From the NCBI GenBank assembly GCA_018384365.1, contig JAHAYX010000001.1:33475-97474 (forward strand): DNA of 64,000 bases. Direction: 5' to 3'. The notes below the pieces were generated by a model that searched no databases, was not told the DNA's origin, and saw only the letters and a list, made by a program, of their open reading frames with translations. The position numbers were made by a program, and so were the translations under genes. Origin of the DNA: Clostridiaceae bacterium. GTDB taxonomy: Bacteria; Bacillota; Clostridia; Oscillospirales; QAMX01. The number at the start of each line of letters is the position of its first letter. Positions within the stretch are counted from its first letter, which is position 1. Shown piece by piece: positions 1 to 64,000 of this stretch.

Positions 1-1
1 G

Positions 2-67
2 GAACCCTCCAAGGAAGAAGTCCTGCTCACGGAAATCCGTGATCTGCTCCGCGACCGCAAGGAATAA
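2..67 (+). CDS. mscL: 3' end of large-conductance mechanosensitive channel gene (5' part outside window)
   Basis: Frame 2 reads EPSKEEVLLTEIRDLLRDRKE-stop. KEEVLLTEIRDLL matches the conserved MscL C-terminal helix (E. coli ...KEEVLLTEIRDLLKEQ, from memory). Only 21 codons are visible. Confidence 0.5.
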   Translation, partial: EPSKEEVLLTEIRDLLRDRKE

Positions 68-88
68 GTGTATCGCCCGGATTCTGGC

Positions 89-616
89 ATGGATAAGTCC
101 ATCACCTGCTGCTTTACCGGGCACCGGCCGGAAAAAATGCCGTTTTCCGCGACAGCGCACAGCTTTGCATACCACATGTTCCGCCGGAACCTGGAATTTG
201 CGGTGCAGCAGGCAATTCTTGACGGTTACCGCCACTTCATAACCGGCATGAGCCGTGGGATGGATTTGTGGGCAGCCATGTGTGTCCTGGACTTCAAGCG
301 GGCCTATCCCGGCCTGACGCTTGAGGCGGCCATCCCCTGCCCGGAGCAGCCCAGCCGCTGGCCTGCGGAAGATGTGCGGTTTTATAACCTTGTACTTTCC
401 CGGTGCGATACCAGAACGGTTCTTTCCCCGCGTTATACCGCCGGCTGCATGGACAAACGCAACCGGTATATGGTGGATCATTCGTCGCTTCTGATTGCGG
501 CTTTTGACGGGCGTTCCGGCGGTACACGCAACACCTGTCTCTATGCAGAACGCACAGGTGTCAGGATCCACAATATCCTGGCGGAAGAATCGGACTATAC
601 GGGAACGATTTTTTAA
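89..616 (+). CDS. DUF1273 / SLOG-family protein (YpsA-like)
   Basis: ORF 68..616 with CFTGHRPEK near the N-terminus, plus ITGMSRGMDLWAA and FDGRSGGT, as in DUF1273/YpsA proteins. ATG at 89 gives the usual short N-terminus. GTG at 68 (AAGGA upstream) is an alternative start. Confidence 0.7.
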   Translation: MDKSITCCFTGHRPEKMPFSATAHSFAYHMFRRNLEFAVQQAILDGYRHFITGMSRGMDLWAAMCVLDFKRAYPGLTLEAAIPCPEQPSRWPAEDVRFYNLVLSRCDTRTVLSPRYTAGCMDKRNRYMVDHSSLLIAAFDGRSGGTRNTCLYAERTGVRIHNILAEESDYTGTIF

Positions 617-648
617 ACAGACGGTAACGCTGTTATGGAGGTGACTCT

Positions 649-990
649 ATGCTGATTGAAAATGAATACGGTACCATTGATATCACAAATGACGTAATCG
701 CAGATATCGTTGCGAATCACTGCTATGGCGTTCATGGCATGACAAACAAGAACAAGCTGGATGGATTTGTCCAGCTGTTAAAACGGGACTCGAGCCGCAA
801 GGGAATCAAAATTGATGTTCTGGAAAACGGAGTCGTGAATATTGAGCTGCACATCGTTGTGCGCCACGGCATCAATATTACTGCCGCCGCAGATTCGCTT
901 ATCAGTGAAGTTCGTTATAATGTCGAAGAGATGACCGGCGTGAAAGTCGGCAATGTAGACGTGTTCGTCGATTCGCTCATGACGGACTGA
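649..990 (+). CDS. Asp23/Gls24-family envelope stress protein (YloU-like)
   Basis: 113 aa with a typical Asp23 layout (IADIVA..., VKVGNVDVFVDSL). GGAGG RBS upstream. Followed by a DAK2 gene, as in the Bacillus yloU-yloV pair. Confidence 0.85.
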   Translation: MLIENEYGTIDITNDVIADIVANHCYGVHGMTNKNKLDGFVQLLKRDSSRKGIKIDVLENGVVNIELHIVVRHGINITAAADSLISEVRYNVEEMTGVKVGNVDVFVDSLMTD

Positions 991-1024
991 CAGACAAAGA
1001 ATACCGGCGAGAGGGTGAAAGTTT

Positions 1025-2677
1025 TTGGAAAATTATGTAGACGGCGCCGCTTTCCGTCAGATGGTGATTCAGGCGGCCTATGCCATTGAAGCACGAAAAA
1101 AGGAACTGAATGATTTGAATGTCTTCCCGGTACCGGATGGTGACACGGGCATCAATATGAGCGCCACGATCAACGCAGCAGCGCGCGAACTGGAAAAATC
1201 AGAGGGTGGAACGCTCGGCGAAGTGGCGGAGACTGCCGCCATGTGCATGCTGCGCGGTGCGCGCGGCAACAGCGGCGTGATTACCTCGCTGCTTTTCCGC
1301 GGCTTTTCAAGACGCGTCAAGGGGCTTGAAAGCGGCGACGCGCTGGTCATCGCCGAAGCGCTTCGCGAGGGCGTGGACGCAGCCTATAAGGCCGTCATGC
1401 GCCCGGCGGAGGGTACCATCCTGACGGTTTCCATGAAGGCCTCGCAGGCCGCAGTGGAAGCCGCGAAGGCAACCGGCAATCTGCGCGTGATGTTCAGCTC
1501 TGCGAGCGACGCCGCAAAGCGTGCGCTTGCTGAAACCACACAGCAGAACCCCGTGCTGAAAAAGGCCGGCGTTGTGGATGCCGGCGGAGCCGGTTATGTC
1601 ATCATTCTGGAATCCATGCTCGCATTCCTGCGCGGCGAAAAGCTTGCGCGTACCGTTGTGGAGGATGCGCCTTCGGATACCAACCCGTTTGATGCGTTTG
1701 ACACGGAAGAAATCAACTTCACCTATTGTACGGAATTCATCATCGACCGTTCCGGTGCCGGCAATCCGGCCGAACTGCGGGAATATCTGGAGACAATCGG
1801 CGACTGTGTTGTGGTTGTAGACGATGAGGAGATCGTAAAGGTGCACGTGCATACCAACAACCCCGGTCTGGCGATTGAAAAAGCGCTGGAGCTGGGTTCG
1901 CTGGACCGCATCAAGATCGAAAACATGAAGATCCAGCACACGCAGAAGATCATTGCTTCTCCGCAGCCTGCCGAGCCTGCCGCGGCCCCTGCCGAAGCAG
2001 AGGCGCCCGCCGAAGAAAAGCCCTATGGCTTTGTTGCGGTTGCCGCCGGCGACGGCCTGCACAATATTTTCCGCGATCTGGGCGTTGACGTCGTTGTTGA
2101 CGGCGGCCAGACCATGAACCCTTCCACCGATGACCTGCTCCGTGCGGTGGAATCGATCAACACGCCGGTTGCATATATCCTTCCGAACAACAAAAATATC
2201 ATCATGGCAGCGCAGCAGGTCGCTCCGCTGACCGAAAAGAAGATACTTGTCATCCAGACCAAAACCGTTTCCGAGGGCATTTCCGCCATGCTTTCCTTTG
2301 ATCCGGAAACCACGCCGGATGAAAACCTCATGGCTATGGAAGCTGCCGCTTCCTGCGTGCATACCGGCGAGGTAACCTATGCCGCACGCGACAGCGTGTA
2401 TGACGACCGCAAGATCCGGGAAGGCGATGCGCTTGCGCTGTTAAACGGCAAGCTCCTGGACTCCGGACGCCGTCAGACGGAGGTTTTAAAGCGCCTGGTA
2501 CGTGAAATGTGCCGCAACCGCGACATCAGCTACGTGACGATACTCTATGGCGAGGGCGTGGAGGAATCCGCCGCGCAGGAAATCCGCGAAATGTTTGAAA
2601 AAGAGCGCCGTGATGTGGAAGTCGCAGTCATATATGGCGGTCAGCCGGTGTATTACTACATAATCTCGGCTGAATAA
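1025..2677 (+). CDS. DAK2 domain fusion protein (YloV-like)
   Basis: 550 aa, TTG start. N-terminal Dak2 motifs ([19 protein letters not shown]) and a C-terminal YloV-type domain. Confidence 0.85.
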
Positions 2678-2728
2678 GCGCCGGTGATTTCCGATCCGAT
2701 CCCTTTCGTATTTGTTTCCGGCTATGCC

Positions 2729-2758
2729 TGGCCGTCCGTTCTCGGACGGCCATTTTTT
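2729..2758 (+). terminator. Intrinsic terminator after the DAK2 gene
   Basis: TGGCCGTCCG-ttct-CGGACGGCCA followed by TTTTTT. Confidence 0.75.
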
Positions 2759-2817
2759 CATGCAAGAAGCGGCGGGACGCGCGGCAGAAAATTGTCGAAT
2801 CTGACGGAGAATCGAGC

Positions 2818-2847
2818 TTGACTTCCCTATGGCGCGCATGGTATAGT
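2818..2847 (+). promoter_or_regulatory. Candidate sigma-A promoter of pflB
   Basis: TTGACT, 18 nt, TATAGT, with TG two nt upstream of the -10 (extended -10). Implies a ~170-nt leader before the pflB ATG. Confidence 0.5.
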
Positions 2848-3018
2848 AGGGACGGACAAAAAAAGCGGGATTTCATGACTGACGGGCTATGTGGATCACC
2901 ACAGGGGAATGAAATTCCGGGAAACAGCCGACCGTCTGGGCAGCATCACAACTCTGATGCTGCCTTTTTTATTACCCATTTCCGCACACCGGCTGCGGCA
3001 GAAACAGGAGGAGAAGCA

Positions 3019-5256
3019 ATGATGCGCACTGCACAGTGGGAAGGTTTCCGCTCCGGAAAATGGCAGGAAACCATTGACGTACGGGATTTCATCCAACAGA
3101 ACTATACGCCTTACGAAGGCGGCGGGGAATTTCTCGCTGCCCCGACCGATCGCACGCAAAAGCTGCTGCACAAGCTGGAAAACCTGCTGGCGCTGGAGCG
3201 CGAATTCGGCGGTGTGCTGGATATCGACACCAACACCGTCACCTCGCTTTTGAATTATAAGCCGGGCTATCTCGACCGGGAAAATGAGCTGATCGTCGGC
3301 CTGCAAACGGACCGCCCGCTCAAGCGCGGCGTGAATCCGTTCGGCGGACTGCGTATGACGCGCGATGCCTGCCGTGCTTATGGCTATGAACTGTCCCGTA
3401 AGGTAGAAGATGAATTTCAATACCGCACCACGCATAACGACGGTGTGTTTCGTGCCTATAACCAGGAGACGCGTGCCGCACGGCACTGCGGCCTGATCAC
3501 CGGCCTGCCGGACGCCTATGGCCGCGGCCGTATCATTGGCGACTACCGCCGCGTTGCGCTCTATGGCATCGACCGTCTCATTGCGGAAAAGCAGCGCGAC
3601 AAGGACAGCCTGGGCCTTGAGGACATGGACGTCGATCACATCCGCCAGCAGGAGGAACTCTATCAGCAGATCAACTTCCTCGGAAAGCTGCGCGATATGG
3701 CTGCGATGTACGGCTTTGATATCACAAAACCCGCCGAAACCGCGCAGGAAGCCATTCAGTGGCTCTATTTTGCCTATCTCGGCGCAATTAAGGAGCAAAA
3801 CGGCGCCGCTATGAGCCTTGGCCGCGTTTCCACCTTCCTGGACATCTATATTGAGCGCGATTTTCGCGCCGGACGCCTGACTGAGGAACAGGCGCAGGAG
3901 CTGATGGACGATTTCGTCATGAAGCTGCGCATGGCACGCCATTTACGCACACCGGAATATAACGAACTCTTCGGCGGCGACCCCATGTGGATCACCGAGG
4001 CTCTCGGCGGCATGGGCGAGGACGGCCGCACGCTTGTCACACGCAACACCTTCCGGATGCTGCACACGCTTTATAACCTGAAGCCCTCTGCCGAGCCAAA
4101 TCTGACCGTTTTGTGGTCGCAGAGCCTGCCGGAGGCTTTTAAGCAGTTCTGCGCGAAGGTATCCTGCGACACCGACGCAATCCAGTATGAAAATGATGAT
4201 CTGATGCGTCCGCAGTTCGGTGATGACTATGCCATAGCCTGCTGTGTCTCCGCGATGAAAGTCGGGAAACAGATGCAGTTCTTCGGTGCGCGCGCCAATC
4301 TGGCCAAGCTGCTGCTGATGTCCTTAAACGGCGGTCGTGACGAAAAGCAGAATATCCAGGTTGGCCCCGTCCACGAGCCCTATCAGGGCGAATATCTGGA
4401 ATACGACAAGGTTCTGGAGCTTCTTGATTTTTACCGTCCGTGGCTGGCGCGCATGTACGCCAACACCATGAACGTCATCCACTACATGCATGACAAATAC
4501 GCCTACGAGAAGACACAGATGGCGCTGCATGACACCGACGTGCACCGCTTTATGGCGTTCGGCGTGGCGGGCATGAGCGTGCTGGCGGACTCGCTCTCCG
4601 CGATCCGCTATGCGCGTGTGCGCTGCATCCGTGACGAAGAAACCGGGCTCATCACCGATTATGAAGTCACGGGCGAATATCCCGCCTTCGGCAACGACGA
4701 TGACCGCGTGGACAGCATTGCCTGCGAGCAGGTCGAAGCTTTCTATCGTGAGCTTGCTAAACAAAAGCTCTACCGCAATGCCGAACCGACCCTTTCCATC
4801 CTGACAATTACTTCAAATGTCGTCTACGGCAAAAAGACCGGCGCCACGCCGGACGGGCGCAAGGCCGGGGAACCTTTCGCACCTGGCGCCAATCCCATGC
4901 ACGGGAGAGAAAAAAACGGCGCGCTGGCCTCGTTGAATTCCGTGGCAAAGCTCTCCTATCGCTACTGCAAGGACGGCATTTCAAACACCTTCTCCATTGT
5001 TCCGCAGGCTCTGGGCAAGACGGAACCGGAGCGTCTGACAAATCTGATTTCCATCCTCGATGGGTATTTCGGACAAATGGCACACCACCTGAATGTCAAT
5101 GTTTTAAACCGCGAAACGCTGATCGACGCCTATCACAATCCCGAGAAATACCCGAACCTGACGATCCGCGTATCCGGCTATGCGGTGAACTTCTACAAGC
5201 TGACCCGGGAGCAGCAGCGAGAGGTCATCTCGCGCACGTTCCACGAGGTCCTGTAA
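3019..5256 (+). CDS. pflB: Formate C-acetyltransferase (pyruvate formate-lyase)
   Basis: ORF 2818..5256. ATG at 3019 follows AGGAGGAG and gives [34 protein letters not shown], the canonical PFL N-terminus. Contains the IACCVSAMK catalytic Cys-Cys and the C-terminal glycyl radical loop [11 protein letters not shown]. Confidence 0.95.
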
Positions 5257-5272
5257 GCAGGGCGGAGGTCCT

Positions 5273-5989
5273 ATGGCGGATACAGGTTACATTCACTCCT
5301 TTCAATCCATGGGAGCCGTTGACGGGCCGGGCCTGCGCTTTGTCGTGTTTTTACAGGGCTGCCCCTCCCGCTGCATCTATTGCCATAATCCCGACACCTG
5401 GGAATTTTCCGGCGGTACGCCCTGGGAACCGGCGGAGGTCGTGCGCAAAATTCTGCGTTACCGGCTGTATTTGAAAAACGGCGGTGTCACTGTCACCGGC
5501 GGCGAGCCGCTCGCGCAGCCGGGCTTTGTGGCGGAGCTTTTCCGTCTGCTCCACGCCGAGGGCATCCATACAGCGCTGGATACCAGCGGCATCGGAACGC
5601 CGGAGGGGATACAGCGTGTGCTGCGGCATACGGATCTGGTGCTGGCTGACGTGAAATTCTGCACAGAAGCTGCGTATCGCCGTTACTGCGCGATGGATTT
5701 TGGAAAGGTTTGTCGTTTTCTTGATGCGGTGCGCGATGCTGCCATTCCCATGTGGGTGCGGCGCGTTGTCGTGCCGGGGCTCAACGATACGCCGGAGGAT
5801 ATCCATGCGCTTCTTTCCTTCCTTACGGCTTACCCCAACACGCAAAAGGTGGAGCTTCTGCCCTTCCGGAAGCTGTGTCTGGAAAAATACGAGAGTCTGG
5901 GCATCCCCTTCCCGCTCCGGGACACACCGGAACTGTCAGAGTCGGTTCTTTCCATGCTTTCCGCGATGCTTCCGCCGCATTTGCGGTGA
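5273..5989 (+). CDS. pflA: Pyruvate formate-lyase activating enzyme (radical SAM)
   Basis: 238 aa. SMGAVDGPGLRFVVFLQGCPSRCIYCHNPDTW contains the CxxxCxxC cluster. Lies immediately downstream of pflB. Confidence 0.9.
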   Translation: MADTGYIHSFQSMGAVDGPGLRFVVFLQGCPSRCIYCHNPDTWEFSGGTPWEPAEVVRKILRYRLYLKNGGVTVTGGEPLAQPGFVAELFRLLHAEGIHTALDTSGIGTPEGIQRVLRHTDLVLADVKFCTEAAYRRYCAMDFGKVCRFLDAVRDAAIPMWVRRVVVPGLNDTPEDIHALLSFLTAYPNTQKVELLPFRKLCLEKYESLGIPFPLRDTPELSESVLSMLSAMLPPHLR

Positions 5990-6084
5990 ATCCGCTGCTT
6001 TTGCAGGTATGAAATGCTCCCACGGGTGCCATACTACCACCAGATACTGTGCCGGAAAGGCACAAGCCCGGGAGGAAAGCCCCT

Positions 6085-6246
6085 ATGCAGGACAAAAAGA
6101 GGAAAGACCACAGCGACGTCATCCCATTCATGGCAGAAATCTGCCCCGATAAACCCATTCTGGATGTGTATGCCGTGATCGACCACACGCGGGAAGAGGA
6201 ACAGCTTGAGCAGGATCTGCCCGGACCCGATGACGGGAAACAATAA
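6085..6246 (+). CDS. Small hypothetical protein (53 aa)
   Basis: ATG 9 nt after GGGAGG. Acidic 53-aa product ending just before a strong terminator. No recognisable family. Confidence 0.3.
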   Translation: MQDKKRKDHSDVIPFMAEICPDKPILDVYAVIDHTREEEQLEQDLPGPDDGKQ

Positions 6247-6253
6247 CACATGC

Positions 6254-6298
6254 AAAAAGGCCGTGTGCATGACAAATCGTATGCACACGGCCTTTTTT
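6254..6298. terminator. Bidirectional intrinsic terminator
   Basis: AAAAAGGCCGTGTGCAT-loop-ATGCACACGGCCTTTTTT, with an A-run and a T-run flanking a 13-bp stem. Sits between convergent genes. Confidence 0.8.
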
Positions 6299-6329
6299 AT
6301 CGATTTTCGGCAGTTTGCTGCACCACCGT

Positions 6330-7250
6330 TTATGCCATGGGGCGCCCGTCACGCCAGAGCACAGAGGGATCCATTTCCGCAAGGGACGCACAGCCCGTGA
6401 ACGCCATCAGCATGGCAAGTTCGTTGTTGATGCGCCGGACGCAGGCTTCCACCCCCGCTGCACCGTCGCGCACCAGCGGCTGCATCATCGCGCGGCCGAC
6501 CGCCACGGCATCTGCGCCCAGAGCCAGGGCTTTATAGACATCCGCGCCGGTTTCAATGCCGCAGTCCAGCATCACCTGTATGCTTCCGCCCACTGCACGA
6601 ACAATCTCCGGCAGAACCATCAGCGGCGGAATGGCAAACGGCATCCGTCCGTGATGGTGACTGACCAGAATTGCCTTTGCGCCGGCCTCGGCGCAGGCCT
6701 GCGCATCCCGCACGCTGAGCACGCCTTTTACGACAAAAGGCAGCTTCGTTGCACGGATGTATTCTTCCAGGTCACTGCGGGTCTGAGGCGCCATTTTTTC
6801 GCCAAAAACGTCGTCCGGGCCACCATCGGAGGCAAAGCTGTGATCGATGTCCATGCCAACAGCCCACGCGCCGTGTTCCTGTGCAAAAGCGAGCTGGCTG
6901 AAGATTTTGTCCCGGTCGGCATAGGGTTTGATAATGCGCACCGTCGGCGCGCCGACTTCCAGTATCCCTGCGAAGTCCTCGTTTTCACTCATGCCGACAA
7001 AATTCAACGCACCCAGCGCCTTTGCCGCACGGGCATACTCCCGCATGCCGTCCTCCCGCTCCTTTGCAAAAATATGCAGGTGCGAGAAAGCCGGCATCAT
7101 AACCGGTGTGTCAAATTGCTTTCCCAGCAGCGTGCAGCGCAGGGAAGGCGTTTTGGCCCCGACCAGCCGTTGTTCAATCAAAATGGAGTCAAAATAGCGC
7201 CGCGTGATTGCATTTGCGTCGCTGGGACGGATTTTCGTTTCGTCTGCCAT
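6330..7250 (-). CDS. FMN-dependent alpha-hydroxy-acid dehydrogenase/oxidase family protein
   Basis: ORF 6330..7271. ATG at 7250 follows GAAGGAG. TIM-barrel FMN-dehydrogenase-like strings (LPFVVKGVLSVRDAQ, ILVSHHHGR, DCGIETGADVYKALALGADAV). Confidence 0.65.
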   Translation of the reverse strand: MADETKIRPSDANAITRRYFDSILIEQRLVGAKTPSLRCTLLGKQFDTPVMMPAFSHLHIFAKEREDGMREYARAAKALGALNFVGMSENEDFAGILEVGAPTVRIIKPYADRDKIFSQLAFAQEHGAWAVGMDIDHSFASDGGPDDVFGEKMAPQTRSDLEEYIRATKLPFVVKGVLSVRDAQACAEAGAKAILVSHHHGRMPFAIPPLMVLPEIVRAVGGSIQVMLDCGIETGADVYKALALGADAVAVGRAMMQPLVRDGAAGVEACVRRINNELAMLMAFTGCASLAEMDPSVLWRDGRPMA

Positions 7251-7558
7251 ATCAGCACTTCTCCTTCTCAAAATTTCCGGATTCCCGCCGGAAACATCTC
7301 CTTTTCTTTATCATACCCCCTTTTTCCCTCGATGGCAACAACAGAGTCATTACAAAGCCGGCTTTTTTCCGTCTTCGCAAGCCCACGTTTTTTGCGATTG
7401 CACTTTGCAGGAAAGTATTGTAGAATAGGGGTGATACTGAAAAGTTGGCTCCCAGGCCCGGGACAGCATCCATCGCCGGAGCAGCATTTCCCATTCTTCC
7501 AAATTCCGGGGCCGGCAGAAAAACGGAATCGAAAATCCGACAAAGGAAGTGGAACGCG

Positions 7559-9922
7559 ATGAAAAATGAGTATATCCTTCGCTATGACCGTGCCGCTGAC
7601 AAGTGGGGTGACGCACTGCCTCTCGGCAACGGACGGCTCGGCGCTATGGCATACGGCCACACCAATATCGAACGTTTGCAGCTGAATGAGGACAGCCTGT
7701 GGTATGGTGATTTCATAGACCGAAACAATCCGAAGCTGAAGGAGGCGCTTCCGGAAATCCGCCGTCTGGTGTTCAGCAAGCAGATTCCGCAGGCAGAAGA
7801 CCTGATCCAGCGTTATATGATTGGTGCGCCCTCCTCCATGCGGCACTATGAAATGATGGGCGAGCTGGACATTGCCGTCAACGAGCTTTCCCCCTTCAAC
7901 ATGGGCTGGGTGCCGAACAGCTACGGCGCCGAAGAATACAAAAACGAACTGGATCTGATGCGCGGCGTGCAAACCGTCCGTTGGACCAAAAACGGCGTGC
8001 ATTATACGCGCGAAGTGTTCATCAGCCATCCGGATCATGTCCTCTGTGTGCGTGTGCGCTCCGACAAGCCGGGCGCCATTACCCTCAATGCGCAGTTCGA
8101 CCGCTGTGTGATCCACGACAGCTTCCGTGAGGACGATCGCCGCCCCGGCAAATTCGTGCGCGGCGGCGACTGGGGCGGTATGTTCCTGGACGAAAACCAC
8201 ACGCGCGATGCGGCCACCCTGGTCGGGCGCGGCAATGCAGGCGGCACCGGCTTTGCCATGGCCGTATGTATGCAGTCGGACGGCAGCATCGACGATCCCT
8301 ATACGCAGCTGTACACCTCCGGTGCCACCTGCGTTTGTCTGTATCTCGGCGCCGCAACGAAGAACCGCGAGCAGGATCCCGTTGCCGCGGCGCTTTCCGC
8401 CGCAAAGGCCGCAGAGCAGAAGGGCTTTGACGAACTGCTGCGTGCACACATTGCCGATTTCGAGCCGCTTATGCGCCGCTGTGAGCTGTATCTCGGTGCT
8501 GACGACCAGCGTCCCACCGATCTTCATATTGAGGAAGCCCGCGAAAAAGGCAGTGACCCGTATCTTGCCGCACTGTATTTCATGTTCGGCCGCTATCTGA
8601 TGGTTGCAGGCGGACGTGCAGACTCCACCGCTTTAAATCTGCAGGGCATCTGGTGTAAAGATTTTGTGCCTGCATGGGACAGCAAGTTCACTACAAACAT
8701 CAACGTGCAGATGAACTACTGGCCGGCAGAAGTCTGTAATCTCAGCGAGCTGCACGAGTCCCTGTTCGATCTCATCCGCCGCGTTTGCGAGCGCGGAAAG
8801 GAAACTGCGCGCGTGATGTACGGCATGCGCGGATCTGTCTGTCACCACAACACCGACTATTACGGCGACTGCGCCCCGCAGGATACTTACATGGCCTCCA
8901 CGAGCTGGCCGACCGGCGGCGCCTGGATGGCACTGCATTTGTGGGACCATTATCAGTTCACGCTGGACCTCGATTTCCTGCGCGAATGGCGTCCCATCAT
9001 GCGCGAATTTGCGCTGTTCTTCCTCGACTTCCTGACGCCGGATGAAAACGGACATCTGGTCACTTGTCCTTCCGTTTCCCCGGAAAACCGTTATATCCTG
9101 CCGGATGGATATGATTCGCCGATCTGTGCGGGTCCGGCCATGGATAATCAGATTTTGCGCGAACTGTTTGGCGCGTGCATCGAGTCCGACCGTCTGTTGG
9201 GCATCAACGATCCGCTGACGCCGGAATTTGCCGCCGCGATGGAGAAGCTCCCGACCGATCAGATCGGTTCCAAGGGGCAGCTGCTGGAGTGGCAGGAGGA
9301 ATATCCGGAAATGATGCCCGGCATGGGACATATTTCCCATTTGTTCGGTGTATATCCCGGCGTGCAGATCAACTGGCGCGATACGCCGGAGCTCTTGAAG
9401 GCTGCCGGCAAATCGCTGGATCTGCGCATTGAAAACGGCGCAGGACGCGGCGGTTGGCCGCTTGCGTGGTATATCTGCCAGTATGCACGTCAGCTCGACA
9501 CAGAAAAGACCGGCGCTTCCATTGAAAAAATGGTCGTCAGCAGCAAGACGCGAAATTTCTTCAACGGCTTGAGAATCTTCCAGATCGACGGCAACCTGGG
9601 GGCAACGGCAGGTATTGCGGAAGCTCTTCTGCAAAGCCATACCGGCATCGTGCACCTGCTTCCTGCGCTTCCGAAAGCATGGCGTACGGGCGAAGTCACA
9701 GGTCTTGTTGCGCGCGGACGACTGTGCGTGGATATGAAGTGGAACGACGGCAAGCTCAGCACCGCAAAGTTCACCGCCGGCGCAGACGAAACGATCGAAG
9801 TGCGCACGGATTGCCCCGTGCGTGTCTGCTGCGGCGGCGCAGAAGTTGCGGCAGAACCCACGGCTTACGGCGTGAAATTCCCGGTCGTCCGCGGTCAGGT
9901 ATACGAACTCATCGCCTTATAA
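7559..9922 (+). CDS. Glycoside hydrolase family 95 (alpha-L-fucosidase-like)
   Basis: ORF 7445..9922. ATG at 7559 follows AAGGAAG. The N-terminus KWGDALPLGNGRLGAMAYGHTNIERLQLNEDSLWYG is the GH95 signature. Product is 787 aa. Confidence 0.85.
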   Translation: MKNEYILRYDRAADKWGDALPLGNGRLGAMAYGHTNIERLQLNEDSLWYGDFIDRNNPKLKEALPEIRRLVFSKQIPQAEDLIQRYMIGAPSSMRHYEMMGELDIAVNELSPFNMGWVPNSYGAEEYKNELDLMRGVQTVRWTKNGVHYTREVFISHPDHVLCVRVRSDKPGAITLNAQFDRCVIHDSFREDDRRPGKFVRGGDWGGMFLDENHTRDAATLVGRGNAGGTGFAMAVCMQSDGSIDDPYTQLYTSGATCVCLYLGAATKNREQDPVAAALSAAKAAEQKGFDELLRAHIADFEPLMRRCELYLGADDQRPTDLHIEEAREKGSDPYLAALYFMFGRYLMVAGGRADSTALNLQGIWCKDFVPAWDSKFTTNINVQMNYWPAEVCNLSELHESLFDLIRRVCERGKETARVMYGMRGSVCHHNTDYYGDCAPQDTYMASTSWPTGGAWMALHLWDHYQFTLDLDFLREWRPIMREFALFFLDFLTPDENGHLVTCPSVSPENRYILPDGYDSPICAGPAMDNQILRELFGACIESDRLLGINDPLTPEFAAAMEKLPTDQIGSKGQLLEWQEEYPEMMPGMGHISHLFGVYPGVQINWRDTPELLKAAGKSLDLRIENGAGRGGWPLAWYICQYARQLDTEKTGASIEKMVVSSKTRNFFNGLRIFQIDGNLGATAGIAEALLQSHTGIVHLLPALPKAWRTGEVTGLVARGRLCVDMKWNDGKLSTAKFTAGADETIEVRTDCPVRVCCGGAEVAAEPTAYGVKFPVVRGQVYELIAL

Positions 9923-9954
9923 AAATATCGTCTTGACATTTTCCTTGTAGTTAT

Positions 9955-9985
9955 GCCCCCGGCAAGCACAAAACTTGCCGGGGGC
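9955..9985 (+). terminator. Hairpin downstream of the GH95 gene (weak T-tail)
   Basis: GCCCCCGGCAAG-cacaaaa-CTTGCCGGGGGC, followed only by ACTTTA. Confidence 0.45.
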
Positions 9986-10100
9986 ACTTTATGTAAAGGA
10001 TCAATTCCGGGGGAGCAGCAGTTCTTTGCGGATCGATTCTGCCATCCAGTGGGGTACGTTCGCTCACCGACCCTGTCGGATCATTTTGTGGCGCCGAAAC

Positions 10101-10141
10101 AAAAAAAACAGAGCAAACATACGAAATGTTTGCTCTGTTTT
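10101..10141 (-). terminator. Terminator of tRNA-Ser(GGA)
   Basis: CAGAGCAAACAT-acgaa-ATGTTTGCTCTG abuts the tRNA 3' end and is followed on the minus strand by T8. Confidence 0.75.
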
Positions 10142-10234
10142 TGGCGGAGAAGGAGGGATTTGCACCCTCGAGCCGCTTTTGACGCCTACACGATTTCCAA
10201 TCGTGCGCCCTCGGCCGGACTAGGCGACTTCTCC
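10142..10234 (-). tRNA. tRNA-Ser (anticodon GGA), CCA encoded
   Basis: Reverse complement GGAGAAGTCGCCTAGTCCGG...CACGA-TTGGAAA-TCGTG...long variable arm...GGGTGCAAATCCCTCCTTCTCCGCCA. 93 nt cloverleaf with a long extra arm. Confidence 0.9.
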
Positions 10235-10262
10235 ATCGCACTATTCATTCGACAGCTTAATT

Positions 10263-10291
10263 AGTATAGCAGGTTTTTTTCAAAATGTCAA
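10263..10291 (-). promoter_or_regulatory. Sigma-A promoter of tRNA-Ser(GGA)
   Basis: Minus strand TTGACA, 17 nt, TATACT, about 30 nt upstream of the tRNA 5' end. Confidence 0.6.
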
Positions 10292-10464
10292 CAGTTTTTC
10301 TCGGAAAAACGGAGCCGGAAAAGGAAAAACGGCCTTCCTTTCCCGGCAGGCCGCAGGCAAAATAAGCTGCCGGAGGAAAAGGCGGAGAAATCCGCATACC
10401 GGCAGCATTTCTCCACCTTTCCGGCAGTTTTGAGCGCATGGGACGGTGTTTGGTCAGTGTCTCT

Positions 10465-11334
10465 TTAGGAACCCTGTTTTTTCACCGGTACCCATACTTC
10501 ACAGATGGCGTTCTGATGCGCCGCCTGGCCATAATACATTTCCAGTTCCGGACCTTCCGCCTGTTCATACCCGGACGCAGGAAACCATTCACGCCAGATG
10601 CGCCGGCGGAATTCCTCCATCGTGCAGTCCGGTCCGGGCATCGGAAACACAGCCCAGGTTCGCGCCGGCACCGCAAGCTTTTGGAACTTGGACGGGATCT
10701 CCATGCCCTGCGGCAGGAAATAAGCAATCATGTACTGAAATCCCTCGTCACCAAAATCATACAGCGCAGCGTGCAGGTACGTATCGTGGAAACGTCCCAG
10801 AAGTTCATTCATTTCATCCACGCTGCCGTCCTCGTCACATTTCCGGCAAAATTCCGGAACCGAAACAAAGGGGCTTTTGTCCGTGCCGATTTTACCGGCA
10901 ATGCCGAATAACGTAAACGCAGGTCTTTCCATTATCGTGTACTGCAATTCTCTATCCCCTCTCACGGAAATCTGAAAGGTCATGCGCGGATAGGCTTTCA
11001 ACGGCGCACCGCTGGTGCGCGCGGCGACAGGCATGACGCCATGCAGAGCTTTAAAGGCCCACGTGAACGCAGACTGTGATTCATACCCATATTTCAACGC
11101 AATTTCTATCACTTTTGCGTCCGTCGCCTGCAAATCAAAGGCCGCCAGTGTCAGGCGTCTGCGCCGGATATACTCGGAAAGCGTGATGCCTGTAATAAAT
11201 GGAAACATACGCTGAAAGTGATATGTCGAGCAGCAGGCCAGCCGGGCAATTTCGTCATAGGATATTTCTCCGTCCAGATGCACTTCGATATAGTCCATCG
11301 CACAGTTCATCCTTGCCAGCCAATCCATCGTCAT
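10465..11334 (-). CDS. AraC-family transcriptional regulator with GyrI-like effector domain
   Basis: 289 aa. N-terminal AraC HTH pair (YDEIARLACCSTYHFQRMF, IEIALKYGYESQSAFTWAFK) and a C-terminal GyrI/Rob-like domain. Confidence 0.85.
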   Translation of the reverse strand: MTMDWLARMNCAMDYIEVHLDGEISYDEIARLACCSTYHFQRMFPFITGITLSEYIRRRRLTLAAFDLQATDAKVIEIALKYGYESQSAFTWAFKALHGVMPVAARTSGAPLKAYPRMTFQISVRGDRELQYTIMERPAFTLFGIAGKIGTDKSPFVSVPEFCRKCDEDGSVDEMNELLGRFHDTYLHAALYDFGDEGFQYMIAYFLPQGMEIPSKFQKLAVPARTWAVFPMPGPDCTMEEFRRRIWREWFPASGYEQAEGPELEMYYGQAAHQNAICEVWVPVKKQGS

Positions 11335-11452
11335 TCCTCCTTTCCAAAACAGAATACCATAGGAAGGTGCAAATTGCTTTGCTTCTTCTGCACAAAAAAG
11401 TCAAATCCGCAGTTTCTGTCTCTCTGCGGCAGTGCCCCGCGTCGGACATTCG

Positions 11453-11489
11453 CAAAAAATCCGTCCGGGCATACGCTTCCGGACGGATT
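11453..11489 (-). terminator. Terminator of the MutS-like gene pair
   Basis: AATCCGTCCGG-loop-CCGGACGGATT followed by T6 on the minus strand. Confidence 0.75.
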
Positions 11490-11567
11490 AATCAACTTTC
11501 CTGCACAGCACTTGTCCTCAGGTGCACCCCGAGGCAGACAGGTATTCCCCAGCGGAGAACAGAAACG

Positions 11568-13076
11568 TCAGTCCTCGATCATCACCGGGCGGATCTTATA
11601 GTAATCATCGCCCTCGCTGGACTCCATCAGCTTGATATCCGTGTGGTAGCACATCTCAAAGAGCTTTGACATACGCGTGACGAAGATAAACTTGACGCCG
11701 ATTCGCGGGAAAATATTCAGAATGTCAAAAATACCGCGTGCGCCCTCCACATAAGCGGTAGTCTGGAACGTTTCGTTCAGCAGTACCAGAGAGTGCGGTT
11801 TGATGTTGTCGATGATATGCGCAACCTCCTGCACTTCGCCTTCAAAACGGCCTGCGGTATCGCCAACCACAAATTCCTTCTCCGCCGAGGAGAACTGCGT
11901 GAAGATGGCATTGCGCATACTGATGCTTGCGCGACGCGCACAGACCGGCAGACCCGACTGTGCCATAATCTGCGCCGTTCCGATCGAGCGCAGATAAACC
12001 GTTTTTCCTGTGGAGTTGTTGCCGCGGATCAGAATACCGATCTCATCGCTGGAAAGCCGCACGCTGTTTGTGACAATGGTATCGCGTGTTTTGCCTTCTG
12101 CCAGCAGCAGACAGTCATACAGGCCATCTGCATTGAAAACCTCTGCTTCATGCGGGCGAATGCGTGGGATGCAGTAAGTCACATGTGCACGGCGCAGGTA
12201 ATTGATATAGTCCAGCGCACCTTCATAAAAGGAGAGTTCGTCGGAAAGGCCATAGAACATCTCGTAAACGTGCTCCGTCACTTCCGTCATGACCGTATAC
12301 ATCCGGAACAGCGCTTCATTCAACAGGAAATTGGCGTCATCAATCATGCCGTCGCCCAGATTGTACTCAGGCGCGCGTTCTGCACGGTTTTTCAGGTTTT
12401 TTACCACATTCCAAATTTTGCGATCCTTTGCCAGCTTTTCCAGTTCCGCAATGTTGATGAGGTCGCACGAGGTGACGCGCATGGTGTCATCCATGCCGGC
12501 CATCACGGTAAACTCATACTGCGGCGGCGAATACAGCGTGAAAAGTGTGGCAATCTCCACAACCTCGTTCAGTGAGTCGTTGTTGATCATTTCCACGCAA
12601 TATTCCTTGATTGCGATCAGCCCCGGCGCCGTGAGCTCATATTTGTCGAGGATTTCGTAGGCGGATTTGAAATAACCCGCAATCATCTTGGCAAATTTGG
12701 AACTGACCTTCAGAAGATCAAAGGTATATTCCATCAGCGCCTTAAAACTGACTGACGCGCCGAAGGGGTGCACATTGGAGCGCATCTCTCCCCAGTCGCT
12801 TTTGATCGTATCGTAGCGGCGGAACAGGCGCTTGAGTTCAAAAAGCAGCTGCGGCTGTTTCGTAAAGTTGTCCACCAATTCCTGGCGATAGGTGATATTT
12901 TCCTCCGAGTGCAGTGGGCGCGTGAGGACTTTCAAAAATATCTCTGCCCGCGATTCATCTGTGCAGACGGCATTGACAAGACGGTCCACGGAGAGGTTGT
13001 ACACCGCTTCCCGCATATCAGAGAGCGTTGCATAATCGGGCTGCTCCGGAGTTTTATATAACAGACTGAATTTCAT
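11568..13076 (-). CDS. MutS-related ATPase (domain III/V only), paralog B
   Basis: 502 aa. Walker A GNNSTGKTVYLRSIG. MutS-like ABC core ...TAGRFEGEVQEVAHII...SLVLLNETFQTTA. No mismatch-binding domain I and no Smr domain. Its ATG overlaps the stop of the upstream paralog (ATGA). Confidence 0.75.
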   Translation of the reverse strand: MKFSLLYKTPEQPDYATLSDMREAVYNLSVDRLVNAVCTDESRAEIFLKVLTRPLHSEENITYRQELVDNFTKQPQLLFELKRLFRRYDTIKSDWGEMRSNVHPFGASVSFKALMEYTFDLLKVSSKFAKMIAGYFKSAYEILDKYELTAPGLIAIKEYCVEMINNDSLNEVVEIATLFTLYSPPQYEFTVMAGMDDTMRVTSCDLINIAELEKLAKDRKIWNVVKNLKNRAERAPEYNLGDGMIDDANFLLNEALFRMYTVMTEVTEHVYEMFYGLSDELSFYEGALDYINYLRRAHVTYCIPRIRPHEAEVFNADGLYDCLLLAEGKTRDTIVTNSVRLSSDEIGILIRGNNSTGKTVYLRSIGTAQIMAQSGLPVCARRASISMRNAIFTQFSSAEKEFVVGDTAGRFEGEVQEVAHIIDNIKPHSLVLLNETFQTTAYVEGARGIFDILNIFPRIGVKFIFVTRMSKLFEMCYHTDIKLMESSEGDDYYKIRPVMIED

Positions 13077-14524
13077 GCTTTACCTCCGAAACGTTCTTCC
13101 AGGGATTCGCGGTCCAAACGGTATTTTTTCAAAATATCCAGCGCCATAGAGCCAAGATTCCCCTGCTGGCGTGAAATTTTATAGGTACGGCGGTTGGAGT
13201 CGCTGAGATCCACCACCACGTTCAAAAACGGAATTTCCGTCTCGCCAACGCCATGCTGGTGCGTGATGTAAATGCCAAAGCTGCCGCTCTTATACAGGCG
13301 CTCCGCCAAAGCAATCGTCAATGGCACCGCAAGTTCCTCGCTCGTGGCCGAATACGTTTCATTGAGCAGAATCAACGAATTACCGCCTTCCGCCTCGAGA
13401 ATTTCGTTCACCAGGGCATTTTCATTCTGGAAACGTCCGCCGGAATCAAAGCGCTCATCACGCGGGAAGTGCGTATAAATGTTTTTCAGTGGATACAGCG
13501 AAGCGCTTTCACAGGCAAGCGGGCATCCATTCAGGAAGAACACCACAACCGCGCCGACTGCACGCAGATAAGTCGTTTTACCGCCGCCGTTTGCACCGGT
13601 CAGATAATAAAACGGCTCCTTCTCGGTAAAGAGGATGTCATTCGGGACAATGTTGTGCTCGTCCTTCGCCAACAGCGTGATGTCATAGGCATTATGAACG
13701 TTCACCTGACGTGTTTCTGCTATCTCCGGATAAACAACCGGGATACCGTTTGCACGCAGCTTTTCAAAAATTTCGGAAAGTTCCAGATAGAAGGCCAATT
13801 CACCCCGGTAAACCATGATACCGTCGTTGAAAAAGCCCTCATACTTCTCGTTGAACCAGTCGAAATACTCAAAAACGTCCGGATACAGCGCGGCAATTGC
13901 CTCTATGATGTCCGCCGGCAGCGGACGCGAGAACGTGCGCTGTTCACTGATCGTGGGCAGTCCGAGGTTTTCCGCGCAGGCCCTTAAGCGGTCCACATAC
14001 GTATTGCTGACCGTCGATGTGATGTGCATATTATCCCCGGTTATCTTAAAGCTGCAATGCTGGATCTCGGCAATGTGCGGATACACCTCATCCAGATCGT
14101 CAGCCAGTTCATCATATTCAGGACGGGAAACCTCCGCCACGAAAAACTCATGAAAACGTTCGAAAAATACGCCGGAACCTTTGAAATCCACGGCGTCATA
14201 GCCAAACTGTGCCGCGCATTTGAGCAGGCTGACGTAAATCACGCGTTTTTCATCCTCGCTGCCGGATTCCGTATAGGCGTCATACAGGCGGGCAAGCTCC
14301 GCCATGTCCTGCGCCAGCACTTTAAACTGGGCGCGCAGTTCATCATTTTCCAGGACACGGAATAATTCATGCCGTGCCAGGATATCGTCCTTGCCACAGA
14401 CATAACGCATGGATTTCACAGCGTCGCGGCTTAAAAGCAAATTCAGCTTCAGATCCTCAAAAACGTCCGGATGAATGGTTTCCTCCGGCAGGTCCGACAG
14501 GAACATCAAGCTTGGATAACCCAT
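13073..14524 (-). CDS. MutS-related ATPase (domain III/V only), paralog A
   Basis: 483 aa. Walker A GANGGGKTTYLRAVG and SLILLNETYSATS. The N-terminus SLMFLSD...FEDLKLNLLL is typical of short MutS-like proteins. Confidence 0.75.
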   Translation of the reverse strand: MGYPSLMFLSDLPEETIHPDVFEDLKLNLLLSRDAVKSMRYVCGKDDILARHELFRVLENDELRAQFKVLAQDMAELARLYDAYTESGSEDEKRVIYVSLLKCAAQFGYDAVDFKGSGVFFERFHEFFVAEVSRPEYDELADDLDEVYPHIAEIQHCSFKITGDNMHITSTVSNTYVDRLRACAENLGLPTISEQRTFSRPLPADIIEAIAALYPDVFEYFDWFNEKYEGFFNDGIMVYRGELAFYLELSEIFEKLRANGIPVVYPEIAETRQVNVHNAYDITLLAKDEHNIVPNDILFTEKEPFYYLTGANGGGKTTYLRAVGAVVVFFLNGCPLACESASLYPLKNIYTHFPRDERFDSGGRFQNENALVNEILEAEGGNSLILLNETYSATSEELAVPLTIALAERLYKSGSFGIYITHQHGVGETEIPFLNVVVDLSDSNRRTYKISRQQGNLGSMALDILKKYRLDRESLEERFGGKA

Positions 14525-14680
14525 AGCAGTACCTCGATCTTATCGTTTTGTCTTTCGCACAAACAGGTGTAAATATTATACTATATTATGCCGAAAATGT
14601 ACATCTCTATTTCAAATTTAACTGTTATGTCACATATCTGTTTCTTCTCTGAAAATCCGCGCACACTTTACAAAGCGTCG

Positions 14681-14709
14681 AAAAAAGGGCCGCACCTGAG
14701 GTGCGGCCC
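14681..14709 (-). terminator. Terminator of lipoprotein gene 14762..16672
   Basis: GGGCCGCAC-ctgag-GTGCGGCCC followed by T6 on the minus strand. Confidence 0.8.
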
Positions 14710-14761
14710 TTCTCTGCAAGTTTCTGTTGGTCAAACCAAGGCGAATGACAGGAATCTGTTA

Positions 14762-16672
14762 TCAGCCAAGGATGGCATCACGGCCCATCGCAACCAGGAA
14801 GCGGTCGGCGCGAGACTGCTGTACGTCGATGTACTCCTGCATGCCGAGGTTATCGTATGCATACTGGAGGTCAGCCTCGTAGGTATCCGTGGACTTGGTG
14901 CCGGTGATGTAGCTCGTGGTCATCTCAGCCAGATAGGTCTTCAGATCGGACTCATACTGGGAGATCACAGCGGTTTCTTCGTCGTTAGACAGGGTGTAGA
15001 AGTCAACGTTCATGGAGAAGACAATATTGTCAGTGCCAAAATCATTCAGATACAGGAAGAAGCGGTTCAGGTTGGACATATCAGTCCAGTTATAATCCTT
15101 ATACTGCTCTTTCCACTGATCAATCGTCAGGTTCTTCCAGGTGTAGGGCTCGCCTGCATCCAGAGCGTCCTGAACAGAGGTATACTCAGCCTGTACCGGA
15201 TCCCAAGCGAAGCCGGCCTGGATCTGCGGGAACATGCCCCACGGAGCAAAGTGCCACATATCGCCGTAGCTCTCTTCGTCTTCCTTGGAGATGTCTGTCG
15301 GAACTTTGTACTGATAGACCTTACCTTCAGCCGTGATATCATAGGACTTGCCTTCGATACCATAGCAAAGCAGCATATAGAAGGTTTCGCCGTTCAGCCA
15401 ATCGAGGTAAGCAGCAGCAGCTTCCATATCAACGTCAGCGCGGAATGCGAGACCGTTGTTCGCAGTCGTGACAGACTGGCCAACCATACGCGGTGCAACA
15501 CCTTCGATGGCCTGGATGATGGGCATCGGCTCATACTGCGTGTCGGGGTCGCCGGTCTGGGCGGTGATCAGGTTATCCGGATACATGACCTGCGCTGCGC
15601 AGTAGTTACCGGCAACGTTTGCACCGTAAGCCCATGCGCCGCCTTCGTTTATGTAAGCAACGCCCTTAGCATACAGATCCGCGGTGAAGTCAACGAACGC
15701 GAGGTACTGATCGCCCATATCGACAGGGTTCTCCACAACACCGGTTGCGTTGTTCATGTAGAAGTTACGGGGCGGGAGGCCGAACCAGCCAGCGGTCGTA
15801 TGACCGAAGACCTGCTCGGAAGCCATACCGATACCGAGGAACGCACGCTCATCAGCAGCGCCGTTGCCGTTGGCATCCTGTGCCTGGAACTGAACAAGAG
15901 CCTCAGCGAACTCTTCCGTTGTGGTCGGCATGGACAGGCCGCACTTATTCAGCCAGTCAACGCGGATGTTCAGGTTATACCAGGTGTGGAGCGGCCAGTT
16001 GTTGATGTAGTCTACATCGTCATGGTCCAGGTTGAAGGAAGTGCCATTACCGTCGGCGCAGCCAATGTAGTACCAGCCGCCATCCGGAGCAATGTTCCAT
16101 GCCTTCAGGTACTGATACTTGCCGCCGTCTGCGATCAGACCGGAGAAGGTACCATCAGAGAACTCGGCAATATCATTGAGATTGGCAAATCTGCCCTGAT
16201 TGATGGAGTTAACGAGGACTTCCGTGTCCATGAAGTTCGCATTGTTGCAGAGGAATGCGTCATCGAGGGTGTTGGAGGCCAGATAACCGGAAAGGGTCGT
16301 CTTGTATGCTTCGTTGTCGATCACATCCAGGTTTACAATGAGGTTATGCTCTTCCAGCATTTTGTCATTGTAATACTTGATGGTCTCGAAGCCCTTGGCA
16401 ACAGCCTCTTCATAAGTGTAGGTCCAGTTGTGGGATTCCTGACCCATGTACGTCAGAGTAAGGGGTTCCTTTTCGACAGGGGTGTCGTCGGTTTTACCGT
16501 CGTCCTTGTCGTCGCTGCCCTTATCGTCCGTCTTGGTGTCATCAGGGGTATTTGCACTACTGCCGCTGTCCGACGGGGTCTTGCTGTCGCTATTCGTGTT
16601 CGCGCAGGCGCTGAACAGAGCAACAAGCATGAAAACGGCAATGAGCAGTGCAAGCAGTCTCTTCGTGGTCAT
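14762..16672 (-). CDS. Large extracellular solute-binding lipoprotein (LplA/DUF3502-type SBP), orphan, paralog 1
   Basis: 636 aa. Lipobox LFSAC after a signal peptide, then an S/D/T/K-rich linker. Alignable over its full length with the ORF at 35773..37635. No ABC permease genes adjacent. Confidence 0.7.
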   Translation of the reverse strand: MTTKRLLALLIAVFMLVALFSACANTNSDSKTPSDSGSSANTPDDTKTDDKGSDDKDDGKTDDTPVEKEPLTLTYMGQESHNWTYTYEEAVAKGFETIKYYNDKMLEEHNLIVNLDVIDNEAYKTTLSGYLASNTLDDAFLCNNANFMDTEVLVNSINQGRFANLNDIAEFSDGTFSGLIADGGKYQYLKAWNIAPDGGWYYIGCADGNGTSFNLDHDDVDYINNWPLHTWYNLNIRVDWLNKCGLSMPTTTEEFAEALVQFQAQDANGNGAADERAFLGIGMASEQVFGHTTAGWFGLPPRNFYMNNATGVVENPVDMGDQYLAFVDFTADLYAKGVAYINEGGAWAYGANVAGNYCAAQVMYPDNLITAQTGDPDTQYEPMPIIQAIEGVAPRMVGQSVTTANNGLAFRADVDMEAAAAYLDWLNGETFYMLLCYGIEGKSYDITAEGKVYQYKVPTDISKEDEESYGDMWHFAPWGMFPQIQAGFAWDPVQAEYTSVQDALDAGEPYTWKNLTIDQWKEQYKDYNWTDMSNLNRFFLYLNDFGTDNIVFSMNVDFYTLSNDEETAVISQYESDLKTYLAEMTTSYITGTKSTDTYEADLQYAYDNLGMQEYIDVQQSRADRFLVAMGRDAILG

Positions 16673-16748
16673 CGCTTAGATCCTCCTATGATTTTTTTAC
16701 CAAAACGCGCAGTGCGCGGAATGGCCTGCCATTTCTACTACATATAGA

Positions 16749-16777
16749 ATCTTAACACTTGCATAACAACCTGTCAA
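16749..16777 (-). promoter_or_regulatory. Candidate promoter of lipoprotein paralog 1
   Basis: Minus strand TTGACA, 17 nt, TAAGAT, inside an AT-rich intergenic island. Confidence 0.45.
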
Positions 16778-17024
16778 CCATTTGGATTGTGAACATTTTG
16801 TGAACGATGGATGTTATTGCAAATTTTCCCGACAGTTTTCAGCTCATATTTTCATTGGTTAAAGAATATCAAAAAGAGTTATGGTAAAATAATATCTTTT
16901 CTCACTACGATTTTCGCGTCACTATTTTCACAATTGTTTTCCTTTGAAACTGTTCACGCATACAATTGTTGTATTAACATAGTTATAATATTTCAACGCC
17001 ATCTGCCGTATCCTGGGCGGGAAC

Positions 17025-17065
17025 AAAAAAGCTCTCCGACCGGCAGACAGTCAGGAGAGCTTTTT
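17025..17065. terminator. Terminator after the rrf2 gene (A-run and T-run flanked)
   Basis: AAAAAAGCTCTCC-loop-GGAGAGCTTTTT. Confidence 0.7.
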
Positions 17066-17084
17066 CATGCGGAGCAAAACTCCG

Positions 17085-17495
17085 TCAGTTTTCTTTTTTC
17101 ATAAGGTCCGCAATGGTAACCTGATCCAAATAACCGTTGATCATACGGTCCAGATCGTGCCACAGCGGCCGGGTCCGGCAGGAATCCATCCGTTCGCACG
17201 GCTTTGCACCGCAGTCCAGACAGGAAACCGGCGCCAGTGTTCCTTCGGTCAGGCGCAGGATATCACCGATCCGGTATTCCTCCGGCGAACGGTTCAGACG
17301 ATAGCCGCCGCCTTTGCCATGCACGCCTTCGACAAAGCCGTTTTTTGATAACAGCGACATGATGCGTTCCATATACTTCTGCGAGACGTTTTGCCGCTGC
17401 ACAACATCCTTCATCGGGATGAATCCACCCGCGTCATGCTCGGCAAGATCAATCAGCACACGCAGGGCATACCTGCCTTTTGTGGAAACCATCAT
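17085..17495 (-). CDS. Rrf2-family transcriptional regulator (IscR/CymR-like)
   Basis: ORF 17085..17540. ATG at 17495 follows GGAGGA. MMVSTKGRYALRVLIDLA is the Rrf2 HTH. Three Cys (CLDCGAKPCERMDSC) could ligate an Fe-S cluster. Confidence 0.85.
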   Translation of the reverse strand: MMVSTKGRYALRVLIDLAEHDAGGFIPMKDVVQRQNVSQKYMERIMSLLSKNGFVEGVHGKGGGYRLNRSPEEYRIGDILRLTEGTLAPVSCLDCGAKPCERMDSCRTRPLWHDLDRMINGYLDQVTIADLMKKEN

Positions 17496-17536
17496 GGTCG
17501 TTTCCTCCGTTTCATGGTGTCGTGCAGTCCTTCGCC

Positions 17537-17968
17537 TCACTCGCAGCAGTGACCGCAGGAAGCGCAGTCCGGAAATTGCTCGTGATCGTATGCAATCCCA
17601 TTTTTCTCATAATAATCCTGCACGGCGGCCTTTATGGCCTCCTCCGCAAGCACGCTGCAGTGCAGTTTATGTGCCGGAAGTCCATCCAGCGCCTCGGCAA
17701 CTGCGCGGTTTGACAATTGCAGTGCTTCGGAAAGCGGCTTGCCTTTGATCATCTCGGTTGCCATGGAGCTGGACGCAATCGCAGAGCCGCAGCCGAAGGT
17801 TTCGAACTTCACATCCGCAACGGTATCGTTTTCGATTTTCAGGTAGATTTTCATAATATCGCCGCACTTGGCGTTGCCAACCTCTCCGATGCCATCGGCA
17901 TTTTCAATCACGCCGACATTTCTCGGATGGCGGAAATGATCCATCACTTTTTCACTGTATAATGCCAT
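17537..17968 (-). CDS. nifU: Fe-S cluster assembly scaffold NifU/IscU
   Basis: 143 aa. HFRHPRNVG...GNAKCGDIM...FGCGSAIASSS...KLHCSVLA, the three scaffold cysteines. Confidence 0.9.
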   Translation of the reverse strand: MALYSEKVMDHFRHPRNVGVIENADGIGEVGNAKCGDIMKIYLKIENDTVADVKFETFGCGSAIASSSMATEMIKGKPLSEALQLSNRAVAEALDGLPAHKLHCSVLAEEAIKAAVQDYYEKNGIAYDHEQFPDCASCGHCCE

Positions 17969-17977
17969 GGTAAAACC

Positions 17978-19168
17978 TCACTTCAATAAAAATTCACGTT
18001 TCCCGCTGACCTTGTCGCGCCAAAGCGGCGACATATTCCGCAAATACGTCACAACCTCCGGGATTTCGCGCAGCAGGTAGTCCACTTCTTCGTCCGTGTT
18101 GGATTCGCACAGGGAAAGACGCAGGGATCCGTGCGCAATCTCATGCGGACGGCCAATAGCCAGCAGCACATGGCTCGGATCGAGCGATCCGGATGTGCAG
18201 GCAGAGCCGGACGAAGCGTAAATCCCCTTTTCGTCCAGAAGCAGCAGCAGACTTTCACCCTCTATGCCCTCAAAGCAGAAATTGACGTTGCCCGGCAGGC
18301 GGTTTACAGGGTCGCCGTTTAAGGCCGAATGGGGAATCCGGGATAATCCTGCAATCAGTTTATCCCGCAGGGCAGTCATCCTGGCAGCGTTCCGCTCCAG
18401 ATTCCGGCAGGCTTCCTCCAGTGCCGCCGCCATTCCCACAATTGCCGGCACATTTTCCGTACCGGCGCGTTTTCCGCGTTCCTGTGCGCCGCCTTCAATC
18501 AAGGTTGTCAGCGGGATGCCCTGGCGCACATACAGCGCGCCAATGCCTTTTGGGCCGTGGAATTTATGTGCGGAAAGGGAAAGCATATCAATGTGCTGTG
18601 CGCGGACATCTATGGCAAGATGGCCCGCCGCCTGCACAGCATCCGTATGAAACAGGACGCCGGCCTTCTGACAGACCTCGCCGATCTCCGAGACCGGCAA
18701 TATCGAGCCGATTTCGTTATTCGCGTACATCACCGTCACCAGGCAGGTATCCTCGCGGATTGCCGCTTCCACGTCCCGGGCGGAGATCATTCCGTTTTCA
18801 TGGACGGGCAGCAGCTCCACTTCAAAGCCCTGGCGTTCCAGTTTTTCCAGCGTGTGCAGCACGGCGTGGTGCTCAAACGCCGTGGAAAGAATGTGCCGCT
18901 TACTCTTGCGGCGGCCGATTTCCGCGGCAGTCAGAATGGCCTGGTTGTCCGCTTCGCTGCCGCCGGAGGTGAAGGTGATTTCCCGGGGCGAGCAGCCGAG
19001 ACAGGCGGCAATTTTTTCACGCGCCCCCTGCAGGGCCTCGGCAGCCCGCTGGCCTTCCGAGTGAAGGCTGGACGGATTGCCGCAAATGCCGTCCATATAC
19101 GGAAGCATGGCTTCGATTGCGGTCCGGCTCATGCGGGTGGTGGCTGCATTATCTGCATAAACGGTCAT
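17978..19168 (-). CDS. nifS: Cysteine desulfurase NifS
   Basis: 396 aa. VYADNAATT, SLSAHKFHGPKG (PLP lysine) and SSGSACTSGS (active-site Cys loop). Confidence 0.9.
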   Translation of the reverse strand: MTVYADNAATTRMSRTAIEAMLPYMDGICGNPSSLHSEGQRAAEALQGAREKIAACLGCSPREITFTSGGSEADNQAILTAAEIGRRKSKRHILSTAFEHHAVLHTLEKLERQGFEVELLPVHENGMISARDVEAAIREDTCLVTVMYANNEIGSILPVSEIGEVCQKAGVLFHTDAVQAAGHLAIDVRAQHIDMLSLSAHKFHGPKGIGALYVRQGIPLTTLIEGGAQERGKRAGTENVPAIVGMAAALEEACRNLERNAARMTALRDKLIAGLSRIPHSALNGDPVNRLPGNVNFCFEGIEGESLLLLLDEKGIYASSGSACTSGSLDPSHVLLAIGRPHEIAHGSLRLSLCESNTDEEVDYLLREIPEVVTYLRNMSPLWRDKVSGKREFLLK

Positions 19169-19217
19169 ATGTGACCCTCCTTTGTATGAGAAACGGTATG
19201 TTGTTTTCTGTGACCTC

Positions 19218-19246
19218 AGTATAACACCATTTACCTACTATGTCAA
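19218..19246 (-). promoter_or_regulatory. Sigma-A promoter of nifS-nifU-rrf2
   Basis: Minus strand TTGACA, 17 nt, TATACT, about 50 nt upstream of the nifS ATG. Confidence 0.55.
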
Positions 19247-19255
19247 TAGGTAAAT
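19229..19255. promoter_or_regulatory. 27-bp palindrome, candidate Rrf2 operator
   Basis: ATTTACCTA-N9-TAGGTAAAT, perfect 9-bp arms. Overlaps the -35 and spacer of the nifS promoter. Confidence 0.45.
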
Positions 19256-19376
19256 GAGCAAATATTCTCCCCCAGCCGTCGGTCGTGCTCGTGTCTCTGC
19301 TGTTTTTGCCTTTTCACGCAAAAACCCGGACGGTTTTTTCAATACGCCCGGGTTTCTCTTCGCCGGAATAGGACCG

Positions 19377-20564
19377 TTATCTGTCAAACCACGCCTTCAT
19401 GGTATCCAGAACGTGCACAAGCTCGTTCTCCGTGATGATATAGGGGACCATGGCATAGAGATAGCGCAAAAACGGGCGGCTGAACACGCCGCGTTCCCTT
19501 GCAAAGGCCTGGAAGCCGTCCAGTGTCCGTGCATCGTACACCTCCATGCAGACGCAGCCGCCCATGATCCGCACTTCCTTCACACGCGGATCGGAAAAGC
19601 CGGACAACTCGCGCCGCGTTATTTCTTCGATGCGCCGTATTTTATCCAGATAGTTCCCTTGTTCAAATAACTCGATGGATTTCAGCGCTACGCTGCATGC
19701 CAGCGCATTTCCCATAAAAGTAGGGCCGTGCATCAGCGCGTGCGCGGGATTGTCGCTGTAAAAGCCGTCGTAAACCTTTCGGTTGGCCACGGTGACAGCG
19801 TGCCCGATCATGCCGCCGGTCAGCGCCTTGCCGAGCACCAGAATATCCGGCAGCACGAGATCGGCAACAAAACGGTTGCCGGTACGGCCAAATCCCGTTG
19901 CAACCTCATCAAAAATGAGCAGTACACCGTACCGGTCGCAGAGTTCCCGCGCGCGCCGCAGGAATGAAATGTCATACATCCGCATACCGCCCGCTCCCTG
20001 CAGAAGAGGTTCCACAATCATGCAGGTGAAGTCCTCCCCGTGCGCAGCGAAGGCTGCTTCCAGATCCGAAAGCTCCGTGTCGATGTGCACGACATCCTTC
20101 TTTTCTCCAAAGGCGAAGTGATAATCCTCGTCGTCGCCAACTTCCATCGTTTTGAACGTGTCGCCGTGATAGGCATGCGTCAGCGCCAGCACCATCCTGC
20201 GTTTACTGCCGCGGTTTGTGTAGTATTGCAGCGCCATTTTCAGCGCAACCTCTACGGCAACGCTGCCGGAATCGGAATAAAAGCAATAGTCCAGGTCGCC
20301 GGGCAGCCATGCTTCCAGCTTGGCGGAGAGCGCTTCCGCCGCGTCGTGCGTCAATCCGCCCAGCATAACGTGCGCGAAATGCTCGAGCTGTGAGCGGATG
20401 GCCTCATCGAGCACCGGATGATGATAGCCGTGGATGACGCTCCACCAGGAGGATATGGAGTCAATCAGTTTCATTTCGCCGGAATACAGATATACGCCGC
20501 GCGCATCGGTGATACGCAGCGGCGGCGTCATGGTTTTCATTTGTTGGTAGGGGTACCAGATCAT
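19377..20564 (-). CDS. bioA: Adenosylmethionine-8-amino-7-oxononanoate aminotransferase
   Basis: 395 aa class-III aminotransferase (IFDEVATGFGRTG, LGKALTGG). Last gene of the bio cluster. Confidence 0.9.
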   Translation of the reverse strand: MIWYPYQQMKTMTPPLRITDARGVYLYSGEMKLIDSISSWWSVIHGYHHPVLDEAIRSQLEHFAHVMLGGLTHDAAEALSAKLEAWLPGDLDYCFYSDSGSVAVEVALKMALQYYTNRGSKRRMVLALTHAYHGDTFKTMEVGDDEDYHFAFGEKKDVVHIDTELSDLEAAFAAHGEDFTCMIVEPLLQGAGGMRMYDISFLRRARELCDRYGVLLIFDEVATGFGRTGNRFVADLVLPDILVLGKALTGGMIGHAVTVANRKVYDGFYSDNPAHALMHGPTFMGNALACSVALKSIELFEQGNYLDKIRRIEEITRRELSGFSDPRVKEVRIMGGCVCMEVYDARTLDGFQAFARERGVFSRPFLRYLYAMVPYIITENELVHVLDTMKAWFDR

Positions 20565-20597
20565 AGCATCACTCCTCAGCCTCGCACAAGCAATCTA

Positions 20598-21281
20598 TCA
20601 GGCGTACAGCGCCGCGAGCGCGCCGGCGTCCATGTCCAAATCCAGGCTTCCCTCGCGGCAGCAGGCTAAAACCGGAACGCCGGTCAGCTCCTCGCACATC
20701 CGCAGATTGTCCTCCTCCATCACATCGCCGGGATGGAAGCGGTTGAAGAGAATACCGCGGAGCGGAATCTGCTTTTCGCGCATATAAAACGCCGTGAGCA
20801 CCACACTGTTGATCGTACCAAGGCCTGCGTCCGCAACAAGCAGGCAGGGCAGGTGCAGCGCACGGATCACATCCTCAAGAAACAGCCGCTCCCCATCGTG
20901 CCGGAGCGGACAAAGGATACCGCCGCTGCCCTCCACCGTCACATAGTCGTACGCCTGCGCGGCGGCGGCATAGGCGCGCTCTACAACGTCCAGCCGAACA
21001 GGATTCCCCTCCAGCCGGGACGCCAGATGCGGTGAAACGGCCGTTTCGTAGACATAGGGACACATGGATTCCAGCGATTGCGGGATGCCGGAGACCCGCT
21101 GTACGGCAAGTGCGTCGCCGGGGATCAGGCTGCCATCCGGACGGCGGCTGTTGCCGCTCATCGCAGCTTTGAAATATCCGGCGCGGCGTCCGCTTTCATG
21201 CAGTTTTTTCACCAGCAGCCCCGCCATATAGGTTTTCCCGACGTCCGTGCCGGTGCCGGTAAGAAAAAGGCCCTTACTCAT
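20598..21281 (-). CDS. bioD: Dethiobiotin synthase
   Basis: 227 aa. The N-terminal GTGTDVGKT P-loop is typical of BioD. Overlaps the bioB end by 8 nt. Confidence 0.9.
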   Translation of the reverse strand: MSKGLFLTGTGTDVGKTYMAGLLVKKLHESGRRAGYFKAAMSGNSRRPDGSLIPGDALAVQRVSGIPQSLESMCPYVYETAVSPHLASRLEGNPVRLDVVERAYAAAAQAYDYVTVEGSGGILCPLRHDGERLFLEDVIRALHLPCLLVADAGLGTINSVVLTAFYMREKQIPLRGILFNRFHPGDVMEEDNLRMCEELTGVPVLACCREGSLDLDMDAGALAALYA

Positions 21282-22245
21282 TCTGAAATTTCACCTCGTA
21301 TCCCAGTTTGGCAAGTAGTGCAAGGTCTGTCTCGATGGTAATGCCTTCCGTCGTCAGCATATCGCCGGAAATGGCAGCGTTTGCCCCACCGCGGAAGCAT
21401 GCTTCTCCCCTGTCCGGAAGCAGACCGCGTCCGCCTGCCAGACGGATGGAGGCATCCGGCAGCAGGAAGCGGTATATCGCAATGACGCGGCGCTTTTCCG
21501 CGTCGGAAAGCAGCGCGTTGTGCGCGTACGGCGTGCCCGGAATCGGATTCAGGAAATTCACCGGCACGGATCGGATGCCCAGCCCGCGCAGCGTGAGTGC
21601 CATATCCACGCGATCCTCCATGGTTTCGCCGAGACCTAAAATACCGCCACTGCAAACGGAAAGACCGGCACGGCGTGCCGCACGGAGTGTTTCAATTTTT
21701 TCCTCATAGCTGTGCGTCGTGCAGACCGAGGGGAAATACCGGCGGGAGGTTTCCAGATTGCAGTGCACGCGGCTGGCGCCTGCATCCCGGAGACTGCGGA
21801 AGGCCGCCTCGTCCAGCAGGCCGAAGGACACGCACACGGCAATGCCGATGCGTTCGCGGATTGCCCGAATGCTTTCGCAGACGCGCGCAACCTCCGCACT
21901 GCCCAGCCGTTTGCCGGAGGTGACAATGGAGTAGCGCAGCACGCCGCGCCCAGCGTTATACTCTGCCTGCCGCAGCAGTTCCTCTGTGGAAAGCAGCGGA
22001 TATTCCGCAATCTGCGTGGGGTAATGGATCGACTGCGCGCAGTATTTGCAGTCCTCACAGCAGCGACCGCACTTGCCGTTGACAATTGTGCACAAATCAA
22101 ACGTATTTGCGCAGAAGTGCTGCCGGAGCTCATCTGCCGCCGTGCAGAGCGGCTCGAGCGGCGCGCCGCAAAGTGCAAGGGCGTCATCCTTGCCAAGCTG
22201 TTCGCCGGAGAGGACGCGCCGTTTCAAGTCGGTGATGCAGTCCAT
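21274..22245 (-). CDS. bioB: Biotin synthase (radical SAM)
   Basis: 323 aa. GKCGRCCEDCKYCAQS cluster motif and BioB-type C-terminal half. Confidence 0.9.
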   Translation of the reverse strand: MDCITDLKRRVLSGEQLGKDDALALCGAPLEPLCTAADELRQHFCANTFDLCTIVNGKCGRCCEDCKYCAQSIHYPTQIAEYPLLSTEELLRQAEYNAGRGVLRYSIVTSGKRLGSAEVARVCESIRAIRERIGIAVCVSFGLLDEAAFRSLRDAGASRVHCNLETSRRYFPSVCTTHSYEEKIETLRAARRAGLSVCSGGILGLGETMEDRVDMALTLRGLGIRSVPVNFLNPIPGTPYAHNALLSDAEKRRVIAIYRFLLPDASIRLAGGRGLLPDRGEACFRGGANAAISGDMLTTEGITIETDLALLAKLGYEVKFQNE

Positions 22246-22808
22246 CAGACTTCACCGTCCTTTCTCAGAATCGGCAGCAGCCGTTTCCCCAGCAGCGCCG
22301 CCGTGATACACAACACGATATCGCCCGGCACCGCAAGCAGGAAGCAGTAAAGGAAAAGCGTCCAGAAGCCAATCCCTGTGCCGGTGTAAAATTGCAGGAT
22401 CATCCAGTAATAGACCATGCCAAAGAGATAGACCAGAAAAAGTCCTGTGAAGTTGGCCGCCAACAGGCGCTTCAGGGAAGGCCGGGGAACGCGGTTTGCA
22501 ATGGCCCCGGTGACGCCGGCGCCCACGCAGAACCCAATCAGATAACCAAACGTCGGCTGCAAAACATAAGAAATGCCGCCGCCTCCGGCAAAAATGGGCA
22601 GGCCCAACAGGCCAAGCACGAGATAGCACGCCACGCTCAGCGCACCGCGTCCTGCGCCCAGCAGAATTCCGGCCAGTGTTGTGAAAAGGAATTGCAGCGT
22701 GAAAGGCACGACCGGCACGGGAATCCTGATGAATGCACCGGCGGCAATCAGTGCCGTGAAAAGCGCGATCAGGACCAGGTCTTTTGTACGTTTGATTGTA
22801 AACACCAC
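22245..22808 (-). CDS. bioY: Biotin transporter BioY
   Basis: 187 aa hydrophobic protein. TKDLVLIALFTALIAAGAFIRIPVPVVPFTLQ is a BioY-type N-terminus. GTG start with no in-frame ATG nearby. Its stop overlaps the bioB ATG. Confidence 0.85.
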   Translation of the reverse strand: MVFTIKRTKDLVLIALFTALIAAGAFIRIPVPVVPFTLQFLFTTLAGILLGAGRGALSVACYLVLGLLGLPIFAGGGGISYVLQPTFGYLIGFCVGAGVTGAIANRVPRPSLKRLLAANFTGLFLVYLFGMVYYWMILQFYTGTGIGFWTLFLYCFLLAVPGDIVLCITAALLGKRLLPILRKDGEV

Positions 22809-22826
22809 GCTTTTATTAGTTTACAA
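22796..22826. promoter_or_regulatory. BirA operator (bioO)
   Basis: Perfect TTGTAAAC-N15-GTTTACAA inverted repeat, the TGT(A/T)AAC...GTT(A/T)ACA type known for Firmicute BirA sites (from memory). Spans the predicted TSS and the bioY GTG start. Confidence 0.65.
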
Positions 22827-22828
22827 TC

Positions 22829-22857
22829 AGTATACGAAGAACCGTGCAAATTGTCAA
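22829..22857 (-). promoter_or_regulatory. Sigma-A promoter of bioY-bioB-bioD-bioA
   Basis: Minus strand TTGACA, 17 nt, TATACT. The -10 ends about 20 nt before the bioY start codon. Confidence 0.6.
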
Positions 22858-22881
22858 GGAACAAATCGCACATATTTACAA
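22851..22881. promoter_or_regulatory. Degenerate second BirA-like site
   Basis: TTGTCAAG-N15-ATTTACAA, 13 of 16 arm positions matching the perfect site. Overlaps the -35 boxes of both divergent promoters. Confidence 0.35.
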
Positions 22882-22902
22882 TTTGCCAGTGTGTGATATA
22901 CT
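22875..22902 (+). promoter_or_regulatory. Candidate birA promoter
   Basis: TTTACA, 16 nt, TATACT, with TGTG just upstream of the -10. Confidence 0.4.
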
Positions 22903-22943
22903 GGTACTATACAGAAATGACGGGCGGAAAGGCGGACGACTGC

Positions 22944-23951
22944 ATGACGAAAGACGCTGTGCTTGCAATTTTGAAAAAATCCGGAGACTATGTCTCCGGC
23001 GAACGAATCAGTGCGTCGCTGAGCGTCAGCCGTGCGGCGGTCAATACCGCCGTGAAATCCCTGCGCGCAGAGGGATATGAGATTTTGTCCGCGACGAACC
23101 GGGGATACGCACTTTTAAATGCGCCGGATCGACTGACGGCGGGCGAGCTGCTTTCCTGCCTGTCGGAGGAGAGAATGAAACGTATCCTGTGTCTGGACAG
23201 CGTGGATTCCACGAACCGCCGCCTGCGGGAAATGGCCTATGACGGTGCGCCGGAGGGGCAGGTCGTGCTTGCAAACGAACAGACCGGCGGACGCGGCAGG
23301 CTTGGCCGCAGTTTTGCGTCACCGCGAGATAAGGGGATCTACCTCTCCATTCTCCTGCGTCCGGAGGGAACACCTGCGGACAGCGTGGCGATCACGGCGT
23401 GGACAGCCGTTGCGGTGCGCCGGGCCATCCGTACGGTCTGCGGCGTTTCGCCATCCATTAAATGGGTGAATGATCTGGTGCTGAACGGCAAAAAACTCTG
23501 CGGCATCCTGACGGAAATGTCGGTCGAGAGCGAGAGTGGACGTGTGCAGTCCGTGATCGTGGGAATCGGCCTGAATGTGAATGAAATACCGGCGGATTTC
23601 CCGGAGGAGGTGCGGCAGGTAGCAACCTCCCTTGCCGCAGAGACGGGCAAAACCTGCGCACGGGCGCCGCTTGCGGCGGAAATCATTCGCCAGATGGACC
23701 GGCTCCGTGCGGATTGGCCGCAGGAAAAGGCCGCGTATCTGGAGGCCTATCGCACCGGTAACCTGACCGTGGGCCGGGAGGTCTGTATTACCACCGCAAA
23801 CGGCGAACGGCACGCCGAAGCCGTGGCAATCCGGGAGGATTTCTCGCTTGCGGTGCGGTATGCGGATGGCCGGACGGAAAATTTACTGGGCGGCGATGTG
23901 TCCGTTCGGGGGATATACGACTCGGCCGCGTCGAAAGGCGCGGAGAATTGA
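22944..23951 (+). CDS. birA: Bifunctional biotin-[acetyl-CoA-carboxylase] ligase / bio repressor
   Basis: Within ORF 22392..23951. From MTKDAVLAILKKSGDYVSGERISASLSVSRAAVNTAVKSLRAEGY (wHTH) onward it is a BPL domain (GRGRLGRSF, KWVNDL). An ATG at 22917 is an alternative start. The upstream part of the ORF is antisense to bioY. Confidence 0.9.
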   Translation: MTKDAVLAILKKSGDYVSGERISASLSVSRAAVNTAVKSLRAEGYEILSATNRGYALLNAPDRLTAGELLSCLSEERMKRILCLDSVDSTNRRLREMAYDGAPEGQVVLANEQTGGRGRLGRSFASPRDKGIYLSILLRPEGTPADSVAITAWTAVAVRRAIRTVCGVSPSIKWVNDLVLNGKKLCGILTEMSVESESGRVQSVIVGIGLNVNEIPADFPEEVRQVATSLAAETGKTCARAPLAAEIIRQMDRLRADWPQEKAAYLEAYRTGNLTVGREVCITTANGERHAEAVAIREDFSLAVRYADGRTENLLGGDVSVRGIYDSAASKGAEN

Positions 23952-23960
23952 AAAATTGTA

Positions 23961-24007
23961 AAAAAGCGCTGTACACGTCGAAATTTCGACACGTACAGCG
24001 CTTTTTT
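23961..24007. terminator. Bidirectional terminator between birA and the GRE activase
   Basis: AAAAAGCGCTGTACACGTCGAAATTTCGACACGTACAGCGCTTTTTT, a long near-perfect hairpin. Confidence 0.8.
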
Positions 24008-24067
24008 GATACGTAACGTTCTTTTTCCTCCGCAAAAAGCACGGATATGCTGCCCAAACGGCCGGTT

Positions 24068-24982
24068 TTAATTCGTTTCATCAGAGGACAGCTTTACAAT
24101 CGGGCAAACGGCTGCCAGTTTCTGCTGTAAGGCACGCATTCGCGTGTTGTCCGGCATTTCCGTTTCCGGCATGGGATAGTCCATGCCCAGCGCCTGATAC
24201 TTTCCCTTTGCCATGCTGTGATACGGCAGCAGCCGCCAGCAGGTGATATTGCCGTACGGCTTCAAAATTGCCGCGATTTGCAGCAGCGTTTCCTCCGCGT
24301 CGTTATAGCCGGGGATAACCGGCGTGCGGATTTCGACCGGTGCGCCCGACTCGTGCAGACGGCGAAGGTTTTCCAGAATCCGTTCATTCCCTGCCCCGGT
24401 GCCTTTTTTGTGCATTTCGGGATCCGGGTGCTTGATGTCATACAGGAACAGGTCCGCATACGGCAGCACGTCCTCAAACGCGGACCAGGGAACTGCGCCG
24501 CAGGTATCTACGGCGATGTGCACGTCGTGCGCCTTCAAAAGCCGCATCACTTCCCGCAGGAAAGCGCTTTGCAGCAACGGTTCGCCGCCCGAAAAGGTAA
24601 CGCCGCCGCCGGACTGCCGGTAAAAGTCCGTATCCTCCAAAAGCAGCTGCGCCGTCTCCTCTGCCGTGGCCGTCCGGCCGTACAGTTTCAGTGCGCCCGT
24701 CAGGCACTCCGCGATGCAGGCGCCGCAGTTTGCACATGCACTGTGATGCAGGCGATGTATCCCGTTTTCAAAACCATGCACGCCATGCGGACATACTGCC
24801 GCACAGGCGCCGCAGCCAACGCAAAGTTTTTCCGTATAGCTCAGCGATGGCTCGGTGCGCAGATTCTCGGGATTGTGGCACCAGAGGCAGCGAAGCGGAC
24901 AGCCCTTTAAGAACAAGGTCGTGCGGATGCCCGGGCCGTCGTGCACACTCATGCGTTTGATATCCGATATGATTCCGTTCAT
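24068..24982 (-). CDS. Glycyl-radical enzyme activating protein (radical SAM with two ferredoxin-like clusters)
   Basis: 304 aa. SVHDGPGIRTTLFLKGCPLRCLWCHNPE, plus CVGCGACAAVCPHG and CANCGACIAEC inserts typical of non-PFL GRE activases. Confidence 0.9.
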   Translation of the reverse strand: MNGIISDIKRMSVHDGPGIRTTLFLKGCPLRCLWCHNPENLRTEPSLSYTEKLCVGCGACAAVCPHGVHGFENGIHRLHHSACANCGACIAECLTGALKLYGRTATAEETAQLLLEDTDFYRQSGGGVTFSGGEPLLQSAFLREVMRLLKAHDVHIAVDTCGAVPWSAFEDVLPYADLFLYDIKHPDPEMHKKGTGAGNERILENLRRLHESGAPVEIRTPVIPGYNDAEETLLQIAAILKPYGNITCWRLLPYHSMAKGKYQALGMDYPMPETEMPDNTRMRALQQKLAAVCPIVKLSSDETN

Positions 24983-24985
24983 TGC

Positions 24986-27217
24986 TTACACCAACTGCAT
25001 TGTCGTTTCAATAAAGTGGTTTTGCTGCTCTTCGTTCAGTGTGACGAAGTACACGTTCCAGCCGCAGACGCGCACCTGCAAAGTAGCATACTCTTCCGGG
25101 TGCTGCTGCGCCTTGCGCAGATCGTCGGCATTCAGAATATTGAACTGGAGGCCGTAACCGCCGCGGTTGAAATAGGTGCGGATCAGATTGATCAACGTAT
25201 GGATGCCTTTTTCGCCGTCCACTGCGGAGGGATGCAGATAAATATCCAGCACCGAGCCGTTGGGAATATCGGTGAAGTCCAGCTTGGAAACAGATTGAAT
25301 CTGCGCGGTGACGCCGGCTTTGTCCATGCCGGTCATGGTGCCGATGCCTTTTGCGATGTAGTGGTGCGCCAGGCGACCGTCCGGCAATGCACCCGTGCGG
25401 TGGCCGAGGGAGAAGCAGTGATCCAGCGTAAACATGGAGGCGTTATACCGCCCGCCGCGCCCGTTCGGCACGCCGTTGACAAACCCGGTATAACTCTGCG
25501 CGACCCGCTTTGCGATGGCGTCCACGTCCTCCTGGTTATTGCCCCATTTGGACACGCGGTTCAGAATATAGAGATGCTCGCGCTCGTACCCTTCGAAATT
25601 GGCGCGCAGCATGGCCTTCAGTTCTGCCATGGTGTAACGTTTCTCGTCAAACACCAGCTTTTTTATGGTCATCAGGGAATCTGCGGCATTTGCCAGACCA
25701 CCGCCCATGCTGCCGGTATTGTTATAAACCGGCCCACGCTGCGAAATATCCCGACCTTTTTCAAGACAGGAGGCAAATGTGGAAGATATGAGGGGTTCCG
25801 GATTGATGTCCGCCCAGCGCTCCTCATACTGGTTGATTGCGCCCTGCACATCGCGCAGCTGTTTTTCCATCTGCCGCTCGTAAGCGCAGTAAAACTCATC
25901 GAACGAGGCAAAGCTTTCGCTGTCACCCGTGTCGATGCCGATTTTCTCCCCTGTCAACGGATCCTGCCCGCCAAACAGCGCAAGCTCGACCGGTTTTGAA
26001 AGGTTATACTTCACGCACATATTGCAGGCAACTTCCTTCCCTTCGATTGCCGGCTCATAGCAGCCGATCAGAAGGTAGTCAAAGCTGTCCTCTTTGGGAA
26101 TACCGCGCTTGCGGATCGCTTCCAGCGTTTCATCGTCGTTGACGATGACCATGTTGGTCCGGCCGTCGCGCAGGCATTTGGCAATCATCTCAAAGAAACG
26201 CTGCGGCGTCTTGTGGTTGATTTTTATGGATAATTTCGGGTCCGTCAGGTTCAGTTCATAGAATACATCCATGGCAAGATAGGTAAGCGGGCCGACATTG
26301 TCGGTCTCGTCATCCGTAAGTCCGCCGAAATAAAAGTTTTTGCCGTTTCCGGAGCCGCGGGTATTGGAGAAGAATTTCAGCCAGAAGAAGCGGATGAGTT
26401 CTTTCGCGTCCTCCTCCGTGATCCGGCCGGCGGCCAGGTCTGCTTCATAAAAACGGCCGAAATTCAGCTCAAAACTGCCCATCGAGCGGATATATTCCCC
26501 CTCGAACTCAATGCACTGGTGCATCAGATAGGAAAGCTGCAGAGCTTCATAAAAAGTCTGCGGCGCGCCTTCCTGAAGCGTATGCAGGCAGGCCGCAAGT
26601 TTTTCCATTCTGTCGGCAGACTCCGGATGCGCGGCCTGCATCCGGCGTGCCTGCGCCTCCAGGCGGCCGATCAAGCCCAGCACTGCCGTATACATCCGGA
26701 TGGCAGAGTCGTAAAAGTCCCGTGCCGTATCGTCACAGGGCTGCTGCTGCTTTTCCCGCAGGATATGCAGGATGCCGGGCACGCCTTCCTGCAGCAGGAA
26801 ACGCCAGCCGGGCGAAATATGCCCCAGATCCAGCTCGGCATTGAAGGAACCGGTGCGGAAACCGCGCGCGAGCAGCTGCGCATCGTCTGCAAGAGCGCCT
26901 TCTCCGAGTTCTTTCCGCCAGCCCTCGCGGTGTTTGCGCAGAATATCGCCGCAGCGGTCGAAGTGATCTGCAAACCAATCCTCCGGATCCACGTCGATCC
27001 GCGTGTTATCGAGCAGATAGGCAAACAGCCGGGAACGAAGATTCATCCGGGACATGGTCCCGTCCTGACGGGCAAGCGCTGCAAAACCTTTTTCCAGTTC
27101 CCCGGACGGCAGTCCGGTGCTCTCATCATACGCCGGAGAGACGTACTGATCAAAAAGGCGGTCCTTTACTTCATAATAACCCGGCCCTATGGCCGTGAAC
27201 ATTTTTTCTTGTTTCAT
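24986..27217 (-). CDS. Glycyl radical enzyme, PFL2/dehydratase-like family, substrate unknown
   Basis: 743 aa. C-terminal Gly loop TLQVRVCGWNVYF, Cys loop LLIGCYEPAIEG, activase 3 nt downstream. Confidence 0.9.
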   Translation of the reverse strand: MKQEKMFTAIGPGYYEVKDRLFDQYVSPAYDESTGLPSGELEKGFAALARQDGTMSRMNLRSRLFAYLLDNTRIDVDPEDWFADHFDRCGDILRKHREGWRKELGEGALADDAQLLARGFRTGSFNAELDLGHISPGWRFLLQEGVPGILHILREKQQQPCDDTARDFYDSAIRMYTAVLGLIGRLEAQARRMQAAHPESADRMEKLAACLHTLQEGAPQTFYEALQLSYLMHQCIEFEGEYIRSMGSFELNFGRFYEADLAAGRITEEDAKELIRFFWLKFFSNTRGSGNGKNFYFGGLTDDETDNVGPLTYLAMDVFYELNLTDPKLSIKINHKTPQRFFEMIAKCLRDGRTNMVIVNDDETLEAIRKRGIPKEDSFDYLLIGCYEPAIEGKEVACNMCVKYNLSKPVELALFGGQDPLTGEKIGIDTGDSESFASFDEFYCAYERQMEKQLRDVQGAINQYEERWADINPEPLISSTFASCLEKGRDISQRGPVYNNTGSMGGGLANAADSLMTIKKLVFDEKRYTMAELKAMLRANFEGYEREHLYILNRVSKWGNNQEDVDAIAKRVAQSYTGFVNGVPNGRGGRYNASMFTLDHCFSLGHRTGALPDGRLAHHYIAKGIGTMTGMDKAGVTAQIQSVSKLDFTDIPNGSVLDIYLHPSAVDGEKGIHTLINLIRTYFNRGGYGLQFNILNADDLRKAQQHPEEYATLQVRVCGWNVYFVTLNEEQQNHFIETTMQLV

Positions 27218-27280
27218 GTTTTCCCCTCATCATACCCATTGTTGCGCATTCTTCGCCGCATTGGTTATGCGGCATTTCTT

Positions 27281-27309
27281 ATCATAGTGCAGTTTGCCCG
27301 ACTTGTAAA
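27281..27309 (-). promoter_or_regulatory. Candidate promoter of the GRE operon
   Basis: Minus strand TTTACA, 17 nt, TATGAT. The leader contains the hairpin GCCGCAT-aacca-ATGCGGC. Confidence 0.45.
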
Positions 27310-27318
27310 CTGATCCGT

Positions 27319-27358
27319 AAAAAAACAGCCACGTTTGGACGAAACATCAAAACGTGGC
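27319..27358 (-). terminator. Terminator of the HD-GYP gene
   Basis: GCCACGTTT-loop-AAACGTGGC followed by T7 on the minus strand. Confidence 0.75.
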
Positions 27359-27405
27359 CGTCATATTTGTAAATTCTGCACAGGTGCGTCCTGCCGCGCG
27401 GGGCG

Positions 27406-28716
27406 TTATTGTATGGTCCCCGCTTTCACTTTCTGCACCTCCTGCCGCAGATCCAGAAAAACCTCGGCCAGAATCGGGTCGAAATCCTGTCCGCTGCCAT
27501 CCTGAATGATTTCAAAGCAGGTGTCCAGAGGAAGCGCCGCGCGATAGCAGCGATTTTCGGAAACGGCGTCGAATACATCGGCAATTGCCATAATCCGCGC
27601 ACAGAGCGGGATTTCCTTGCGTTTCAGCCCGTCGGGGTACCCCTTTCCGTTCCATTTTTCGTGGTGATACCGGGCAATCTGCGAAGCAATCTCCAGATAT
27701 TGCTCATTTCCCATGCGGCCGAAACTCTCCTGGATAATCTCGCCGCCCTTCACGGTATGCTGCTTCATAATTTCAAATTCTTCCGGCGTCAGTCGGCCCG
27801 GTTTTTGCAAAATGGCATCCGGCACGGCGATTTTTCCAACATCGTGCATAGGTGCGGCTTTCAGCAGATTGTTCAGATAATCCTTTGTCAGTGTTTCCTT
27901 ATAATAACCGCGTCTTCTCAGTTCCTCCGCAAGCAGGCGGATATACTGTGTCGTGCGTTTGACATGGCCGCCGGTGTTGTCGTCGCGTTCTTCAATCAGA
28001 TTGGCAAAGCCGACCACCATTTCGTCGTGGTATCGGCTCAATTCCTTCATTGCCGGGTTTTCCTGGTTCATATAGGTGCCTATCAGCAGCATGGTGGTAC
28101 CCATACTGCTGATCAGGGAATCCGGCACCAGCATCTGATAACCGGTCACACCGGCCACCACCAGGAAGCTTGTGATGATATTGACCCGTTTGTGGCTTTC
28201 TATGTAATTCCAGCGCCGGAAAACATGCGCGATTGTCAGCAGGATATAGATGGCAACCATGGCAAAGCAGGTGTACACGGAAATGCCCATGGAATAATAG
28301 CTTGTTTCGCCTTGCCGGTACTCCAGCGAATGCAGGTTCAGCAGAACGACCAACACGTTGATCAGAAACGGTGCGGCCAGGAGCAGCCGTTTTTTCCGGG
28401 AAACCGGCAGGCCTTCCGTGGTGTCCAGCATATACAGCAGCGAAATAAAAATCAATGCGTCGATACTGATCAGGAACAGTCCATGCAGCATCAGATTGAC
28501 AGCGGGGCTGACCACTTCCTGATGGTTGACTGTATAGGCCGTGATCCCGTCCAGAAGCAGGCAGACGAGGCCCTCCCACAGCAGAACATCGTAAACCGGC
28601 GAAGCGCTGGTGAGGTGAAAGCGTCTGCGCTCCTTATAATAAATAAAAACGAGATACAGCACAACCAGCAGGCAGCCGATCTGCAGTTTGCAATGCTGCA
28701 AATGAATCAATTCCAT
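27406..28716 (-). CDS. Membrane-anchored HD-GYP domain protein (putative c-di-GMP phosphodiesterase)
   Basis: 436 aa. About 7 N-terminal TM helices, then HDVGKIAVPD...HHEKWNGKGYPDGL. Confidence 0.85.
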   Translation of the reverse strand: MELIHLQHCKLQIGCLLVVLYLVFIYYKERRRFHLTSASPVYDVLLWEGLVCLLLDGITAYTVNHQEVVSPAVNLMLHGLFLISIDALIFISLLYMLDTTEGLPVSRKKRLLLAAPFLINVLVVLLNLHSLEYRQGETSYYSMGISVYTCFAMVAIYILLTIAHVFRRWNYIESHKRVNIITSFLVVAGVTGYQMLVPDSLISSMGTTMLLIGTYMNQENPAMKELSRYHDEMVVGFANLIEERDDNTGGHVKRTTQYIRLLAEELRRRGYYKETLTKDYLNNLLKAAPMHDVGKIAVPDAILQKPGRLTPEEFEIMKQHTVKGGEIIQESFGRMGNEQYLEIASQIARYHHEKWNGKGYPDGLKRKEIPLCARIMAIADVFDAVSENRCYRAALPLDTCFEIIQDGSGQDFDPILAEVFLDLRQEVQKVKAGTIQ

Positions 28717-28777
28717 GGACTTGCACCAGTCTTTCCGTGAAAACGTTTTGAGAGGATTGCCTGTGGTGCGAAATGGA

Positions 28778-29341
28778 TCAGGCAGTTTTATCCTGCCTAG
28801 CGTCGTGAAGAAGCGATTTGGTATCCGATTGATGCGCGGGACGCAGGAGATGGATGAGCAGTTCTTCTAAGGATGCAACCCCGGCCACGGCGCATACACC
28901 CCAGCAATAGCCGGGTGCAAAGCCGGTCAGGAGAAAATACGGCACAAGGAATACGGCCGCACCCGTCAGTTTATTGAAATAGGTATGCAGGGAGGCAAAC
29001 GTGCGGTACTTGATTGCCGCGACCAGATAGGCAGTCAGCCGCAGGCAGGCAATGCCCAGCACCACCCACCAGATCGGGGCAGGCAGAGTGCGGAACAGCA
29101 GCGGAAGCAGACGGACGAGCATCACACCATAGAACAGCAGATCCGCACAGGAGTCCAGCTTCGCGCCGAAGTCTCCGGAAGTGCCGGTTTTTCTGGCGAC
29201 CCAGCCATCCAGCACATCCGTCAGTCCGGTCAGGGTGTAAACGGCGAAAAAAGCAGGCGAAAGAGGCCGCACGAACAGCAGCCCCAGCGTTCCTGCCATA
29301 CGCAGGCCGGTGATACAGTTTGCCGCAGTGAAATATTTCAT
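28778..29341 (-). CDS. CDP-alcohol phosphatidyltransferase family protein
   Basis: ORF 28778..29494. ATG at 29341 follows GAAAGGAAG. DGWVARKTGTSGDFGAKLDSCAD matches the DG(x)2AR(x)8G(x)3D(x)3D motif. Confidence 0.8.
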   Translation of the reverse strand: MKYFTAANCITGLRMAGTLGLLFVRPLSPAFFAVYTLTGLTDVLDGWVARKTGTSGDFGAKLDSCADLLFYGVMLVRLLPLLFRTLPAPIWWVVLGIACLRLTAYLVAAIKYRTFASLHTYFNKLTGAAVFLVPYFLLTGFAPGYCWGVCAVAGVASLEELLIHLLRPAHQSDTKSLLHDARQDKTA

Positions 29342-29475
29342 GATCGTTCTGCTTCCTTTCGCCCGCAGGGCGCACGGCATCGCGCCGTGCCCTGCCGATT
29401 GACTTCTGTGTTTCTCTTTCCGCAGCGCCGGCGGGCGCTGCGTTGCCGCGCATCCGTGCCGGATTACTCCCCGTT

Positions 29476-29868
29476 TTACTGCCGCACACTCCATTCGCAG
29501 TCGTATGTGCCGATGAAGCGTTCCGCCTCAATCCAGACATGGTACGTACCGGGTTCTTCCAGCAAAACCGTAAAATCGGAGGTGGGAAGTTCCGTGCCGC
29601 GATAGTTGTACTGTTCCGGATCGGATTCCGGGAACACGGAAAGATTCAGGTTTCCGCTTTCCCGCGTGATGGAAACGGTCAAAACGCCTGTCTGACCCTC
29701 CTCTACCTGAAAAAACCGCTGTTCCGTTCCGTCATATAGGATCTGCCCATTTTCCAGGTTTTTATCCATATGGGGGGATTCCAGATTCTGCTGCCGTGCA
29801 CAGCCTGCGGCAAAGCTCAAAAGCACCGCAAAGCAGAAGAGCAGCAATTTCTTTGCGGGATTTCTCAT
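29476..29868 (-). CDS. Hypothetical lipoprotein
   Basis: 130 aa with signal peptide and lipobox SFAAGC. Overlaps the upstream gene by 4 nt. Confidence 0.55.
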   Translation of the reverse strand: MRNPAKKLLLFCFAVLLSFAAGCARQQNLESPHMDKNLENGQILYDGTEQRFFQVEEGQTGVLTVSITRESGNLNLSVFPESDPEQYNYRGTELPTSDFTVLLEEPGTYHVWIEAERFIGTYDCEWSVRQ

Positions 29869-30395
29869 TTCACTCTTTCCTCCAGATCCGCGCCGTAGCG
29901 GAAAATGAGTGAGGTCAGGATCAGGCCGATGCCCAGAGCAATGCTGAAAAAACCGTTCCAGTCGCCGCCGGTATTCCTCGGCAGATCACAAAGGGAGCAG
30001 ACGATGGCGCACAAAACCGCAGCCACCATCGGGAGAACGATGGTACGGATGCCAAGCCGTCTGATCCGGACGGCTCCCTGCTGCGTAAAGGGCGTACCGT
30101 CCGCCTGTTCTGCCATGAAATAACGCATGGCAAAAGCAAACAGAACACCGTCCGTCAGCGTCAGGATGGAACTCGTCAGGCATGCAGCAATCAGGTCTCT
30201 CAGGCCGTTTGAGGCGGTCAGACGATATAAGGTTGCCTGGTCTGCGCCGACAACGGTGCCGCCGCAATACCACACCACGCCGCAAAGCAGACTCAGCAGG
30301 CAAAGCCCCGCTCCTACAAAGCACAGGATCATGGCGATTTTCGTCAAAATCTGAAAGACGTGAAAAGTTTTCTGGATCGTAGTCAGTGAGTTCAT
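29865..30395 (-). CDS. Hypothetical integral membrane protein
   Basis: 176 aa with about 4 TM segments and a GGAGGA RBS. No family recognised. Confidence 0.5.
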   Translation of the reverse strand: MNSLTTIQKTFHVFQILTKIAMILCFVGAGLCLLSLLCGVVWYCGGTVVGADQATLYRLTASNGLRDLIAACLTSSILTLTDGVLFAFAMRYFMAEQADGTPFTQQGAVRIRRLGIRTIVLPMVAAVLCAIVCSLCDLPRNTGGDWNGFFSIALGIGLILTSLIFRYGADLEERVK

Positions 30396-30630
30396 GGGAA
30401 TCCTCCTTCAATCAAACAGGAACCATCCCGCAGGACGCAAGGTGCCGCGCGGTGTTCCTGTGGCAATACGATTTTCGCCGTTTTTCGGCTTACAACGGAA
30501 TTATACCGGAAAAACGATCGCGCGAATAGGCCGTTTTTTGGGGCGTATGTGTCAGATTTATAGGGTAGAAAACACGACGGAGGGCGGAGCACTGCTGCGC
30601 TTCGCCCTCCGTCGTACAGGAGGATTTCTT

Positions 30631-31533
30631 TTACACTCTTTTCTTCCCCGGAAGAAGGTTGATGAGAATATATAAGCCCACGGCAACGGCAATTGCCGCC
30701 GCCAGAACCAGATACATGGAGCCCTGCGTCACTTTTTCCCCGAAAAAGTACAAATTGCAGTCCACGCTGTCGCGTATGGCTTCCACCACTTCAGCCGGGA
30801 AGCCGAGATCCCGCATTTCCGCAAACACCCCCCGCATGGCGTGGTTGCGGAGCAGGCTGGTGCCATAGGTTCCGGGCAGGAAGGAAAGCGCCTTCTGCAA
30901 ACCGTCGGAGAAATTGGAAATCGGCATATAGGCGCCGCAGATGAAACCATAACCCGCGCTGACGATCGTGCCGACCGCACTGGCCTGACCGTTTGTGGAG
31001 AGCGGGAAATTCACGCAGGAGGAAAGCGCTGTGCCAAACAACACCAGCAACACTACATCAAGCAGCAGCAGCGCCACGTCAGCGGCAGAGAGGAACCAAC
31101 CCACGCAGGCCAGATAGACCAGGCAGATGGCCGCGGCCGTGAAGCTGATCAACAGGGTGGAAACCAGTGTGGAAAGATAATAGCTCAGCGCAAGGGTGCC
31201 GGGCTTCAGCGGCGCGATGGTCAAATCCCGGCGCGAACCGGTGGTTTTGTCCTGCACCATCAGCAGATTGCAGCAGAAGGCTACTGTCACACAGCTGACC
31301 GCCAGCAGAGAAGAAACCAGCTGGCCGCCCACGCAGCCCCAGATCACCTTATCCGAAACGACGGCTCCCGCCGCCTCCAGCGCTGAGCGGAAGGATTCTT
31401 CAAAAACATTCCCCAGGAAAGTCGTGTAGAGCACCAGAAGAATCAGCGGCGTGATCAGTGAGGTGAAAAACATTCCTTTATCTTTGAAATACAGTTTTGT
31501 ATTGCGCCGGATCAGCGCACCAAGTCCGGTCAT
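30631..31533 (-). CDS. ABC-2 type transporter permease
   Basis: ORF 30631..31560. ATG at 31533 follows AAAGGAGG. MTGLGALIRRNTKLYFKDKGMFF is a typical ABC-2 N-terminus, followed by 6 TM segments. Confidence 0.75.
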   Translation of the reverse strand: MTGLGALIRRNTKLYFKDKGMFFTSLITPLILLVLYTTFLGNVFEESFRSALEAAGAVVSDKVIWGCVGGQLVSSLLAVSCVTVAFCCNLLMVQDKTTGSRRDLTIAPLKPGTLALSYYLSTLVSTLLISFTAAAICLVYLACVGWFLSAADVALLLLDVVLLVLFGTALSSCVNFPLSTNGQASAVGTIVSAGYGFICGAYMPISNFSDGLQKALSFLPGTYGTSLLRNHAMRGVFAEMRDLGFPAEVVEAIRDSVDCNLYFFGEKVTQGSMYLVLAAAIAVAVGLYILINLLPGKKRV

Positions 31534-31718
31534 TCTTTGGCCTCCTTTCTTTCTCTGCACTGCCGGTCGGATAGGAAGTTACAAATGTTGCCCGCAGTGC
31601 CCATGCACAGCCCTATCGGCAGAAACAGCCCGTCGTTCCAATCCGTGAGCAGACAAAGGGTCACAGCGATACTCGCGAACAGGAGAAAAACCGGTGCGGC
31701 AATACTGAAAATCTTCAT
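31530..31718 (-). CDS. Small membrane protein (62 aa) inside the ABC-2 operon
   Basis: ATGA overlaps with both the ATPase stop and the permease start. Two hydrophobic segments. Confidence 0.4.
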   Translation of the reverse strand: MKIFSIAAPVFLLFASIAVTLCLLTDWNDGLFLPIGLCMGTAGNICNFLSDRQCRERKEAKE

Positions 31719-32629
31719 TTTTCCGAACCTCCCGTCAGCTTTTTTCCGGTGACGGCAAGGAAAACGTCGTCCATCTTGCCCTTTGTGATTTCATAATCCC
31801 GGAAAATCTCCGGATGCTGCAGAATCAAGGCGGTGGCAGCCGCCGTATCGGGCACAGAGACGCGGAAAGCATCCCGTATAGGCTCATAGGAAGAGGAAAG
31901 CTGCCGGATCTGCGATTCCTCCACGCCATAGATGGTGATGAAATCCCCGGTGTAAGTATTTTTCAAAGCCAGCGGCGTTCCTTCCGCGGCAATCTGACCG
32001 TGATCCAGAATGACTACGTAATCCGCGTCCGCCGCTTCCTCCATGTAATGAGTCGTAAGGAAAACCGTCATGTTTTCACTTCTGCGCAGGTCGCCGATGA
32101 CACGCCAGAGGATGCTTCTGGTCTGCGGATCCAGGCCGGTAGTGGGTTCGTCCAGAATCAGGATCCTGGGCCGGTGGAGAAGCGCCCTTGCAATGTCGAT
32201 CCTGCGGCGCTGGCCGCCGGAAAGCTTCCCGACGCTGCGTTTCAGCAAATCGCCGAATTCCAGAAGCTCTGCCAGTTCTGCCAGCCTTTGCCGAAATGCC
32301 TTCCCGTGTATACCGTAAAGCGCAGCACGGCTGGCCAGATTATCCTGAACGGACAAATCCTTGTCCAGAACAGAAGACTGAAACACCACGCCAAGGCTTC
32401 GTTTTATGGTATCGGGATCTGCGTCCAGATCCGTTCCGCAGATCCGGACAGCGCCGCTGTCCTTCGCCAGCTGGCCGCAGAGAATATTGATGGTAGTGGA
32501 CTTACCCGCGCCGTTGACGCCCAAAAAAGCAAAAAGTTCGCCTTCCCTGACGTGGAAGCTCAAATCCTGCACGGCTTTCACCGTACCGAAGGATTTATAC
32601 AGATGGTCGATTTCAATAATGTGGTTCAT
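31715..32629 (-). CDS. ABC transporter ATP-binding protein
   Basis: 304 aa. GVNGAGKST Walker A, LSGGQRRR signature, ILILDEPTTGLD Walker B. Confidence 0.9.
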   Translation of the reverse strand: MNHIIEIDHLYKSFGTVKAVQDLSFHVREGELFAFLGVNGAGKSTTINILCGQLAKDSGAVRICGTDLDADPDTIKRSLGVVFQSSVLDKDLSVQDNLASRAALYGIHGKAFRQRLAELAELLEFGDLLKRSVGKLSGGQRRRIDIARALLHRPRILILDEPTTGLDPQTRSILWRVIGDLRRSENMTVFLTTHYMEEAADADYVVILDHGQIAAEGTPLALKNTYTGDFITIYGVEESQIRQLSSSYEPIRDAFRVSVPDTAAATALILQHPEIFRDYEITKGKMDDVFLAVTGKKLTGGSEK

Positions 32630-32666
32630 ACTCTGTCTCCGAATCTGTCTTGCTGCCGGTTTCCGC

Positions 32667-32855
32667 TCATGCTTCCGGTATGACGATGGCCGCTATGATG
32701 TAGGCCAGGATGCCGCTGCCGCCCAGCGCACAGAACAGAATCCATCCCAGCCGGACCAACGTGGGGTCAATGCCGAAATAATCGGCAACGCCGCCGCAAA
32801 CGCCAGCCACCATTCTGTTGTCTCTTGATTTGTAAAGTCTTTTATTCATTTTCAC
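32667..32855 (-). CDS. PspC-domain protein
   Basis: 62 aa. LYKSRDNRMVAGVCGGVADYFGIDPTLVRLGW is the PspC domain, followed by 1 TM segment. Confidence 0.8.
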   Translation of the reverse strand: MKMNKRLYKSRDNRMVAGVCGGVADYFGIDPTLVRLGWILFCALGGSGILAYIIAAIVIPEA

Positions 32856-33109
32856 TGTTCCTCCGAATCAGTTTTTCTTGATGTTGTGCAGAAACCGTAC
32901 ACTTCTCCGCTTCTGCGCCCTATTATAAAGGGTTTTCCGTGCACGGAATAGTCTGAGATTTCAGACAAATGTGTTGATTTTATAGATTCTCTCTTTCATG
33001 CCGCGCGGCGTGAGGCACAGAAGAAAACCGGTTACCATGTGACAGTTGGTTTTTCTGTTCCATTCTCATCTGCTTTCCACAATCCAGAAGAAACAGTCTT
33101 GCGTGCAGT

Positions 33110-33142
33110 AAAAAAATCCCGAACACTTTCGCGTTCGGGATT
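33110..33142 (-). terminator. Terminator of the tRNA-Ser pair
   Basis: AATCCCGAAC-loop-GTTCGGGATT followed by T7 on the minus strand, directly after tRNA-Ser(GCT). Confidence 0.8.
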
Positions 33143-33144
33143 TC

Positions 33145-33234
33145 TGGCGGAGAAGGAGGGAATCGAACCCTCGCGCCGGTTTCCCGGCCTACTCCCTTAG
33201 CAGGGGAGCCCCGTCACCGCTTGGGTACTTCTCC
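33145..33234 (-). tRNA. tRNA-Ser (anticodon GCT), CCA encoded
   Basis: Reverse complement GGAGAAGTACCCAAGCGGTGA...CTCCC-CTGCTAA-GGGAG...long arm...GGGTTCGATTCCCTCCTTCTCCGCCA, 90 nt. Confidence 0.9.
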
Positions 33235-33283
33235 ATCTATTCAAAATAGGAATTGCACTGCAGCCCGGTTGAGAGGATAAGGT

Positions 33284-33374
33284 TGGCGGAGAGAGAGGGA
33301 TTCGAACCCCCGGCCCCTTGCGGAGTCACTGGTTTTCAAGACCAGCTCCATAAACCACTCGGACATCTCTCCGC
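33284..33374 (-). tRNA. tRNA-Ser (anticodon TGA), CCA encoded
   Basis: Reverse complement GCGGAGAGATGTCCGAGTGG...CTGGT-CTTGAAA-ACCAG...long arm...GGGTTCGAATCCCTCTCTCTCCGCCA, 91 nt. Confidence 0.9.
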
Positions 33375-33401
33375 ATTAAATCCACTCAATGGACGACGAT
33401 T

Positions 33402-33430
33402 ATTCTAACACAGTGTTGAAGATTTGTCAA
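33402..33430 (-). promoter_or_regulatory. Sigma-A promoter of the tRNA-Ser pair
   Basis: Minus strand TTGACA, 17 nt, TAGAAT, about 28 nt upstream of the tRNA-Ser(TGA) 5' end. Confidence 0.6.
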
Positions 33431-33561
33431 CAATTTAATTGCAAATCTCTGCCACACTTCTGAAAAACACCAGAGAAAGGCACCGTGGGCAGGTGGCAGG
33501 CGGCGTCTTTCCCCTTCAGAACAAAGGTTTTTCGTCCGGCAGGAATCCGACGGCCTGCCCT

Positions 33562-34314
33562 TTACCAGTCGTAGGGGTCGCGAAAGTTATTGGAAACAAC
33601 GCCCTGATCCTTCGGATAATCATAGGTGGTCCAGTTTTCGTAGGCCTCCACGATGGCGAGAGCATCCTCATCGTCCAGCGTTTCAAGGAATTTGCGGCAT
33701 TTTTCCACAATGCCCTCGGGCTTGTTCGGCGCCTTGATCACGGCGGTTTCCAGCTTGCGGAAGCCGGGAAACAACACCTCGTTTTCCACCAGCAGGAGGC
33801 GGTAAAGCGAATAAACCATGCCGTCCGCCACGTGTGCGCGTGCATACCCCTCCGGCTTGCAGGATTTCCAGAAATACCGGCAGAACATTTTCAGGGTGCA
33901 GTAATATTGCTTGAGTTTTCCCGCCTTTTCCGCCTTCGGATAAACGTTAATCTCTTTTGAAAGGGGGATCAGCTCCTCGTCATCGCAAAAAAGCGGGCGT
34001 GCGCAGGAAAACATATTGCGCATCGGCTCCGAACCGGTTTTGGCAAGTTCCTTCATGATGTCCTTCGTCAGGAAATGGATGTCAAAATACCCTGCCTCAT
34101 AGGTGCATTTTCCGCGGACAACCTCCATCGTACCGATACCGGCCTGTTTTTCCGCAAAATACGCCGGTGAGACAACGGCAACACCGTCCAGATCAGAATC
34201 CGGCCGTTCTGTATTTGTTGCGACGGATCCGATCAGAAACAAGGCAATGATTTCCGGGTTTTCGCGATAGTACTCAGCCATTTTCACGATAGAATCTTCG
34301 TGGTGTTTGTACAT
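33562..34314 (-). CDS. Nucleotidyltransferase-domain protein (KNTase/ANT-like architecture)
   Basis: ORF 33562..34374. ATG at 34314 follows GGAGAAGGGG. LIGSVATNTERPDSDLDGVAV is the GS-x9-DxD pol-beta NTase motif, followed by a helical C-terminal domain. 250 aa. Confidence 0.7.
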   Translation of the reverse strand: MYKHHEDSIVKMAEYYRENPEIIALFLIGSVATNTERPDSDLDGVAVVSPAYFAEKQAGIGTMEVVRGKCTYEAGYFDIHFLTKDIMKELAKTGSEPMRNMFSCARPLFCDDEELIPLSKEINVYPKAEKAGKLKQYYCTLKMFCRYFWKSCKPEGYARAHVADGMVYSLYRLLLVENEVLFPGFRKLETAVIKAPNKPEGIVEKCRKFLETLDDEDALAIVEAYENWTTYDYPKDQGVVSNNFRDPYDW

Positions 34315-34370
34315 TGGAATCCCCTTCTCCCCGGTGATACCCCGCATGGTATCACAGACTGTCCGGAAAA

Positions 34371-35303
34371 TCAACGGTTTCCGGACAGTCCTTCCGGCGA
34401 ATCGGGATTTTCGGCCGGCAGAACGCCGGTCAGGTCAAAGGGCGGGACATATTCTTCCTGCGCGCTGGACAGTTCCTGCATATAGCCCGTAAACCGCTCT
34501 TCGTTTTCCACAAAGCGGGCGACGCGGCGATATTCCACGAGCGTCAGCCGGCGGTTCAGCGGCGGCCGGTGCAGGGCTTCGCCCATGGGGGTGTACTGTG
34601 CCATGATGCTGAACAGGATGCCGTCCGGCAGCCTGTCGCGGCAGTACTCCAGCACGCGCAGGGAATCGGCGCTGTATCCGGGCAGCACCAGATGCCGGAC
34701 GATCACGCCGCGGCGCAGCAGGCCGTCGCTGTCATACACCGCAGGGCCGGTTTGACGGTACATTTCCCGGATGGCGGCGGTGGCCCGGTCAAAATAGTCC
34801 GCGGCGCCGGAATATTTTGCGGAAAGCAGGGGCGAACGGTATTTCAGGTCCGTCAGATAGACGTCCACGCAGCCGTCAATTTTCCGCAGCGTTTCCACGG
34901 CGTCGTAACCGCCGGTGTTATACACGACCGGCAAGCCGTCCGGGACGTGCTCCCGGATATAGGGCAGCAGATGCGCATAGTGCGTCGGGTTTACCAGGTT
35001 GATATTGTGTGCGCCCTGCGCCGCCAGCTCGTGCAGTATGGCGCGCAGGCGCTCGAGAGAAACCGTTTCCCCATAGCACGCATGGCTGAGGTCATAATTC
35101 TGGCAATAGATGCAGCCCAAAGAACATCCGGAGAAAAAAATCGTGCCGGAGCCGCGGGTTCCGCTGATACAAGGTTCCTCCCAATGATGCAGCGCGGCGC
35201 GCGCAATCCTCGGCAGCGCCGGCGCGCGGCAATACCCCTCGCCGATGTCCTCTCCCCGTCGGGCAGCGCATTGCCGGGGGCACTGTGAGCAGATGAATTC
35301 CAT
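34371..35303 (-). CDS. Radical SAM protein, PflX-type (PFL-activase homolog, COG1313-like)
   Basis: ORF 34371..35486. ATG at 35303 (MEFICSQCPRQC...). GTIFFSGCSLGCIYCQNYD radical SAM cluster. 310 aa. Confidence 0.8.
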   Translation of the reverse strand: MEFICSQCPRQCAARRGEDIGEGYCRAPALPRIARAALHHWEEPCISGTRGSGTIFFSGCSLGCIYCQNYDLSHACYGETVSLERLRAILHELAAQGAHNINLVNPTHYAHLLPYIREHVPDGLPVVYNTGGYDAVETLRKIDGCVDVYLTDLKYRSPLLSAKYSGAADYFDRATAAIREMYRQTGPAVYDSDGLLRRGVIVRHLVLPGYSADSLRVLEYCRDRLPDGILFSIMAQYTPMGEALHRPPLNRRLTLVEYRRVARFVENEERFTGYMQELSSAQEEYVPPFDLTGVLPAENPDSPEGLSGNR

Positions 35304-35772
35304 AAAACCATCCTTTATTCCAAACGGGCACGGCCACGCGGAAGGCATCGTCCCGTGCCGTGCATCGACTTTCTGTATTATACCACGCACAGCGTGAAAA
35401 ATATAGCCTGCGCTCATGGAAAACAGAGGACACTCGCGTTTAAAATGCCCCGGCGCCGTACAAACTACGTCTATGGAAAAGTTCACAGGACCCGCCCGGC
35501 TTGACAGAAAAACAACTGTGTATTCACAATATGCTTAAATATGCAAAATTATTCTGATGAAAAATTAAAATTCAGTTTCTTGTAAATAAAAATATACAGC
35601 CTGTCACCTGATACTTTTTCTCCATTCAGAAACCGTACACAGTATATTCATATGGAATTGTTTTGACAATTCTGTATATCAGGGCCATGATGTTACAAAC
35701 CTTGCAGCAAAACGGCAGAGAACCATTCCACGCTTTCGCGTGTTTTGGGAAAATTTTTTAGGAGGGTCATGC

Positions 35773-37635
35773 ATGACTACAAAGAGAATCCTGGCACTGC
35801 TGACCGCTGTGCTGATGCTCGCTGCTCTGTTCAGCGCCTGTTCCGGCGATAATGGCAGCAGTGATGCAGGCAAGCCCAGCGACAGCAACACCGGTGATAC
35901 CGGCAGCACCGGCGATACCGGCGACAATCCCAGCGAAACGAAGCCTCTGAAGCTCAGCTACATGGGCTGCGAGTCCCACAACTGGACTTACACTCTGGAG
36001 GAAGCAATCAACAAGGGCTTTGAATCCTGGAAGAACTACAATCAGAAGATGCTGGAAGAGCACAACCTCATCTGCGAAGTCGACACCATCGACAACGAGT
36101 CCTACAAGACGACGCTTGCCGGTTTGCTCGCTTCCAATTCGCTTTATGACAGCTTCCTCGTCGAGGGCGACTACATGGATGCTGACGTAATGGTCAATTC
36201 CATCAATGCCGGCAGATTTGCAAACATCAATGACATTCTGGCCTACTCCGACGGCACGTTTGCCGACCTCGTGGCCGACGGCGGCGCCATGCAGTACATC
36301 AAGGCATGGTCCACTGCGCCGGACGGCGAGTGGTATTACGTGAAGAACGCGGATGGCAACGGCACGTCCTTCAATTTCGACCACGACGATGTGGATTACC
36401 TCAACAACTGGCCGGTTCACGCCTGGTACAACCTGAACATCCGTCAGGACTGGCTGAATAAGGCCGGTCTGACCATGCCGACTACCATTCAGGAGTTCAA
36501 GGAAACCCTTGTGCAGTTCCAGGAGCAGGATGTAAACGGCAACGGCGCAAAGGACGAGCGTGCATTTATCGGCCTTGGCATGAACGGCATCTTCTCCGAC
36601 GGTGTTGCGCAGTGGTTTGGCCTCCCGCGTGCAAACTTTGCCATGTCCGCCGTGGACGGCTCGATTGAAAACGCAGTGGAAGGCGAAGGCTATATCGATT
36701 TCGTCAAATACTGCGCAGAACTCTATAACGCCAGTGTTGCCCTTCTGAATGAAGGCGGCCGCTGGACCTATGGCGCAAACTGTGCCGGTAACTACGCTGC
36801 CGCACAGTGCATCTATCCGGACAGCCTGCTGACGGTTGCAACCGGCGATCCGGACTGCGACTACGAGCCGCTGCCGATCATTCAGGCAGTGGAAGGCATT
36901 GCGCCCCGTATGATGGGCCAGTCCGTCACAACTGCAAACAGCGCACTCGCATTTGACACGAACTGTGATTACAAAGCCGCTGCAGCTTATCTTGACTGGC
37001 TGAACAGCAAGACCTTCTTCATCCTGCTGGGCTACGGTATGGAAGGCTATACCTGGGATTACGCCGAGGATGGCAGCATTGTGAAGTACAAAGTCGGTGT
37101 GGATATCACGCAGGAAGAAAAGGAAAACTACGGCGATATGTGGCACTACGCACCCTGGGCCGCTTTCCCGCAGATTCAGGCCGGCTTTGCCTGGGACTTT
37201 GTCCAGGCTGAGTACACCTCCGTGCAGGAAGCGCTGGACAATGGCGAACCCTACACCAGAAACCTGATCACCATTGACGAGTGGAAAGAGCAGTTCAAGG
37301 ATTACAACTGGACCGATATGTCCCCGCTGAACCGTTTCCTCGTTCAGATGAACGACTATGGCACGGACAATATGATTCTGAACCTGAACGTGAACTTCAC
37401 GACCCTGGCCTCCAACGAAGAAGCAGACGTGATCTCCATGTACAAGAGCGATCTGACCACTTACCTTGATGAAATGACCACCAACTATATCGTTGGCACG
37501 AAGTCCACAGATACCTATGAGGCGGACCTCCAGTATGCCTATGATCATCTGGGTATGCAGGAGTACTGCGATGCGATCCAGAGCCAGATTGACCGTTATC
37601 TGGTTGCCATGGGCCGCGATGCAATTCTGGGCTGA
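35773..37635 (+). CDS. Large extracellular solute-binding lipoprotein (LplA/DUF3502-type SBP), orphan, paralog 2
   Basis: ORF 35740..37635. ATG at 35773 follows AGGAGGG. Lipobox LFSAC. Colinear with the 14762..16672 product (for example HNWTYT, KMLEEHNLI, GTKSTDTYEADLQYAYD, VAMGRDAILG). Confidence 0.7.
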   Translation: MTTKRILALLTAVLMLAALFSACSGDNGSSDAGKPSDSNTGDTGSTGDTGDNPSETKPLKLSYMGCESHNWTYTLEEAINKGFESWKNYNQKMLEEHNLICEVDTIDNESYKTTLAGLLASNSLYDSFLVEGDYMDADVMVNSINAGRFANINDILAYSDGTFADLVADGGAMQYIKAWSTAPDGEWYYVKNADGNGTSFNFDHDDVDYLNNWPVHAWYNLNIRQDWLNKAGLTMPTTIQEFKETLVQFQEQDVNGNGAKDERAFIGLGMNGIFSDGVAQWFGLPRANFAMSAVDGSIENAVEGEGYIDFVKYCAELYNASVALLNEGGRWTYGANCAGNYAAAQCIYPDSLLTVATGDPDCDYEPLPIIQAVEGIAPRMMGQSVTTANSALAFDTNCDYKAAAAYLDWLNSKTFFILLGYGMEGYTWDYAEDGSIVKYKVGVDITQEEKENYGDMWHYAPWAAFPQIQAGFAWDFVQAEYTSVQEALDNGEPYTRNLITIDEWKEQFKDYNWTDMSPLNRFLVQMNDYGTDNMILNLNVNFTTLASNEEADVISMYKSDLTTYLDEMTTNYIVGTKSTDTYEADLQYAYDHLGMQEYCDAIQSQIDRYLVAMGRDAILG

Positions 37636-37760
37636 ACCATTGCGCCGTGATGGAAGCGGTCTGCCTGACGAAAAGCGATAGGGCGCGAGGAAATGCTCCG
37701 CGCATATAAAGAAAGCAGGCGGCAGCTTCCGGTATTCCGGCAGTCCGGAAACGTAAAAGG

Positions 37761-37805
37761 AAAAAACAAGTGCGGAGCTTTTCGGGCGTCCGCACTTATT
37801 TTTTA
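37761..37805. terminator. Bidirectional terminator
   Basis: AAAAAACAAGTGCGGA-loop-TCCGCACTTATTTTTT between convergent genes. Confidence 0.75.
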
Positions 37806-37808
37806 CTG

Positions 37809-38324
37809 TTACAGCAGGTCTTCGGGCTTTCTGCCGCGCAGGATTGCAAAGCTGATGACAACGCCCAGCACGGCGCCTACCACCGCCTGCAAAATCTGAT
37901 ACGGCAGCTTCAGCACGGCATATTCCGGTGTGCCGTAAATGTAGGCACGGCCGAAGGTATAACCCACTACCATGATCACCGCGCCGATGGCAACGCCGAT
38001 GCCCGACTTCCAGACGGGCTTCAGCTTCCAGCCGCAGCGGGCGCAGAGGGAAATCACAATGGCCTGCAGGCCGTGCGTGACAAGCGAGACAAACATCGGC
38101 GCCGGATAGAAGAACAGGTCGCCCAAAAACGCGCCCACGCCGCCTACCACAAAGGCATAGGCCGGCGGCAGCAGGATTGCGGCCGTGCAGATGACGATAT
38201 CATTCAAATACAGGTGTCCGCCCGGCACAGGCAGGGAAAACGAGCTCATGATGATATTCATTGCCATGAAAAGTGCCGTGACAATCATGAGCCGCAGATT
38301 GATTTTTTTGTTTTTCTGTTCCAT
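37809..38324 (-). CDS. ECF transporter S component (substrate unassigned)
   Basis: 171 aa with 5-6 TM segments. NLRLMIVTALFMAMNIIMS...YLNDIVICTAA resembles ECF S components. Divergent from a MocR/PdxR-type regulator. Confidence 0.65.
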   Translation of the reverse strand: MEQKNKKINLRLMIVTALFMAMNIIMSSFSLPVPGGHLYLNDIVICTAAILLPPAYAFVVGGVGAFLGDLFFYPAPMFVSLVTHGLQAIVISLCARCGWKLKPVWKSGIGVAIGAVIMVVGYTFGRAYIYGTPEYAVLKLPYQILQAVVGAVLGVVISFAILRGRKPEDLL

Positions 38325-38421
38325 ACAAGTAGTTCCTTCCTTTTCCCGGGCGGCGTTTCTTCACGCTCTGCGGCGGGCCTTTGCCCGCTCCCGATTTTTT
38401 CATCCCATGCGCCACAACATC

Positions 38422-38450
38422 TTGACGCCCGGGTCTTTTTTTATTATAGT
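38422..38450 (+). promoter_or_regulatory. Candidate promoter of the MocR-type regulator
   Basis: TTGACG, 17 nt, TATAGT. Confidence 0.45.
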
Positions 38451-38501
38451 AAGAACTGGCAATCTTAAAATACCCAAACAAAGGATTTCTTTTCATACCA
38501 G

Positions 38502-39596
38502 ATGATTACTTACGACCTTTCGCTCTACCCGAACCTGCCGAAATACCAGGCACTTTATACACTGATGCGCGAGGACATCTTAGCCGGTGTGCTGACCTCC
38601 GGCTTTCGCCTGCCCTCCCGCCGCACGCTTGCCGAACACCTTGACGTGAGCACGGCAACGGTCGATCATGCCTATCAGCAGCTTGCCGCCGAGGGCTATA
38701 TCCATTCCCGCGAGCGCAGCGGCTATTTCGTGGCAAAAATGGACGCACCGCGGCCGCAGAAACTGCCCAGCCGCGCCATTGCGCTCTGTTCTGACCCGGA
38801 GCCGGATATTGATAATTCCAGCGGCTTTGAATATTCCGTCATGACAAAGCTCATGCGCGAGGTGATTGCGAAATACGACCGCGTTCTGCTGCAAAAACCG
38901 CCGCACAACGGCTGCGCGGCACTGCGCAACGCCATTGCCGTGCATTTGCTGCACACGCGCGGCATGACGGCGCAGCCGGCAGATATCATCGTCGGCGCAG
39001 GCGCGGAATATCTTTACGGCCTGATTGTGCAGCTGCTCGGACGGGATAAGCTCTTCGGCATTGAAACGCCGGGTTATGACAAAATCCGCGCCGTTTACGA
39101 AGCAAACGGCGCGCGGTGCGAATTTCTGCCGCTGGACCGCGACGGCATCTCCTCCGAAGCCCTGCGCCGTTCCCAGGCAGATGTGCTGCACGTCACGCCG
39201 TTTCACAGCTATCCCACCGGCGTCACGGCCCCGGCCTCGCGGCGGCTGGAGTATCTGGCCTGGGCTGCAGCGCGCGGCGCTGTCCTCATTGAGGATGATT
39301 TTGACTCGGAATTTGCCGCAAAAGGGCTGCCCCCGGAGACGCTTTACTCCATGGACGGCGGACAGAATGTCATCTATCTGAACACGTTTTCCAAAAGTCT
39401 CTCCCCTTCCATGCGCATCGGTTACATGATCCTTCCGGAACGGCTGCACGCGCTTTATGAGGAAAGACTGGGATTCTATTCCTGCACGGTTCCGGCCTTT
39501 GACCAGTACCTGCTGGCCGAATATATCTCGCGCGGGTTCTTCGAGCGTCATCTCAACCGTTTACGCAAACGTCTGCGCGAGAAAAAAGGAAAGTAG
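38502..39596 (+). CDS. GntR/MocR-family regulator (wHTH plus aminotransferase-fold domain), short form
   Basis: 364 aa. YQALYTLMREDILAGVLTSGFRLPSRRTLAEHLDVSTATVDHAYQQLAAEGYI wHTH, then a fold-type-I domain with NTFSKSLSPSMRIGY (PLP lysine). Confidence 0.8.
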   Translation: MITYDLSLYPNLPKYQALYTLMREDILAGVLTSGFRLPSRRTLAEHLDVSTATVDHAYQQLAAEGYIHSRERSGYFVAKMDAPRPQKLPSRAIALCSDPEPDIDNSSGFEYSVMTKLMREVIAKYDRVLLQKPPHNGCAALRNAIAVHLLHTRGMTAQPADIIVGAGAEYLYGLIVQLLGRDKLFGIETPGYDKIRAVYEANGARCEFLPLDRDGISSEALRRSQADVLHVTPFHSYPTGVTAPASRRLEYLAWAAARGAVLIEDDFDSEFAAKGLPPETLYSMDGGQNVIYLNTFSKSLSPSMRIGYMILPERLHALYEERLGFYSCTVPAFDQYLLAEYISRGFFERHLNRLRKRLREKKGK

Positions 39597-39628
39597 CAGC
39601 ATTTTTCTGCGCAGCAGGAAGTTTTTTA

Positions 39629-39657
39629 TTGACTTTTCCGGCCCGACACCCTATAAT
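39629..39657 (+). promoter_or_regulatory. Sigma-A promoter of the proS T-box leader
   Basis: TTGACT, 17 nt, TATAAT. Confidence 0.65.
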
Positions 39658-39659
39658 CA

Positions 39660-39931
39660 GAACATTGGCAAAGGCTGAGACGAGAAACAGTAGGCGCTGC
39701 TGCCGCACGCAAGAGAGGGAACGGCCGGTGAGAGTTCCTGTGGGCGTGCGCCGAACCCATCTCCGAGCCGCGGGGTTGAAAGGAACAGTAGATCCCGCCG
39801 GGACGTTCCCGTTACAGGACAGCCGGCACAGTCCGGAAAGTGCGGGGAACGCCCGGTTCCCCGAAATTAGGTGGTACCGCGGACATCAAGTTCGCCCTAA
39901 GAGAACTTCTCTTGGGGCGTTTTTTGTTTTT
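39660..39931 (+). ncRNA. T-box leader (proline specifier CCC) with terminator
   Basis: AGAGAGGGAACGGCCGGTGAGAG (Stem I distal motifs). Specifier-loop-like GAA-CCC-A at 39753..39759. T-box sequence AAATTAGGTGGTACCGCGG at 39864..39882. Terminator CGCCCTAAGAGA-acttc-TCTCTTGGGGCG plus T-run at 39893..39931. Confidence 0.85.
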
Positions 39932-39998
39932 GTACGGCGGGCCGCACAGCCACAGAAAAAGGCAACGAAATGCTTTCCATACTGAAAGGAGTCTTGGC

Positions 39999-41726
39999 AT
40001 GAAACTTGAAAAACTGGTTGGCGACCGTTTTAAGGAGCGGCCGTCCGAATGTGTCATTGACAGTCACGCACTGATGCTGCGCGGCGGGTATATGAAGGGC
40101 GTTGCGTCCGGCATTTATTCTTCCTATATGCCGCTGCGGCGCATTACGCACAAAATCGAGCAGATTATCCGCGAGGAAATGGACGCCATTGATGGGCAGG
40201 AGGTCCAGTTCCCGGTCGTTCTCCCCGCCTCCCTCTGGGAGGAATCCGGCCGCTATGAGAGCGTCGGCAGCGAACTGATGCGTTTTTCCGACCGCAACGA
40301 CAACCCGCTCGTGCTGGGCATGACGCACGAGGAAGCTGCCGTGCATCTGGTACGCGAATACGGCCAGAGCTATACCAAATATCCCTTCATGATTTATCAG
40401 ATCCAGACCAAATTCCGCGACGAAGCGCGTCCGCGCGCGGGGCTTATCCGCGTGCGTGAATTCACCATGAAGGACGCCTATTCCTTCCACACCTCGCAGG
40501 AGGATCTGGAGGCCTATTACGAGCGCTGCTTCCGCGCATATGAGCGCATTTTTGCGCGCGCAGGTATTCCGGAGGTCATTTCCGTGGCATCGGACTCCGG
40601 CATGATGGGCGGCAGTCTGTCGCACGAATTCATGCTGCTCACGCCGGTCGGTGAGGATTCCATCGCCGTGTGCGGCAGCTGCGACTACCGCGCCAATATG
40701 GAGGCAGCGGAGAGCATTGTCCACAATGTCCGCGACGAAGTCTCCGAACCGCTGACTCTGGTTTACACACCCGACATCCATACGATTGAGGATATCTGCA
40801 ATTTCCTCGGCACACCGACGGAAAAGAGCTGCAAGGCCGTCGTGTATCAGCGTAACGCGGACGATTCCTATATTGTGCTGTTTATCCGCGGCGATCTCGA
40901 TGTGAACGAAACCAAGCTGCGCAATTTCATCGGTGAAGACGTGCATCCCGCCGTCATTACAGAGGATTGCGGCCTGAACGCCGGTTACATCGGTCCGTGC
41001 AATCTGAAGGGCGACTTCACCGTGCTCTATGACAACTCCCTGCAGGGAACGAATAATCTCTCCTGCGGCGCAAACGTTGCGGAGCATCATTACACCGGTC
41101 TGGACATTGCGCGCGACTGCCCGGACGCAGAATTCCACGATTTTGCAAAGATCACGGACGGCGGCATCTGCCCGAAGTGCGGGAAACACACCATTTCCGT
41201 CTCGCGCGGCATTGAAGTCGGCAACATTTTCCAGCTTGGCACCAAATATACCAAGTCCATGGGCATGACCTATCTCGATAAAAATGGTGCCTCACATCAT
41301 CCCATCATGGGCTGCTACGGCATCGGCGTCGGGCGGCTGGCCGCCTCCGTCTGCGAGGCACACCACGACGATTACGGTCCCATCTGGCCGATCTCCATCG
41401 CGCCCTGGCAGGTGCATCTCTGCTGCGTGCGCAGTGATAACGCCGAAGCGCACGCGCTGGCCGATCAGCTCTACCAAGATCTTCAGAAGCAGGGCATCGA
41501 GGTTCTTTACGACGACCGCAATGTCAGTGCGGGCGTCATGTTCTCGGACGCCGACCTGCTCGGCATCCCGGTACGTGTGATCGTCAGCCCGCGCAATCTC
41601 AAGGAGGGTTGCTGCGAACTCGTCACGCGTGACAAGTCCCTGTCGGTCAAAAAGCCGGTGGAGGAAATTTTCGATGCCGCCTGCGCACTGGTCAATGACC
41701 TGCTGGCTCAGGCGAGAAGTCTGTAA
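39999..41726 (+). CDS. proS: Proline--tRNA ligase (bacterial type with editing domain)
   Basis: ORF 39840..41726. ATG at 39999 follows AAAGGAG. MKLEKLVGDRFKERPSEC..., class II motifs (FRDEARPRAGLIRVREF, GCYGIGVGRL). 575 aa. Confidence 0.95.
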   Translation: MKLEKLVGDRFKERPSECVIDSHALMLRGGYMKGVASGIYSSYMPLRRITHKIEQIIREEMDAIDGQEVQFPVVLPASLWEESGRYESVGSELMRFSDRNDNPLVLGMTHEEAAVHLVREYGQSYTKYPFMIYQIQTKFRDEARPRAGLIRVREFTMKDAYSFHTSQEDLEAYYERCFRAYERIFARAGIPEVISVASDSGMMGGSLSHEFMLLTPVGEDSIAVCGSCDYRANMEAAESIVHNVRDEVSEPLTLVYTPDIHTIEDICNFLGTPTEKSCKAVVYQRNADDSYIVLFIRGDLDVNETKLRNFIGEDVHPAVITEDCGLNAGYIGPCNLKGDFTVLYDNSLQGTNNLSCGANVAEHHYTGLDIARDCPDAEFHDFAKITDGGICPKCGKHTISVSRGIEVGNIFQLGTKYTKSMGMTYLDKNGASHHPIMGCYGIGVGRLAASVCEAHHDDYGPIWPISIAPWQVHLCCVRSDNAEAHALADQLYQDLQKQGIEVLYDDRNVSAGVMFSDADLLGIPVRVIVSPRNLKEGCCELVTRDKSLSVKKPVEEIFDAACALVNDLLAQARSL

Positions 41727-41737
41727 AAAAGCATACA

Positions 41738-41786
41738 AAAAGAGGCTTTCGTTTCGGCGGAAGCCTCTTTTCTCTGTTTTTTCTGT
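41738..41786 (+). terminator. proS terminator
   Basis: AAGAGGCTT-loop-AAGCCTCTT followed by a T-rich tract. Confidence 0.7.
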
Positions 41787-41896
41787 CGGAAGCAGAGCGT
41801 CTTTCCGCTGCGTGCTGCCCTGTCGCATTTTGGCGCGCCCGCATATACTGATAGCGGTGGCCGAAGAGAACCATACGGGCCACAGGGAGTAATCAT

Positions 41897-42088
41897 ATGG
41901 AAAATTTGAACACCTTGCTTCAGAACGCAGGAACGGCGGCCTGCATCAATTCACTGCCGCTTGCCATGGCCTATATTCCCCTCCAGAGATGGGAGGATAT
42001 CTATGATACGCAGACGGCGTTTGACCGCGGCACTATCTTCCGCGCGCTGGATAAGCCGTTTACGGGGAAGGGGGCCGAGAGGAAATGA
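41897..42088 (+). CDS. cotJA: Spore coat-associated protein CotJA
   Basis: 63 aa. LPLAMAYIPLQRWEDIYDTQTAFDRGTIFRALDKPF is the CotJA signature. Overlaps cotJB by 4 nt. Confidence 0.8.
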   Translation: MENLNTLLQNAGTAACINSLPLAMAYIPLQRWEDIYDTQTAFDRGTIFRALDKPFTGKGAERK

Positions 42089-42339
42089 GCGATATGGGCA
42101 ATCTGCTCCGTGATGTACAGATGGCGGAATTTGCGCTGGTTGAGGCCAACCTCTTCCTTGACACGCACCCTACCGACCCGAATGCGCTGGAATACTTCTG
42201 CAAATACCAGCAAATCCATGAAAAGGCCGTGGAGGCCTACACCGCAGTCTATGGCCCCCTGACCGCCATGCAGCACACCGGCGGCAGGTGGAAATGGACC
42301 GACGGACCGTTTCCGTGGGAACGCGCCGCAAACGTCTGA
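42085..42339 (+). CDS. cotJB: Spore coat protein CotJB
   Basis: 84 aa. LLRDVQMAEFALVEANLFLDTHPTDPNALEYF...YGPL is typical of CotJB. Confidence 0.85.
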   Translation: MSDMGNLLRDVQMAEFALVEANLFLDTHPTDPNALEYFCKYQQIHEKAVEAYTAVYGPLTAMQHTGGRWKWTDGPFPWERAANV

Positions 42340-42355
42340 CAGGGGAGGAATTGGT

Positions 42356-42541
42356 ATGTGGATTTATGAGAAGAAATTAGAGTATCCTGTCAGCATCAAA
42401 ACACCCAATCCCAAGCTCGCCCTGGCAATCATCAGCCAGTTGGGCGGACCGGATTGCAGCAGCCTGCAGTTTTTGCCCGGGGATACAATAAAAACGCCGC
42501 CCCAGTGGGACGGCGCCTTCTTTTGGAGCTTTATGCTTTGA
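42356..42541 (+). pseudogene. cotJC: cotJC 5' segment. The first 33 codons are CotJC; the ORF then reads into the inserted element.
   Basis: MWIYEKKLEYPVSIKTPNPKLALAIISQLGGPD matches the CotJC N-terminus (B. subtilis MWVYEKKLQYPVKV...QYGGADGEL, from memory). Similarity is lost after codon 33 (CSSLQFLPG...stop). Confidence 0.85.
42446..42454. repeat. attL core (GG-A-CCGGAT)
   Basis: GGACCGGAT here versus GGTCCGGAT at 52290..52298. The junctions share GG plus CCGGAT. Confidence 0.6.
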
Positions 42542-43478
42542 AAAGGACTTTCAGCGAATTATAGTAATAGAACGGGACGAGGAGGTCCGTATGCGTGAAG
42601 TCGGACAGGGCGAAGAAGATGTTGTTCTTTACCGGATCCGTACCGTAGGAGAATACCTCGCCCTTCGGAATGTACTTCATCTGCTCGGTCATCGGCGCAA
42701 CGTCATTCGGGTAACCGTTGGAGGCGAAAATGAAGAACGGAAGCTCCGGATGCTCGCGCACCGGCTGCTGCACATAGTCCAGCACCTGCTCCGGCGTGAT
42801 TTCCTCGCGGATGGAGTGGCCGGCGGTTGTGTGGCAGCTCATCGGGGCAAACCATCTGAAATAGGCAAAGTCATTGTGGAAGATATTCCAGGTTGCAACG
42901 CTGCCGCGGGAATAGCCGCTGAAGGCGCGGTGGTCACGCGTGGCCCGGATGGCTTCTGGCGAAGCATCGGTGAGATAGGTGTTATACCGCAGTTCCACCG
43001 CCGGGATGATGTCCTCCACCACTTCGCGGTAGAAATTCGGCTTTGCATGGGGCCATCCGCCGTCGCCTGCCGGAACCTGACCGCTGCGGCGGCGTTCCTC
43101 CACGTCCTTCGTCACATCAAAGTAATAGGTCGTGGAAACGATGATGCAGGGGTCGATCTCGCCGGACTCGAACAGCATATCGAACAGTTTTCTGTTCTCC
43201 GGAACCGCAAAAATCTCCGGATCGCAGGTATTTCCGTGCTGATAGTACAGTACATTATACTTTCTGTCCTTGTCATTCGGGTCATAGCAGTATGGCAGAT
43301 AGACATTGCAGTATTTCGGATGGGTCACGCCGTCCTCATAAACCGAGGTCGTGTAATCCACGCGCTCCACACGGCCGATTTTTTTCGGTTCGCCGCGAAG
43401 TCCCTGGTTTTCCACGAATACGGTTTCAAAATCAATCACTTCTCCGGCCTTGTGGATGATGGTTTTCAGTTCGCTCAT
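42531..43478 (-). CDS. Alpha/beta-hydrolase esterase (putative-esterase / CE1-like family)
   Basis: 315 aa. YNVLYYQHG...AFSGYSRGS (GxSxG-type elbow). Resembles esterase-D/feruloyl-esterase-type proteins. Confidence 0.65.
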   Translation of the reverse strand: MSELKTIIHKAGEVIDFETVFVENQGLRGEPKKIGRVERVDYTTSVYEDGVTHPKYCNVYLPYCYDPNDKDRKYNVLYYQHGNTCDPEIFAVPENRKLFDMLFESGEIDPCIIVSTTYYFDVTKDVEERRRSGQVPAGDGGWPHAKPNFYREVVEDIIPAVELRYNTYLTDASPEAIRATRDHRAFSGYSRGSVATWNIFHNDFAYFRWFAPMSCHTTAGHSIREEITPEQVLDYVQQPVREHPELPFFIFASNGYPNDVAPMTEQMKYIPKGEVFSYGTDPVKNNIFFALSDFTHTDLLVPFYYYNSLKVLFKA

Positions 43479-43528
43479 GCTGTTTTTCTCCTTTCATTTT
43501 CTGTTTTTCCGCGTTTTTTCTTTCCTGT

Positions 43529-44284
43529 TCAGCCGCGTGCAAGCGGCGGATATACAATCCCGAGTTCCTCTCGGTACGCGCAGACATACCCCTTGAAATG
43601 TGGGTTTTCGAAGGATTTTTCCTCAATTTTGCCCGCAAGGATGTCATCGGCCAGCTTCGTAAGCCGCAGCAGAACATCCTTGCCGATCGGGGTTTCGCCG
43701 TGCGCAGGCCAGGTGAGGTCATATTCGCTGCCGAGATCCAGAATACGCTGCATCGATCTGCGGTATCCGGGCAGACCGTGCTGTGCGGCAAACGCCAGAA
43801 CCTCGCCGCGGCCACAGGTGTCGCCGGTGAAAAGCTGGCGGCGCTCCACGTCGAGAATACAGATGCTGCCGTTTGAGTGACCGGGCGTCAGGTACACGCG
43901 CAGGGTTCTGCCGCCGAGGTCGAACACGTGTCCGTCGTCAATTCCGGTGATCTCCAGCGGGACGGGGCGCGGCAGCGGACCGGGGCCTTTGCCGCTTGCA
44001 TCGCGGGCATAGCCTTCCAGATCCTCCTTTGCGATGTAACGCTCGGCAAAATCAGCGTTTCCGGCGATGTGGTCGCCATGGCTGTGGGTATTGACGACTG
44101 CGACCGGTTTCTCGGTCAGTCCGGCGACGATTCCGCCTAGATCAATATTCCCCAGGCCGGAGTCAATCAGTATGGCCCTGTTTTCGCCCTCCAACAGATA
44201 GCAGTACACGCCAAGGCGATGATTGGTTTCCTCAATCTGCCAGGTGTGTTCGTCCAGTTGTTTTACCGTGTACCCAATTTCCAT
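43529..44284 (-). CDS. MBL-fold metallo-hydrolase
   Basis: ORF 43529..44575. ATG at 44284 follows GGAGG. VNTHSHGDHIAGN (HxHxDH) and TPGHSNGS. 251 aa. Confidence 0.85.
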   Translation of the reverse strand: MEIGYTVKQLDEHTWQIEETNHRLGVYCYLLEGENRAILIDSGLGNIDLGGIVAGLTEKPVAVVNTHSHGDHIAGNADFAERYIAKEDLEGYARDASGKGPGPLPRPVPLEITGIDDGHVFDLGGRTLRVYLTPGHSNGSICILDVERRQLFTGDTCGRGEVLAFAAQHGLPGYRRSMQRILDLGSEYDLTWPAHGETPIGKDVLLRLTKLADDILAGKIEEKSFENPHFKGYVCAYREELGIVYPPLARG

Positions 44285-44364
44285 AACAAACCTCCGTTTC
44301 CATCCGGGGAAGCTCGATTCCCCGCCGTTTTTTCTGTCTTTTCCGGTTTCCCGGAGACGATGCC

Positions 44365-46107
44365 TTACGAATACAGGGAGCCGAGTATCAGGAATACCGC
44401 CGCCGTCCACGCCATACGGTTCGGATAGCGGGTGGACCAGCGTCCTTCGCTGACATCCTTTCCGGTTTTCGGATTGATCACCATCGGATAGCCGCTTGCC
44501 GCAAGCGCTCGGCAATAACGCAGCGCGATTTCCTTTGCCAGTTCGTCCTTGCCGCACGCACGCAGGCCAAGGCAAACCAACATCTGCGCAGGAGCCAGAA
44601 TCGGGCCGGCAGACCAGCCGGTTTCATGGTAATGATCGCTGTCGAGCCGCTCGCCCGCCAGGCCGTAAGGCGTCAGCCAGGCGCCCTCCTCGGAGAGCGC
44701 GGCGGTCATTTTCTCTATCATCTCCTGCGGCAGACGCTTGCCCAAAAGCAGCGGAACAAAGGACATGATCGAACCGCAATCCACCCACTCATGCGTCCCG
44801 CTGACGCGTGAGGTGAACTTTTCGCCGTTCCAGAAGAACGAAAGCGTGGTCTCCAGCATCCGGTCGGCGCGGGCCTTCCACTCCCGCATTTCATAAGTCT
44901 TTCCCAGGCGTCCGGCCAGCACCGCGAGTTGATCCATCGCCAGCACTAAATAGGTTGCAAGATCCGGCGCAGCGGTCGGTCCGCCCATTTTGAAGAAGGA
45001 ACTGTCGTCCCAGCCGGATTCATCGGCAGTATCGTACTGCACAATGCCGTCCTGATCCGTATCGCGGTAGGTGAGCCACCAGAACACCCATTTGGACAGC
45101 CCGTCATACAAAGTCAGCTGCTCCCGGCGCGTGGCAAAGGAGAAATCCGTAAATTCCTGCAAAAATTCCAGCGCAACGCCGTGAAACGGCGGCTTGGTTC
45201 CGCCGTAACTCTGCGAAGCGTCCGTCAGAATGTCCGCCAGCATGCCATACTCATCCTGATAATAAAAAACGGACAGCAGCAGTTCCCAGGCAAAGCGCGG
45301 ATTGCGATACTGGGCCATGGCGTGATAGCACTGCTGCCAGCTGGAGGTGCAGCGGTGCACGCCCTTGTTCATATAAATAATGTCCATGTCGTCGATGCGC
45401 ATGATATGCGACCAGATGAGATAGGCATTCAGGATGCGTGCCTCCGCGAATTCTTCGGAAAGCGGCGGAACGGTATCGAGATATTCGGAAAATTCCCGCT
45501 CGATGCCGGCAATGCAGCGGTCAAAGGCAGGGTATTTTTCCATACGCCAGCCGTTTGATTTATAAAGATGTACCGCCAGATCCACCTTGCCGGTCCCGTC
45601 CGGGCGGAACACGAATTTCGTCTCCTCCGGCACGCTGTTGATCACATCAAAGCCGGTGGAAACGTCCATTTCCCCGATGACCGGACAGAACAGCAGCTTC
45701 GGCACCGGGTTCATGATCACTTCCCAGCTTCCGTCGTTGCGGGTTTTGGCAATTTCGTGCGGAGCAAGCGCGGGAGAAAACACAACCTCCACATTCTCCG
45801 CTTCCATGCGCAGGATGCTGCCCTCCTGCAGGCAGATCCGCGCCGTGCCGCCGTCATAGGCAAGCGTCACGCACACGGGCGTTGCCGTTGCGCGGTAAGG
45901 CACCGTTTCCCCGTTGCGCACAAGCCGGACCGGGAACAGTCTGCCCGCGCGGGGTTTCCCGGCGGGACCCGCATTGTCCAGCCCGGAGAGCAGGGCACAG
46001 ACATAAAGCGTCTCGGCGCCGTCTTCCTCCCAGGCGCCGACATAGTAAAATGTACCGCGGCGTCCGTAGGAGATGCGGGTGAGATCATACTGAATTGTTT
46101 CAAACAT
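44365..46107 (-). CDS. Six-hairpin (alpha/alpha)6 glycoside hydrolase-like protein (GH63/trehalase/MGH-like)
   Basis: 580 aa. YDTADESGWDDSSFF and a C-terminal half rich in W/Y, as in clan GH-G enzymes. Family assignment not verified. Confidence 0.55.
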   Translation of the reverse strand: MFETIQYDLTRISYGRRGTFYYVGAWEEDGAETLYVCALLSGLDNAGPAGKPRAGRLFPVRLVRNGETVPYRATATPVCVTLAYDGGTARICLQEGSILRMEAENVEVVFSPALAPHEIAKTRNDGSWEVIMNPVPKLLFCPVIGEMDVSTGFDVINSVPEETKFVFRPDGTGKVDLAVHLYKSNGWRMEKYPAFDRCIAGIEREFSEYLDTVPPLSEEFAEARILNAYLIWSHIMRIDDMDIIYMNKGVHRCTSSWQQCYHAMAQYRNPRFAWELLLSVFYYQDEYGMLADILTDASQSYGGTKPPFHGVALEFLQEFTDFSFATRREQLTLYDGLSKWVFWWLTYRDTDQDGIVQYDTADESGWDDSSFFKMGGPTAAPDLATYLVLAMDQLAVLAGRLGKTYEMREWKARADRMLETTLSFFWNGEKFTSRVSGTHEWVDCGSIMSFVPLLLGKRLPQEMIEKMTAALSEEGAWLTPYGLAGERLDSDHYHETGWSAGPILAPAQMLVCLGLRACGKDELAKEIALRYCRALAASGYPMVINPKTGKDVSEGRWSTRYPNRMAWTAAVFLILGSLYS

Positions 46108-46331
46108 GGCGTCCCCTCATTTCCAAATTTCCATATTTTATCTTACCATACCCCGGTGCCGATTACAATGCAATTCTGTGGTTCCGTTACGATTGGTATA
46201 TTTTCAAACTCTCGCCGGGTTTTGGCTAAAACATCTAAAATTTTATCGCGCTCATCGGTTATCCTTGCCATTTTTCCGATAATGTGTTAACCTGTAATCA
46301 TAAAATGAGACACAGGAAAGGAACAGAAGCT

Positions 46332-47720
46332 ATGAATCGGTTTACATTTGGTGAGCGCGCGCCGCTGGAAAACGTCAATTTTGAAACCAAAACCAGGCTT
46401 CCTCCGATCAACGGCCTGAAGGAATGCCGCCAGGGCATTGTGCCCGGCATGGTCAACGTCTGGTATGAATATCTGCCTGCCGCTTATGACGGGAAAACCG
46501 CTCTGCCGCTGATTGTGCAAGTGCACGGCGGCGGGCACGACGGCCGCCGCTGGGCGGATTTCACGCTCTGGCATGTGCTGGCGGAGCGGCTCGGCCTGAT
46601 CGTCATTTACCCCAACTCCCCGGACTACGGTTCCTGGCACTGCGATGACCGCGATGTGGAGTATCTGTATCAGCTCATCGGCATTGTCTGTGAAAAATAC
46701 AACGTTGACCGTACCCGCATCTATATGCAGGGAATGTCCAACGGCGATATGATGACCTTAGCCTTCACCATGCAGCATCCCGAGGTGCTGGCGGCTGCAG
46801 GGTATTCCACCGGACCGTCTGCCGAAATCTACGTTGGCGACGAGCGCCCCACCGCTGCACTGCCGGCCATCCAGATGCGCGGCGAATATGACATCATTTT
46901 CCGCCTGCTCGACGAAGACCCGCTCGATGCCTATGAAACCCGCTATCGCATGAACGACTTCAACCGCGAAATCTGGATTGAAAAGAACGGGCTGGATTCC
47001 CTGCCGGATCTGACCTTCCGCGGCAAAGACAATTTCATGCGTTTCCGCGGCAAAAACGCCGATCTGATTAACTGGGAGGTCGTCGGCTGCGGCCATCGCG
47101 AACCGGCGGATATGGCACAGGTCTACTGGGATTGCCTCTATTCCGGATGCCGCCGCGTAGACGGAAAGCTTGTCTACTCGCCCTGCGAGGATGCACTGGA
47201 ACCGGATCAGGATATTGCGGTCATTGCGCTGGGCAGCCGCAAGGTCTACTTAAACGGGCGCATGGAGGAAATGACACCGATTGAGACCGGCGTTGTGCGC
47301 AGCTTTGACCCCGGCCCCGGCAACTACACCAAAACGGCAGGCGCGCATGAAATGCTGGAAACTCCCGCGCTTTGTGCGCCGGTGGAGTTCTTCCGCGCCG
47401 CCTTCGGCGCCGAAGTGCGCTATCTTGACGCGGGTGACCGTGCCGAAGTGTGCTTCCCGGACGGAAACCGCGCCATTTTCCACTCCAATTCCCTGCTTGT
47501 GGAGTATAACGGCAAGTTCCGCTCCATGCGCAAGCCCTGCACCTTGCTTTGCGGCACCTTCTATGTGCCCGTCGGCGAGTTCTGCGGCGATTTCCTGGGT
47601 AAATTTGTCTCCGAAGCATCCGACCTGATGCTGATCAGCGGACATTCGGCCATTCTGGGCCGTTATACCGCGCGTGTGCTGCGCAAGTTGCTGGGCGGCT
47701 ATGTCCGCGCCGTAAAATAA
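46332..47720 (+). CDS. Esterase of the PHB-depolymerase/feruloyl-esterase (LpqC-like) family with C-terminal copper-amine-oxidase-N-like domain
   Basis: ORF 46284..47720. ATG at 46332. VQVHGGGHDG...IYMQGMSNGDMM (GxSxG). Confidence 0.65.
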   Translation: MNRFTFGERAPLENVNFETKTRLPPINGLKECRQGIVPGMVNVWYEYLPAAYDGKTALPLIVQVHGGGHDGRRWADFTLWHVLAERLGLIVIYPNSPDYGSWHCDDRDVEYLYQLIGIVCEKYNVDRTRIYMQGMSNGDMMTLAFTMQHPEVLAAAGYSTGPSAEIYVGDERPTAALPAIQMRGEYDIIFRLLDEDPLDAYETRYRMNDFNREIWIEKNGLDSLPDLTFRGKDNFMRFRGKNADLINWEVVGCGHREPADMAQVYWDCLYSGCRRVDGKLVYSPCEDALEPDQDIAVIALGSRKVYLNGRMEEMTPIETGVVRSFDPGPGNYTKTAGAHEMLETPALCAPVEFFRAAFGAEVRYLDAGDRAEVCFPDGNRAIFHSNSLLVEYNGKFRSMRKPCTLLCGTFYVPVGEFCGDFLGKFVSEASDLMLISGHSAILGRYTARVLRKLLGGYVRAVK

Positions 47721-47752
47721 GAAGAAAAAACAATTATAAAGGAGTGTATGAT

Positions 47753-48850
47753 ATGGAATTTTCAGCTTATGCTTTTATCGGCCTGACCGGCCAGGAAATT
47801 TCCCGCTTTGAGATCCCTTGGGAGGGCGAAGCGCCCGCCATGGAAGCCATTCATCTGGAGGGTCCGGCTGTTGAAACAGACCGCATCCGGTATCTGAAGG
47901 AAACCCGCGGCACAGCGCCCGGCGATGTGACAGATGCTGTGCTCGACGGCGGTGTTTTGAAGATCACCGTTGTTCCCGCCACCACCCGCGCCGATTTCAC
48001 GCTGGTCATCGGTGAAAAGCGTATCGGCCGCGGGGAATTCACCATCCACACCAGAACCGTGGACGATAAATTTGCACGCCTTGAGGAAGGCCGCGTCATG
48101 TACCGTCTGTACACGCCGGAAGGCTCCGGCAAACGCCCGATGATCCTGTTCCTCCATGGCGGCGGAAACGGCGGCTATGAGGGCGAGCGCGATAACGAAA
48201 AGCACATCATTACGGACTACGGCCCCGTCAACTTCGCCGAGAATTATCCGGACATCTATGTCATGGCGCCGATGGCAGTGGAAGTGCGCCGTGATATGCG
48301 CAATTTCAACATGAATAACAGCTTTGCAAACAGCGATTCCTTCAATGTTCCGGGCTATGGCTGGAGCAGAGATTACCTCGGCCTGGTACTGGATATCATC
48401 CGCCGCATGGTTGCGGAAGGGAAAGTGGATGAAAAGCGCATTTACGTCACCGGTATGTCCATGGGCGGCGCCGGCACCATCCGTGCCATGTCCGTCGGTT
48501 CGGACCTGTTTGCCGCCTGCGTCCCGGTCTGCCCGACCATGACACCCGAGACCTTTTCCATCCTCAAGTCCATGCGCCGCCCCGTATGGGTCACCTCGGC
48601 CTATATCGACCACACGCTCTACCGGCACAAATATCTGGTGGACGCCGTCATGTCCATGCGCGACAACGGCAATAACAATGCACACCTGACGCTGTTCTCC
48701 CCGGAAGAGCTGGAAAAATACGATATTGCCATCACACCGAATCTGCCTTATCCGAAGTTGTTCAGCGAGAACCATGCAAGCTGGGTGCCTACCTATAAAA
48801 ACGAATACGGCATCATGTCCTGGCTGCTGAACCAGACCAAGGACGAATAA
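47753..48850 (+). CDS. Alpha/beta hydrolase (carboxylesterase/peptidase S9-like)
   Basis: ORF 47744..48850. ATG at 47753 is 8 nt after AAAGGAG. ILFLHGGGNGG...IYVTGMSMGGAG (GxSxG). Confidence 0.7.
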   Translation: MEFSAYAFIGLTGQEISRFEIPWEGEAPAMEAIHLEGPAVETDRIRYLKETRGTAPGDVTDAVLDGGVLKITVVPATTRADFTLVIGEKRIGRGEFTIHTRTVDDKFARLEEGRVMYRLYTPEGSGKRPMILFLHGGGNGGYEGERDNEKHIITDYGPVNFAENYPDIYVMAPMAVEVRRDMRNFNMNNSFANSDSFNVPGYGWSRDYLGLVLDIIRRMVAEGKVDEKRIYVTGMSMGGAGTIRAMSVGSDLFAACVPVCPTMTPETFSILKSMRRPVWVTSAYIDHTLYRHKYLVDAVMSMRDNGNNNAHLTLFSPEELEKYDIAITPNLPYPKLFSENHASWVPTYKNEYGIMSWLLNQTKDE

Positions 48851-48990
48851 AATCTGCCTTTCTTTTCAAAAGGACGGTTGGTTCCTGCGGGATTTTCTGC
48901 GGAGCCAACCGTTCGCAGTCCTTTTCCCCGAAAGCATTCCAACCGGAGGGGATTTCCGCTGCGTTTCACGAGAGGGGAGTTTGATCAGTC

Positions 48991-50355
48991 TTGAAAACAA
49001 GTTCCAGAGATCTGACGCAGGGCAGCATCGCCAAACAGCTTTTGCTGTTTGCGCTGCCCATCTTCGCCGGACAGATCTTTCAGAATCTCTATAACAGCGT
49101 GGATTCCATCATCGTCGGGCAGGCCGTCGGCACAACGGCCCTTGCGGCAGTTTCCGCCAGCAGCGATATTTCCATGCTGCTCGTCGGCTTCTTCACGGGC
49201 CTTTCCACCGGCGCAGGCGTTCTTTTTTCGCGTTTCTTCGGCGCAAAAGACGAGCAGAACCTGCACGACGCCATCCACACCGCCATCACCTTTTCCCTGC
49301 TCTTCGGCGTCCTCATCGCAGGCGCCGGTATCTTCTTTTCGCCGATGCTGCTGCGTGTGGTCAACTGCCCGCAGGACGTATACCTCGAGGCGCTGGATTA
49401 TTTGCGCATTTATCTGATCGGCGTACTGTTTACCGCGATCTATAATGTTGGCGCGGGCGTTCTGCGCGCGGTCGGCGATTCTCGTACGCCGTTTATTTAC
49501 CTCGTGATTTCCAGCTGCTGCAACATTGCGCTGGACATTATTCTGGTTGCGCTGCTGCATCTGGGCGTTTCCGGCGCAGCGCTGGCCACAATTCTCTCCC
49601 AGTTCATCAGCGTCGTGCTGGTTTTCCGCCGGATGCTGCTGACACAGGACGTGTATAAGCTGATACCGCGCGACCTGAAGATTCACCGTGCGCTTTTGAA
49701 GGACATTCTGCGGCTTGGGCTTCCCGCTGCGATTCAGGCCTGCTTGATCGGCCTGAGCAATGTCTTTATTCAGCGTTATATCAACAGCTTCGGTTCCGCC
49801 GCCATGGCCGGTATGGGCGCGGGCAAACGGATCGACCGCTTTGTCGGTATGGTTGCGCAGTGCCTTGGCCTTGCCACAGCCACCTTTGTCGGACAAAATG
49901 TCGGCGCCGAGCGCCTCGACCGTGCCTTCCGGGGAATCCGCGTGGTGCTGCTCGTCTGCTTCAGTTATGTGCTCGTCGCAGGCTGCATCGTCTATCTGCT
50001 GGCCGAACCGCTGGTGCACATTTTCACAAACGACGAAAATGCCATTGCCTTTGGCGTCTCCATGATTCATGTCATGATGCCGTTCTACTTCTGTCAGGCG
50101 TTGAACCAGGTCTTTGCAAACGCCGTGCGCGGCTTCGGCAAGAGCTTTGTCGTGATGATCTGCAGTATCTCCGGCATGATCGTCTGCCGTCAGATCTTCC
50201 TCGCCATTATGATGAGTTTCTGGCACGATATCCGTATTCTCTATTTCAGCTTCCCCTTCGGCTGGATCTGCGCCTCCGGCGCTGTGATGGTCTATTATTT
50301 CTTCACCATCCGCAGAAAATATCCGGAGGAAGCCAGGCTCCGCCGGTCAGCATAA
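48991..50355 (+). CDS. MATE-family efflux transporter
   Basis: 454 aa, TTG start. DLTQGSIAKQLLLFALPIFAGQIFQNLYNSVDSIIVGQ is the canonical MATE N-terminus. 12 TM segments. Confidence 0.9.
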   Translation: MKTSSRDLTQGSIAKQLLLFALPIFAGQIFQNLYNSVDSIIVGQAVGTTALAAVSASSDISMLLVGFFTGLSTGAGVLFSRFFGAKDEQNLHDAIHTAITFSLLFGVLIAGAGIFFSPMLLRVVNCPQDVYLEALDYLRIYLIGVLFTAIYNVGAGVLRAVGDSRTPFIYLVISSCCNIALDIILVALLHLGVSGAALATILSQFISVVLVFRRMLLTQDVYKLIPRDLKIHRALLKDILRLGLPAAIQACLIGLSNVFIQRYINSFGSAAMAGMGAGKRIDRFVGMVAQCLGLATATFVGQNVGAERLDRAFRGIRVVLLVCFSYVLVAGCIVYLLAEPLVHIFTNDENAIAFGVSMIHVMMPFYFCQALNQVFANAVRGFGKSFVVMICSISGMIVCRQIFLAIMMSFWHDIRILYFSFPFGWICASGAVMVYYFFTIRRKYPEEARLRRSA

Positions 50356-50425
50356 ACTCCGGCGCACCGCCGTCTGCGCGGCGTCCCATCCAAAACAGGG
50401 ACGCCGCGTTTTTTGCGTCCGTCCG

Positions 50426-50626
50426 CTATTCGGGCCGGATACTCCCCTCTCCACCCTCCGCCGCGCGGGAAAACAGGGCGCGTCCCGCATAGAATTCATT
50501 CAGAAAAGCCAGCATATTCCGGGTTGCCAGTTCCCGGCGCTGCGCTTCCGTCAGTTCGTGCACGGGAACAGGCCGTCCCTCCACATGCACAAAGGAAACC
50601 GAGTCCGGCATTTTCCGCTTCGCCAT
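50426..50626 (-). CDS. Small basic/acidic protein (66 aa), divergent from the recombinase
   Basis: AGGAGG 7 nt upstream of the ATG. MAKRKMPDSVSFVHVEGRPVPVHELTEAQRRELATRNMLAF... No family recognised. Confidence 0.55.
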   Translation of the reverse strand: MAKRKMPDSVSFVHVEGRPVPVHELTEAQRRELATRNMLAFLNEFYAGRALFSRAAEGGEGSIRPE

Positions 50627-50817
50627 ATTTCCGCCTCCTTTTGCAAAGCTGCGCTACTCTATGCACCGCGCAGCCTGTCTGATTCCTCATTTTTGGTCCC
50701 GGAGGCTTTTTCCGGTTCTGCGTATGCCCCATGGTGCGTATAGTTCTGGTGTTTTTCCTGCGGCGCACCCCGTTTGCAGTCCGGTGCGCCGTCAAATACC
50801 GGGAAGGAGGGAGCGCC

Positions 50818-52266
50818 ATGCCGGAGCAGAAAACCGCCGCGGCCTATATCCGCGTCAGCACTGAGGAGCAGACAGAATACTCCCCGGACGCACAGCTGGC
50901 CGAAATCCGCAAATATGCCGCGCGCGAGGGATATCGGCTTCCGGAGGAGTTTATTTACATAGACGAAGGGATCAGCGGCCGCGGTACCGCGCGGCGCGAG
51001 GCCTTTAACCGCATGATCGGCACGGCAAAGCAGCAGCCGAAGCCTTTTGACGCCATTCTGCTCTGGAAATTCTCGCGTTTTGCGCGCAACCGGGAGGACA
51101 GTGTGGTGTATAAATCCCTGCTGCGCCGCCAGCTCGGCATTGAGGTCGTTTCCGTTTCCGAGCCGGTGGGCGATGACAAGATGAGTGTGCTGATGGAAGC
51201 GCTGATCGAGGCCATGGACGAATACTACTCCATCAACCTGGCCGAAGAGGTCCGCCGCGGCATGACGGAAAAAGCACGGCGCGGCGGACTGCAGAACGGC
51301 GCGCCCTTTGGCTATCGGGTAGAGCGGAATGTTCTGGTTCCCCAGCCGGAGGAGGCGGCGCTTGTGCGCGGAATGTTCGAGCGGTTTGCCGCGGGCGAGG
51401 GGGTTTATCAGATTGCGCGGCAGCTGAACGCCGCCGGCGCACGCACCCTGCGCGGAAACCGGTTTGAAAGCCGGACCGTCGCCTATATTCTGCAAAATCC
51501 CGCGTATATCGGCAAACTGCGCTGGAATCCCGCCGGCCGCGGCGGCCGCAGAGAGAATCCGTCGGGCGGAATTCTCGCGGATGCACAGCATACGCCGCTT
51601 GTGGAGTCCGCGCTGTGGGAGCTGGTGCAGCGGCGCATGGAATCCGTGAAGGCGGCACAGCCGCAGCGGGCAAAGCCATCATCTTCACAGAAGGACTGGC
51701 TCTCCGGTCTTGTCCGCTGTCCGGCGTGCGGGAACACGCTGGTCTTTGTGAAACCGCATTACTATAAATGCGGCGGCTATATCAAGGGATCCTGCCCCTA
51801 TTCCCAGCACATAACGGCGGCGCTTTTAAAGGAGGCCCTGATCGCCCGGTTGGAGCAGGACATGGCGCATTTTGACCCGATTTCCTATACGGTCATAGCT
51901 GCCGGACAGTCGAATGCGCAGGAGGAACTGCTGCGGCAGCAGATTGCGGATCGGAAACGGCGTCTGGCCCGCCTGCGCGAGGCTTATCTGGCCGGACTTG
52001 AGTCCCTCGAAACATATCAGGCCGAACGGGAACAGGTCTGCGCGCAGCTTTCGGCGGCGCAGGAGGCATTGGCACACGCCGGCGTCCCGGCCTCCCGCGG
52101 CGAAATGCAGCAGCAGCTTGCCGCAGAGATTTCCTCCGCCCTTGGCATACTGCGCTCCGGCGCGCCGCCGGAACGCAAGCACAGCGCTGTGGCCGCCATT
52201 CTCTCCCGCTGCACGTGGGACCGTGCAGCCAACCGTCTGACGCTTTACTACCGCGCCAGTCTGTAA
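50818..52266 (+). CDS. Large serine recombinase (SpoIVCA/SprA-like architecture)
   Basis: ORF 50731..52266. ATG at 50818 follows GGAAGGAGGG. AAAYIRVSTEEQ catalytic serine motif, resolvase domain, recombinase domain, zinc ribbon WLSGLVRCPACGNTLVF...YYKCGGYIKGSC, and a coiled-coil C-terminus. 482 aa. Confidence 0.9.
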   Translation: MPEQKTAAAYIRVSTEEQTEYSPDAQLAEIRKYAAREGYRLPEEFIYIDEGISGRGTARREAFNRMIGTAKQQPKPFDAILLWKFSRFARNREDSVVYKSLLRRQLGIEVVSVSEPVGDDKMSVLMEALIEAMDEYYSINLAEEVRRGMTEKARRGGLQNGAPFGYRVERNVLVPQPEEAALVRGMFERFAAGEGVYQIARQLNAAGARTLRGNRFESRTVAYILQNPAYIGKLRWNPAGRGGRRENPSGGILADAQHTPLVESALWELVQRRMESVKAAQPQRAKPSSSQKDWLSGLVRCPACGNTLVFVKPHYYKCGGYIKGSCPYSQHITAALLKEALIARLEQDMAHFDPISYTVIAAGQSNAQEELLRQQIADRKRRLARLREAYLAGLESLETYQAEREQVCAQLSAAQEALAHAGVPASRGEMQQQLAAEISSALGILRSGAPPERKHSAVAAILSRCTWDRAANRLTLYYRASL

Positions 52267-52289
52267 ACCGCAGGTTGCCGCCATCCGGT

Positions 52290-52298
52290 GGTCCGGAT
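52290..52298. repeat. attR core (GG-T-CCGGAT)
   Basis: Counterpart of 42446..42454. Lies about 25 nt after the recombinase stop and immediately before CotJC codon GELGAS. Confidence 0.6.
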
Positions 52299-52796
52299 GG
52301 CGAGCTGGGCGCGTCGCAGCGGTATCTCAGCCAGCGTTATAGTATGCCGGATCCGAAAGTCGCAGGGCTTCTCACCGACATCGGAACGGAGGAACTGGCG
52401 CATCTTGAAATTGTCAGCGCAATCATTTATCAGCTCACGCGGAATATTTCGATTGACGACATCAAAAAAAGCAACTTTGAGCCGTACTATGTCGATCACA
52501 CGACCGGCGTTTATCCGCAGGCAGCGGCAGGCTGGCCCTTCACGGCAAAAACCTTCCAGTCCAAGGGCGATCCCATCACCGACCTGTTTGAGGACATGGC
52601 AGCAGAGCAGAAGGCGCGCACCACCTATGACAATCTGCTTCGCCTGATCGACGATCCCGACGTGCGCGACCCGATCAAATTCCTGCGGGAGCGCGAAATT
52701 GTGCACTTCCAACGCTTCGGCGAAGCGCTCGGCGCGGTGCAGGATGAGCTGGACTCCAAAAATTTCTACGCCTTCAACCCCGCTTTTGACAAATAA
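52299..52796 (+). pseudogene. cotJC: cotJC 3' segment (Mn-catalase-family spore coat protein, codons ~34 to end)
   Basis: GELGASQRYLSQRYSMPDPKVAGLLTDIGTEELAHLEIVSAIIYQL...DMAAEQKARTTYDNLL...FLREREIVHFQRF is colinear with CotJC. There is no plausible start or RBS of its own at the right position. Confidence 0.9.
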
Positions 52797-52813
52797 GCGC
52801 CCGGCCTTCCGGC

Positions 52814-52848
52814 AGATCCCCCGGTGCGTCAGCCCGGGGGATCTTTTC
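52814..52848 (+). terminator. cotJ operon terminator
   Basis: AGATCCCCCGG-loop-CCGGGGGATCT followed by TTTC. Confidence 0.7.
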
Positions 52849-53002
52849 ATCCCGCGCCTGCATTTTCCTGTTGTTTCCTTCCCAGTAAAATACCAAATCG
52901 CAGAAACCGCACGATTTTTCATCATTTCTGTCTTACTTTACGCCTATAATAACTTTTTGGCTGGATATACTAACTAAACTGCCTGATTTTGTGAAAAAAT
53001 AC

Positions 53003-53031
53003 TTGCATTTATGGCAAACTGGTGTTATACT
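53003..53031 (+). promoter_or_regulatory. Candidate promoter of the rimP-nusA-infB operon
   Basis: TTGCAT, 17 nt, TATACT. Confidence 0.5.
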
Positions 53032-53096
53032 GCACTTGGTAGAATGTGAGAGTGGGAGTTCCCACTCTTTATTGTTGATTAAGGGGGTTCGCAATC

Positions 53097-53573
53097 TTGG
53101 GTACCGAGAAGTCCGCAAAGAATATTGCAGGCCGTATCAGAAGTTTTGCAGAGCCGGTGGTCCGTGAACTGGGTTACGAGCTCTGGGATGTCGTTTTTGA
53201 AAAAGTCGGCAGTCTTTATGAGCTTACCGTTTACATTGATTCCGACGACGGTATCGGAATCGAGGACTGTGAAAAAGTCAGCCGGGCGCTGGATCCCCTG
53301 CTCGACCGCTATGATCCCATTTCCCAGGCCTATACGTTTTACGTTTCCTCCGCAGGACTGGAGCGCACGCTCAGCCTGCCGGAGCATTTTGAAAAATTCA
53401 TGGGACATCAGGTCGAGGTAAAGCTTTTCCGTGCCGTGGACGGCGCAAAACAGCATACAGGCGTGCTTTGTGCCTATGAAAACGGCCGCGTTACCATCGA
53501 AAACAGCGAAGAAAAGACCTTTGAACCGGCGGACATTTCCTCCGTCAGGCTGGTTTATACCGGTGAACTATAA
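53097..53573 (+). CDS. rimP: Ribosome maturation factor RimP
   Basis: 158 aa, TTG start after AAGGGGG. ELWDVVFEKVGSLYELTVYIDSDDGIGIEDCEKVSRALDPLLD is typical RimP. Confidence 0.85.
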   Translation: MGTEKSAKNIAGRIRSFAEPVVRELGYELWDVVFEKVGSLYELTVYIDSDDGIGIEDCEKVSRALDPLLDRYDPISQAYTFYVSSAGLERTLSLPEHFEKFMGHQVEVKLFRAVDGAKQHTGVLCAYENGRVTIENSEEKTFEPADISSVRLVYTGEL

Positions 53574-53606
53574 GATTTACTATTGAGTAGAAGGTGGCAC
53601 TGTCAT

Positions 53607-54668
53607 ATGAGCAAGGAAATATTCAATGCGCTGGAGCTTTTGGAAAAAGAAAAGGGCATCCCGAAGGATTATATGCTTGAGAAGATTTCTCAGGCTTTAT
53701 TGACCGCCTATAAAAGAGATCACGACGGCGCCGCCGAAAATGTGGTGATCGAGCCCGACATGGCAAAGCGGGAGCTGCGTATGTACGCGCAGAAAACGGT
53801 TGTGGAGGATGTGGAAGATCCGGAAACGGAAATCACGCTGGCTGACGCGCACGATTATGCGCGCGCCCCGCACGTCGGCGATATTGTGAATATCGAGATC
53901 CCCACCATGAATTTCGGACGCATTGCCGCGCAAACGGCAAAGCAGGTCATTATCCAGGGCATCCGGGAAGCGGAGCAGGGTCTGGTATTCCAGCGTTTTA
54001 CCTCCAACGAGCATGAGCTTGTCCCCGCCATCGTCAGCCGTGTGGATAACCGCAACGGCAGCGTGATTCTGGAAATCGGCTCCGGCGCGGAAAAGTCCGA
54101 AATTCTGCTGCCCATGAGCGAGCAGGTACGCGGCGAGCTTTTGAAGGAAGGCGACCATATCCGCGTGTATGTCGTCGAAGTGAAAAACGACAAAAACCGT
54201 CCGCGCGTCGTCATTTCCCGTACACATCCCGGCCTTGTCAAGCGTCTTTTTGAACTGAATGTTCCCGAGATCCGCGACGGTATCGTGGAAATCATGAGCA
54301 TCTCCCGCGAAGCCGGCAGCCGCACCAAGCTTGCCGTCTGGTCGCAGGATGAAGCCGTCGATCCGGTCGGCGCCTGCGTCGGCCCGCGCGGCGAGCGCGT
54401 CAACGCCATCGTGGCAGAGCTGCGCGGCGAAAAGATCGACATCGTCCGTTACAGCGAAGATCCCGCCGAATTCATTGCGTCCGCCCTGGCGCCCGCCTCC
54501 GTCATCCGCGTGGACCTGCTGGACGAAGCAAAGGCCTGCCGCGTGATCGTGCCGGATGACCAGCTTTCCCTCGCCATCGGCCGCGAAGGGCAGAATGCCC
54601 GCCTGGCCGTGAAACTGACGGGGTATAAGATTGATATCAAACCGCTGAGCCAGGTCGACTTTGAATAA
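53607..54668 (+). CDS. nusA: Transcription termination/antitermination factor NusA
   Basis: ORF 53583..54668. ATG at 53607 follows GAAGGTGG. S1 and tandem KH domains (AKQVIIQGIREAE, VGACVGPRGERV, LAIGREGQNARLA). Confidence 0.95.
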   Translation: MSKEIFNALELLEKEKGIPKDYMLEKISQALLTAYKRDHDGAAENVVIEPDMAKRELRMYAQKTVVEDVEDPETEITLADAHDYARAPHVGDIVNIEIPTMNFGRIAAQTAKQVIIQGIREAEQGLVFQRFTSNEHELVPAIVSRVDNRNGSVILEIGSGAEKSEILLPMSEQVRGELLKEGDHIRVYVVEVKNDKNRPRVVISRTHPGLVKRLFELNVPEIRDGIVEIMSISREAGSRTKLAVWSQDEAVDPVGACVGPRGERVNAIVAELRGEKIDIVRYSEDPAEFIASALAPASVIRVDLLDEAKACRVIVPDDQLSLAIGREGQNARLAVKLTGYKIDIKPLSQVDFE

Positions 54669-54692
54669 ACCTTCTTCCGGAGCGTTTTTGTT

Positions 54693-54968
54693 ATGAAGCA
54701 GAAGAAAATCCCCATGCGTCAGTGCCTCGGCTGCCGTGAGCATAAGCCGAAGCGCGAGCTGATCCGCGTCGTGCGATCGCCGGAGGGCGTGATTTCGCTT
54801 GATTTCCGCGGCAAAAGTCCGGGGCGCGGCGCCTATCTATGTCCGTCTGCCGACTGCCTTGCGCGTGTACGCAAGGCGCGCGCACTGGAACGCGCGTTTG
54901 AATGTACCATACCCGATGAGATTTACGACGCCCTGGCCAGCCAGATGGAGGAGCATACGGTTGAATAA
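54693..54968 (+). CDS. ylxR: YlxR/RnpM-family (DUF448) RNA-binding protein
   Basis: 91 aa. PMRQCLGCREHKPKRELIRVV...GRGAYLC. Confidence 0.85.
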   Translation: MKQKKIPMRQCLGCREHKPKRELIRVVRSPEGVISLDFRGKSPGRGAYLCPSADCLARVRKARALERAFECTIPDEIYDALASQMEEHTVE

Positions 54969-55314
54969 AGAGTTGTCCCTGTTAAGTCTTGCAAAGAAAG
55001 CCGGAAAACTTTCCGTCGGCAACGATGCCGTGCTGGAAGCGCTTCATACCGGGCGGGCCCGGCTCGTGATTCTGGCCGCCGATGCGGCAGAAAATACCGT
55101 CAGGCGGTTTTCAAACCGGCACGGTGATGTGCCGTTTGAAATACTGCCCTATTCAAAGGAAACGCTCGGCGCCGCCATCGGTTATAAAAGTTGTGCCGCC
55201 GCCGCGCTTTGCGACGAGGGATTTACCGGCGCGTTTTGTAAAGCGAGGTCCCTTTCCTCCGGGGCAGACCCGGACGAAAGTTTAGATAGAAAGCCAAAGG
55301 AAACGAACAACTAA
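54961..55314 (+). CDS. L7Ae/YlxQ-family ribosomal-protein-like RNA-binding protein
   Basis: Within ORF 54799..55314. TTG at 54961 overlaps the ylxR stop (TTG at 54973 is an alternative). LLSLAKKAGKLSVGNDAVLEALHTGRARLVILAADAAENT is the L7Ae fold signature. Confidence 0.7.
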   Translation: MNKELSLLSLAKKAGKLSVGNDAVLEALHTGRARLVILAADAAENTVRRFSNRHGDVPFEILPYSKETLGAAIGYKSCAAAALCDEGFTGAFCKARSLSSGADPDESLDRKPKETNN

Positions 55315-55335
55315 ATTACGGAGGTGCCCCTTAAC

Positions 55336-57918
55336 TTGAGTACGATATTAAAATACAGAATACATGAGCTTGCAAAGGATTTCGGTGTACCCTCCAAGGT
55401 CATAATGGATATTTTGGCGCAGTACGGGACGATACCGAAAAACCATATGCAGATCCTGACGGACGACGAATTGAATTATCTTTTTGATTATCTGACGCAG
55501 GAAAACCAGACTGCGGATATCAATGCGGCCCTGATGGCTCAACTCAAACGTCAGGAGGAAAAAATCGTGCCGAAAAAGGCTGAAACCAAAGAAACGCCCG
55601 CGCAGCCCGCTGCCGGAAAGAAGCCCGCCGCTCCCGCGGCAGCAGAAAAGCCGGCGCAGGCGGCCGAAGTGAAACCCGCCGAACAACCGAAGGAAGTGCA
55701 AAAGCAGCCTGCGAAGCCGCAGGAGGCTCCGCAGCAGTCCGCTGCGCAGAAACAGGCTCCCCGCCAGGGCAGCAGCCGTCAGAATCGCTTTGAAAACGCC
55801 GCGCCCATGCAGCCGCGTCAGCCAAAGCGCGAGCAGAAGAAGCCGCAGCCGCGCCGTGAGCAGCCTGCGCAGACGGTCATCCCGCGCGGACCCGTAAGCG
55901 ATGATACGCCGGCCGTTTCCGTTGTCTCCGAAGCGCCGAAGAGCGCCCAGAAGCAGCGCCATGTCGATACGAGAGGTACCAGCGTGAATCTGGACCGCTA
56001 CGACGACCGTATTGACTCCCTCGTGCCGGATCGTGCACAGAATATGTCGCAGTCCTCCAAGCAGAAGCTCACGAAAAAGAATTCGGACCGCCGCTCCTTC
56101 GGCTCCAAGCGTCGCAATGAGGAGCAGGAGAAGCTGCGCCGCCTCCAGCAGGAAGTGGCAAAGGCAAAGCCCCTGAAGGTTCTGATTCCGGACGAAATTG
56201 CCGTCGGCGAGCTTGCTTCCCGCATGAAAAAGACCGCCTCTGAGGTCATCAAGCAGTTGATGAAGCTTGGCGTGATGGCCAGTGTCTCGCAGTTTATCGA
56301 CTTTGATACCGCGTCCCTCGTCGCCATGGAACTGGGCGCCGAAGTGGAACGCGAAGTGATCGTCACCATAGAAGACCGCCTGATTGACCGTACCGAGGAT
56401 ACCGAGGAGCAGCTTGTTCCGCGCAGCCCGGTCGTGGTCGTGATGGGTCACGTCGACCACGGCAAAACCAGCCTGCTCGACGCCATCCGCAAAACCAATG
56501 TTGCAGCCGGTGAAGCCGGCGGCATCACCCAGCACATCGGTGCGTACCGTGTGAAGCTGGGCGACCGCGACATCACCTTCATCGACACGCCCGGTCACGC
56601 CGCCTTCACCGAAATGCGTGCGCGCGGCGCGCAGATCACGGACGTTGTCATTTTGATTGTTGCTGCGGACGACGGCATCATGCCGCAGACCGTGGAGGCA
56701 ATCAACCATGCAAAAGCCGCAAATGTCCCGATTGTTGTCGCAGTCAATAAGATTGATAAGCAGAATGCACAGCCCGACCGTGTGCTGCAGCAGCTCACGG
56801 AGTATGGTCTGGTGCCCGAGGAATGGGGCGGCGACACCATCGTCTGTAAAATCAGCGCCCTGAAGGGTGAAGGCATCGACAATCTGCTTGAAATGGTCCT
56901 GCTGACCGCAGATATGCTGGAACTCAAAGCCAACCCCGACCGTCCCGCCAGCGGTACGGTTATCGAGGCACGTCTGGACCGCGGCCGCGGCCCGGTTGCC
57001 ACCGTGCTTGTCCAGAACGGCACGCTGCACGCGGGCGATACGATTATCGCCGGCAAGTCCGTCGGTCACGTCCGTGTCATGACGAGCGACCGCGGCCAGC
57101 GCATCACGGACGCCGAGCCGTCCGTACCGGTCGAAATCGTCGGCCTGGGCGATGTGCCGGAGGCCGGTGACGAGTTCTTTGCCGTTGCGGATGAGCGCAT
57201 GGCGCGCGAGCTTGTCGAGCAGCGTATTGCGGAGGACAAGGAAGCGCAGGCCAAGGCCGTTCAGCGCGTATCGCTTGATTCGCTCTTCTCCTACATCAAG
57301 GAAGGCGAAATGAAGGAACTGAATCTCATCGTCAAGGCCGATGTGCGCGGCACCAGTGAGGCCGTTTCTGCATCGCTTGAGAAACTGACCAACGACGAAG
57401 TGCGTGTCCGCGTCATCCATCAGGCTGTCGGCGCCATCAATGAATCCGACGTTATGCTGGCTTCCGCATCCAATGCCATTATCATTGGCTTTAATGTGCG
57501 TCCTTCCGCCGAGGTTGTCGACAGTGCAAAGCGCCAGAAGGTCGATATCCGTCTCTACCGCGTCATTTATGACTGCCTGGAGGAGATGGAAGCGGCCATG
57601 AAGGGTATGCTTGCACCCAAGTTCCAGGAGAATGTACTCGGACGTGTGGAAGTCCGCCAGACCTTCAAGGTTTCCGGCGTCGGTACGATTGCGGGCTGCT
57701 ATGTCCAGAACGGCAAGATCGTCCGCGCCTGCAAGGTGCGCCTTGTGCGTGACGGCGTGGTCATCCACGAGGGCGAGCTTGCCTCCCTGAAACGCTTTAA
57801 AGACGATGCACGCGAAGTTGCCGCCGGTTACGAGTGCGGCTGTTCGATTGAAAAATATAATAATATCAAGGTTGGGGACATCATTGAGTCCTATGTGATG
57901 GAGGAAGTTGCAAGATAA
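55336..57918 (+). CDS. infB: Translation initiation factor IF-2
   Basis: ORF 55324..57918. TTG at 55336 is 11 nt after ACGGAGG; GTG at 55324 is too close to the RBS. Contains the G domain [25 protein letters not shown]. Confidence 0.95.
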
Positions 57919-59231
57919 TGGCTAACAACCGTATCAACCGCATCAGCAGCGAATATATGCAGGCTCTTGCCGCCTGTATGCGCACCTTAAAGGATCCGCG
58001 CGTGCAGGGTTTTGTCAGCATCACACGCTGCGAAGTCACAAACGACCTGCGTTACGCCCGCGTGTTCATCAGCGTTTTGGGCGATGAAACCGCCGCGCGC
58101 GACGCCATGCGCGGCCTGAAATCAGCGTCCGGCTATCTGCGCCGCGAGGTTGCGCAGAAAGTGGGCCTGCGCGCTGCACCGGAACCGGTGTTCCATCTGG
58201 ATGATTCGATACGGCATGGTGCTTCCATTCTCTCCGTCATCCACGACATTGAAAATGCACCGCCTCCCCCGCCTGTTACGGTGCGCTATACCGCCGAAGA
58301 GGCCGCTGCGCTCCTCAAAGAACACGACAATTTCCTGATTATCACCCATCGCCGTCCGGACGGCGATACGCTCGGCAGCGCTGCGGCGCTTTGTCTGGCG
58401 CTGCGCGCGCTCGACAAAACGGCATATCTCTTCCGGAATCCGGAGGTGACGCCGAAATACAAATGGGTCGTTGAGGGCCTGGAGGCAGAATCCGGCTTTG
58501 AGCCGGAAACCGTGCTCTCCGTTGATGTGGCGGATCTCTCGCTCTTCCCCGCAGACGCAAAGGTCTATGGCAGCCGCATCGACCTGTCGATCGACCATCA
58601 CGACAGTTCCCGCGCATTCTCCCGCGCCCTGTGGAGCAATCCGCACGCGGCCGCAACCGGCGAAATGATCCTGCACATCATTGACCTTTTGGAGGTTCCG
58701 CTGGATGAAAACATTGCCGATGCGCTTTACACCGCGATTTCAACGGATACCGGCTGTTTCAAGTTTTCCAGTGTAACGGCCGATACCTTCACTGCTGCGG
58801 CACGCTGCGCCGAGGCCGGCGCCGACGTGGCCGGGCTGAATCTGGATCTTTTCATCATCAAATCTCCCAACCGCATCAAGCTGGAAGGCGCCGTGCAGGC
58901 CAATATGCAGTTTTTTGAGGCGGGACGCATTGCGCTGGTGAAAATTGACCGCACCATGATCGAATCCATGCAGATCACCATAGATGATCTGGATGGGATC
59001 GCCGCAATTTCCCGGAATATCGAGGGGGTTGAAATCGGCATTACCATCACGGAACAGGACGACGGCTGTAAAATTTCCGTTCGTACCTCTTCTCGCATCA
59101 ATGCCGCAGAAATCTGCGAAAAATTCGGTGGGGGTGGACATCGCGCCGCCGCCGGATGCAATCTAAACGGCGAAATTAACGCAGTTGGCGAGCAGCTCGT
59201 TGCCGCCGCGCGTGAAGTATTATTGAAATAG
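57918..59231 (+). CDS. rbfA: RbfA fused in frame to a DHH/DHHA1 phosphoesterase (NrnA-like)
   Basis: 437 aa. Residues ~1-115 are ribosome-binding factor A (RINRISSEYMQALA...ITRCEVTNDLRYARVFISV...). A PPPPP linker follows. The rest is DHH (HRRPDGDTLGS, DVAD, IDHHDSS) plus DHHA1 (GGGGHRAAAG). Confidence 0.85.
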   Translation: MANNRINRISSEYMQALAACMRTLKDPRVQGFVSITRCEVTNDLRYARVFISVLGDETAARDAMRGLKSASGYLRREVAQKVGLRAAPEPVFHLDDSIRHGASILSVIHDIENAPPPPPVTVRYTAEEAAALLKEHDNFLIITHRRPDGDTLGSAAALCLALRALDKTAYLFRNPEVTPKYKWVVEGLEAESGFEPETVLSVDVADLSLFPADAKVYGSRIDLSIDHHDSSRAFSRALWSNPHAAATGEMILHIIDLLEVPLDENIADALYTAISTDTGCFKFSSVTADTFTAAARCAEAGADVAGLNLDLFIIKSPNRIKLEGAVQANMQFFEAGRIALVKIDRTMIESMQITIDDLDGIAAISRNIEGVEIGITITEQDDGCKISVRTSSRINAAEICEKFGGGGHRAAAGCNLNGEINAVGEQLVAAAREVLLK

Positions 59232-59242
59232 GTGGTGTGTCT

Positions 59243-59791
59243 ATGAAAAATGTCTTGCTGTTGGGCGATTCGATTCGTATGCAGTATCAGCCGAAGGTCA
59301 AGGAAAAGCTGAAAGGCCGTGCAAACGTTTACGGGCCTGTTGAAAACTGCCGCTGGTCGGGCTATACGCTGAACTCCCTGCGCTTCTGGATCCCGCAGAT
59401 GCCGGACGCGGATATCGTCCACTGGAACAACGGCATCTGGGACATCGGCGACGACTACGAGGAAGGCCATTCCTTCACCTCTCTTGAGGAATATGAACGC
59501 GATCTGCACCGCACGATCCGCGTGCTGCGCCGCCTCATTTCACCGGATGTAAAGATCATCATGGCAACGACTACACCCTGGCCGCTTCACACGCTGGAGA
59601 AGGTCGAGCGTTACAACGAAGTGCTCTGCCGCGTAGCAGCAGACGAGGGGCTGGTTGTGGATGATCTCTACACACCGCTGCGTCCTGAGGTTGACAACAT
59701 CCTGCTGCCGGACCGTACCCACCTGAACGAAAAAGGCATTGGCATGGCAACCGAACTGGTCACCAAAGCAATCGAGCCCTATCTGGACTAA
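59243..59791 (+). CDS. SGNH/GDSL-family hydrolase
   Basis: ORF 59237..59791. ATG at 59243 is 7 nt after AGGTGG. VLLLGDSIR (Ser block I), HWNNGIWD, DRTHLN (block V). Confidence 0.75.
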   Translation: MKNVLLLGDSIRMQYQPKVKEKLKGRANVYGPVENCRWSGYTLNSLRFWIPQMPDADIVHWNNGIWDIGDDYEEGHSFTSLEEYERDLHRTIRVLRRLISPDVKIIMATTTPWPLHTLEKVERYNEVLCRVAADEGLVVDDLYTPLRPEVDNILLPDRTHLNEKGIGMATELVTKAIEPYLD

Positions 59792-59796
59792 GTTTG

Positions 59797-59832
59797 AAAG
59801 CCTCCTGTCCGAACTGGCAGGAGGCTTTATTT
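59797..59832 (+). terminator. Terminator of the nusA-infB operon
   Basis: AAAGCCTCCTG-loop-CAGGAGGCTTT followed by ATTT. Confidence 0.75.
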
Positions 59833-59849
59833 CACATGGGAGGTTTTTC

Positions 59850-60536
59850 ATGGAAACGAAACGGCCGTTTCGTGTTTTTTGCGTGATATTGGCGGCGCTT
59901 TCTGTATGCAGTGCCGTTTATACGGTGCTCCAGCGTGCCCTGATCGCCATGGTGGAACGTCTGGCGCCATCCAGTATCGATCTTTTCCTGCGCGGCAGCA
60001 GTCTGGCGCAGCTTCTGCTGTTCATAGCAGGCACAGGCGTCTGCCTGGTCTGTGCCGCACTGTTCTCACGCGGCCGTCTGCGTGCGGCCCTGTTCGTCCT
60101 GGCCGCCGGACAAGGATGTATTTTGAGCTGCAACCTGCTTTCCACATTCATCCGGGCGTATTCCATGCAGTTTTCACTGGCGGCAGCGCTGCTCAGCGCC
60201 TGCTGCACCCTTGTGGGGTATGGACTGCTGGCCCACGCCGTTTCGGAGCTCGATCTGCGCGTAACCGGATGGCTGGCCGCCATTCTGACCGGCGCAAATC
60301 AGCTTTGTTCCGCGCTTTCCGTTTTCTCCGCGCTGATGATGAATGCAGGATCCTTTGCTTTATGGTTTACGCTGTTTGTACAGACAGCGCAGGTTTCCTC
60401 TGTACTCTCCATCATCGCCAGTGTCCTGCAAGCGTTTGTCTTTCTGCTTCTGTTGTTTGCCGCGCAGCGTGCGGCGGCAGCTCCTGCATTGCCCACCGCG
60501 CCGCAGCAGGACGATAATCCACCGCAGGAATCCTGA
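59850..60536 (+). CDS. Hypothetical integral membrane protein
   Basis: ORF 59739..60536. ATG at 59850 follows GGGAGG. About 6 TM segments. No family recognised. Confidence 0.5.
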   Translation: METKRPFRVFCVILAALSVCSAVYTVLQRALIAMVERLAPSSIDLFLRGSSLAQLLLFIAGTGVCLVCAALFSRGRLRAALFVLAAGQGCILSCNLLSTFIRAYSMQFSLAAALLSACCTLVGYGLLAHAVSELDLRVTGWLAAILTGANQLCSALSVFSALMMNAGSFALWFTLFVQTAQVSSVLSIIASVLQAFVFLLLLFAAQRAAAAPALPTAPQQDDNPPQES

Positions 60537-60758
60537 GAAACACAAAAATACAGACATCGGAAAGCTTACTTTTCCGGTGTCTTTTCTCCTTTTTGCGAGA
60601 AAATCAGCACCTTTTTCTTCTTTCCGGTCCGTATTTACGTTATCGTGCCATTTTTTCAGATTTTATGGAAATTCCAGTCGATTTTATGCAATTTTCTTGC
60701 TTTCACGAACCGGGTACGATACAATAGCAGTAATAATCTGATTCGGAGGGACGTGCCT

Positions 60759-62252
60759 ATGGCTTTACTGTTTGTAAACGAAGCAAGAACATATTCTAAA
60801 ATCAATAAGAATATTTACGGTCATTTCACCGAGCATCTCGGAAACTGTATCTACGGCGGTATCTATGTCGGGGAGGACAGCAAAATCCCGAATGTACGCG
60901 GTATCCGCAGCGACGTCGTGGAGGCACTGCGTCACATCCGTGTCCCGATCGTCCGCTGGCCGGGCGGCTGTTTCGCGGAATACTATAACTGGATGGACGG
61001 CATCGGCCCGAAGGAAAACCGTAAGTGCATCGTGAATACCTCCTGGGGCGGCGTCACGGAGGACAACTCCTTCGGCACGCATGAATTCCTGGATTTCTGT
61101 GAGCAGATCGGCTGCGAACCGTATATCACGGGCAACATCTGCGCCGGCAACCCGCGTGAGCTTAGCGATTGGCTTGATTATGTAAACTTCTCCGGAAAAT
61201 CCCCCATGTCCGACCTGCGCCGTCAAAACGGCCGCGAAGAGCCGTGGAAAGTCCGCTATGTCGGCATCGGAAATGAAAACTGGGGCGGCGGCGGCAATAT
61301 GCGTCCGGAATATTATGCCGATATGTTCCGCCAGTTTGCTTCCTATATCCGCCGCAACAACCGCGGCCTGTATACCGCTGCCTGCGGCGCAAACGGCGCG
61401 GACTACGAATGGACGGAGAAGCTGATGCAGATCATCGGCCCGCGCATGAATGGTCTTGCCCTGCATTTCTACACCATGCCGGAGTATTACGCCAATATCG
61501 AGCGTTTCCCGTGGGAGAAAAAGGGGCCGGCAACCGGTTTTGACCTCGGCAACTATTACCGCACCCTGACGCGTACACTGGATATGGATACGCTGATCGA
61601 GCGGCACAAAGCCATCATGGACATCTATGATCCGCAGCGCAAAGTGGACCTCGTCGTGGACGAATGGGGCGCCTGGCATCTGCCGGAGCCCGGTACGAAC
61701 CCCGGATTCCTCTTCCAGCAGAACACCATGCGCGACGCCATCGTGGCTGCAGTCAACCTGAACATCTTCAATAAGTATTCCGAGCGCGTAACCATGGCAA
61801 ACCTCGCGCAGATGATCAACGTGATCCAGTCCGTCATCCTGACAAAGGGCGAGGAGATGATTCTGACGCCGACTTATCACGTTTTCGATCTTTACAAAGC
61901 ACATCAGGATGCTACGCTGATCGAAAGCCATGTCCAGCAGAATCTGGTTGGCACGGAAGAAACCCAGGTTCCGGCCCTCCACGCCAGTGCCTCGGTTGAC
62001 GCGCAGGGCGACGTCCATGTGACGGTGGCAAACCTCTGCGCCACGGAAAGCCAGACCATTGAGGCTGTGCTGGAAGGCCGCAAGTTCAGTTCCGTGCAGG
62101 TGCGTTACCTGGCCGGCGACATGAACGACCACAACGAGTTCGGCAAAGAGCCCACAGTCTTTATCCGTGAGATGACAGGCGTGGAGCTGAAAGACAACGG
62201 CTTCACAATGGAAATGCCCGCCTGCTCCGTTGCGGAAATCACGCTTCGTTAA
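60759..62252 (+). CDS. Alpha-L-arabinofuranosidase, GH51
   Basis: ORF 60645..62252. ATG at 60759 follows [51 protein letters not shown] (acid/base Glu). Confidence 0.9.
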
Positions 62253-62265
62253 CCCAATCCAACAA

Positions 62266-62312
62266 AACAAAACCCCCGACCGGGATGATTCCGGCCGGGG
62301 GTTTCTCTTTTT
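62266..62312. terminator. Bidirectional terminator between the convergent GH51 genes
   Basis: AAAACCCCCGaCCGG-loop-CCGGcCGGGGGTTT flanked by A-rich and T-rich tracts. Confidence 0.8.
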
Positions 62313-62315
62313 CGC

Positions 62316-64000
<1,685 letters not shown>

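Follow-up and report, generated by a model that had tools for sequence, protein, structure and literature searches.

In the 64,000-nt stretch of gut Clostridia DNA analysed here (the window), cotJC is split within codon 31 by an element that carries its own large serine recombinase. The sequences at the two ends show that, if these recombined at a GG dinucleotide, a complete CotJC of 198 aa would be rebuilt and a circle with a symmetric attP set free. We predict that the element likely excises during sporulation, because its recombinase and a small gene (orf66) form a module with a motif that resembles a sporulation promoter, as in the Clostridioides difficile skin element. Features of the split operon and the element are as follows.

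41897..42088, plus strand: cotJA, first gene of the split operon (Pfam CotJA, E = 3.3e-17)
42085..42339, plus strand: cotJB (Pfam CotJB, E = 2.3e-26)
42356..42447, plus strand: 5' part of cotJC, covering codons 1-30 and the GG of codon 31
42416..42477, plus strand: attL, consisting of the attB left arm, the crossover GG (42446-42447), and the attP right arm
42448..52291, no strand assigned: intervening element, 9,844 bp, inserted in codon 31 of cotJC
42531..43478, minus strand: esterase-like protein, 315 aa, cargo (weak Pfam match to Esterase, E = 1.2e-4)
43529..44575, minus strand: metallo-beta-lactamase-fold hydrolase, cargo (Pfam Lactamase_B, E = 7e-24)
44365..46107, minus strand: MGH1-like/trehalase-like glycoside hydrolase, 580 aa, cargo (Pfam MGH1-like_GH, E = 4.7e-30)
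46284..47720, plus strand: PHB-depolymerase-type esterase-like protein, cargo (Pfam Esterase_PHB, E = 1.2e-7)
47744..48850, plus strand: alpha/beta hydrolase, Peptidase_S9/PETase-like, cargo
48991..50355, plus strand: MATE-family efflux transporter, cargo (Pfam MatE, E = 4.6e-56)
50426..50626, minus strand: orf66, 66 aa, conserved, divergent from the recombinase; candidate recombination directionality factor
50656..50685, minus strand: promoter-like motif GAATC-AGACA-N12-CATAGAGT, upstream of orf66
50818..52266, plus strand: large serine recombinase, 482 aa (Pfam Resolvase, 3.6e-28; Recombinase, 3.1e-24; Zn_ribbon_recom, 1.1e-8)
52260..52321, plus strand: attR, consisting of the attP left arm, the crossover GG (52290-52291), and the attB right arm
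52292..52796, plus strand: 3' part of cotJC, from the third base of codon 31 to the stop codon

The cotJC gene is interrupted after 30 2/3 codons. Its 5' part, read as an open reading frame, runs on into the element as far as a stop at 42541. A first-pass annotation of the window had described this frame (42356..42541) as 33 CotJC residues followed by divergence, with the CotJC frame found again from 52299 to the stop at 52796; this description holds, and the coordinates given for the split gene and the element are correct to the base. Searches with tblastn matched the 5' fragment at 100% over residues 1-33 and the 3' fragment at 100% over residues 30-198. The annotation had also held that joining 42447 to 52292 restores the protein, and the in-silico product is indeed an in-frame 198-aa sequence with a Pfam Mn_catalase match (E = 2.4e-51 over residues 1-183) that is colinear with solved Mn catalases, junction included. 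Uninterrupted cotJA-cotJB-cotJC contigs, of the kind it had suggested looking for in relatives, were recovered from other samples (P0121, L086-L088) and encode a protein 100% identical to the joined CotJC. The split is therefore a real insertion rather than a chance arrangement. The order cotJA, cotJB, intact cotJC is present in L086-L092, and the product belongs to the CotJC/Mn-catalase family. Neither a second cotJC nor sporulation genes other than the cotJ operon were found in the 64-kb window. A -10-like box, CATATACT, lies ~45 nt 5' of the cotJA start, and the cotJ operons of relatives are preceded by a sigma-K-type promoter, AC-N16/17-CATAttATA. In C. difficile, cotJ-like operons are sigma-K dependent, and we infer that cotJC of this organism is expressed in the mother cell.

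The 482-aa recombinase proposed in the annotation, with a stop about 25 nt from the right junction, is supported by its Pfam domains and by a match to the PHROG integrase family phrog_95 (2e-101). The distance from its stop to the junction in attR is 25 nt. A catalytic serine, S14, lies in the motif YIRVST near the N-terminus and is invariant across an alignment of 26 sequences. The crossover was assigned to the GG dinucleotide because empty sites read GGT, compared to GGA in attL and GGT in attR. When attP is rebuilt, this GG is the centre of an imperfect inverted repeat of 25 bp, with 21 of 25 positions symmetric, and attB is less symmetric (12 of 30 positions). Serine integrases in general use an attP of about 50 bp with such repeats and a less symmetric attB, and the two sites need have just the central dinucleotide in common. 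This combination of domain set, symmetric attP, and less symmetric attB is that of a serine integrase. By Pfam, no phage, conjugation, or mobilisation genes are recognisable in the 9,844 bp, whose cargo genes code for hydrolases and a transporter. The real start of the metallo-beta-lactamase-fold gene is probably internal (gene calls in relatives are 251 aa).

Related recombinases, 41-57% identical to that of the window, were compared at 79 species-level genome loci. A cotJC fragment lies ~20-150 nt from the recombinase stop in 74 of these, and all 73 resolved junctions fall at the same cotJC dinucleotide, in two orientations that track GG versus CC. The window recombinase is one member of a large clade, present in Oscillospirales genomes and in viral contigs, whose target is this one cotJC dinucleotide. 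Viral contigs carry integrases of the same clade with an intact attP 30-40 nt past the recombinase, and tail and baseplate genes are present on one of them; in unintegrated relatives, 15-20 of 22 positions of an intact attP are symmetric. At L069 a copy is arranged in tandem, head to tail, and an attP junction is present. Recombinases unrelated to this clade insert at other conserved points of cotJC. What the family shares is a module consisting of the recombinase and a gene of ~66 aa without family assignment.

Homologues of orf66 were identified with jackhmmer at 33 related loci, where they occur inside the element and always on the opposite strand and upstream of the recombinase. A minimal element of just 2.75 kb also has one. 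The family forms 49 clusters among 1.84 billion representatives. An AF2 model predicts a beta-hairpin and a long helix (pLDDT 75.5). A Pfam search with orf66 gave no match, and comparison with known directionality factors, which are themselves mutually unrelated, showed no likeness by sequence or fold. Co-occurrence, position, and the promoter motif make orf66 a candidate directionality factor for the window recombinase.

The -10-like box of the motif begins 37 nt ahead of the start codon of orf66. The motif has a -10 and a -35 like those of mother-cell sigma factors and a GGACA like the SpoIIID box, and the form kept upstream of orf66 homologues is GAATA-GGACA-N12-CATAG. The pattern RGACR-N12-CATAG has one match in the 64-kb window, upstream of orf66, compared to 0.24 expected by chance. 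Across all loci (1.43 Mb), 12 of 29 matches to GGAC[AG]-N12-[CA]ATA[GT] lie within 120 nt upstream of orf66 homologues. No conserved motif of this type was found upstream of the related recombinases. Spacing from AC to CATA is 13 in the orf66 motif versus 16-17 in the cotJ promoters of relatives; sigma-E and sigma-K have a common -10 and differ at the -35, ATA versus AC (PMC3789822), and the SpoIIID consensus is TAGGACAAGC (PMC11180830). Judged against consensus sequences from B. subtilis as well as C. difficile, this motif looks like a promoter for a mother-cell sigma factor combined with a SpoIIID box, and a conserved small gene behind such a motif fits a directionality factor under mother-cell control.

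The reading that we find probable, if well short of certain, is that an integrative element inserted in cotJC is excised in the mother cell under orf66 control, rebuilding the gene. The recombinase would be made constitutively and would have moved the element into a conserved attB in codon 31. Its directionality factor would be orf66, transcribed from a mother-cell promoter with a sigma-E/K-type -10 (CATAG), a -35 (GAATA), and an overlapping SpoIIID-like GGACA box, and attL x attR recombination would therefore be confined to the mother cell, which is terminally differentiated. Excision would rebuild cotJC before or during expression of the cotJ operon, and the forespore would retain the element with its hydrolases and MATE transporter. 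Experiments have shown this control logic in C. difficile, for skin (CD1231/CD1234), as well as in B. subtilis, for SP-beta (SprA/SprB).

A plain integrative element, or a prophage in decay, that uses a highly conserved stretch of cotJC just as a reliable landing site, inactivates the gene in its carriers, and excises, if at all, for transfer and not for development, is an unlikely explanation that nonetheless keeps some weight because of empty sites in the same species and likely phages with an intact attP in the family. Empty-site contigs are just 96-98.7% identical to the window and represent other strains, not excision products; such strains occur within the species of the window, and a sister species has near-isogenic occupied and empty alleles with flanks 99.7% identical. 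Variable presence within species is what a plain integrative element would produce. The viral contigs (one with tail genes) agree with it as well, as do the unrelated recombinases at other conserved points, as if conservation alone drives targeting, and the tandem with its attP junction, a sign of activity with no obvious tie to sporulation. Some Oscillospiraceae and related genera have been described as non-spore-forming, which also favors this explanation. Neither JGI metagenomes nor IMG/VR yielded the attP junction of the window element. Phenotypes of B. subtilis cotJ mutants are mild, and losing cotJC may therefore be tolerable.

A plain integrative element would, however, leave the conserved sporulation-type motif before orf66 without a reason, and minimal elements that have no transfer or phage genes (e.g., L027) retain an intact recombinase and orf66. 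It also sits poorly with the absence of decay in the cotJC fragments examined. Among class-A 3' fragments without a further cut, all 29 have kept a full open frame, and early stops fall at discrete further insertion points, except at two loci where the frame ends just ~20 codons early. All 20 variable cotJC sites among three occupied strains are synonymous, compared to 22% expected for random changes, but this pattern may predate the insertion or reflect recombination, because occupied and empty alleles are intermixed among strains (L174 and the empty L087 have identical 3' parts).

Expression of SprB in SP-beta is both stress-driven and sporulation-driven. A comparable dual use here, in which mother-cell excision is joined by vegetative excision under other signals for horizontal transfer, would account for the allele polymorphism, including the one species with both alleles, and for the phage relatives, where orf66 and its motif are likewise present, on contigs whose attP is intact and of which one has phage tail genes. 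We regard it as quite improbable: the window element has no recognisable genes for phage, conjugation, or mobilisation functions, no second promoter was identified for orf66, and the proposal mostly overlaps with mother-cell excision, the vegetative route being its sole addition. Misassembly of the element into cotJC in a metagenome-derived contig is suggested by short empty-site contigs in related samples but is extremely improbable, as the same element, cargo, and junctions recur in five or more assemblies made independently (L173-L177), the junction dinucleotide is the same in 73 resolved genome loci, and the att symmetry is typical of a real serine-integrase site.

Mother-cell excision of the window element would have close parallels in known systems. 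The skin element in C. difficile sigK (skin-Cd; CD1231 and CD1234) likewise has a large serine recombinase at its edge, adjoining the 3' gene fragment, and sigma-E and SpoIIID control its directionality factor, an orphan protein of 72 aa (PMC5025042). The recombinase of skin-Cd is sigma-A driven and, like that of the window, has no sporulation promoter. Both small proteins (72 and 66 aa) are encoded within the element, behind a mother-cell promoter with a SpoIIID box in skin-Cd and apparently similar sequences here. In skin-Cd the target is a sigma factor gene rather than a coat enzyme gene, hydrolase and transporter cargo is a feature of the window element, and orf66 has no detectable likeness to any named protein; unlike skin-Cd, the window system is known from sequence alone. 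SP-beta, by the accounts in PMC4191935 and PMC5499854, is also a case of a phage-type serine integrase in a late mother-cell envelope gene (spsM), with a sporulation-controlled directionality factor. The window clade mixes phage-like and degraded elements, and the window element differs from SP-beta in its lack of phage genes and in its host (Clostridia, Oscillospirales). In Bacillus cereus ATCC10987, the gin element (GirC/GirX), which interrupts gerE, is likewise a non-prophage element in a small sporulation gene, with a serine recombinase, a small accessory factor, and attP-type inverted repeats around a central dinucleotide, but it is 28.6 kb long and has three recombinases, and both girC and girX are sporulation-specific, whereas in the window the motif occurs at the small gene only (PMC5595907).

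The first-pass annotation had proposed a skin-like element in a new target gene. The first part is supported by the anatomy: a serine recombinase has inserted the element precisely within a gene of a mother-cell-type spore-coat operon, the recombinase lies at the edge, and joining attL to attR restores the frame. The novelty of the target does not, since cotJC had been named in earlier in-silico reports. According to the preprint bioRxiv 2021.11.22.469490, it appears in a list by Abe et al. 2013 (Mol Microbiol 90:415) of sporulation genes with phage or transposon integrations, and in Laceyella sacchari, as described by Galperin et al. 2022 (bioRxiv 2022.02.25.481979), cotJC contains a skin-like element. 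These cases share the target gene, a phage-, transposon-, or skin-like element, and a SpoIVCA-like recombinase, and they concern other taxa (Laceyella belongs to the Bacilli). In the single line or table entry that each receives, att sites, a family survey, and a control module, as given here, do not appear. The window element would thus be an addition to known skin-like elements that interrupt cotJC.

Up to three independent serine-recombinase elements may be stackable in the 600-bp cotJC, at codon 31, codons 62-68, and around codon 136. We put forward, as a tentative proposal that we hold with less than even confidence, that cotJC is a multi-site landing pad in Oscillospirales, orf66 a new class of directionality factor, and the inserted accessory DNA germline-only. 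If so, the mother cell would have to remove every stacked element, SpoIIID and sigma-E would control the orf66 family directly, and a sizeable share of the accessory DNA of gut spore-formers, including phages and metabolic cargo, would be deleted from the somatic mother cell. The nif and hup elements of cyanobacterial heterocysts offer an analogy from another phylum and cell type, with mostly other recombinases: as described in PMC4874684 and PMC11249958, genes required solely in a terminally differentiated cell are interrupted and rebuilt by excision, sometimes with several recombinase-bearing elements in one gene.

The cotJC gene was found to be interrupted by a 9,844-bp insertion that carries a large serine recombinase gene at its right end. 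Every coordinate in the first-pass annotation proved accurate when the window was re-examined, including a recombinase stop codon 25 nt from the junction at the end of the insert. The features of the locus are as follows.

41897..42088: cotJA, first gene of the operon
42085..42339: cotJB, directly before the split cotJC
42356..42541: 5' cotJC ORF; its first 33 residues are CotJC, after which it diverges, with a stop at 42541
50426..50626, minus strand: orf66, 66 aa, divergent from the recombinase gene
50818..52266: large serine recombinase, 482 aa, with Resolvase, Recombinase, and Zn_ribbon_recom domains (Pfam)
52299..52796: 3' cotJC, from the point where the frame resumes to its end

Joining 42447 to 52292 in silico, as had been proposed, gives an in-frame ORF of 597 nt (198 aa). 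The product matches the Pfam family Mn_catalase (E=2.4e-51), and solved Mn catalases align to it with no gap over the junction. An uninterrupted cotJC, expected in relatives, is present in public data. Protein P0121 is 100% identical to the in silico join and is encoded on three short contigs (L086–L088) with an unbroken cotJA-cotJB-cotJC, whose DNA is 96%–98.7% identical to the window on both sides of the insertion. The 9.8-kb element, cargo included, also occurs in five more assemblies (L173–L177) with 97.8% identity to the window across 13 kb, flanks counted. The element in cotJC is a real and precise insertion. Its cargo, assigned using Pfam, comprises three esterase or alpha/beta-hydrolase-like proteins, a metallo-beta-lactamase-fold hydrolase, an MGH1/trehalase-like glycoside hydrolase, and a MATE transporter. 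Genes for phage functions, conjugation, or regulation were not recognized in the window element, and composition gave no signal, with G+C the same in the element and its flanks.

Empty sites in L086–L088 read TTGGGC-GG-TCCGGATGGCGAG, and the window reads GG-A at the left junction (attL) and GG-T at the right (attR). This comparison places the crossover at GG, bases 1 and 2 of codon 31 (42446–7 and 52290–1), and the element therefore spans 42448..52291, the bounds originally proposed for it. The reconstructed circular-element site (attP), AAACCGCAGGTTGCCGCCATCCGGT-GG-ACCGGATTGCAGCAGCCTGCAGTTT, is a 25-bp imperfect inverted repeat (21/25) with a non-palindromic central dinucleotide; symmetry in the empty site (attB) is far lower (12/30).

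attB sequence: …TTGGGCGGTCCGGATGGCGAG…
attP sequence of the window element: …CCATCCGGTGGACCGGATTGC…

A symmetric attP paired with a less symmetric attB is a signature of serine-integrase sites, and the attP-type architecture is like that described for GirC and phage integrases (PMC5595907). The insertion is a serine-integrase element at a fixed attB within cotJC, and recombination at GG would restore cotJC and yield a circle with the symmetric attP. Searches with the attP junction of the window element (27-mer and 22-mer) found no match in JGI metagenome contigs or IMG/VR, collections from which the host species may simply be absent.

Related recombinases share this target. Two that are 68%–72% identical (P0003 and P0004) lie between cotJB and a 3' cotJC fragment with rimP-nusA downstream, in elements whose cargo is unlike that of the window element. 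A sister species has both occupied (L002) and empty (L089) alleles, with flanks that are 99.7% identical. The family was surveyed in one genome per GTDB species using a 26-sequence recombinase alignment as the query. This yielded 79 loci (recombinase identity 41%–57%) from Oscillospiraceae, Ruminococcus, Butyricicoccus, Intestinimonas, Pseudoflavonifractor, Lawsonibacter, Oscillibacter, Sporobacter, an Anaerovoracaceae MAG, and Sinanaerobacter. A cotJC fragment lies ~20–150 nt from the recombinase stop in 74 of them. Junctions were resolved at 80 loci (73 survey loci, the window, and six related contigs), and all 80 have the same dinucleotide. At 55 loci the P arm leads into GG and then 3' cotJC; at the other 25 it leads into CC and then 5' cotJC in reverse complement, with cotJB and cotJA beyond. 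Insertion orientation thus follows the GG versus CC reading, the behavior expected of a serine integrase. Three of the five survey exceptions (L024, L041, and L049) and many IMG/VR viral contigs have an intact attP 30–40 nt past the recombinase, symmetric at 15–20 of 22 positions about GG or CC; L093, a contig with an intact attP, encodes baseplate and tail genes. The clade therefore takes in likely temperate phages as well as phage-free elements (2.75–10 kb), all specific for cotJC codon 31. The only full-length relative among GenBank phages (41% identity) is in a metagenome-derived record, so there is no cultured phage model.

In a mouse-gut MAG (L069 4747–13223, contig CAJUEC010000010.1), a 4,233-bp mini-element of orf66 and recombinase is arranged as a head-to-tail tandem within cotJC. 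An attP junction separates the copies, which are 99.98% identical; this reflects either true tandem integration or an assembly reading through an excised circle. The L001 element (313–1039), whose recombinase is the closest distinct one at 72% identity, encodes beside the recombinase an HTH_3 protein and a 123-aa protein made up of the Spo0A C-terminal (DNA-binding) domain only. The element might in this way modulate entry into sporulation.

The state of the split gene was assessed at the 55 loci where the 3' fragment adjoins the recombinase. The 3' frame is fully open (159–177 codons) at 29, stops early at 23, runs off the contig end at two, and is longer than expected at one. Early stops are clustered, not scattered, with about 18 at residues 62–78, three at 136, and two at 175. 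The clusters at 62–78 and 136 are further discrete insertions, each with a different serine recombinase where visible (21%–34% identical to that of the window); the two residue-175 loci (frames of 146–150 codons) probably just have a shorter C-terminus. With ~18 of 55 loci cut twice, cotJC is in three pieces in some genomes. The extra cut points are at codons 62–64 (GGTACAGA), codons 67–68, and about codon 136.

L010 11499–15162: extra cotJC insertion
L066 9962–16747: extra cotJC insertion
L082 11380–15736: extra cotJC insertion
L006 3669–3785: extra cotJC insertion
L003 11502–11621: extra cotJC insertion
L026, L027, L039: cotJC break at residue 136

The second cotJC insertion in the sister-species variant L003 (11746–21449) brings a giant polyvalent protein (>3,700 aa) with LPD3, ART-PolyVal, and MuF_C domains, a protein type characteristic of conjugative elements or phages.

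A candidate directionality factor is encoded by orf66. A jackhmmer search of small ORFs from the retrieved sequences identified homologs in 33 loci. They always lie upstream of the recombinase on the opposite strand and, for elements with both ends defined, within the element; the minimal element L027 contains one and little else. No Pfam or functional PHROG match was found. A word-indexed protein search returned only three close relatives, and a full HMMER scan of 1.84 billion representatives returned 49 clusters, none named. An AF2 model built on a four-sequence alignment has a beta-hairpin and a long helix (pLDDT 75.5), and Foldseek matched it to nothing below E=0.1 in PDB or BFVD.

Most aligned homologs are preceded by a GAATA-GGAC(A/G)-N12-CATAG(nn)T motif, with a -10-like box that begins 25–37 nt before the start codon and surroundings that are not conserved. 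Across 1.43 Mb on both strands, 12 of 29 strict matches fall within 120 nt upstream of an orf66 homolog. The single window match to a looser form (RGACR-N12-CATAG; 0.24 expected by chance) is upstream of orf66, and the motif also precedes orf66 in contigs with intact attP, including L093 with its phage tail genes. In C. difficile and B. subtilis, sigma-E and sigma-K promoters have a common -10 and differ at the -35, ATA versus AC (PMC3789822), and the high-affinity SpoIIID site is TAGGACAAGC (PMC11180830). Judged by sequence, the motif fits a predicted sigma-E-like promoter (GAATA, 17 nt, CATA) overlapping a SpoIIID-like box. Upstream of cotJA, relatives carry a sigma-K-type AC-N16/17-CATAttATA, and the orf66-type motif (AC-N13-CATA) was absent upstream of cotJ operons; the GGACA box is therefore probably not a sigma-K -35. 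Recombinases have no conserved sporulation-type motif upstream (9 of 86 with a relaxed pattern, at variable positions), and a simple sigma-70 scan identified no convincing recombinase promoter.

Strict GGACA-N12-CATA matches also precede other small ORFs of 52–82 aa (L036 2317, L071 9936, and L058 5944, minus strand) in elements whose recombinases are more distant (about 45%–49% identical). Those in L036 and L071 have an orf66-like pattern undetected by jackhmmer, and may be divergent counterparts of orf66. A relaxed sporulation-type match inside orf66 (50472–50495, plus strand; AACAGGGCGCGTCCCGCATAGAAT) is directed at the recombinase gene 320 nt downstream. It is conserved solely in a 97%-identical relative, and 1.3 chance matches are expected in the window at this stringency.

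These patterns suggest a mechanism that we favor with some reservation as a joint proposal. The recombinase would be made constitutively and orf66 would act as its directionality factor. The mother cell would turn on orf66 via sigma-E (or sigma-K) with SpoIIID, excision would rebuild cotJC early enough for the cotJ operon to be transcribed, and the element would be kept in the forespore. Among three carriers with both halves, all 20 variable sites in cotJC are third-position and synonymous, compared with a 22% synonymous share expected for random changes, which points to purifying selection acting on cotJC in its split state. Alleles with and without the element are interspersed (the 3' part in L174 is identical to that of the empty L087), so this variation may predate insertion or stem from recombination. 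The main rival, a plain integrative element that uses conserved cotJC sequence as a landing site and leaves the gene broken, seems unlikely. It draws on the presence/absence polymorphism, the phage relatives, the unrelated integrases that strike other conserved cotJC points, the L069 tandem with its attP junction, and reports that some Oscillospiraceae do not sporulate. A dual-use scheme like that of SP-beta is compatible with both mother-cell excision and a plain element. Chance-ORF and assembly-artifact readings were rejected; junctions agree across loci and the element recurs in further assemblies.

Skin-like insertions in sporulation genes are a well-known kind of element, including skin in sigK, SP-beta in spsM, vfbin in spoVFB, and vrin in spoVR (PMC4191935), gin in gerE (PMC5595907), and yin in yabG (PMC10747680). 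In skin-Cd, the directionality factor CD1234, an orphan protein of 72 aa, depends on sigma-E and SpoIIID for its transcription, and the recombinase is sigma-A driven (PMC5025042). The first-pass annotation had considered cotJC a new target gene, which it is not: a preprint on SP-beta relatives, citing Abe et al. 2013, names cotJC, gerE, yaaH, and yhbH as frequent integration sites, and Galperin et al. noted a skin-like element in cotJC of Laceyella sacchari. In the literature searched, the scale and precision of the cotJC association in Oscillospirales, the dependence of the two orientations on GG versus CC, the elements stacked at several cotJC points, and the orf66 family with its predicted SpoIIID-box promoter appear undescribed.

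Experimental proof of developmental excision from sporulation genes comes mainly from a few Bacillus species and C. difficile. Should the mechanism hold, such excision would also be at work in gut Clostridia that are abundant but poorly cultured (Oscillospiraceae, Ruminococcaceae, and Butyricicoccaceae), in a sharply defined system of one recombinase clade, one codon, and a 2-bp crossover, with a candidate 66-aa directionality factor and a recognizable promoter. It would open to test how the sporulation program takes over serine-integrase directionality factors, why several unrelated integrases favor conserved coat genes, and whether phages and metabolic islands exploit the mother cell/forespore division so as to stay heritable without harming the spore. 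The natural attB/attP pairs, with orientations set by GG versus CC, are useful for studies of integrase specificity.

Gene callers render the 3' cotJC fragment (window 52215–52796 and 52443–52796) as a "Mn catalase" of 173 or 150 aa. Such calls begin at internal or upstream start codons (P0137 and the 150-aa calls in L002 and L173), and split cotJC genes are therefore likely to go unnoticed in databases under the label of short catalase family proteins. Elsewhere the window contains genes for housekeeping and metabolism, with no other sporulation gene among them. About 34–36 kb (5990–39800) separate pflA (5273–5989) from proS/cotJA, and cotJA is almost directly after pflA in the sister species (L002 and L089). 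This region, either an island or ordinary rearranged synteny, encodes a GH95 glycosidase, two MutS-domain-V proteins, biotin synthesis genes with a ligase/repressor, a second PFL-like enzyme and its activase, and an ABC transporter.

Follow-up and report, generated by a model that had tools for sequence, protein, structure and literature searches.

A spore-coat gene that is divided by an intervening element raises the question of whether the gene has been inactivated or is reassembled and, if the latter, at precisely which bases the exchange takes place. We addressed this question for cotJC of an uncultured pig-gut member of the Oscillospiraceae, in which the gene is split by such an element, using a contiguous stretch of 64,000 nucleotides of its genome (here called the window) together with public sequencing runs and related loci. 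The explanation that we regard as very probable, taken as a whole, is that of a cotJC intervening element whose recombinase acts on an attP of about 52 bp, with crossover at a GG dinucleotide and excision as part of development.

The split cotJC gene and its intervening element

The cotJC gene is interrupted after codon 30 of 198, within the cotJA-cotJB-cotJC operon (Table 1). In silico removal of positions 42448..52291 (9,844 bp) fuses 42356..42447 to 52292..52796 and yields an in-frame ORF of 597 nt encoding 198 aa, which matches the Mn_catalase family (Pfam PF05067, E = 2.4e-51); this match and the position of the ORF after the CotJA and CotJB genes identify it as cotJC. The first-pass annotation of this DNA had stated that exchange at GG and exchange at the adjacent CCGGAT would both restore the CotJC peptide GGPDG, with which translation of the joined ORF is in agreement.

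The element has a GC content of 57.4%, as compared to 55-56% for its flanks, and Pfam annotation of its genes revealed no phage, conjugation or replication functions. It carries a block of six cargo genes (42531..50355), the lengths of which were fitted to the calls in a sister locus (L105), and transcripts of this cargo were detected in gut metatranscriptomes. The recombinase gene specifies a protein with Resolvase (PF00239, E = 3.6e-28), Recombinase (PF07508, E = 3.1e-24) and Zn_ribbon_recom (PF13408, E = 1.1e-08) domains, which was also assigned to the PHROG 95 integrases (E = 1.4e-101). Its homologues, which cover 94% of the long ORF, indicate a start at 50815 and a length of 483 aa, and the catalytic motif Y-I-R-V-S-T (R13, V14, S15, T16) is invariant among 26 aligned relatives, while the TAA that terminates the gene (52264-52266) extends into the outermost bases of the attP P arm. 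Judged by its domains, the gene encodes a full large serine recombinase. The element is a non-phage, cargo-carrying example of the large-serine-recombinase sporulation-gene intervening elements, a kind that is already known.

Table 1. Positions in the window of the cotJ operon, the att sites and the genes of the intervening element
Feature	Coordinates	Strand	Evidence
cotJA, 63 aa, first gene of the cotJ operon	41897..42088	+	Pfam PF11007 CotJA, E = 3.3e-17
cotJB, 84 aa	42085..42339	+	Pfam PF12652 CotJB, E = 2.3e-26
cotJC 5' fragment: codons 1-30 and first two bases (crossover GG) of Gly31	42356..42447	+	
attL: host B arm 42421-42445, GG 42446-42447, element P' arm 42448-42472 (ACCGGATTGCAGCAGCCTGCAGTTT)	42421..42472	+	
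Intervening element, 9,844 bp; one GG copy assigned to the element by convention	42448..52291		
Cargo: esterase-like gene	42531-43478	-	Pfam
Cargo: metallo-beta-lactamase fold gene	43529-44284	-	Pfam
Cargo: MGH1-like glycoside hydrolase	44365-46107	-	Pfam
Cargo: PHB-depolymerase-like esterase	46332-47720	+	Pfam
Cargo: S9/PETase-like hydrolase	47744-48850	+	Pfam
Cargo: MATE efflux transporter	48991-50355	+	Pfam
66-aa ORF, candidate recombination directionality factor	50426..50626	-	conserved synteny
Promoter-like motif 5' of the 66-aa ORF: AATCAGACAGGCTGCGCGGTGCATAGAGTA; SpoIIID-box-like GACA, 12 nt, CATAnnnT -10	50655..50684	-	
Large serine recombinase, 483 aa from ATG 50815 (maximal ORF start 50731)	50815..52266	+	
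attR: element P arm 52265-52289 (AAACCGCAGGTTGCCGCCATCCGGT), GG 52290-52291, host B' arm 52292-52316	52265..52316	+	
cotJC 3' fragment: GG of Gly31, codons 32-198 and stop codon	52290..52796	+	joined mRNA in gut metatranscriptomes

The att sites and the position of the exchange

The attL sequence reads ...CAGTTGGGC GG ACCGGATTGCAGCAGCCTGCAG, the host side of this junction also being written ...CAGCCAGTTGGGC before GG, and attR reads CCGCAGGTTGCCGCCATCCGGT GG TCCGGATGG..., with the host side also written TCCGGATGGCGAG... after GG. The junction strings and coordinates reported in the first-pass annotation proved exact on re-reading of the window, and its count of 18 reverse-complementary positions out of 22 per arm after fusion at GG, with the innermost 7 perfect, was reproduced on recomputation. 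The highest arm symmetry reached by any of 200,000 fusions made at random positions in the window was 15/22, and the observed symmetry is therefore far beyond chance. The symmetry of attP reaches 25 nt per arm (21/25 when counted by eye, 20/24 when computed), such that the near-symmetric inverted repeat centred on GG that had been deduced for attP is retained while its length is corrected from 46 bp to about 52 bp, with 25-nt arms.

Near the junction, attL and attR have eight dinucleotides in common (starts at -3, 0, +3 to +7 and +10), and a symmetric site is obtained only when GG at position 0 is taken as the centre, the remaining shared centres scoring 1-7/22; the axis had been placed on the GG common to attL and attR, and no other centre performs as well. 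The attB site is weakly symmetric (9/22 in the window and 6-14/24 across the seven elements compared below), and a by-eye comparison of its arms for a zinc-ribbon motif shifted inward by 5 bp gave no clear shifted motif. The centre of attB corresponds to the first two bases of the second glycine codon in the conserved GG(P/A)DG motif of cotJC, and the junction words specified by a GG crossover are TTGGGCGGTCCGGATGGCG for attB and CATCCGGTGGACCGGATTGC for attP. This anatomy matches the model established for phage integrases such as those of A118/LI, phiC31 and Bxb1, for which attP is pseudo-palindromic with half-sites of approximately 25 bp that are contacted by the recombinase and zinc-ribbon domains, and for which the crossover dinucleotide is identical in attP and attB (PMC3783163). 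Unlike these phage att sites, the attB described here lies inside a protein-coding motif that is conserved across a bacterial class.

Relatives of the recombinase were collected from one genome per species and amounted to 79 loci (41-57% identity), mostly in Oscillospiraceae and other Clostridia. The window and the six relatives with both ends in reach were compared after alignment of attL and attR in the cotJC sense. No exchange dinucleotide other than GG at position 0 was admissible throughout the seven elements: starts from -2 to +2 other than 0 are excluded by the window itself, those from +3 to +5 by L021 and that at -3 by L074. The reconstructed attP sites of the seven elements are symmetric about this GG at 20, 15, 15, 21, 22, 15 and 19 of 24 positions.

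These data bear on the proposal that the crossover takes place not at GG but in the shared hexamer CCGGAT (42449-42454 / 52293-52298), which is the longest stretch identical in attL and attR and exchange within which would give rise to the same protein. Such an exchange would require attB/attP to read GGCGGACCGGATGG or GGTGGTCCGGATTG; however, every centre within the hexamer falls among those that leave attP asymmetric, and L021 and L074 offer no admissible dinucleotide at +3 to +5. The decisive observation, namely the sequence across the rejoined gene, is given in the following section.

Rejoined cotJC in public pig-gut runs

The sequence of the window occurs in pig-gut metagenomes, and in eight public runs labelled as DNA contigs were found that cross attL and/or attR in the integrated form, none of these eight runs containing a contig that skips the element. 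Of eight runs labelled as metatranscriptomes, six that represent three studies (X25, X27, X28, X29, X30 and X31) contain contigs in which position 42445 is joined directly to 52290, with exactly 9,844 bases skipped. The depth of this joint in X31 was 177, as compared to 5-13 for the cargo genes and 0 for the recombinase. The library type is unrecorded for a further study (P11), and its runs were sorted into RNA-like and DNA-like ones by coverage pattern alone; on this basis, X17, X20 and X47 contain the joint, with RNA-like coverage and nothing over the recombinase, and X43 and X45 show even, DNA-like coverage and integrated junctions only. An integrated-attL contig (depth 4.9) and a joined contig (depth 17.4) were present together in X17, and the SNP haplotype of the left flank was identical in the P11 runs, including the integrated X45 and the joined X17, X20 and X47. 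Overall, the joint was observed in 9/11 RNA or RNA-like runs, representing four studies, as against 0/12 DNA or DNA-like runs, which is the distribution expected if cotJ mRNA comes from a rearranged chromosome in a minority cell type that differentiates terminally.

The rejoined sequence reads ...TTGGGC GG TCCGGATGG..., and only the two letters GG fit both sides. The C at -1 is contributed by the left side and the T at +2 by the right side, which leaves only the two G residues for the exchange and excludes CCGGAT, for which an A at +2 is predicted in place of the attR-side T found in all nine runs. The hexamer proposal is thereby refuted by the junction sequence, and we accord it almost no probability. 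For the GG crossover put forward in the first-pass annotation, three independent lines, namely the comparison of seven elements, the domains of the recombinase and the junctions in RNA contigs, are in agreement, and the junction sequencing which that annotation had suggested as a check has in effect been supplied by the public contigs, which place the exchange within 42446-42447 / 52290-52291. The joined cotJABC transcripts (nine runs, four studies) represent an intact gene that was precisely restored in vivo; both the position of the exchange and the existence of restored cotJC in vivo are thus demonstrated. Chimeric assembly appears implausible as a source of the joint, given that attL and attR share at most 8 bases as compared to an assembly word of 31 letters.

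A second apparent joint, skipping 10,107 bases (42375 to 52483; X3 and X25), was rejected as an excision product as only 20 letters matched on one side, and it is taken to be a partial alignment to the uninterrupted cotJC of another species.

As the evidence for the joint consists of RNA contigs, excision at the level of DNA is what we infer from it. Neither excised attB nor circular attP of this element was found in DNA reads or contigs, assemblies being prone to drop rare variants. Exact-pattern scans returned no empty attB of the host species among metagenome contigs and no circular attP among viral contigs, and a degenerate scan with four site patterns retrieved only cotJC of other species, an attR-like site (L082), one intact attP belonging to a distant relative (L094) and soil sequences without relation to the element. 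Transcripts of the recombinase and of the 66-aa ORF were not assembled in any of the RNA runs.

That the joint is confined to RNA-derived or RNA-like contigs might suggest removal of the element from the transcript, in the manner of an intron, rather than by DNA recombination. The element nevertheless bears the signature of site-specific recombination of DNA: its genes lie on either strand and include one for a complete serine recombinase, its att arms are symmetric, and the overlap is 2 bp. No intron features came to notice incidentally, and in the DNA of relatives an intact attP and a tandem attL-attP-attR arrangement are seen, such that we consider the probability of RNA-level removal to be practically negligible.

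Another source of the joined transcripts could be co-existing strains with a naive attB, in which case the element might be a fixed insertion that inactivates cotJC. The failure to see either excised DNA or the circle would accord with this, as would the fact that RNA and DNA runs stem mostly from different samples; an empty attB of the same species was likewise not found, and the position of the crossover would be left unchanged, seeing that comparison of a naive attB with attL and attR also maps the exchange to GG. No DNA or DNA-like run, however, contained an empty-site contig, and the contrast between 0/12 and 9/11 runs speaks against naive strains, as do the flank haplotype common to joined and integrated P11 runs, the co-occurrence of cargo transcripts with the joint in X28-X31, and the intact state of the recombinase, both att arms and the 66-aa ORF, which are moreover conserved in sister strains. 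We judge this origin of the transcripts to be quite unlikely, and retain excision of the element from the chromosome as the preferred reading.

Public metatranscriptomes can thus take the place of junction sequencing where developmental rearrangements of DNA in uncultured spore-formers of the gut are concerned, and split cotJC genes should not be counted as pseudogenes when MAGs of Oscillospiraceae are annotated. The recombinase, its 52-bp attP, the attB within cotJC and their GG core are hereby fully specified, together with a candidate directionality factor, and the junction was verified in vivo without culture.

Candidate directionality factor, known systems and relatives

Recombination of attL with attR by serine integrases requires a directionality factor (PMC3783163). 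The candidate for this function in the window is the 66-aa ORF, for the product of which no Pfam or PHROG family was found and only three unnamed close relatives were present in a large protein database. Profile searches identified homologues in 32 loci, essentially those whose recombinases form the subclade with about 46% identity or more, and did not detect any in the more distant recombinase clades. The homologues are always located inside the element, upstream of the recombinase and on the opposite strand, and the 66-aa ORF is, besides the recombinase, the only gene conserved across those elements of the window's subclade that differ in cargo: it is retained where the cargo is an M15-like peptidase (L021), a CAP-domain protein with a Cys-rich protein (L045) or a VWA/CsxB protein (L101-L104).

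The motif upstream of the 66-aa ORF has the family consensus gAATAGGACAagCCgg...CATAGggT. The pattern GAC[AG]-N12-[AC]ATA was present in 15/29 distinct upstream regions as compared to 0.6% of background windows (binomial P about 4e-26, a value that overstates independence since the upstream sequences are kin by descent), and a promoter scan revealed no sigma-70-type promoter between the 66-aa ORF and the recombinase. Promoters read by sigmaE and sigmaK, the sigma factors of the mother cell, are characterized by a -10 element of the form CATA...T, and the SpoIIID box of Bacillus has the consensus WWRRACAR, to which we take TAGGACAA to conform. By comparison with these consensus sequences, the motif may be a mother-cell-type (sigmaE/sigmaK) promoter. 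It is probable, on the conservation of the ORF and its upstream motif, that the 66-aa protein acts as the directionality factor and that its promoter would restrict excision to the mother cell.

The sequence of events that may be envisaged begins with recognition by the recombinase of an attP of about 52 bp, in which two near-symmetric 25-bp arms surround the non-palindromic GG. Excision would proceed by recombination of attL with attR, through staggered cleavage at GG and subunit rotation, and would release a circle containing attP and restore the intact 198-aa cotJC. It would presumably be limited to the sporulating mother cell, with the conserved 66-aa protein setting the direction of recombination under the control of a mother-cell sigmaE/sigmaK-type, SpoIIID-box-like promoter, and the element would therefore remain integrated in the germ line.

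It may be argued instead that excision reflects horizontal transfer or the stochastic loss of an island, is not tied to sporulation, and that the 66-aa protein has nothing to do with directionality. With its metabolic cargo, its many hosts and its occurrence in both orientations the element is clearly mobile, and intact attP forms exist on separate contigs. Against this stand the lack of conjugation, replication and phage genes in the element, the abundance in RNA of the sporulation operon of a joint that is undetectable in DNA assemblies, and the conserved CATA-type promoter motif 5' of the 66-aa ORF; furthermore, every characterized element in a mother-cell sporulation gene excises developmentally. 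Loss unrelated to sporulation is accordingly regarded as unlikely, and developmental excision as the better account.

When set beside the sporulation-gene intervening elements used here to define the class (skin, SPbeta/spsM, gin, vfbin and vrin), the cotJC element shows the testable features of those that depend on a large serine recombinase, and it is especially close to the non-phage gin. The gin element resides in gerE of Bacillus cereus ATCC 10987 and employs the GirC recombinase and GirX, a factor of 42 aa that is needed for excision but not for integration (PMC5595907). Both gin and the cotJC element are non-prophage elements in a mother-cell sporulation gene, both combine a large serine recombinase with a very small accessory protein that is without known motif, and in both the att site is an imperfect inverted repeat from whose symmetry centre the cleavage dinucleotide was predicted. 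They differ in target (gerE as opposed to cotJC), in host (Bacillus as opposed to a gut Oscillospiraceae anaerobe), in cargo and in the size of the accessory protein (42 as opposed to 66 aa); moreover, excision of gin and its dependence on the factor were established by experiment, whereas for the cotJC element excision is deduced from RNA contigs and dependence on the factor is predicted from sequence.

The skin element in sigK of Clostridioides difficile is excised with the CD1231 recombinase and the directionality factor CD1234, a 72-aa protein whose expression is sigmaE- and SpoIIID-dependent, while the recombinase is constitutive (PMC5025042). As is proposed for the cotJC element, the skin elements of C. 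difficile and of Bacillus subtilis (SpoIVCA) are removed from a sporulation gene by a large serine recombinase that acts in the mother cell, and in C. difficile both direction and cell type are determined by the factor, of about 70 aa, which is produced from a sigmaE promoter with a SpoIIID box, to which the CATA-type -10 and GACA box of the 66-aa ORF are analogous. The skin elements differ in having another target gene and in being prophage-like, and the regulation of the cotJC element is predicted from sequence. Being an active phage, of about 134 kb, SPbeta differs from the cotJC element, which has no phage genes. For the SPbeta prophage in spsM of B. subtilis, where the proteins concerned are SprA and SprB, it is reported that a serine integrase rejoins a sporulation gene with the aid of a small directionality factor (PMC5499854, PMC4191935), as proposed here.

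According to a citation in bioRxiv 10.1101/2021.11.22.469490, Abe et al. 2013 included cotJC among the genes into which phage- or transposon-related elements integrate. In the searchable literature, in which Abe et al. 2013 was represented by this secondary mention, the att sites of cotJC, the crossover and the rejoining of the gene in vivo were not found to be described. Noteworthy here are the in vivo junction evidence from an uncultured gut anaerobe, the size of the family and its polarity flips, and a candidate directionality-factor family with a conserved promoter.

The extent of this family is apparent from the 79 loci described above, in 73 of which a cotJC fragment lies immediately 3' of the recombinase stop codon. 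Related elements occupy the cotJC site, in both orientations, in at least 70 loci of Oscillospiraceae and other Clostridia. The arrangement of the window, P arm-GG-cotJC 3' part, was found in 43 loci, and the opposite arrangement, P arm-CC-reversed cotJC 5' part, gave 27 pattern matches, 26 of which are true cotJC junctions (L035 being excluded). Seen from the recombinase gene, the core of loci with the opposite orientation is inverted; the association of GG or CC with orientation is consistent with the rule that the direction of integration follows from the way the central dinucleotide is oriented, the host base pair being fixed and the two hence not independent. At least about 19 changes of orientation are indicated by a rough recombinase tree.

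An intact natural attP (P-GG-P') was found beside the relatives L018, L044, L060 and L094. The order in L060 was read as attL-copy-attP-copy-attR, and among the attP sites of L018, L044 and L094 an integrated partner was matched for L018 only (L017; both GG, orientation a). In the sister strains L105-L108 the 9.8-kb element is present at 97.8% identity and its cores are identical, and the attP arms of these strains co-vary, reading GGCT/GGCT in L105 and GGTT/GGTT in L106, with about 23/25 positions symmetric in a by-eye count. Covariation of this kind would be expected of arms that are read by a single protein surface.

Whether these loci form one large family, spread over gut Oscillospiraceae, Ruminococcus-like and other Clostridia and inserted at the same GG of the cotJC GG(P/A)DG motif, is in our estimation evenly balanced. 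The same applies to the features that this reading would give the family, namely a window subclade with its own directionality-factor family of about 60 aa under a SpoIIID/sigmaE-type promoter, repeated polarity flips (at least about 19) achieved by inverting only the 2-bp core, and an often present second, unrelated recombinase element about 100 bp downstream. If this holds, the family is one that has so far been uncharacterized; developmental gene reassembly would be routine in gut anaerobes, sometimes with two excisions per gene, and would be directly visible in metatranscriptomes. Independently of this reading, the natural variation, which includes many P arms that recognize one conserved attB, covarying arms and flipped cores, provides material on how integrases read their sites and on the evolution of polarity.

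A separate observation made in the course of the comparison is that many relatives have a second recombinase hotspot, approximately 100 bp further into cotJC.

Intact attP sites and covarying arms

Intact attP sites, in which the P arm, the GG core and the P' arm are contiguous, were found directly 3' of relatives of the recombinase at four loci (see the table), with 15 to 17 of the 22 arm positions symmetric. In one of these, L060, the order was attL, element, attP, element, attR, which reflects either a tandem duplication or integrated and circular forms that were assembled together. Another, L094, lies on a contig of 43.5 kb and may represent a larger element that is unintegrated.

Comparison with two sister strains carrying the same element, L105 and L106, revealed that the arms match each other within each strain, with GGCT/GGCT and CCGCAG/CCGCAG in L105 and GGTT/GGTT in L106, at positions equivalent to the P and P' arms of the window. 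The attP arms co-vary between these sister strains. The attP of the window is a hybrid, its P arm carrying GGTT and its P' arm GGCT. This pattern could reflect selection for symmetry, or a reshuffling of arms by excision and reintegration between variants.

Coordinates of att sites, the second cotJC hotspot and regions compared with RNA contigs
Feature	Locus	Position
Intact attP (P-GG-P')	L018	3419-3464
Intact attP (P-GG-P')	L044	3988-4033
Intact attP (P-GG-P')	L060	8973-9018
Intact attP (P-GG-P')	L094	5340-5366
P arm	window	52265-52289
P' arm	window	42448-42472
Second cotJC hotspot	window	approx. 52381-52395
Large element in second hotspot	L102	11622 onward
Cargo	window	42531-50355
66-aa ORF and recombinase	window	50333-52187

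Insertion orientation and the cotJC target

Among the recombinase-proximal junctions of L001-L079, the loci encoding relatives of the recombinase, insertion was in the cotJC sense in 43 loci, and the pattern of the opposite orientation was matched by 27, of which 26 are cotJC junctions (L035 being excluded). When mapped onto a neighbour-joining recombinase tree, orientation changed at least about 19 times, and it differed even among near neighbours (L058/L075, L068/L054 and L039/L067). Relative to the recombinase gene, the 2-bp core is either GG or CC, while the P arms remain similar.

Two metagenome contigs from other species, L091 and L083, contain a cotJC that is uninterrupted and shares the CA(G/A)TTGGGCGGNCCGGATGGCGAG sequence. 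One has A and the other C at +2, so the Gly codon adjoining the core is freely variable among hosts at its third position.

A second insertion hotspot in cotJC

In related loci a second hotspot was identified at the T-D-I-G-T-E-E codons of cotJC (..GATATCGGTAC|..), a position at which the cotJC of the window is uninterrupted. It is occupied in L003, L004, L006, L013, L016, L025, L039, L058, L059, L061, L068, L071, L072, L077 and L102, and in these genomes cotJC is interrupted twice, such that two excisions would be needed to restore it. The second element of L004 is 3,155 bp in length, has AGGTAC common to both junctions, and encodes a nucleoside-phosphorylase-like gene and its own 492-aa serine recombinase, different from that of the first element. 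The element in L102 is large and encodes a 3,736-aa polyvalent protein (domains LPD3, ART-PolyVal and MuF_C) of a kind typically found in the DNA of phages or conjugative elements.

Element transcripts in gut RNA

Low-depth contigs derived from the cargo hydrolase genes were detected in gut metatranscriptomes, the depth reaching at most 13 in run X31; the region of the 66-aa ORF and the recombinase yielded zero contigs across all RNA and RNA-like runs. A single RNA contig from metatranscriptome X30 runs from window position 52123 backwards to 42119, and 13 letters at the join (TTCTCGTCAAACG) are unmatched. This link does not match the att site positions and probably arose as an artefact of assembly or template switching.
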